Positions 1-28,085 of a stretch of 28,085 bases of DNA are shown here, piece by piece. The notes beneath the pieces were generated by a model that was not told where the DNA came from, did not search any database, and was given only the letters and a program-made list of their open reading frames with translations. The stretch is from IMG/VR virus record IMGVR_UViG_3300033564_000120, positions 1 through 28,085 of that record; one strand, written 5' to 3'. The first letter of the stretch is position 1. Every line of letters begins with the position of its first letter. The position numbers and the translations under genes were made by a program. The stretch is from a virus (lineage: Duplodnaviria > Caudoviricetes).

Positions 1-105
1 AGAGAGATGTGGTGGCAGATGAGAGAAAGAGGTTCTGAAAAATGGAGAGCTGATTTATATTACAAGGCAGTTAAATACTTTGGAGGGTTTTCATTCTTAA
101 AGTAG
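1..105 (+). CDS. 3' end of a gene running in from the left edge, possibly DUF1353-like
   Basis: Frame 1 is open to TAG at 103-105: REMWWQMRERGSEKWRADLYYKAVKYFGGFSFLK; the Y.AV..FG ending recalls DUF1353 proteins. Confidence 0.5.
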   Translation, partial: REMWWQMRERGSEKWRADLYYKAVKYFGGFSFLK

Positions 106-107
106 TG

Positions 108-116
108 TGTTATAAT
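108..116 (+). promoter_or_regulatory. extended -10 promoter
   Basis: TGTTATAAT upstream of the ORF at 144. Confidence 0.5.
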
Positions 117-143
117 AAGTATTATTAATTAATCAAAAACAAT

Positions 144-302
144 ATGCAATTAAATCGCGAAGAATGCACAGTGTTGCTTCAGTTGATTGATAGGGTTCAA
201 CTATCAGGCAAAGAAGCAAGAGCAGTAGCATATATTCAAGGGAAATTGGAAGAAGGTTTGAAAGACCCAATTATCAACGAAATTGAAGCAAAAAAGAAAT
301 AG
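144..302 (+). CDS. small hypothetical protein (52 aa)
   Basis: Manual translation MQLNREECTVLLQLIDRVQLSGKEARAVAYIQGKLEEGLKDPIINEIEAKKK; A-rich leader; below the ORF-track cutoff. Confidence 0.7.
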   Translation: MQLNREECTVLLQLIDRVQLSGKEARAVAYIQGKLEEGLKDPIINEIEAKKK

Positions 303-364
303 CCTATTTTTATAAAGCGGATTAGGCTATTAAAACAAAAGAACAAACTAAGTTTTCAAGTAAA

Positions 365-710
365 AGATTGTTCTGATGTCGGATTGAAATCTAGACCTTA
401 ATTGGTTCTAGAGTTTTGTACAAAGCACTAAAACAAATAGGAGTAAGCGGTATGCAAGCGAGAGCTGCACAAAAAAGAGCAAAACAGAAAGCTCAAAAAA
501 TGGGCTGGGCAGTTGCTTCAAAAGCAAAGGTAATGAAGACGGCATCAAAAAAGAAAATCTTTGTTTAGATAACAATCGGTAGTCCTTTGTCGCACCACGA
601 CAGGTCAAGCCTTAACCCTAGTAAATCGGTCTAGGTAGACATTCCGCGAAATTCGGAAACCCGACCCTGTGACGTTCTGATGAGTGGTGTTATTCTGAAC
701 AGAGGGTGAT
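365..710 (+). ncRNA. candidate large structured RNA, family unassigned
   Basis: Nested long-range helices 378-385/658-665 and 390-397/628-635, several local hairpins including a GAGA tetraloop, terminator at 716-746. Confidence 0.45.
452..568 (+). CDS. possible Lys/Ala-rich basic peptide (38 aa) inside the structured region
   Basis: AGGAG upstream; MQARAAQKRAKQKAQKMGWAVASKAKVMKTASKKKIFV. Confidence 0.35.
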   Translation: MQARAAQKRAKQKAQKMGWAVASKAKVMKTASKKKIFV

Positions 711-715
711 TAAAG

Positions 716-746
716 AGCAAAGCCCCCTTAATTGGGGGTTTTTGCT
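716..746 (+). terminator. intrinsic terminator, possibly bidirectional, fused to the next promoter
   Basis: AGCAAA-GCCCCC-TTAATT-GGGGGT-TTTTGCT, running into TATAAT at 746-751. Confidence 0.8.
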
Positions 747-757
747 ATAATAAAGAT

Positions 758-1696
758 ATGAAAATATCATATTACACAGCATTAAAATGGTGGGGCGAAA
801 AAGAAGCAAAGCAAATAACTCCAAAGGGATATGATTTTGAAGTGATTAAGTTAGATAAAGCACTCCCACATTTTCAAATTAGTAACAGCACTCTGTTTAG
901 AGGTTCAGCTATCTTAAGAGGTTGGGGCAAAGACTCTCATATCCATTATGTTGGAGATTATGTCGAATGGGAAAAGAATAGATCTAAAGATGAAGATTAT
1001 CGTGGACAGACAAGTCGGTTACTTGGTTCTAGTACCAGTTACACAAGAAGTTTTGTAAAAAAGAATGGGTATATCTACATGAAACCGAATGACGATACTG
1101 CAAACTGGTGTAGTAAAACAAAGAAAGGAGCTATCCCTCAATGGATATATACTCCACAGCATGAAAACTTACATTGTAAAACTAGGGATTTAAAAAAACA
1201 AGATAGATTACACGAATGGATTGGACTTGGAAAATATGATAAGTATGAAAGTGAATATCTAGTAAAGGAAATAAACTCACTCCTGCCATTACTCGATAGA
1301 CTATCCTATGATTTCTGTGAGCACGCTAGTACTATCGGATTGGATTTAAGGATTACTTCAGCCTTTAGAAGTGTAGAGAAGCAGAATGAATATTGGAATC
1401 AAGGAAGAACTACTGCTGGAGCGATTATCACTAACGCTAAAGGTGGAGAATCTGCCCACCAGTATGGGATTGCCTTCGATATAGTAGACAGAAAGAAAGG
1501 CTACAACTTATCTGATGAGGAATGGCAGACACTACGCTTTATCTGGCGTTATATTACTTATAAAGAAACTGGTCACTGGGGAGAGTGGGGAGGTGATTGG
1601 ACTTCATTTATTGACAAGCCACACTACCAACTAACACTCGGCTATTCAATAAAGGACTTTCAAACAGGTAATGTTGATTATAGTAAATTTGAATAA
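758..1696 (+). CDS. endolysin with C-terminal M15 family (L-Ala-D-Glu type) Zn peptidase and an unknown N-terminal domain
   Basis: ITSAFRS..Q...W.QGRT, TNAKGGESAHQYGIAFD (SxHxxGxAxD), WGGDW..FIDKPHYQ. Confidence 0.85.
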   Translation: MKISYYTALKWWGEKEAKQITPKGYDFEVIKLDKALPHFQISNSTLFRGSAILRGWGKDSHIHYVGDYVEWEKNRSKDEDYRGQTSRLLGSSTSYTRSFVKKNGYIYMKPNDDTANWCSKTKKGAIPQWIYTPQHENLHCKTRDLKKQDRLHEWIGLGKYDKYESEYLVKEINSLLPLLDRLSYDFCEHASTIGLDLRITSAFRSVEKQNEYWNQGRTTAGAIITNAKGGESAHQYGIAFDIVDRKKGYNLSDEEWQTLRFIWRYITYKETGHWGEWGGDWTSFIDKPHYQLTLGYSIKDFQTGNVDYSKFE

Positions 1697-1723
1697 TCTC
1701 AAGATTTATGATATTATGAAAGT

Positions 1724-1834
1724 ACCCCCCAATAGGGGGCGATACAACAATATTCTTTCATTTTAGATTGTTCATAATATTTAACTCATAATGTCTATCT
1801 ACAGAACCACCTGCCTCATACGGGTGGTTTCTGT
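1724..1834 (+). ncRNA. candidate ~110-nt small RNA
   Basis: Extended -10 TGATATTAT at 1709-1717, 5' hairpin CCCCC-AATA-GGGGG, AU-rich body with repeated TCAT, 3' terminator; no ORF inside. Confidence 0.45.
1801..1834 (+). terminator. intrinsic terminator fused to a TGTTATAAT promoter
   Basis: AACCACCTG-cctcata-CGGGTGGTT-tctgt, then TATAAT at 1835-1840. Confidence 0.7.
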
Positions 1835-1875
1835 TATAATAAGAGTAGGTGTTCTTAACAAATAGGAGGTATAAA

Positions 1876-1989
1876 ATGCAGTTGGATCTATTCGTTCAAA
1901 TCGGTAGCTTTTATTACTATTGGCATGAGAGGGAAGCTTTGTTAATTCTTTTAATAAGGGAGACAAATGGACTTACTTACATGGAATAA
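1876..1989 (+). CDS. 37-aa peptide starting with a QLDLF clamp-binding-like motif
   Basis: Strong SD AGGAGGT; MQLDLFVQIGSFYYYWHEREALLILLIRETNGLTYME. Confidence 0.6.
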   Translation: MQLDLFVQIGSFYYYWHEREALLILLIRETNGLTYME

Positions 1990-2167
1990 AAAGCAACAGT
2001 ATGAGGCTTTGTCTGACACTAACAGATATTTCTATAAATTACATTTTGGCTATGATGCCAAGAGTGATGATGAGTTAATGCTTTACTATGCAGACTTTGG
2101 GGCAAGTATTTTTGCCCACTTACACAAAGGAGAACTAAATGCAACACGAGATCAGAACATTGATTAA
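1967..2167 (+). CDS. hypothetical protein (66 aa)
   Basis: ORF track; SD AAGGGAG upstream. Confidence 0.7.
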   Translation: MDLLTWNKKQQYEALSDTNRYFYKLHFGYDAKSDDELMLYYADFGASIFAHLHKGELNATRDQNID

Positions 2168-2306
2168 TCTGCTCTACTACATGGAACTTACTCCGAAGAA
2201 GGAGGTTTTATTTATATTTGTCAACGGACAGATATATTCGTTCTACAATGATTCAAACAACGAGAAAGTTATCAGGGCTTTTGCTCGGATAGAAAGGACA
2301 GAATGA
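2139..2306 (+). CDS. hypothetical protein (55 aa)
   Basis: SD AAAGGAG; MQHEIRTLINLLYYMELTPKKEVLFIFVNGQIYSFYNDSNNEKVIRAFARIERTE; ATGA overlap with the next gene. Confidence 0.65.
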   Translation: MQHEIRTLINLLYYMELTPKKEVLFIFVNGQIYSFYNDSNNEKVIRAFARIERTE

Positions 2307-2533
2307 GAGCGAAAAAGACAGACCTTAGCTTCGACAAGCACCACAAGAAGCCTCGGAGCATAGGGGGTAAAAACAATCAACGCAACATATCAATCCTACC
2401 AAGAGTTATACACAGGGCATGGCATATTTTATTCGCTAATCATTCAGCGGAAACCATCTGCCACATAATCAACGAGAGATTTCTCGACCCAGATTATGAA
2501 TTCCTTTGTATGAAAAAATCCCCTCGTAACTGA
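2303..2533 (+). CDS. minimal HNH-like protein
   Basis: HHKKPRSIGGKNNQRNISIL...HRAWHILF.N, a His-Me finger pattern. Confidence 0.7.
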   Translation: MRAKKTDLSFDKHHKKPRSIGGKNNQRNISILPRVIHRAWHILFANHSAETICHIINERFLDPDYEFLCMKKSPRN

Positions 2534-2541
2534 GGGGATTT
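2516..2541 (+). terminator. terminator-like hairpin overlapping the -35 of the next promoter
   Basis: AAATCCCCTC-gtaact-GAGGGGATTT. Confidence 0.7.
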
Positions 2542-2568
2542 GACTTTTTATTTAAAGTTTTGGATAAT
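2540..2568 (+). promoter_or_regulatory. sigma70-type promoter
   Basis: TTGACT-17 nt-GATAAT; ATG at 2575 follows after 6 nt. Confidence 0.65.
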
Positions 2569-2574
2569 ACTAGA

Positions 2575-2811
2575 ATGGACGAAGATGTTATCGACATTAA
2601 ATTAGCACCATTGAGGGAAAAACAAGCGAAGTGTAGTCACCCGAGCTTTAAATGTTCAATCTGTGGTTTATATCGAGACAATGTAGAGAATGAATATGTT
2701 CAGATTATTAGGGGTCTTCTTTTAAAGATAGAAGAGTTAAAAAAAACACAGGATAAACCTGTGGTTTTTGTTTCTTATTCTAAGAGTTTAATCGACACCC
2801 ATATCTTTTAA
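2575..2811 (+). CDS. small putative Zn-binding protein
   Basis: CSH...CSIC motif; ATG 2575 preferred over TTG 2560, which lies inside the promoter. Confidence 0.6.
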   Translation: MDEDVIDIKLAPLREKQAKCSHPSFKCSICGLYRDNVENEYVQIIRGLLLKIEELKKTQDKPVVFVSYSKSLIDTHIF

Positions 2812-2819
2812 CTTAGAAC

Positions 2820-3440
2820 TTATTTTTTTCTGTTGAAACCAAAGTATACCCGTGATGCTTTTATTTTTCGTCTAACATACTCCTTTATTATGGGGTTCTT
2901 TTCGAGGAACTCTGACAGCCTAGTAAAATTTACATTATTGAGATCGCCTTTAATTTGGTTACAGTCATAGCAGATGATTTGTAAATTCTCTGGGCGATGA
3001 AGATGTCTTAATTCTTCATATGTCTTTAATGATTTATGGTTTTTTCGATCGTAAAGCCGAGTGTGGTAAATTGGTTCCTTGTGGTCTAGAGAGATATTAT
3101 CAGTTGTTAATTCAGTTCCACAAAAGATACAAGGTTTTTTTAAAGCTTCTGTAATTAGATTAACCATTATTTTAATCTTATCCTTGCCTAACCGAACACT
3201 GCCAGAAAGCGAACGAGCCTTATACTTAATAGGATCTTCTGTTTTCATCTTTTGGATTCTATCTTTATTCCTCTGAGATATACATTTCTTATCGGTACAA
3301 ACATATTGTTTACTATTATATCTTTCAACTTCTTTCTGACAATATGGACAAATAAGCGTTCCGTATGTTTTGTTTCTACCCTTCTTTTGATTTTTAATTG
3401 ATTCCTTCTTATCTTGATTCCTTATATAAGCCATAGACAT
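2820..3440 (-). CDS. HNH endonuclease with N-terminal Zn ribbon
   Basis: CPYC...C....C; CIFC...SLDHKEP...NLQIICYDCNQIKG. Confidence 0.85.
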   Translation of the reverse strand: MSMAYIRNQDKKESIKNQKKGRNKTYGTLICPYCQKEVERYNSKQYVCTDKKCISQRNKDRIQKMKTEDPIKYKARSLSGSVRLGKDKIKIMVNLITEALKKPCIFCGTELTTDNISLDHKEPIYHTRLYDRKNHKSLKTYEELRHLHRPENLQIICYDCNQIKGDLNNVNFTRLSEFLEKNPIIKEYVRRKIKASRVYFGFNRKK

Positions 3441-3732
3441 TATTTAATTTCTCTTTTAATAAAATGTAATTTACAACCTTAGAGTATTTTTTTAGTTGGT
3501 TCTCTGTCGCTCTGTTAACCATTATCCAGTCGCACTTTTCTTTGTACTTACAGATATCTGCGTGAATTTTTTTTTCTAGCGGGAGGATACAGAATTTTTC
3601 ATTTACCTGTTTTCCTGCATAAATCAGATTATGATGCCACTGAATGTCATGCGTATCTCCTGATATACAGCAAGTTTTGTAGAATGGATCATTTGATATT
3701 TCGACCCTTATTTTGTTTGGTATTTTTCTCAT
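3409..3732 (-). CDS. His-Me finger protein (Ref/DUF968-like)
   Basis: CCISG....QWHH......GKQVN..FCILPL...IH. Confidence 0.55.
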   Translation of the reverse strand: MRKIPNKIRVEISNDPFYKTCCISGDTHDIQWHHNLIYAGKQVNEKFCILPLEKKIHADICKYKEKCDWIMVNRATENQLKKYSKVVNYILLKEKLNNVYGLYKESR

Positions 3733-3871
3733 CTGGGGTTACAATTACTCTAATAAGCTCCTCATCCCTCCCTACAAAGACATCCTTGTCTTCGTAAACT
3801 TCCATAGGGTCAAGTTTCCCATTCTTAACAACTGCCCACATTTTTATAGGTTTAATTTTGTTCTTGATCAT
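3689..3871 (-). CDS. hypothetical protein
   Basis: ORF track; overlaps both neighbours in the operon. Confidence 0.65.
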   Translation of the reverse strand: MIKNKIKPIKMWAVVKNGKLDPMEVYEDKDVFVGRDEELIRVIVTPDEKNTKQNKGRNIK

Positions 3872-4337
3872 AGATCTTTTCTTTAGCGTTACACTTTGTA
3901 CAAAACCTTATCTGAACCCAATCATGATCACAGCTATCCTGACTAATTCCAGTCTTAGCTTCTCGTAGCATGATCTTGGTATCCCGTGGGAGTCTTTCTG
4001 CTGAGTCTTCCAACCACTTGGTGGCTTCTTCTTTCGTTGACGAAACTCGTATAATCTCATAAGCGTTGCTCCAACCCCCAGCATTGGCGATAAGTTCAGA
4101 AGGCAACTGATATTCTAAAACCATCTTGGTGTATACACTAATCAATCTGGATGCGACAGACTCACTCATTTTAATTTCTTGCAAATAATCACCAAATGAA
4201 TCCCAAGAATTTTCGTACAACCCTCGGTCCCTAATTTCCTTAAGTCTCTCACCTAGAGTAAGAAAGGCTAATTCAATGTTCTTCTTTAATTCAATCACTT
4301 CTAGGCAGTAATTGTAGTTTGCTAATTCTTTACTCAT
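3852..4337 (-). CDS. DUF3102-like helical protein with C-terminal Zn knuckle
   Basis: LGERLKEIRD..LY...W.SF.DYL..I.MS.S.ASRLI; C-terminal CDH...C..C. Confidence 0.55.
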   Translation of the reverse strand: MSKELANYNYCLEVIELKKNIELAFLTLGERLKEIRDRGLYENSWDSFGDYLQEIKMSESVASRLISVYTKMVLEYQLPSELIANAGGWSNAYEIIRVSSTKEEATKWLEDSAERLPRDTKIMLREAKTGISQDSCDHDWVQIRFCTKCNAKEKIYDQEQN

Positions 4338-4563
4338 ATTTTGCGATTATTGCATTCTCCTTAAAGATGTAGTTATCTTCAAACTTAGTGTAAGGTGCAG
4401 ATTGTTCGACCACTACAACATCACCATTCTTGTAAGAACCAAATTCTGAGTTGGCTTGTAATACAATGTAACTTTCTAACTCCTCACCCAACACTGGCTC
4501 TCTTCTACGAGAGAGTAACACATACCCACTATTTAGCTTCAGATTTACTGTTTTTATGTTCAT
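4330..4563 (-). CDS. groES: divergent co-chaperonin GroES-like protein
   Basis: 77 aa; GYVLL, KNGDVVVV, Y, YIFKENAIIAK echo GroES DRVLV, KVGD.V, YLI..E.DILA; adjacent to GroEL. Confidence 0.6.
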   Translation of the reverse strand: MNIKTVNLKLNSGYVLLSRRREPVLGEELESYIVLQANSEFGSYKNGDVVVVEQSAPYTKFEDNYIFKENAIIAKYE

Positions 4564-6007
4564 AGATTAATGAATTAGTTGTTAATAAAGTACCCACAGC
4601 ACTGACTGACACCTCTATAGCTGTTTTGATGACCTTAAGAGGATCTACAATGCCAGCTAGAAACATATCGTCTACATATTTCTTATTTAAAGCATCATAT
4701 CCTGACTTGCCAGCTAGGATATTACTTATTATAACACCTGCTTCTAGATCTGAGTTTTCTGCTATCTGTCTAAATGGTGCCTCTAACGCCTTAGCCATTA
4801 ATTGATAGCCCACTTCTTTTTTCCCACCAAGGACATAGGCTATCCTTAACAGTTCACATCCACCACCTGCCACTACACCATCCTCCAAGGCAGCTCTAGT
4901 AGCGTTAATAGCATCTTCTATTTTTAGTTTAAGATATTGCATTTCGCTAACAGAAGCCGCCCCTACAGATAGTATAGCCACACTAGAAGTAAGTTTAGCG
5001 ATTCTTTCTTTCAACTTAGTCTTAGTGTATTCTGATTTCTCGTTCTCTATCTTCCTTTTAAGTAATTTAATCCTCTCTTTAGCACTGCCATCAGTCACAA
5101 TAGTAGTCTTGTCTTGAGTAACTGTCACTTTGCAGAATCTGCCATCTTTTACTAAGGATTTTAGGTCTTCTAATTGGTCTACTACTTCTTCTCCCATTCC
5201 AGGAGCTTTTACTGCCACAACTTTGAATCCCCCAGTAGCCGCCGCTTGGACGATTGCATCCAAAGCCTTACCTCTAACATCCCTAGCGACTACTAGCATT
5301 TCATTCCTTCCTCGATCTTGAACTTCTTTTATCTTTTGTAAAAATTCGCTAGCATCATCGATACTCTTATCACTGAACATAATATCAATATCGTTAAGTT
5401 CAGCTGAGCTATTCTCAAGGTTCGTAACCATGTATGGTGATAGAAATCCATTGTTAAACTCTAAACCTTCTTTAATTTCTACTTCGACCCCTAACTTCGG
5501 TGATTGTTCAACTGTCACCACTCCATCTTTCCCAATCTTTCTAAAGACATCTGAAATGATTTTGCCAAGATATTCTGACTCTGAAGAAACTCTCGCAACA
5601 TCTTCTATGTTCTCAACTTTCCTAGCTGACTTCTCAAGCATCGATATAGCGGCCTGTGAGGCTCTGTGGATGGAGTTTCGGACCTCCATGGCACTTACCC
5701 CCATTAAGGTGTATTCTAGCCCATTATTGTACAAAGATTTCGTTAAGATAATGCTACCAGTAGTACCATCCCCTGCGATCTCATTTACCTTGATAGCGAC
5801 TTGCTTAAGAATGTTCGCCCCGACATTTTCTACCTCATCTTCAAGTTCTATTTCTTTGATGATAGAAACCCCATCATTGGTTATAGTAGCACCATCATCT
5901 AAGATAACGTTCTTCCCATTTGGTCCTGCGGTTTCAATAACAGGCTGTGCCGCCTTATTGATTCCATCCCTTATCTTTAGTTTTAATTCTGTATTAGTAC
6001 AAATCAT
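4529..6007 (-). CDS. groEL: phage-encoded group I chaperonin GroEL
   Basis: GPNGKNV, TNDGVSI, AGDGTT, GKDGVVTVE, GFLSPY, AVKAPG, EDAINATRAALEDGVVAGGG, GIVDPLKV. Confidence 0.95.
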   Translation of the reverse strand: MICTNTELKLKIRDGINKAAQPVIETAGPNGKNVILDDGATITNDGVSIIKEIELEDEVENVGANILKQVAIKVNEIAGDGTTGSIILTKSLYNNGLEYTLMGVSAMEVRNSIHRASQAAISMLEKSARKVENIEDVARVSSESEYLGKIISDVFRKIGKDGVVTVEQSPKLGVEVEIKEGLEFNNGFLSPYMVTNLENSSAELNDIDIMFSDKSIDDASEFLQKIKEVQDRGRNEMLVVARDVRGKALDAIVQAAATGGFKVVAVKAPGMGEEVVDQLEDLKSLVKDGRFCKVTVTQDKTTIVTDGSAKERIKLLKRKIENEKSEYTKTKLKERIAKLTSSVAILSVGAASVSEMQYLKLKIEDAINATRAALEDGVVAGGGCELLRIAYVLGGKKEVGYQLMAKALEAPFRQIAENSDLEAGVIISNILAGKSGYDALNKKYVDDMFLAGIVDPLKVIKTAIEVSVSAVGTLLTTNSLIYEHKNSKSEAK

Positions 6008-6008
6008 A

Positions 6009-7670
6009 TTAAAAGTTTTTTATTTTCTGCTGAATAATTTGCTCGTTGGTATATCCTCCATTCTCCCAATCCTCTGGGGTGTAACCATCACATATGTAAT
6101 CGTTGAGATCATTGTCATACATAATCTTCATATGTGCTTCCCCATTTGGATTACGAGATTTTGAAATGAATATCTCAGTCTCCCCTGGAGTTCCTTGGTC
6201 TGACTTATCCCTCCACAAGTGCATTGTGTAGTTCGCGTTCTGTGCGATAGCCATAGAGTCCTTGAAAGCGGCGTCTGTTGGCTTTTGTCCATTAAGCTTT
6301 CTATAGTGTGCTATCAGAAGGATACGCGCGCCATTTCTATTTTGACACTGTTTCAGCCTAATCATCACTGACTCGACATAATCTGCCTTAGAAGAGTCTC
6401 CTTTCAACAAGTCAAAGTAGTGCAGATGGTCTATCAAGAACAGTTCGTAACCCTGGGCAGTTAGTGTATCTAGGATAACCTCTAAGAGATCAATACTCAT
6501 CATTTCCTCTACTTCGATGAAGTAAACATTGTCATTCTTCACTGCACTAACCGCTTCATCGATGTAAAACTGATAATCTTTATCTAAGACACAGTTCTTC
6601 CTATACTCATTCCATGGATAATTCTTAAGTCCTCTTTTTTTCCTGACTCTACCTAATTCAAAATACACTGCTTTAATCCCATAATCGTTCAGTCTGTCTT
6701 CTAGAGCCAAGATCACCGATTTTGTCCCCCTTTTAGCGGAGTTGTATACCATCTTTGTGGCTAGAGTGGTCTTACCGACCCCAGTCTCCCCACCGATGAT
6801 CATCAACTCTCCAGGGAATAAACCAGTTAGTTTGTCATCTAAAAACTCATATCCAAATGACACGCATTCTGAAGCCTTTGTTGCCTTCAATTCAACCATA
6901 CTCCTATCAACCAACTGGGACAGCGTAATTAATCTGAACTTCTCCTTAAGATCTTCCGCCTGCAATTCTTTAGGCTTACTTCTTTCTCGTTGGGAGATAG
7001 AAAGAAAGACATTCTTCAATTCATACTCTGGCAGTGGTGGATTATTCTGTCTGTTCCAGATGCTCAAAGCCTGCCAGGCATCACTAGGATTTAGTCTTGC
7101 GATATACAAACCTGCCACTTTGGCTGCTGTATCATTCCTAGATCCTTCTCCGACTCCAAACAGTACTTCATTCCAATTAGGAGTATCATTACTCCTCCTC
7201 CCTTGTCCTAATTCATCTGGAAGTATGGCGTTGCCGATATTCTTGTACAACTCATACTTCCCTCCATTAGGATGGATTGAAGGAGGCAAGATAACATAAG
7301 AATTATCGTTCCTAACATCTACATCTTCAAAAACTCGGACCCCTGTCTTCCATTTAGGATTATACTTGTAGTAAAGATGGTACCCCCCACTTGGTGTTTT
7401 GACTGTCGCTGTTTCTGGAAACCCTAATTTCTTAGCATATTCCAATAAATCTTTCCCTGACTTGTTATCTAAATCGATGACTGTGTATCCACTGATCTTC
7501 CCACATATCATTGCAATATTCTCGTCCCCTTGAAACCATTTTGTAATTTCATCTTCAGTAGGTAATCGCTCTGTGTATTCTTTCCAATTGATTGTAGGAG
7601 TTTTCTCTCTCGGTTTACATGGTATCACTGAAGCTCCATTTTTTAAATATGTTAACGCCTTATCTTTCAT
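6009..7670 (-). CDS. Prim-Pol primase / PriCT / DnaB-like SF4 helicase fusion
   Basis: VIDLD, TPSGGYHLYY, DVR...YVILPPS; GEGSRND..WN..N.PPL; Walker A GETGVGKT; Walker B FLIDHL; SKSRN. Confidence 0.9.
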   Translation of the reverse strand: MKDKALTYLKNGASVIPCKPREKTPTINWKEYTERLPTEDEITKWFQGDENIAMICGKISGYTVIDLDNKSGKDLLEYAKKLGFPETATVKTPSGGYHLYYKYNPKWKTGVRVFEDVDVRNDNSYVILPPSIHPNGGKYELYKNIGNAILPDELGQGRRSNDTPNWNEVLFGVGEGSRNDTAAKVAGLYIARLNPSDAWQALSIWNRQNNPPLPEYELKNVFLSISQRERSKPKELQAEDLKEKFRLITLSQLVDRSMVELKATKASECVSFGYEFLDDKLTGLFPGELMIIGGETGVGKTTLATKMVYNSAKRGTKSVILALEDRLNDYGIKAVYFELGRVRKKRGLKNYPWNEYRKNCVLDKDYQFYIDEAVSAVKNDNVYFIEVEEMMSIDLLEVILDTLTAQGYELFLIDHLHYFDLLKGDSSKADYVESVMIRLKQCQNRNGARILLIAHYRKLNGQKPTDAAFKDSMAIAQNANYTMHLWRDKSDQGTPGETEIFISKSRNPNGEAHMKIMYDNDLNDYICDGYTPEDWENGGYTNEQIIQQKIKNF

Positions 7671-7678
7671 ATTTCCTT

Positions 7679-7707
7679 ATTATACTAATAATGTTCATTT
7701 TCGCCAA
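7679..7707 (-). promoter_or_regulatory. promoter for the primase-helicase/GroEL operon
   Basis: Minus strand TTGGCG-17 nt-TATAAT, 8 nt before the ATG at 7670. Confidence 0.6.
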
Positions 7708-7712
7708 GTGAA

Positions 7713-7850
7713 TTACTTTACCTTCACATAATATCCTTTATCTTTGTACTTCTCTGCCATGCTTATAGCGAATCTCCAGCTCGGCTTTTTGAATAAAAGA
7801 ATCTCTTTCCCATTCACTTTCTTTGCAACCCAATACTCGATCTTTTTCAT
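7713..7850 (-). CDS. small basic hypothetical protein (45 aa)
   Basis: MKKIEYWVAKKVNGKEILLFKKPSWRFAISMAEKYKDKGYYVKVK; ATGA overlap with the methyltransferase stop. Confidence 0.6.
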   Translation of the reverse strand: MKKIEYWVAKKVNGKEILLFKKPSWRFAISMAEKYKDKGYYVKVK

Positions 7851-9040
7851 AAGATTTGTTTTAGTATGTGTTCAATTACTTTACAATTGAAAGCATTGCC
7901 GCACATTTTATATCTTTGTGTGTTTGATATTGGTTTACCTTTATAAATTGCCTTGTCAAAATATTGGTCTGGCATTGATTGTAACCTCAAACATTCTGTT
8001 GGGGTTAGTTTTCGGATTTGTGTATCTACTGCAACCATACTATCACCCTGAACAGAAGTCATTGCATTTGCTTTCTCATCTGAACGTACTTCAATTTGTT
8101 TAACTCTTTCTTGACCTTCTATTTTAGTTCTAGGATATGTTCTGCTGGCTACACCAACTGCATACAACCCAGTCTTTGCACCCCTACCACCACCATTTGC
8201 TGATAGTGCTACAGACTTACCCTCTTGTGAGTATATTCTATCGCCTTGACCTCCTGAGTTGAATGAGCCAATTCTTTGTGGAACTAATTGTCTTGTCCCT
8301 TTCTCAATATAATGTTCAACACTTGTTCCTTTATGATAGTTTGCATCAATGCACAAGGATTTGTCTCTCATTTTAATTGTCGGGTTTGTTCCACCGACTA
8401 ATAATGTATTAGCTTTGTTTTTGTCTGCATCCTGTGGTCTATTTGATACAAGTGTGTTTTTCCTTTCATTTTTTACAAAATACTTCTCATCAACATCACT
8501 CTCTAAAATATCTTTCAACAAAATTCCTCTATCCTCTGGTTGTTGTATTTCCACCTGCTCATACTTCTCGCCATTCCATTTTCCAACCCAGAATAGCCTT
8601 TTACGATTTTGAGCCGACACAAGACTTGCATTTATCATTACAGGTTGAACTCCTAGTGCTTCAGAGATAGTGTCCTTAGCTTCCTTTGGCATACTTGCTA
8701 CATTCTCTAAGATAAAGTATTTAGGTTTCACCTCATCTCGGATTCGTACATACTCCCAAAATAGTCCTGACCGAGAACCTGATAGACCCTCTCTACCTTT
8801 CTTGGCAATTGATAGGTCTTGGCAAGGTGAGCCACCAATCAATAAATCCATTGGTTCTAAATCATCTACGATTACACCAACAACACTACCCATTTGAAAT
8901 GTATCAGGAAAATTACTTTGTGTAACTGCCATAGCATACTCATCTATTTCGCTTGCATAATAAACTTCTACATCTGCACCTATGTTTTTAAGTGCTTGTT
9001 GTGCTACGCTCATTCCATCAAATAATGATAATATTTTCAT
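7847..9040 (-). CDS. DNA (cytosine-5)-methyltransferase, orphan
   Basis: MKILSLFDG (motif I), GGSPCQD (IV), ENV (VI), QNRKR (VIII), RKLTPTECLRLQ (IX), GNA (X); start reassigned to 9040. Confidence 0.95.
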   Translation of the reverse strand: MKILSLFDGMSVAQQALKNIGADVEVYYASEIDEYAMAVTQSNFPDTFQMGSVVGVIVDDLEPMDLLIGGSPCQDLSIAKKGREGLSGSRSGLFWEYVRIRDEVKPKYFILENVASMPKEAKDTISEALGVQPVMINASLVSAQNRKRLFWVGKWNGEKYEQVEIQQPEDRGILLKDILESDVDEKYFVKNERKNTLVSNRPQDADKNKANTLLVGGTNPTIKMRDKSLCIDANYHKGTSVEHYIEKGTRQLVPQRIGSFNSGGQGDRIYSQEGKSVALSANGGGRGAKTGLYAVGVASRTYPRTKIEGQERVKQIEVRSDEKANAMTSVQGDSMVAVDTQIRKLTPTECLRLQSMPDQYFDKAIYKGKPISNTQRYKMCGNAFNCKVIEHILKQIL

Positions 9041-9189
9041 AAGATCCAAGTTATTAATTCCCATAATACAAACGCTCCAAAGGCTATAAAGAATAGATGA
9101 GGGATAACTCCAACCAATCCCCATGCTCCATAAATCATAAGCCCTGTTATTAATGTTCCTAAAGTGAGTCCGATTATCTTTTCTGACAT
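9037..9189 (-). CDS. small two-TM membrane protein (50 aa)
   Basis: MSEKIIGLTLGTLITGLMIYGAWGLVGVIPHLFFIAFGAFVLWELITWIL; fills the gap between YopX and the methyltransferase exactly. Confidence 0.7.
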   Translation of the reverse strand: MSEKIIGLTLGTLITGLMIYGAWGLVGVIPHLFFIAFGAFVLWELITWIL

Positions 9190-9190
9190 A

Positions 9191-9466
9191 TTATTTTATT
9201 AGTTCAGGATTTTCATAAATGTTGCCAATAATAATACAGTGGGATAAACCACTTCTAAAGATAGGGCCATCTAAAACCATTACATCACCCTCATAAATCT
9301 CCTTTCCATTTTTGTCTTTTAATCCTGTGTATTGTTGTAAATCAAATTCTTTTTTAAGTGGTGATACTCCAAAAGTATAGTAAAATCCACCGATCTCGTT
9401 CATCTCTTTTTGCGACCAATATCTTTTCTCTGATTTATCCCAAGCCCTAAATTTTATTTCTCGCAT
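9191..9466 (-). CDS. YopX family protein
   Basis: MREIKFRAWDK, QYTGLKDKNGKEIYEGD, IIGNIYENPELI. Confidence 0.95.
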   Translation of the reverse strand: MREIKFRAWDKSEKRYWSQKEMNEIGGFYYTFGVSPLKKEFDLQQYTGLKDKNGKEIYEGDVMVLDGPIFRSGLSHCIIIGNIYENPELIK

Positions 9467-9804
9467 ATTATTTTTATTAAATCTTCTAAATCACCATTCC
9501 ATTTATCTGTGCCAAAGGTTTTTAGATTGTCTTCACATCTTTGCTGTGCCCAGTTTACTATCTCCTCCCTCTGCTGTGTTATTTTTTGGTCTATGAAGGA
9601 TTCAACTTTTTCCCAATCAACATCTTGCTCATCAAGGAATCCATCGTTCCAAGTTTCTAACTCTTTTTTCTCATCAAATTCTTCTTCCCATTTTTTGTTA
9701 ATCTTGTTTATAAGCTCTTCCTCTCCAATTACTTCTAACTTAGCTATGTAGCTTTCAATTAGGTCTTTTTCATTATCGTATTCTGATATTTTTTTATTAT
9801 TCAT
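9454..9804 (-). CDS. acidic hypothetical protein
   Basis: ORF track; operon packing. Confidence 0.7.
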   Translation of the reverse strand: MNNKKISEYDNEKDLIESYIAKLEVIGEEELINKINKKWEEEFDEKKELETWNDGFLDEQDVDWEKVESFIDQKITQQREEIVNWAQQRCEDNLKTFGTDKWNGDLEDLIKIICEK

Positions 9805-9822
9805 AGTTTTTACTGGTTACTC

Positions 9823-10011
9823 CTAGTAAGGTCTACTAATAATTAATACGGCACTATTCCAAGCCAATATTTCTATATCGCCTTTTGTTAAGTTTAATTC
9901 ATTCTCTTTATTGTCAAAAGAAATTTGTTTCTTGATTACAGCGTATAAACCATCAAATCTTTTCTTATTAAATTCGTCTAGTTGTTTTTTGTTAAATCTT
10001 GGGTATTTCAT
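9823..10011 (-). CDS. hypothetical protein
   Basis: ORF track; operon packing. Confidence 0.65.
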   Translation of the reverse strand: MKYPRFNKKQLDEFNKKRFDGLYAVIKKQISFDNKENELNLTKGDIEILAWNSAVLIISRPY

Positions 10012-10020
10012 TTTATTTTA

Positions 10021-10662
10021 CTATTTTATAATCGCCTTGTAAGTTTTATCTCCAATTGTAACCGAAACCTCTTGCCCTGATAAGCTTTTTTCTTCTTCAA
10101 TCGGTGTGATTTCATAATCTCCTAACACATACTGATTTTTCCAAAAATCTGAACCTGTTTGTTTTGTAATATCAGTAATCTTTCCTGAATCATCTCCTCC
10201 AATAAATTCACCTTTTGTAAAGTTTGCTTTTGCAGACACCATAGCGTCACCATACACCCAAGCGTTACCATACACCCTAGCGTCACCATACACCCTAGCG
10301 TTACCATACACCCTAGCGTCATCATATAACCTAGCATTACCACACACCCCAGCATTACCATATACCCAAGCGCTACCCGACACCCCAGCATTACCATACA
10401 CCCAAGCATTACCATACACCCTAGCGTCACCATACACCCTAGCGTTACCATACACCCAAGCGTTACCACACACCCTAGCGTCACCATACACCCAAGCGTT
10501 ACCACACACCCAAGCATTACCTTCTTGTGATAAGTTTTCTTCCTTTTCTATATATCCTCCCAAATCTCCCTTTGAGACTGAACCAAAGGATATTTTTGCC
10601 TTAATTTGAAATAATGTTGTACCAAAGCATTTTTTTGTATTTTTTGTTAATGAGTATTTCAT
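10021..10662 (-). CDS. phage hexapeptide-repeat (left-handed beta-helix-like) protein
   Basis: LFQIKAKISFG.V.KGDLGGYIEKEENLSQ followed by about 16 G[ND]A[RWG]V[YC] repeats. Confidence 0.85.
   Translation of the reverse strand: MKYSLTKNTKKCFGTTLFQIKAKISFGSVSKGDLGGYIEKEENLSQEGNAWVCGNAWVYGDARVCGNAWVYGNARVYGDARVYGNAWVYGNAGVSGSAWVYGNAGVCGNARLYDDARVYGNARVYGDARVYGNAWVYGDAMVSAKANFTKGEFIGGDDSGKITDITKQTGSDFWKNQYVLGDYEITPIEEEKSLSGQEVSVTIGDKTYKAIIK
10238..10520. repeat. 18-bp coding tandem repeat
   Basis: Unit close to AGCGTTACCATACACCCT/A, about 16 degenerate copies. Confidence 0.9.
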
Positions 10663-10699
10663 AGTTTATTTTGTTAACTGGTTAATTTTTGTAACCGAT

Positions 10700-10800
10700 T
10701 GAGAAGTGCTGGTGGGGAGTCTCGGGACATTCATCATGGTTTTCACTAGTGGTATACGCCATAACTATATACAGTCCTATTCCCCCATCAGCACTTCTCA
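10700..10800. repeat. long intergenic inverted repeat
   Basis: TGAGAAGTGCTGGTGGGG (10700-10717) vs CCCCATCAGCACTTCTCA (10783-10800), 17/18 complementary. Confidence 0.8.
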
Positions 10801-10806
10801 TTACTT

Positions 10807-11022
10807 TTACTTTGAAAAATAAATTAATAATTGTGATCCTAATCCTTCTGCCAATTGGTGTAATATTTTGATCCCAGGATTTCTTCGACCACGCTCTATG
10901 TCACAGATAACTGATTGACATAACCCTGACTTTAGAGCTAACTCTTCTTGGGACATATGTCTTTGTGTTCTTAGCTCAGTTAATTGTAATCCAAGATCTT
11001 TTCTCAATATTTCCATTTTCAT
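10807..11022 (-). CDS. XRE/Cro-CI family HTH regulator
   Basis: LTELRTQRHMSQEELALKSGLCQSVICDIERGRRNP; start 11022 chosen because an upstream ORF ends at 11033. Confidence 0.9.
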   Translation of the reverse strand: MKMEILRKDLGLQLTELRTQRHMSQEELALKSGLCQSVICDIERGRRNPGIKILHQLAEGLGSQLLIYFSK

Positions 11023-11032
11023 AATGTTTGAA

Positions 11033-11212
11033 TTAAATTGATAATACTTTGTACTCCATCCATCGCCCACATCTATTTTCACATTCATAAACTTCTACCT
11101 CAACTCCATCCCTGCTCACATCAGTTCTGATGAGATTCGTTGTCTGTAAATCATACTCCCTATCATCAAAATTCTCATTTCTTCTTATTAACTCGTCTTT
11201 GATATTGCTCAT
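11033..11212 (-). CDS. hypothetical protein (59 aa)
   Basis: MSNIKDELIRRNENFDDREYDLQTTNLIRTDVSRDGVEVEVYECENRCGRWMEYKVLSI; just below the ORF-track cutoff. Confidence 0.6.
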   Translation of the reverse strand: MSNIKDELIRRNENFDDREYDLQTTNLIRTDVSRDGVEVEVYECENRCGRWMEYKVLSI

Positions 11213-11396
11213 ATTGTTTTTTATAATTATTTATCCTAATAAAGGCATTCTCTGTAATTGGCATATAACCTATAACCAATCCATCTGCTTCTAGAAACCT
11301 GCACTCATCTTTCTTTATCCCGATGTAACTTATAATATTCATAACTTCGTGCTTGTTCCTTCTAACTCTCCTTGATGTAACATAAGGACTAATCAT
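11175..11396 (-). CDS. hypothetical protein
   Basis: ORF track; starts 1 nt after the initiator stop. Confidence 0.65.
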   Translation of the reverse strand: MISPYVTSRRVRRNKHEVMNIISYIGIKKDECRFLEADGLVIGYMPITENAFIRINNYKKQYEQYQRRVNKKK

Positions 11397-11397
11397 A

Positions 11398-12369
11398 TTA
11401 TTTGTTTACAAACTTAGCAAATCCGTTCTTTTGGTTCAAAAAATCAAAGAAAGACATTCTGTGTAAGTAATAACCCTTCTGATCTGGTATCCTGTTCATA
11501 ATTTCTTTACAATATTCCTTGATTGCATACTGCCAAGTGTCTATATCAGGATACTTTTTGACTGTTTTACCAACAACTGAGATCAGATCTGGTGTCATCC
11601 TCCTAATTGGTGGTAACATCTCATTTTTAGCACTAGGATTTGGACAACTCTTGATTCCTGTCGACTTCAAGTCTGGATAAGACTCCCATATGCCCGTATA
11701 AGGCTCAAAATTGACCTGTATTGAACGTTTAGGTGCAACCTTAGGCTTTGACTCATTTTGATACTTTTCTCTCTCCTGCTTCATTTTAGAGCGTGATACG
11801 GTATCTCCCCATTGATCTACCACTTTGAAGTTGTGTGAGTCGTCACTATCGTAACCATAATCTATGAACTCCCACCCTGCTGGTAAAGGGAAACCAATAA
11901 GAGGATTTATTTCTAAATTGGTATCTAAGTTGGTATCTAAAATGTTATCTCCTTCGCTTTCATTTTTTAATGAAAGCTTAAGGGTATTCTCTGTTGTATT
12001 CTCTGTAATAGAATGTTTGGCGTTTTCCGCCATCACAGTATGGCGTTTTCCGCCAACGTTGTCTGCCAAAATTATTCCTAAATCTTCATAAATTTGATCC
12101 CATTTAACTTGGTAGAAACCCTTTCCTGGAATTCCTCTCAACTCATAATTGAAATATTTATAAGCTGATTTTCTTGCTGATTCTAATTCTCTCCTTGTTA
12201 AACCAGTTTCTTTTTCCCACTGTTCGTGTGTTTTCCAGAACCATTTGTCCTCTAAAGTCGTTCGGTATGACCAGTAACACGCTTGCGATAAAAATAAAGC
12301 ACCATTAATTGACCCTGTTAATTCAACAAATTCTCTGTTAAAAGCTATTGGCTTATCGAATAATCTCAT
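11398..12369 (-). CDS. phage replication initiator (lambda O-like, N-terminal winged helix)
   Basis: IAFNREFVELTGSINGALFLSQACYW...WFWKTHEQWEKETGLTRRE; internal iterons; TENTTENT linker. Confidence 0.8.
   Translation of the reverse strand: MRLFDKPIAFNREFVELTGSINGALFLSQACYWSYRTTLEDKWFWKTHEQWEKETGLTRRELESARKSAYKYFNYELRGIPGKGFYQVKWDQIYEDLGIILADNVGGKRHTVMAENAKHSITENTTENTLKLSLKNESEGDNILDTNLDTNLEINPLIGFPLPAGWEFIDYGYDSDDSHNFKVVDQWGDTVSRSKMKQEREKYQNESKPKVAPKRSIQVNFEPYTGIWESYPDLKSTGIKSCPNPSAKNEMLPPIRRMTPDLISVVGKTVKKYPDIDTWQYAIKEYCKEIMNRIPDQKGYYLHRMSFFDFLNQKNGFAKFVNK
12018..12055. repeat. iterons of a probable replication origin
   Basis: TGGCGTTTTCCGCCA twice (12018, 12041), each quasi-palindromic, inside the initiator gene. 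Confidence 0.7.
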
Positions 12370-12432
12370 AATAATTTAATTAACTGATAATATTCTATTA
12401 TCTCACATCGACTCAATCCACGCACCTCAACC

Positions 12433-12452
12433 TGTGGATAACCTGTGGATAA
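12433..12452. promoter_or_regulatory. two tandem consensus DnaA boxes
   Basis: TGTGGATAA (reverse complement TTATCCACA) at 12433 and 12444. Confidence 0.75.
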
Positions 12453-12501
12453 TGCTCTGGGAACTCAGGCAGAGCTCCCAGAACACTACCCGCAAGTAGT
12501 G

Positions 12502-12519
12502 TTTCGCCAGCGAAACTAT
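12502..12519. promoter_or_regulatory. palindromic operator-like element, copy 1
   Basis: TTTCGC-CA-GCGAAA-CTAT, identical to 15909-15926. Confidence 0.6.
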
Positions 12520-12639
12520 CTATAAAGACCTATTCCCAAATAACATAAGTATTATGATAATTCCAAGCAAACTTCCAATAGGTCCAGCAATAACACCTCC
12601 TATCACTGCACCCGCGCCCAATAAAAATAGCCCGAACAT
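12520..12639 (-). CDS. glycine-zipper membrane peptide (39 aa)
   Basis: MFGLFLLGAGAVIGGVIAGPIGSLLGIIIILMLFGNRSL; TAATG overlap with the SSB stop. Confidence 0.6.
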   Translation of the reverse strand: MFGLFLLGAGAVIGGVIAGPIGSLLGIIIILMLFGNRSL

Positions 12640-13208
12640 TAGATAAGTGGATCACCGTTAGATTCTGGATATTCCAATTCTTGTGATTCTTCAATCTTTC
12701 CACTCTGTTTATCCATAATCTTCTGAACAATTTCTTCAATAGGTGTCTTTTCTTCTAGTTGTTTTTGTTCAAATTCTGTTAATGACGCGTTAGTCCTAGA
12801 AGGTGTGATTGAATATCTGTCGCCGCCTTCTCCTGTGTTGTGGATAGTAATGTCGTATGGCATAGGCATTTCGTCCCAAGTATACTCATCATCTTTCTTC
12901 AAGTTAGCTACTTTCGCTATAATACTGATAGGAAAAGTAACTATTTTCATCTGATCGACATCACCTCTAACAATAACCCAAGCCCAACCTGCTGTCTTTA
13001 CACTTTGACCGTCTTTGATCTTCTGTCCTTTTTGTAACAGTCCAAGTGGTTTAGAGTTAGGATATTCGCCCTCCCAAACATTCTTTACTTTGTGAAAGTC
13101 TGTTAAGATTCTAACTTTGACATCCCCAACTGGTAATTTAAAGAAATCACTTTCCTTTGATGTAACCACTTCATCATCCCCCCAATTATCTAAATTAAAT
13201 GTTGACAT
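12639..13208 (-). CDS. probable phage ssDNA-binding protein
   Basis: FFKL..GD.KVRIL, YDITI...GEG..RYSI.P, acidic C-terminal tail; close to the nuclease gene. Confidence 0.65.
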   Translation of the reverse strand: MSTFNLDNWGDDEVVTSKESDFFKLPVGDVKVRILTDFHKVKNVWEGEYPNSKPLGLLQKGQKIKDGQSVKTAGWAWVIVRGDVDQMKIVTFPISIIAKVANLKKDDEYTWDEMPMPYDITIHNTGEGGDRYSITPSRTNASLTEFEQKQLEEKTPIEEIVQKIMDKQSGKIEESQELEYPESNGDPLI

Positions 13209-13209
13209 A

Positions 13210-13479
13210 TTATTTTCTTATTATTTTTTTAATCGCTTTAACCCTCTCTGGCTCGCCTTTGATAATCTGCATAGGTTTCGCTGGTATAACCTTGAAATCT
13301 ACTTTTAAGTAATCAATCAGCGCGCCCAACCTCTTTTCTAAAAGATATACAGTACTTTCTAACTCTTGCTCTTTGGCTATCTTTCCACTTAACTTTTCTT
13401 TCAGCATCTTGATCTCAAAATGATTGTTCAAAACCTTTACAATCATTGCACTCATCACTTCTTTGTCGCGTTTTCGCAT
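13210..13479 (-). CDS. hypothetical coiled-coil protein
   Basis: ORF track. Confidence 0.65.
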   Translation of the reverse strand: MRKRDKEVMSAMIVKVLNNHFEIKMLKEKLSGKIAKEQELESTVYLLEKRLGALIDYLKVDFKVIPAKPMQIIKGEPERVKAIKKIIRK

Positions 13480-13513
13480 AATTTTTATTTTATTAACCCT
13501 AATATTCTTAATA

Positions 13514-14386
13514 TTATTTCCATGTTGTGTATCCCCTTGTTAGCTCGTTAATAATAGCTACCTCCGCGTCTGTGTATCCTGCTGTTACTCCTTGCTTCTT
13601 TAAGATAAGGTCTTTCCAATTTGAGTATTGTATTTTCCAGCTGTCCGCGTCCCCTATAACCTTGTGGCCATTTCTAGCTTTCCCAATATCTCCTTTTGAA
13701 ACCTTGTCCCATACAATGTCTTTGACTGGAATCTTATAACGGACATCAATTTCTGGCTCTATGTCCTTTTGAATATAATTCTCAAAGACATTTTTCCAGC
13801 GTTTATATTCGACATCAAGGTCAATTTCCACCTTGCCACACTTATAAACTTTGTCTTTGATAAGCTTGCATTCAAACCAGTAAGTATTTAACCCGTCTAT
13901 ACTTGAAACAAACAAGTAACCAGTATCCACGCCCAAACTATCCATATAGATAGATAACTGCGCGACATAGTTTTCTCTTGGTTCTCCATTGTCATAATTC
14001 TTAATGTCAAAAGCATTTTTGTTGTTAATAGATTTTATCTCTATTGGACAACCAGCCTTTAACCCGAAACTATTAACCTTGTCGCCAGTTGTCATCGCGT
14101 CTATATATCCGTGAATAGTAACTCCTTGTCTAACAAAATCCACGCGCCCATTTTCTTCTTGGATATACTCTTGGCCTGTAATCCCATTCTCTTTAAGTAT
14201 GTCTAACATTGCCATTTCTACGCCTTTCCCTGCTCCCCATTTAAGAGTTTCAAACCACTCTGGCGGATTAGTGTATGGTGTTGATTTAAAACTGTGATAA
14301 AGCTCAAAATCAAACTTCCCATAATCTGAGCAGTAAAAAGCTGTTTTTTCCTTTTGATTGCTTTTGTATTTTAATAATTTAATCAT
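13514..14386 (-). CDS. PD-(D/E)XK (Cas4/RecB-like) exonuclease
   Basis: IHGYID...IEIKS...QLSIYM; start 14386 lies 9 nt after TGCTATAAT and avoids overlap with the upstream HTH gene. Confidence 0.75.
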   Translation of the reverse strand: MIKLLKYKSNQKEKTAFYCSDYGKFDFELYHSFKSTPYTNPPEWFETLKWGAGKGVEMAMLDILKENGITGQEYIQEENGRVDFVRQGVTIHGYIDAMTTGDKVNSFGLKAGCPIEIKSINNKNAFDIKNYDNGEPRENYVAQLSIYMDSLGVDTGYLFVSSIDGLNTYWFECKLIKDKVYKCGKVEIDLDVEYKRWKNVFENYIQKDIEPEIDVRYKIPVKDIVWDKVSKGDIGKARNGHKVIGDADSWKIQYSNWKDLILKKQGVTAGYTDAEVAIINELTRGYTTWK

Positions 14387-14396
14387 AATTGTTTTA

Positions 14397-14591
14397 TTAT
14401 AGCATTGTCGGTCGCCCTCTTTTAATCTTTGGCACTTCATATCCGTAAAATTTCAGTTTACTAACCCACCTCGCGATTGAAAGTTTAGTAACTCCAAACT
14501 TCGCGCCTATCTGCTCATAAGTATAACCCTCCTCTAACAATGGCGGGATAGATAATATTTCATCCCTTGTTAGTCTTTTGCTTCTTGACAT
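14397..14591 (-). CDS. small HTH DNA-binding protein
   Basis: LLEEGYTYEQIGAKFGVTKLSIARWV, with a C-terminal RGRP. Confidence 0.8.
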   Translation of the reverse strand: MSRSKRLTRDEILSIPPLLEEGYTYEQIGAKFGVTKLSIARWVSKLKFYGYEVPKIKRGRPTML

Positions 14592-14595
14592 AAAT

Positions 14596-14748
14596 TTAAT
14601 TTAAAATATCAATATCCGTTGCTTCATTGACGCTGATAATAGGAAATTGAAAATTATCTTGGTATCGTTCAATAGCTGTTAAGATATTTTTTTCAATAAC
14701 AATAACCTCTCCCGTTCCAATTTCTTTTCTATATAATATTTTCCACAT
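14596..14748 (-). CDS. hypothetical protein (50 aa)
   Basis: MWKILYRKEIGTGEVIVIEKNILTAIERYQDNFQFPIISVNEATDIDILN. Confidence 0.55.
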   Translation of the reverse strand: MWKILYRKEIGTGEVIVIEKNILTAIERYQDNFQFPIISVNEATDIDILN

Positions 14749-14877
14749 ATATTTTTTATTGTTAATTTTAATAATGTCGACCGTGATTTAATATAGCACA
14801 AATGCTATCTAAAATCAATCACTTTCCCGCTTCTCTTTCCCGTTGTTACTATCTTTTCGAATATTATTCTAATCATA

Positions 14878-15069
14878 TTATTTTGTTATCTCTCCATTTG
14901 TAAACACTGCTATTTTTTCGCCTTTGTTATTGATATAAGTTAATATATCGTTGTTTTCATCTGCTAAATCGCCTATTAACTCAAAATCTTGGATATCATT
15001 TGCCTTGATATGGTTAAATTGTTGCATTGATAGGCCTTTATACTTGTTAAGTTGATCTGATATGTGCAT
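14878..15069 (-). CDS. early hypothetical protein
   Basis: ORF track. Confidence 0.65.
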   Translation of the reverse strand: MHISDQLNKYKGLSMQQFNHIKANDIQDFELIGDLADENNDILTYINNKGEKIAVFTNGEITK

Positions 15070-15141
15070 ATATTTTTGCTGTGAGTTGGTTAACTCTCAC
15101 AATAGCAAGCACAATTTATAATTATGCTTGATATGTGGTCG

Positions 15142-15402
15142 CTAGTCCATTGCACAATAGGTATGCACCGCTAAATTAAATTTATCGTTGAGGATTCTCC
15201 TGATATCTGAAAAATTTAAGTCCTCTTGCAATTCATAACTGTTAAAAATTTGCTCTAAAAATAACTTGGCTTGTTTTATGCCTCTTATTTTAGTAGTGTA
15301 TGCACTTGTGTCATTGTATACATCTTTCAAATCTCTAAAATAAATATAAGGTTTTTTTTCGTTCCATTGCCTAAATTCTATCCAAACATTTTGGTTTTTC
15401 AT
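15142..15402 (-). CDS. early hypothetical protein
   Basis: ORF track. Confidence 0.7.
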   Translation of the reverse strand: MKNQNVWIEFRQWNEKKPYIYFRDLKDVYNDTSAYTTKIRGIKQAKLFLEQIFNSYELQEDLNFSDIRRILNDKFNLAVHTYCAMD

Positions 15403-15403
15403 A

Positions 15404-15646
15404 TTATTCTAGGTTAAAAATTCTTTTAATATTCTCGCTTGCTCTTATGATGTTTGCTTTAAATGGTGAGTCATTGAAAAAACTATCGTCTAAAAGTCTT
15501 TTAATTTTTGCGTGATAATAAATTCTATCACTTTCAATTTCATCATTTGTAACTTCGTGGACTATTCCACCGCCTTGTAATTCGCTTGAAAATACGACAT
15601 TACGTTCTTTTTGCTCTTGTTCCAAATCTTTATATATTTTTTTCAT
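15404..15646 (-). CDS. early hypothetical protein
   Basis: ORF track. Confidence 0.7.
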   Translation of the reverse strand: MKKIYKDLEQEQKERNVVFSSELQGGGIVHEVTNDEIESDRIYYHAKIKRLLDDSFFNDSPFKANIIRASENIKRIFNLE

Positions 15647-15647
15647 A

Positions 15648-15788
15648 TTATTCTTTTATAACTGCTAAATATCTAAACGCTGTTTTTAATAATTCTTTTC
15701 GTGTATAACCTTTAATTAAAAACTTTCTATTATTTATGTTAATAATTACTTCCTGTAATCCTGTTAACTTGTTTTTATATATATTCAT
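15648..15788 (-). CDS. early hypothetical protein (46 aa)
   Basis: MNIYKNKLTGLQEVIININNRKFLIKGYTRKELLKTAFRYLAVIKE; 1-nt gap to the next gene. Confidence 0.55.
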   Translation of the reverse strand: MNIYKNKLTGLQEVIININNRKFLIKGYTRKELLKTAFRYLAVIKE

Positions 15789-15829
15789 AATGTTTTTATA
15801 GCTTTTGTTATGTAATTGCTATATGATTA

Positions 15830-15857
15830 AATATATCATATTATATACCTATTGCAA
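15830..15857 (-). promoter_or_regulatory. leftward early promoter
   Basis: Minus strand TTGCAA-16 nt-TATATT with a TG extension. Confidence 0.5.
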
Positions 15858-15875
15858 GCAGTTATTGATTAAACC

Positions 15876-15926
15876 TGTGGATAACTCAAAAGATATACAA
15901 TAATTTGCTTTCGCCAGCGAAACTAT
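15876..15926. promoter_or_regulatory. DnaA box plus palindromic operator-like element, copy 2
   Basis: TGTGGATAA at 15876; TTTCGCCAGCGAAACTAT at 15909. Confidence 0.6.
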
Positions 15927-16365
15927 AAAGAATAATCAAAATATAAATTAAATTTGCCTTGTTTTAGCTGTTAAAAAGATATCAATAAAAATGCTGGAAA
16001 TTCGCGCCCTTTGGTCATAAAACTATTACACCGTATAGAATAGATAAGATTGATAGCTTGAAAAACTGTTATATATCAACAAGAACGCGCCGCCTGTTAT
16101 TGTTAACACATATATAGAGATAGAGTTTAGTTTTGGTTATTGTTATATTAAATGGTTTCGATAAGATTACTCACCAACCAAACACACACACAAACAAGGC
16201 CTATTAAAAAGTTTTAAAAATATATGTTGATAAATAAGGATATAATGGCTGTTATAGGTAGGGTGGAGGGGACGGTTGGAGGGTGACGAAGGGCGGCGGG
16301 GTACCTCATACACCAAAAAAACAGAACTTTTCAAAGGTGTCCATTTTGGAAGAGTGTCAGACAAA

Positions 16366-16513
16366 GGATATCTACGGATATCCAACAAAAAATAAAAAAC
16401 AAATAAAATATTCATAATAACCTTATTTATCAACATATAATGAAAGATATCTTATGGATATCCAATGGATATCTCTGGGATATAGCATATAAATATCTAG
16501 CATCTGGATATCC
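16366..16513. repeat. GATATC palindrome array
   Basis: GATATC at 16367, 16377, 16446, 16457, 16468 and 16507; GATATA at 16479. Confidence 0.8.
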
Positions 16514-16546
16514 ACTATGGTATAATCATCATATAAAATATACAAT

Positions 16547-16870
16547 ATGAAAAAAATACTAGTGTCATTAAATGAAGAACAGCTTAATAAAATAGATAAG
16601 GAATGTGAATTACTTAATGTGAATAGATCTAAATATATTGCAGACAAGCTTGCTTCATCTGTAAATATCCCAGAAAAGTTGAAAGAGATTATTGCGGATA
16701 AGCATGCTCTTAATGATCTCCTAGTACTTTGGTCGAAAAGGGCCGCGGGTATTAAGATACCTAGAAACCTTTGGTGTAAGGACGAGTTGGCTGAATTCTT
16801 AAAAATCTCTAAACTGGATAAAGAATGGGTTCTTTTTATGGATAAAATAGATAAAATTTATTACAAATAA
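16547..16870 (+). CDS. ribbon-helix-helix (CopG-like) regulator
   Basis: MKKILVSLNEEQLNKIDKECELLNVNRSKYI; promoter TGGTATAAT at 16518-16526. Confidence 0.75.
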   Translation: MKKILVSLNEEQLNKIDKECELLNVNRSKYIADKLASSVNIPEKLKEIIADKHALNDLLVLWSKRAAGIKIPRNLWCKDELAEFLKISKLDKEWVLFMDKIDKIYYK

Positions 16871-16887
16871 GGTTTATTACAAATAAC

Positions 16888-17577
16888 ATGCTTACGAATC
16901 AAGAAAGAAAATTAAGGGATGTCCAAACAATAAAGGAGGAACTAGAGTTCAAAGGTGTAAAGCCTTATGAAACCTCCCATGGCGGTGTCCGTCGCAACGC
17001 TGGCCGCCCTAGGGGATCTTCTAATTTACTTACGAAGAAAGCGGACAAGAAGGAAAAATCCATTAAAGAGCGCGTGTTGAAGAATGTTGACGCTTTACTT
17101 AATGCCCAATTAACCCTAGCTCAAGGAAATGCCTACCTTTATGAGATCAAAATGCGTAATGTTGGCGGGAGGAGAAGACCTGAGCATCTCTTGGTGGCTG
17201 ACGCCAAGCGGATTAAGGCCTTCCTAGATGGCGAATTAGAAGGAGAGTACTGTTATATTACAACAGAAAAGCCCGACAATAAGGCTATAGATTCATTATT
17301 AGACAGAGCATTTGGTAAAAGTACTCAAAAAAGTACTTCAGATCATAACTTTAACTTACAAATAGTAGAATATGGAAAAGAACAACTCAACGAATACAGC
17401 TCAGCAAGAGAAATCGAAACTGAAAACAATAACGATTCCCTACCAATATACACCGAGGGACTACCAACTGGACTTTCTAGCAGCGAAACAACGATTCAAG
17501 ATAGCAGTGTGGCACCGAAGATCGGGGAAATCGAAGACCGTCCTAAACGAGCAAATAAAAAAGGCCTTACAGTATAA
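16888..17577 (+). CDS. terS: probable terminase small subunit
   Basis: HGGVRRNAGRPRGS, AIDSLLDRAFGK; directly upstream of TerL. Confidence 0.7.
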   Translation: MLTNQERKLRDVQTIKEELEFKGVKPYETSHGGVRRNAGRPRGSSNLLTKKADKKEKSIKERVLKNVDALLNAQLTLAQGNAYLYEIKMRNVGGRRRPEHLLVADAKRIKAFLDGELEGEYCYITTEKPDNKAIDSLLDRAFGKSTQKSTSDHNFNLQIVEYGKEQLNEYSSAREIETENNNDSLPIYTEGLPTGLSSSETTIQDSSVAPKIGEIEDRPKRANKKGLTV

Positions 17578-18667
17578 AGGAGTGTACTGTTACATACTAC
17601 CTACATACAGGGCCGCTAAAAACGTTATCTGGGACACACTTCTTAAAGAGCACTTGCCTGAAGAAGTGATTCTAAGAAAGAACGCTAACGATCTTACTAT
17701 CTACTATAAGAATGGCTCTATCCACAGATTTATTGGTTGTGAAAATCCAGACAGCCACCGTGGTATTAACCCTATAGATGTTGTCTTTGATGAGTATTCT
17801 GAAATGTCTGAGGAGATGTGGACAGCTATTATACAGCCAGTGCTACGAGAAAACAAAGGAACTGCCACTTTTATATACACCCCAAAAGGTAAAAACCACT
17901 CTTGGAAGCTTTTGCAGATAGCCAAAGAAAATCCCCACGACTGGTACTGGTCTGTAAAAGGGATACACGATACTATTGTCTTTAAAGATGAGGAAATAAA
18001 ACAGATTCGAAAGGAAACTCCTCTTGCCTTATTCCAGCAGGAGTATGAATGTGCCTTCCTAGATGGGGCTTCACAATTCTTTAGAGGCGTTAGAGAGCTT
18101 ACTTATGATTCGAGAATGCCCCTTGATTGGGATGGATTCTTCCAGATCGGTGTTGACCTTGCTAAGTACAATGACTACACAGTGATTACGCCCTTTAATC
18201 TAAACACTTTCGTAGTCTACCCGCAGGATAGATTTAACAATGTCGACTGGCCGACCCAAGAGTCCAGGATCGAAGCGATGGCTAGGAGATACGGGAATGG
18301 GAAGATCTTCATCGACTCGACTGGTGTGGGAGATCCTGTTGTGGATAATTTAAGAGAGAAAGGACTGAATATAGATGACAATTCCGCTATTAAGTTCAGT
18401 GAAAAGAATAGAGTCGATGTCTTAAAACACTTGGCTATCCTCATAGAAAATAGGAAAATTAAGATTCCAAATGATGAAGGGCTAATCGCAGAACTAGAAG
18501 CTTTTAGATGGGAGATAGGAGAAAACAGGCGCCCAAAGGTTACTGTTCCTGAAGGAGTACATGACGATAGAGTCTTTTCGCTCGCTTTAGCAGTGTACAA
18601 TCAGAGCAATCCTGTCCAAGAAGAAGACGAAATTGAGTTTGGACTATACTCAGCAAGGTACAATTAA
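17372..18667 (+). CDS. terL: terminase large subunit
   Basis: PRDYQ, HRRSGKS (Walker A), VVFDE (Walker B), YTPKG, nuclease motifs GVDLA..D and HDDRV. Confidence 0.95.
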   Translation: MEKNNSTNTAQQEKSKLKTITIPYQYTPRDYQLDFLAAKQRFKIAVWHRRSGKSKTVLNEQIKKALQYKGVYCYILPTYRAAKNVIWDTLLKEHLPEEVILRKNANDLTIYYKNGSIHRFIGCENPDSHRGINPIDVVFDEYSEMSEEMWTAIIQPVLRENKGTATFIYTPKGKNHSWKLLQIAKENPHDWYWSVKGIHDTIVFKDEEIKQIRKETPLALFQQEYECAFLDGASQFFRGVRELTYDSRMPLDWDGFFQIGVDLAKYNDYTVITPFNLNTFVVYPQDRFNNVDWPTQESRIEAMARRYGNGKIFIDSTGVGDPVVDNLREKGLNIDDNSAIKFSEKNRVDVLKHLAILIENRKIKIPNDEGLIAELEAFRWEIGENRRPKVTVPEGVHDDRVFSLALAVYNQSNPVQEEDEIEFGLYSARYN

Positions 18668-18681
18668 TGTATAATAGATAT

Positions 18682-20520
18682 ATGGCGTACAAATCAAAAT
18701 CAAAAAAAGAAGTTAAAGATAACTGGCTAACCCAAGAGGCTATTAATCTTGTAGATAACGAAAGATCTACTTGGGAAAACTCCGTTATTTATATAACAGA
18801 CAAGGTGGCGTTTAGAATAAGGGATTTAGTAAGGGTGTGTACCAAAAATTATTGGGGCGTATTCGATGACCCAATAGACCCAGTCACAGGACGAGATAAA
18901 ATTTGGTATCCTTTATCAGAAGAAGTTGCAAATGCGTGGACAGATAATGCTGATCTAGACTTGGCAGACATCAATTTTATAACCAAACCAGGAGGTTCTT
19001 ATGCAGTAACACAACTAACAAGACAGTTAGTAAAAACAGAACTGCAGGAAACCTACTTTGGTCAGGATCTAGACGACTCAGCTTTCCAGAAATCTATAAC
19101 TGGAACAGCTATTTGGAAGTTTATTAAAAGAAAAATCAAAGGAAAGAATAGGGTTAAAAGGAAATTAGTTCACAGACTTAACTTTTATATAGATCCAACA
19201 GCAGAATCTATTCAGGCGGCGTACAGGGTAACCGAAAGATCCTTGATGTTCGCTGACGAAATTAAAGGAATGGACGGCTGGAAGAATACTAGTGGTGTCA
19301 GAGCAGAAGAAGGTTTACCTGTTTTTGATGCTGAGATGCTTAAATCAGGTCATGGGGGAAACTCAAAGCATGTTGATGTTTGGGAAACTTGGGGCAAGAT
19401 ACCTGAATATCTTATTACTGGTGATAGAAAGGACACTGAAGAAGTAGATGGGCACATTGTTGTCTCTAGTTTAGAAGCAGGATCACCAAAATGCCACCTG
19501 ATAGAGAAGAACGATACTACTGACAAGGAAGGAAACATTATTAAGCCTTACGAAGAAGATTGGGCTATGAAAGTTCCAGGAAGATGGGATGGAAGGGGAC
19601 CTGTCGAACAAGTAATGATGCTACAACTTTGGATTAACATCATTATTAACATCCGAATAAATAGGAGCTATGTTTCTCAACTAGGTCTATTTAAGATCAA
19701 AAGAGGAGCAAACATTACACCACAATCAATTCAAAAGCTTGGTTCTAATGGAGCTGTGCTCGTTCAATCAATGGACGACATCGAACAGCTAGTTATGCAA
19801 GAAGCATCTCAAGCTTCCTATACAGACGAAGGAGTGATTAGGGATATTGCTAAGAGAATCACAAGGACATTTGAAACCATTACTGGTGAAAGAATGCCAG
19901 CCTCAACTACTGCAACAAACGCTTCACTACAGGCTAGTTCATCTAAGAACGCTTTCACAAAGATTAAGGAACGAAGTGGATTCTTTGTAGAAAGAGCGAT
20001 GAATAGACACCTTGTGAAAGCAATAGTAGATAACGCAAGTAGTGGAGATATTATCAGAATCCTTAATAAGGATGAAAATATAGACGAGATTTTAGATAGG
20101 ATCGGATATTACTATGTCAATCAATACCAAGAAGGAATTAAAGAAGCAGGTCTATTCTTAGCTCCAGAACAATTACAGATTGCTTTGGCAGAAGTTAAGG
20201 AACAATTAAGATCTCGACCTGAAATCTTTATTGAAAACCTAACAAAGATATTAGCTGACCAAACAGATTGTATGGTCTATGCTTCAAACGAAGCTCTTGA
20301 TGTTGGTTCTACAGTAGATAAGTTAGTAATGGGTGCGAACCTATTACCTGAAGATTTAAGAATGCCAGTTGTCAGACAAATCTTTGACACTATGGGATTA
20401 CCTTATCCTCCAGAGATGTCATACAAGGCGAGAGAAAGCAGACAAGAGCTCCCACCACAGGGGCAAATGACTGAAAAGCCTGCAAGAGATTTTAGCAATC
20501 AAGCAAGTTTAGGTGTATAA
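18682..20520 (+). CDS. portal protein (P22-like)
   Basis: About 610 aa directly after TerL; GRWDGRG, TTAT motif; ATG 18682 preferred (ORF track starts at 18667). Confidence 0.8.
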   Translation: MAYKSKSKKEVKDNWLTQEAINLVDNERSTWENSVIYITDKVAFRIRDLVRVCTKNYWGVFDDPIDPVTGRDKIWYPLSEEVANAWTDNADLDLADINFITKPGGSYAVTQLTRQLVKTELQETYFGQDLDDSAFQKSITGTAIWKFIKRKIKGKNRVKRKLVHRLNFYIDPTAESIQAAYRVTERSLMFADEIKGMDGWKNTSGVRAEEGLPVFDAEMLKSGHGGNSKHVDVWETWGKIPEYLITGDRKDTEEVDGHIVVSSLEAGSPKCHLIEKNDTTDKEGNIIKPYEEDWAMKVPGRWDGRGPVEQVMMLQLWINIIINIRINRSYVSQLGLFKIKRGANITPQSIQKLGSNGAVLVQSMDDIEQLVMQEASQASYTDEGVIRDIAKRITRTFETITGERMPASTTATNASLQASSSKNAFTKIKERSGFFVERAMNRHLVKAIVDNASSGDIIRILNKDENIDEILDRIGYYYVNQYQEGIKEAGLFLAPEQLQIALAEVKEQLRSRPEIFIENLTKILADQTDCMVYASNEALDVGSTVDKLVMGANLLPEDLRMPVVRQIFDTMGLPYPPEMSYKARESRQELPPQGQMTEKPARDFSNQASLGV

Positions 20521-20527
20521 TATAAAC

Positions 20528-20830
20528 ATGGATAAAGACAGGAGAGAATTTATAAAAGAAAACAACAAGTTGGTCAGGTTCGTAGAATCTGAAGAATGGA
20601 CATTTGTTAAAGGTCTACTAATGGAGAAGATTAATGATATGCAATCTATAATGAATCTTGAAGGGACCTTGACCCCAGAGCAGATCATTCTAGATATAAA
20701 GACCAGGCGAGGGATAGTAGAAGAACTCGTTAGATGGGTTAAGGAAGTAGAAGGGAAAGTAGAGCAATACTTAGCTAATGATGTTAATGATTCGCTGAAG
20801 GAAAAATCATACATCCTTAGAGAAGAGTAG
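20528..20830 (+). CDS. small helical protein between portal and scaffold
   Basis: ORF track (from 20513); ATG 20528 lies 6 nt after TATAAT. Confidence 0.7.
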   Translation: MDKDRREFIKENNKLVRFVESEEWTFVKGLLMEKINDMQSIMNLEGTLTPEQIILDIKTRRGIVEELVRWVKEVEGKVEQYLANDVNDSLKEKSYILREE

Positions 20831-20913
20831 AGTTCCTACCTTAGGGCCCTATGGGCCTCTGGGCAGGTATTCTATCAAGGATACCGTTTTAGCAGAATAA
20901 GACTTTTTATAAT

Positions 20914-21525
20914 ATGGATAAAGAAAACATTACTCCAGACACCTTACCCCAAGTGGGCGGCGAAGGAGCTGTTGAAAACCAAGAACAATACAATTCTCAG
21001 GACCAACAAGCTCAAGCCGAAGGTGCTGAGAACAACGAAGCGATGACATTATCAGAAATTAATTCTCATTTGGGAAAGAATTTCCAAGATAAGGAAACTG
21101 CGCTAAAGGCGTTGAAAGACACTTTTAGTTTCGTAGGGAAGAAGAGTGAAGATGCTACTCAAAAGGCAGCAGCTGAACTAAAGAAAAGCGGTTATATGAC
21201 TAAGGAAGATTTTGAAGACGCATTATTCCTAAGGGATAATCCTCAACACAGTCAAAACAAAGAAATTTTGGAAGCTATAGCGAAGAGTAAGAATATTACT
21301 TTTGCTGAAGCAGCTAAAGATGAATCATATAGCAGGCTTTACGAAAGAGCTGTAAAGTTCGAGGAGTCTGAGTCTAAAAGGTCAGTAATGGAACCAAATC
21401 CCCGTTTGGCTTCCGCCCAAGGTAGGACCTCTAAGGTCAGTGAACTTCAACAAGCAGGGCGTCAAGATGATGCAGCTGCAGAAGGAGCTAGAGCTGTTAT
21501 GGAGGCTTACGGGTTTGACGCGTAG
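20914..21525 (+). CDS. capsid scaffolding protein
   Basis: Acidic disordered N-terminus, helical body, directly upstream of the capsid gene. Confidence 0.7.
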   Translation: MDKENITPDTLPQVGGEGAVENQEQYNSQDQQAQAEGAENNEAMTLSEINSHLGKNFQDKETALKALKDTFSFVGKKSEDATQKAAAELKKSGYMTKEDFEDALFLRDNPQHSQNKEILEAIAKSKNITFAEAAKDESYSRLYERAVKFEESESKRSVMEPNPRLASAQGRTSKVSELQQAGRQDDAAAEGARAVMEAYGFDA

Positions 21526-21553
21526 GGCTTTATAAACTTAATAAATTAATAAC

Positions 21554-22474
21554 ATGGCTGTCGATAAAGTATTACAAACATATGGTGACGTAGCTCGAAA
21601 AGAGGACGTTGTCTTGAATATGGTGGAAATTCTTACAGCGGAAGAGAATCAACTTTTGTCTACTTTAGGTAAAACTAAAGCGATTGACGAAGTTCACTCT
21701 TTCCTAGTAGATACACTTGCTGCCGCAGGGTCTCAAGCTGTACAACAAGGTGCTGACTACACTTACCTACAAAGAAGTACACCAACACGATTAACAAACA
21801 TTGTAGAAGAAATTGCGATTCCTTTGCGAGTCACAAGAAAACAGCAAGCTGTTCAACACTATCATGGTAAAAACGAATTAGAAAGACAACTTTCTAAAGC
21901 TATGATGGAATGGGGAAATGCTGCTGAATTCGACATTGTTCGTTCTTCATTAGTATCTGGTGCTTCAGGAACTGTTGCTAAAATGGCTGGTATTATCCAA
22001 GCTATTTCTAAGTCAACAAACACTACAGCTCACACATCTGGTACAGTATTCTCTGCTTCAATCCTTGATGGTTTGATGTCAGCTAACTGGGAAAACTCAA
22101 ATGGTGATGTTGCTCGTGATTTATTCGTAGGAAGTTCTTTGAGATCTACAATTGATGGATTTGTACAAAAATCTAACGTTGTAGTAAATGCTCCTGGAAT
22201 TTCAACTATCGTAAGAACTGTTTCAACTTATGAAACTGCTTTCGGTACTTTAACTATTCACAAACATAGATATATTCAGCAATCAGCTGATGCTACTGCT
22301 AGAGTTCTAGCTGTGAATAAGAATAAACTAAAATTGGCTTATCTTGATAAACCAATGGTTGATTCTGAACTATCTAGAGGAGGTGCTTATACACCAAAAG
22401 CTGTTTATGGATCATTAACTGTAGAAGTTAATAACCAAGACAGTAACTGGTTTACAAGCGGATTCTTGAAATAG
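21554..22474 (+). CDS. major capsid protein (DUF5309/SU10-like, HK97 fold)
   Basis: KEDV...I...E..L...GKTKA..H.F..D.L, R..N..E, MAGI, YETAFG, TVEV.N; strong codon bias. Confidence 0.85.
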   Translation: MAVDKVLQTYGDVARKEDVVLNMVEILTAEENQLLSTLGKTKAIDEVHSFLVDTLAAAGSQAVQQGADYTYLQRSTPTRLTNIVEEIAIPLRVTRKQQAVQHYHGKNELERQLSKAMMEWGNAAEFDIVRSSLVSGASGTVAKMAGIIQAISKSTNTTAHTSGTVFSASILDGLMSANWENSNGDVARDLFVGSSLRSTIDGFVQKSNVVVNAPGISTIVRTVSTYETAFGTLTIHKHRYIQQSADATARVLAVNKNKLKLAYLDKPMVDSELSRGGAYTPKAVYGSLTVEVNNQDSNWFTSGFLK

Positions 22475-22484
22475 TTAGTTGTTG

Positions 22485-22525
22485 CTCGGGGATATTTAGA
22501 GATTGATGTCCCCGAGACAATCTCT
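22485..22525 (+). terminator. post-capsid hairpin with pseudoknot potential
   Basis: CTCGGGGATAT/ATGTCCCCGAG stem; loop AGAGATTG is complementary to downstream CAATCTCT. Confidence 0.55.
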
Positions 22526-22542
22526 CAGTAACTAATCTAATT

Positions 22543-22860
22543 ATGGAAATAACAAATACATTAAAAAACAAAGTCCGAAACGCTGTTTCCCTATACAAGC
22601 AGTCTTTTCGTGATGAATATCGTTTAGTAATAACTCAAATTGCAGATTATAGGAAAAATTTAAAAACAGACTTTGCCGAAGTTGAAGTAGGGCATAAAGA
22701 TCACGCTTTGAAACGTGAGTTATTCAGGATTCCTGAAAAACTGTACCACTTATTAATGAGTAATTTAATAGAAGACGAACTTAAGATGTTAGACGAAAAA
22801 GAGTACTCCAAATGGTTTATGTCTGAATATCCTGAGTTTAAAGTAACATCAAATTATTAA
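22543..22860 (+). CDS. hypothetical protein
   Basis: ORF track. Confidence 0.75.
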   Translation: MEITNTLKNKVRNAVSLYKQSFRDEYRLVITQIADYRKNLKTDFAEVEVGHKDHALKRELFRIPEKLYHLLMSNLIEDELKMLDEKEYSKWFMSEYPEFKVTSNY

Positions 22861-22861
22861 T

Positions 22862-25174
22862 ATGATTGCACTAGCACTAATAACCAGAGATAAGAAGGAG
22901 GATGTAAAATTATTGAGAAGGCTTTTAGATAATATGGAGGGCCATGTAGATGGTATTTTTATTACAGCAGCCGACAAAACGTTTGAAGGGCATGTTAAAA
23001 AGATATGTGCTGAATACAAGGCTCACTATTCTGAATTCAAATGGATAAATGACTTTTCCGCTGCCAGAAACTTTAACTTTAAACAAGTACCAAAAGAGTA
23101 CGAGTATATAATGTGGTCTGACGTAGACGACATGTGGAGAGGATTAGAAAATCTGCCAGTAGTACTTAAGGAGAACAAAGATGCTTACGCTTTCTGGTAC
23201 CTATACGACTTTGATGATGATAAACAACCTGTTGTAGCTCACAAAAAGACCATGATTGTTAGAAATGATGGTTCTTTTGAATGGGAAGGAAGAATTCATG
23301 AGGATATTACAGCGAATCGTGATGTATCTATTGGTTTTTCTACAGATATGGACAGAATGCACTTCACCAACGAGGAAAGAATAGAAGAAGCTAGGGATAG
23401 AAATGAAAAAATAGCTAAAGAAGCATACGAAGCAGACAAAAATGACCCTAGGAATCACTTTAACTACGGTAACGCCCTTATTGGCAGTGGAAAAGCCAAC
23501 AAGGCGTTAGGGATATTCAACGAATTCTTAAAGACATCAGAATCTGACTCAGAAAAGTATCTAATAAGACAGAAACTGTCCTCGATTTATTACGATAAAG
23601 GTATGAAAGAAGATGCAGTTAGAGAACTACAGACCTGTATAGGAATGCAACCTAGCTGGCCTGATGCTTACCTATCACTAGGGCAATTCTTCTTCGATAT
23701 GGGCAATTTAGACCAATCTGAGAGATATTTACTCTATGGATTGGCTTTGAAACCTGTCTATAATTCAATGATTGTTTTCAATCCAAGGGACTATGACTAT
23801 AACCCTATGAACCTTTTAGCTAAGGTTTACTTCAGGAAAAGCCGCCCTGACAAGGCTCTACCACTACTAAGAGGGTGTTTAGAAATCAATCCAAGAAACG
23901 AAAGGATGCAAACCCTTGTTAAAGAGATGGATAAAGAGGTCAAAGAATTACAAAAAATCCTCGGTGTTATTGAAGAGCTTAAGAAAATCGAAGATAAGGA
24001 TAAACTAAAGGCAAAGATAGATTCTCTACCTATCAAACAGAGATCTCATCCTGGAGTTTGTGCTATTTATAATCAAAACTTCTATAAGACAGAATGCAGT
24101 GATAAGGATTTCGTTATTTACTGTGGTTTTACAGAACACGAGTGGAATCCTGAGCTGTTTAGGACAAAAGGTTTCGGAGGATCTGAAGAAGCCATCATCC
24201 ATTTATCTCAACATCTTGCTAAGAACGGTTACAATGTGGAAGTTTACGCTAATATTGGGTCTAAAAGGGTTCAAGAAGGTAATGTTTTATGGAAGCCTTT
24301 TTGGGAATTTAACATCAAGGATGCAACTAATCACATGCTTTTATGGCGTAGCCCTAAGATGTGTGACTATGATTTGAACGCAAAAAACATTTATGTTGAT
24401 GTCCACGATGTTATCTCTCCTGGAGAATTTACAGAAAGTAGATTAAAGAAGATTAAAAAAATCTTTGTTAAGACTAAATTTCACAAATCTCTATTCCCAA
24501 ATGTACCAGATGAGAAATTTGCTGTGATTCCTAATGGGATTAACACCTCAGACTTCAAACCTGCAGAGAAATACCCAAACCTAATCATTAACACCTCTTC
24601 CCCAGATAGATCAATGGAAGCGGCGGCTGAAATCTTTAAAAGGGTAAATAAAGAGGTCCCAGAAGCTAGATTTCAGTGGGCGTATGGCTGGGATGTCTTT
24701 GATTCTGCTCATGCAGGAGACCAGAAAATGATGAAATGGAAAAATGACCTTGTTCAAAAGATGGATGAAGCTGGGGTAGAACAGTTGGGAAAGATTCCTC
24801 AACACGAAATAGCCAATCTGTATGCTGAGGCTCACATTATGTTATATCCAACAGAATTTGCGGAAATTGATTGCATAAGCGTGAAGAAGGCACAATTAGC
24901 AGGTTGCCTTGTGGTTTCAACAGACTTCGGCGCCCTAGATGAGAGCGTACAGCATGGGATAAAGATACACTCATCCAAGACTGGAGAAGATTGGTGCAAG
25001 CCTTATCAGTTCTCCTTTGGTGTAGAGAAAGAAGAGCAGATACAACAGTTTGCTGATACAATAATAAAAGAACTTAAGGTGAATCGTGACACAGCACAAA
25101 TGGTCGAGTTTGGAAAAAGTTTTGATTGGAGTATTATTGGCGATAAGTGGATAAAAGAAATAAATGGAAATTAA
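22862..25174 (+). CDS. tripartite glycosyltransferase: GT-A (GT2-like) + TPR + GT-B (GT4-like)
   Basis: W..DFSAARN, SDVDD, WEGRIHE; TPR helices; GFGGSEEA, IPNGI, SSPDR, YPTEFAEIDCISVKKAQLAG. Confidence 0.9.
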   Translation: MIALALITRDKKEDVKLLRRLLDNMEGHVDGIFITAADKTFEGHVKKICAEYKAHYSEFKWINDFSAARNFNFKQVPKEYEYIMWSDVDDMWRGLENLPVVLKENKDAYAFWYLYDFDDDKQPVVAHKKTMIVRNDGSFEWEGRIHEDITANRDVSIGFSTDMDRMHFTNEERIEEARDRNEKIAKEAYEADKNDPRNHFNYGNALIGSGKANKALGIFNEFLKTSESDSEKYLIRQKLSSIYYDKGMKEDAVRELQTCIGMQPSWPDAYLSLGQFFFDMGNLDQSERYLLYGLALKPVYNSMIVFNPRDYDYNPMNLLAKVYFRKSRPDKALPLLRGCLEINPRNERMQTLVKEMDKEVKELQKILGVIEELKKIEDKDKLKAKIDSLPIKQRSHPGVCAIYNQNFYKTECSDKDFVIYCGFTEHEWNPELFRTKGFGGSEEAIIHLSQHLAKNGYNVEVYANIGSKRVQEGNVLWKPFWEFNIKDATNHMLLWRSPKMCDYDLNAKNIYVDVHDVISPGEFTESRLKKIKKIFVKTKFHKSLFPNVPDEKFAVIPNGINTSDFKPAEKYPNLIINTSSPDRSMEAAAEIFKRVNKEVPEARFQWAYGWDVFDSAHAGDQKMMKWKNDLVQKMDEAGVEQLGKIPQHEIANLYAEAHIMLYPTEFAEIDCISVKKAQLAGCLVVSTDFGALDESVQHGIKIHSSKTGEDWCKPYQFSFGVEKEEQIQQFADTIIKELKVNRDTAQMVEFGKSFDWSIIGDKWIKEINGN

Positions 25175-25580
25175 TGACAGAGTAGAAGAATTAGGCGACC
25201 CAGAGTTTGCTGGGAAATACATAGAGAAGCTAGGAATAACTAGAGACGACTTTGCTGACCCCGAAAGGGCGTTGAAGATTAAGGATATTATAGATTATCT
25301 CAAGGAACACCCAGATCCTGACTTTTTATTGTATAAATCTGTTGGGTCGAAGCAAGTCGATCGGGTTGAATTCTTAAGTGAGTATATCCAGTTTTACAAA
25401 GAGCATGATGGATACTCGAAGAAACTAAACACCATAAACGAGAAGATTTCAAAATATAATTCAGAAGGATTAATCGATCCACTTGAACAAGATATTTATT
25501 CAATGCTGTTAGAAGAAAAGGCGACAGTTAAAGAGAAGATAAATAGGATCCAACAAGAAATACAAATATATGAAAAGTAA
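25164..25580 (+). CDS. hypothetical helical protein in the glycosyltransferase cluster
   Basis: ORF track; overlaps both neighbours. Confidence 0.7.
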   Translation: MEINDRVEELGDPEFAGKYIEKLGITRDDFADPERALKIKDIIDYLKEHPDPDFLLYKSVGSKQVDRVEFLSEYIQFYKEHDGYSKKLNTINEKISKYNSEGLIDPLEQDIYSMLLEEKATVKEKINRIQQEIQIYEK

Positions 25581-26481
25581 AAGAATAGCATTCATTTGGC
25601 AAGGTTTAGAAGATATGAAAGAGAAGTGGGAAGACGGTCTTGCTATGGCTATGAAACAGCTTGAAAAGATTTACGAAGTAGAATACCTCGAACCAGAGTA
25701 TGACTTAGACGGATATGACGCCCTAATTTACTGGGAAGCCCCTTGTACTATAAATGGTGAGAATGCTCAGAACTATCTGAAGGTTAAAAATCACTCAACC
25801 CCTAAAATTTTACTTTTCGCAGGAGGACCTATTAACCCTAAATGGGTTGAAGGCTTTGATACTGTTGTGATAGAGTCAGAAATTAATAGAGAAGAATTCG
25901 CTAACTTTGGAATAGAAACCACAAAAGCTTTCGGTATAAACACCGACCTTTTCAAACCTTATAAAGTAAAGAAGAAATACAAAGCAGTACATCATGGAAC
26001 TTGTGCAAGCTGGAAAAGACAATGGTTACTTCCTCAAGCTTTTGGGGAAGACTCCGCCCTGATTGGAAGGAATCAGGAAAAAGACTCTTACCCATTTATT
26101 TACTCAAAAGAGTTAGGGGCAAAGATTTTAGGTGAGTTGAAAGGTAAAGAACTAGTAAAAGCTGTTAATTCAGCAGATGTTCTAGTCCAGAGTAGTGACT
26201 TCTGGGGAGGAGGGCAAAGGGCAACCTTAGAAGCTATGGCTTGTGGGATACCTGTTATCTGTATGTCAGACAGCCCTAAGAATATCGAATACATACAGGC
26301 ATCAGGAGGTGGACTGGTTTCAGAACCAGACCCAGAGTCGATAAAACGAGCCTATGATGATATAATGAAAGATTACCAGACGTTTTCCAAGAGAGCTAGA
26401 GATTATGTTCTCCAGAACTGGACTTGGAAACATTACGCGTTTAACTTAAATCAAGCAATATGCAATTTGAAGAAAAAATAA
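25570..26481 (+). CDS. GT4-like glycosyltransferase
   Basis: FGINTDLFKP, WKRQ, ADVLVQSS..GGGQRATLEAMACGIPVI, NWTW. Confidence 0.9.
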   Translation: MKSKRIAFIWQGLEDMKEKWEDGLAMAMKQLEKIYEVEYLEPEYDLDGYDALIYWEAPCTINGENAQNYLKVKNHSTPKILLFAGGPINPKWVEGFDTVVIESEINREEFANFGIETTKAFGINTDLFKPYKVKKKYKAVHHGTCASWKRQWLLPQAFGEDSALIGRNQEKDSYPFIYSKELGAKILGELKGKELVKAVNSADVLVQSSDFWGGGQRATLEAMACGIPVICMSDSPKNIEYIQASGGGLVSEPDPESIKRAYDDIMKDYQTFSKRARDYVLQNWTWKHYAFNLNQAICNLKKK

Positions 26482-27131
26482 AACAAGAAGTTCCCCAGGA
26501 TGACAGTACAGACATCGCAGAGAAGATGATCCTTTATACTGAAATTAAGAAAAGAAAACCACAAATAGTAGTCGAGATAGGAACCCACAGGGGTCTTACA
26601 ACGCTCTATATGGCTCATGCTCTGTGGGAAAATGGAAAAGGGATGATACATACTTGTGATCCGAATCCAGAGTGGTATCAAGAAGGAAACTTCTGTAAAT
26701 TCGAGGAGTTTAAGGATATTATTAAATTTCACCTTATCAAAGGGAAAGATTTACCAAAGGACATAGCTCCGATAGATTTCTTATTTATAGATGGATTCCA
26801 CGAGAAAGAATTCGTCCTAGAGGAATTACGAGAACTAATGCCAAGATTATCAGAGAATGCAGTTGTTTATTTCCACGATACTCTGGGTTCTAATGTTTCT
26901 TGTGATCCCCTAGGGGCGGCAAAAGATTTTGGTTTGGAAGTACAGATTATCAATACTAAAAATGGAATGGCTATATATGAACACAATAAAAATTTCAGTG
27001 ATAACACCGACAATTCGTCCAGAGGGACTACAAGTGATGAGGGAGAGTCTGCTAAGCCAGGGGTTCAAAGAGTTCGAGTGGTTAGTGGAAGTAAACGTAT
27101 CAGGAAAACACGATCTAAACGAAGCATTTAA
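26460..27131 (+). CDS. class I SAM-dependent methyltransferase (Methyltransf_24-like)
   Basis: VVEIGTHRGLTT, IDFLFIDGFH, VYFHD. Confidence 0.9.
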   Translation: MQFEEKIKQEVPQDDSTDIAEKMILYTEIKKRKPQIVVEIGTHRGLTTLYMAHALWENGKGMIHTCDPNPEWYQEGNFCKFEEFKDIIKFHLIKGKDLPKDIAPIDFLFIDGFHEKEFVLEELRELMPRLSENAVVYFHDTLGSNVSCDPLGAAKDFGLEVQIINTKNGMAIYEHNKNFSDNTDNSSRGTTSDEGESAKPGVQRVRVVSGSKRIRKTRSKRSI

Positions 27132-27621
27132 TAAGATGATTCGTAGAGCGAAAGGTGAACTCATTGTCTTCTACCAGGACTTTATTAAGATACCCCCAGA
27201 TGGATTAAGGAAGTTCTGGGAGGAATATCAACAAGACAAAAACACCTTATTTACAGCCCCTGTTGGGAAAGTAAAGAGTTTCGCTGACGAAACCCCAGCC
27301 TGGGACTGGAGAGATCACACTGACGAATGTGATTGGACTAGATGTGAACTAGATTGGGGAGCAATTCCTAAGAAAATACTGCTAGAAATAGGAGGATTTG
27401 ATGAAAGGCTAGACCAGTGGTGGTCGTTTGATAACGTCTCTGTCGGGAAACGTGCCTTTCTAAAAGGCTATAAATTCAAGAATGTTAGATACAATCCTGC
27501 TATAGCTTTAGATCACGATGCTATTATTGAACACCCATTTCGCCCTAAATATAATCCCCAAGAAGTAAACAAGATATTAAACGATTATGAGACTAAAGAA
27601 TGGCAAATTCACTTGCCATAA
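26977..27621 (+). CDS. GT2-like glycosyltransferase
   Basis: ISVITPTIR, N.MIRRAKGELIVFYQD, IGGFDE, FDN; ATG 26977 preferred. Confidence 0.85.
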   Translation: MNTIKISVITPTIRPEGLQVMRESLLSQGFKEFEWLVEVNVSGKHDLNEAFNKMIRRAKGELIVFYQDFIKIPPDGLRKFWEEYQQDKNTLFTAPVGKVKSFADETPAWDWRDHTDECDWTRCELDWGAIPKKILLEIGGFDERLDQWWSFDNVSVGKRAFLKGYKFKNVRYNPAIALDHDAIIEHPFRPKYNPQEVNKILNDYETKEWQIHLP

Positions 27622-27666
27622 GTTTTGTGCTATAATGGATATATTAGAAGAATTAATAATTAATAT

Positions 27667-28023
27667 ATGTCAGATCAAGTTTACACAACAGGAGTCCAAC
27701 CAGTAGGGGTCATAGAGTTAGAACAAGCACTTAATGATACAGATGATAGTATCACTGTATATCCAAAAAGTAGTTACGCAAATATATCAGCCTCAGCTCT
27801 AGTTAAAACAGGAGCAGGACAAGTTTATGGAATTATTATCAACTCACACTCATCAGGAACTATAAAACTGTGGGACAACACATCAGCAGCAACAACTGTG
27901 CTATGTAACACAATTACTTTTGCCGCAGGTGAAAGATGGATTCCGCTATTTGGAATGACTTTTGGAACAGGACTATACGCTACAATTGGAGGAACAGCAG
28001 ATGTAACCATTTCCTACAGATAG
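27667..28023 (+). CDS. Ser/Thr-rich beta-structured probable virion protein
   Basis: LVKTGAG.VYGIII, GTIKLWDNTSA, FGTGLYATIGGTADVTI; promoter TGCTATAAT at 27628-27636. Confidence 0.6.
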   Translation: MSDQVYTTGVQPVGVIELEQALNDTDDSITVYPKSSYANISASALVKTGAGQVYGIIINSHSSGTIKLWDNTSAATTVLCNTITFAAGERWIPLFGMTFGTGLYATIGGTADVTISYR

Positions 28024-28047
28024 TTTTACTAGCTAAATAAATAAACT

Positions 28048-28085
28048 ATGTCTAGAACAGCTAGGACGAATTTAAAACATTATGA
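28048..28085 (+). CDS. 5' end of the next gene, truncated by the window
   Basis: A-rich leader then ATG: MSRTARTNLKHY... Confidence 0.5.
   Translation, partial: MSRTARTNLKHY

Follow-up and report, generated by a model that had tools for sequence, protein, structure and literature searches.

The stretch that precedes the endolysin gene of this phage raises a simple question, namely whether an unusually long gap holds one large folded RNA, as a preliminary description of the sequence had proposed, or a set of parts with separate histories. The window (the whole stretch of DNA analysed here, 28,085 nucleotides in length) is a 28 kb fragment of a tailed phage, 56% complete, with genes for an SU10-type capsid and portal, a terminase, a primase-helicase, GroEL and an M15 peptidase endolysin. 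Its sequence is present in five DNA runs from microbial mat metagenomes of three studies, one of which may be its source; no RNA run is listed among those that contain it, a fact with no bearing on expression. The peptidoglycan peptidase, the group I GroEL and the TGnTATAAT boxes all point to a bacterial host, and a Shine-Dalgarno-like word stands before 5 of the 36 starts in the window, with starts taken as listed. Elsewhere in the window, a GroEL gene occupies 4529-6007 on the minus strand in a phage of ~40 kb, a cluster of TPR-glycosyltransferase, glycosyltransferase and methyltransferase genes (22862-27131, plus strand) lies directly 3' of the capsid gene, and a long AT-rich gap between two gene arms (15790-16540, G-rich around 16255-16305) is a possible origin or packaging site. 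The features in and around the gap before the endolysin are as follows.

88..116, plus strand: promoter-like site with a -35 word, 17 nt and a TG-extended TATAAT, shared with the sibling contig L002
144..302, plus strand: ORF52, a small protein, in whose place L002 has a 31%-identical homolog
298..332, no strand assigned: hairpin H1, with a U-run on its minus-strand side, absent from L002 (z -3.2, 0 of 200 shuffles)
332..419, plus strand: piece A, a portable 88-nt hairpin-ended unit that contains the 5' arms of the helices in the preliminary description
386..416, plus strand: hairpin H2, local and terminator-like, followed by a short U-run (z -2.4, 6 of 200 shuffles)
416..568, plus strand: piece B, a basic orphan ORF
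569..715, plus strand: piece C, a GC-rich 3' segment ahead of the terminator
717..745, both strands: intrinsic terminator, in which two natural changes (724, 739) keep pairing
743..751, plus strand: TG-extended -10 box, overlapping the terminator tail
758..1696, plus strand: endolysin with a C-terminal M15/VanY peptidase domain

The earlier proposal was an RNA of ~350 nt closed by two nested long-range helices (378/658 and 390/628), crossed by a pseudoknot, and serving as a noncoding RNA or a lysis-timing switch. Every motif on which it was built is found where it was placed, and the gap is indeed long, although it contains an ORF at 416/452-568. The two helices can be drawn, they nest around the hairpin 642-658, their arms are unaltered in the listed variants except at 389, and they form the best nested long-range pair within 365-746; their score of 37, however, is reached by 74 of 150 dinucleotide shuffles, which is chance level, and both have a pair probability of 0.0. 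Forcing them incurs a penalty of 11.4 kcal/mol, the 378/658 helix carries an A-C mismatch, and a competing local hairpin at 390-412 has a pair probability of 0.87-1.0 in five of its six pairs. The proposed pseudoknot, GATTGTT(366)/AACAATC(571), has a pair probability of ~0.01 and is one of three perfect 7-bp long-range helices, a number that 344 of 1000 shuffles reach. The folding energy of 365-746 is better than that of shuffled sequence (z -2.8), but only to z -1.4 for 365-715 once the terminator is removed; the folding signal comes mostly from the terminator, which is strong (z -4.0) and follows the hairpins as described. The short local hairpins lie where they were reported, and their count is somewhat above chance, at six against a shuffle mean of 2.3 (15 of 500 shuffles).

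Natural alleles separate the gap into its parts. A metagenome scan matched one locus, the sibling contig L002, which from position 417 onward agrees with the window at 99.9% identity for 4319 nt and lacks 303-416, and with it all three 5' arm words, so that a single large RNA closed by long-range helices finds no support in the comparison. Upstream of its junction L002 has a different, 52-aa homolog of ORF52 with a stop just before the junction at 417, and this type of junction was seen in three of the four metagenome runs compared. In three of the four runs compared, too, 332-419 stands alone between unrelated flanks, with a TATAAT just upstream. The lone copy differs at 10 of its 88 nt, and four of these differences are listed: the changes at 386 and 389 preserve or extend the pairing of the hairpin 386-416, and those at 368 and 369 break the pseudoknot. 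A further variant, found in runs X3 and X5, leaves piece A unchanged and has 12 differences across 475-739 with no change in 617-723; its change at 573 interrupts the pseudoknot halfway along, and all four of its substitutions at predicted paired sites (587, 616, 724, 739) keep pairing. Last, in one X3 contig positions 269 and 746 flank a different sequence, 269 being the point at which protein P0002 and ORF52 diverge, and the whole region therefore seems replaceable; this is a weaker sign, as it comes from a single contig at 80% likeness.

Piece A (332-419) and pieces B and C together (417-746) are thus found apart in relatives, and because L002, the lone copy and the X3/X5 alleles split the element, we regard the region as a recombining mosaic. 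We consider it highly probable that three separable pieces make up the gap as a mosaic. The closed ~350-nt RNA is largely refuted by the absence of its 5' arms from L002, the broken pseudoknot and the chance-level helices, and we consider it very unlikely. What still speaks for that RNA is a pair of repeated words, at 370/674 and 396/726, which recur colinearly beyond chance (2 of 2000 shuffles, with a descriptor that was composed after the words were seen). The first of these had been noted earlier and is present, although by itself it says little, given that some 9-mer repeat arises in 670 of 2000 shuffles. Since the two words recur colinearly above chance, piece A may be related to the last part of piece C.

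The shared words lie in 332-419 and 670-746, and the second occurs in both terminator loops; the two segments may descend from one terminator cassette. A stop-free frame that has no start codon, 333-401 on the plus strand, also spans piece A, and of the four differences listed for the lone copy, three hit third codon positions of this frame when read by hand. Piece A may be a decayed gene of 20 codons. A scan of viral contigs with the piece A word returned seven loci, none of them homologous. At 14748-14800 on the minus strand, an early-promoter-like sequence has two short words in common with the region upstream of the lone copy, hinting that this copy may sit in the early region of a related phage.

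The second half of the earlier proposal, an element that times lysis, depends on how the endolysin is transcribed. The endolysin ATG stands 6 nt after the extended -10 box, at the expected +1, and such a distance is the spacing expected of a leaderless mRNA. As judged from these signals, the endolysin very probably has a separate promoter and its mRNA is likely leaderless. A lysis-timing leader is unlikely, as the terminator at 717-745 is strong and the endolysin has its own -10 box and leaderless start; some control of the endolysin by read-through is nonetheless conceivable. The same union of terminator and promoter is repeated at 1811-1840, within a stretch (1811-1989, plus strand) in which a second terminator is fused with a TG-extended -10 box (1832-1840) and followed by a 37-aa ORF. 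On the upstream side, the promoter-like site at 88-116 is the only candidate found that could drive transcription from ORF52 through the terminator at 717-745.

The basic micro-ORF reported inside the gap is present, and it constitutes piece B. Read from the ATG at 452 it encodes 38 aa, with GGAG at 440-443, 8 nt upstream; read from the TTG at 416 it encodes 50 aa, and the same start is an ATG in L002, in-frame just after the upstream stop. The 50-aa form has 14 lysines and arginines, zero acidic residues and a hydrophilic GRAVY of -0.63. Its codon use scores 0.75, against 0.73 +/- 0.065 in 160 tiles of real genes, of which 93 score at or below it, and 6 of 142 shadow frames reach the same value, although the score is inflated by the A-rich sequence. 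Among the variants compared, the stop is retained through a change of TAG to TAA and no indel falls inside the ORF, and three of the four changes within it alter the protein, so that purifying selection is without support. We judge from these features that the ORF is probably translated. The 37-aa ORF downstream and the basic ORF both belong to the small set of ORFs in this phage whose start follows a Shine-Dalgarno-like word, and their leaders (1858-1868 and 433-443) share an 11-nt word.

What the peptide might do is suggested chiefly by its charge, with nucleic acid binding as the default guess. The ORF has no match in Pfam, PHROGs, NCBIfam or Atlas and no homolog outside its own lineage among 1.84 billion representatives, and the structure model of the peptide is one low-confidence helix (pLDDT 65) with an amphipathicity no better than that of shuffles (44-59% reach it). 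One could argue from the lack of a homolog that 417-715 is instead one noncoding RNA of ~300 nt, built of hairpins and A-rich linkers, with the ORF an accident of A-runs; all four changes within the ORF, three of them non-synonymous, fall outside the three short stems of the preliminary description when placed by hand, which such an RNA would also explain. The modest folding of the stretch (z -1.7 for 452-568 and -0.5 for 420-568) speaks against this, and the in-frame ATG in L002, the kept stop and the codon use resembling that of real genes favour a coding sequence, so we hold a 300-nt RNA to be improbable.

A second suggestion concerns the peptide only and is compatible with the reading that we favour, namely that the ORF encodes a disruptin-like lysis helper. 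A 50-aa peptide with 14 lysines and arginines, no acidic residue and a position beside an endolysin gene is what one would look for, and a weak holin-like gene lies nearby in L002 (E 0.024). The disruptin phiKT gp28 is 56 aa long with a net charge of +7 (10.1101/515445), and the basic ORF resembles it in being small, cationic, predicted to be helical and located beside the endolysin. The basic ORF differs in having no sequence match in any library and no amphipathic signal, and in being separated from its endolysin by a terminator. Given a hydrophilic peptide with an amphipathic moment at shuffle level, and given that selecting candidates by size and charge is called noisy in the same text (10.1101/515445), a disruptin-like role seems improbable as well.

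There remains piece C, at 47% GC against 37% for the window and in the top 3% of 147-nt tiles. Stops occur in five of its six frames and near the start of the sixth, leaving no intact frame. Its predicted features, all on the plus strand, are these.

586..604, plus strand: hairpin a, the loop of which (593-598) is complementary to 684-689
609..636, plus strand: hairpin b, 609-612/633-636 plus 615-617/628-630, with an alternative register 617-621/631-635
642..658, plus strand: hairpin c, a 7-nt loop on a stem of 5 bp
664..707, plus strand: predicted double kink-turn hairpin, by sequence consensus, missed in the preliminary description
Within 664..707, plus strand: outer turn by sequence, with bulge 668-670, G671-A703, A672-G702, a C:G closing pair and 3b = C
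Within 664..707, plus strand: inner turn of box C/D type by sequence, with bulge 676-678, G679-A698, A680-G697, U-U and G-C

By their sequence, both turns have the parts of the standard kink-turn, namely a C helix, a 3-nt bulge, the tandem G-A and A-G pairs and an NC helix (PMC8191799). A three-pair helix, 673-675/699-701, is common to both, and the NC helix of the outer turn doubles as the short C helix of the inner one, as a double module demands (PMC5499556). A descriptor of this double kink-turn matched none of 3000 dinucleotide shuffles and has a single occurrence on the two strands of the window; a looser descriptor matched 3 of 5000 shuffles and nothing in 270,910 bases of unrelated viral loci, counts that overstate the case because the descriptor was written after the sequence had been seen. 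By published rules, a C:G pair at -1 and 3b = C favour kink-turn folding in Mg2+ (PMC8191799), and U:U at 3b:3n with G:C at 4b:4n is the box C/D pattern, which requires protein (PMC5689011). The inner turn resembles that pattern in its U:U and G:C pairs, its C-box-like word at 677-683 and its D box at 695-698 (PMC5689011). The tip of the hairpin (684-689) complements the loop of hairpin a exactly, and a kissing contact between 684-689 and 593-598 is a doubtful prospect.

Piece C alone folds at shuffle level (z -0.5 for 569-715), and the energy model favours a long rod, 583-598/684-706 (p ~0.8), that is incompatible with the kink-turns; the four-hairpin model scores -17.5 vs -35.8 kcal/mol, with the kink-turns scored as plain loops. 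The inner turn also competes with ordinary pairs at 676-677/697-698. The substitutions at 587 and 616 keep pairing without deciding between the rod and the hairpins, and the one at 587 is compatible with both. No piece C homolog below 96% identity was found, all copies being identical or 96%, and thus there is no covariation for the double kink-turn.

Under these circumstances it is reasonable to ask whether piece C, within the same mosaic, is a neutral GC-rich spacer or the relic of a gene, in which kink-turn words and hairpins have come together by chance. Its folding z of -0.5 would suit such a spacer, its hairpin count is reached in 63 of 1000 shuffles, no homolog was found in scans of viral and genome contigs, plasmids and phages, and the region is apparently replaced in the X3 contig mentioned above. 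The rarity of the double kink-turn consensus and the preservation of pairing in four of four changes at paired sites speak against neutrality, and a gene relic sits uneasily with the lack of any intact reading frame. We find a neutral piece C rather unlikely, and that piece C is a selected RNA structure seems to us an even call. A smaller structured RNA in the 3' 150 nt is plausible, as the gap combines a basic micro-ORF, the absence of an Rfam family and a GC-rich 3' 150 nt with a rare motif; the kink-turn module, as predicted, is the one lead worth keeping.

The preliminary description had recognised no known RNA family, and the Rfam search agrees. No match reached the gathering score in the window or in L002, and when 280-800 was compared with 4227 models at E up to 10 there were 11 weak matches, all terminator- or microRNA-type, and none for the L002 allele at the same threshold. 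Neither raiA, ROOL, GOLLD, HEARO nor OLE is among the Rfam matches, and a single-family search for raiA found nothing. A large ornate noncoding RNA was rejected because no model matched and its 5' and 3' parts are not inherited together (332-419 occurs alone, and the arms are missing in L002). We likewise rejected a tmRNA, for which a tRNA-like domain with T-arm and CCA end and a tag frame would be needed (0 with ARAGORN and 0 with RF00023), RNase P RNA, whose conserved catalytic core its family models should detect (RF00373 and RF00010, both 0 at E up to 10), and a group I intron or small self-cleaving ribozyme of the classes that Rfam covers (no model match). A box C/D guide RNA carries four boxes (C, D', C' and D) and guides 10-21 nt long; this candidate was rejected as well, piece C having 11 nt between its C and D boxes, no inner C' or D' boxes and no room for a guide. 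Resemblances to hammerhead and hairpin ribozymes, CRISPR repeats, tmRNA and lambda N-like elements we take to be leads, and the RNA ones were checked through Rfam.

Could piece C nonetheless be the remnant, or a reduced version, of some ribozyme or housekeeping RNA already known, such as RNase P, tmRNA, a hammerhead or hairpin ribozyme or a group I intron? A few of its short words presumably resemble conserved words of such RNAs, and we counted this in favour. The double kink-turn itself also counts in favour, being known from P12 of euryarchaeal RNase P RNA, where it binds two copies of L7Ae (PMC5499556). As described there, P12 and 664-707 agree in having two kink-turns in the same direction, the NC helix of one serving as the next C helix, and about three joining pairs (PMC5499556). 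They differ in that 664-707 lies in a phage 3' region among bacterial-type promoters and a peptidoglycan endolysin, matches no RNase P model, and is only predicted to bind protein. No family of this kind appears at E up to 10 among the 4227 Rfam models, searches with individual models of RNase P, tmRNA and raiA were negative, as was ARAGORN, and we consider a relic most improbable.

RAGATH-18, drum, HOLDH and Actinomyces-1 are comparable as small structured intergenic RNAs with a single kink-turn, and the outer turn of piece C obeys the same ion-folding rules (PMC8191799); piece C differs from them in its two turns, in having no Rfam match and in having neither TnpB nor another listed partner nearby. 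The OLE kink-turn is proposed to bind OapC (PMC12286853). The RNAs raiA, ROOL, GOLLD and OLE likewise come from intergenic regions of phages or bacteria and have no known function (PMC12286853), whereas our candidate is ~130-150 nt, has no supported closing helix and is confined to one lineage. The literature consulted, mostly non-subscription and in part, yielded no phage double kink-turn RNA, and the portions seen of PMC13085918 and PMC12510878 contained no phage kink-turn example.

Sequence searches for relatives, from which records very close to this genome may have been withheld, were similarly unproductive. BLAST of 330-760 against 50,697 phages returned short pieces only, the best being a terminator look-alike, and piece C had no match in plasmids and five chance matches in phages. 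Scans of viral contigs gave either nothing or candidates that lack a relative, with two chance loci within a long unrelated ORF, and scans of genome contigs gave nothing beyond one chance locus. When viral contigs were searched with the C/D-like pattern, none of the best 120 of ~290 loci was similar beyond the pattern itself; seven were read in detail. One of these scanned contigs, a viral contig of 2.2 kb, has near its end an unrelated C/D-like hairpin in an apparently structured stretch (L058:40-70, minus strand), which has no Rfam match at the gathering score.

The reading that we favour, to which we assign a probability of roughly 0.5, is that of a mosaic that forms the tail of a small two-gene transcript, with piece C probably folded into local hairpins that include a double kink-turn cap. 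Transcription would start at the promoter at 88-116, cross ORF52 and the basic ORF and end at 717-745, and in the window allele the hairpin 386-416 would probably attenuate this transcript. The last 150 nt would fold as local hairpins, one of them with two stacked kink-turns, and this double kink-turn would form a protein-binding end cap just ahead of the terminator, its outer turn folding in Mg2+ and its inner C/D-type turn requiring protein. The double bend could bring 684-689 back onto the loop 593-598. The compact domain thus formed may shield the 3' end, or it may survive as a small RNA in complex with either the basic peptide or an L7Ae-family protein of the host; the 28-kb record, which is 56% complete, encodes no L7Ae. 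The endolysin would have its own leaderless transcript, made from the -10 box at 743-751. A bolder form of this proposal, which we regard as unlikely, is that the micro-ORF transcript yields piece C, from its 3' end, as a small RNA of the phage. In this RNA the kink-bent hairpin would kiss another, and it would assemble into a particle either with the 50-aa peptide or, acting as a decoy, with an L7Ae-family protein of the host.

The negative result is useful in its own right, in that natural sibling alleles expose a long RNA fold of convincing appearance as a join of unrelated pieces. If the double kink-turn is real, a construct of 44 nt would permit direct tests of protein binding and folding. 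Were it borne out, a motif described from archaeal RNase P would move into the phage of a bacterium, and might point to the use by phages of the kink-turn-binding proteins of their hosts.
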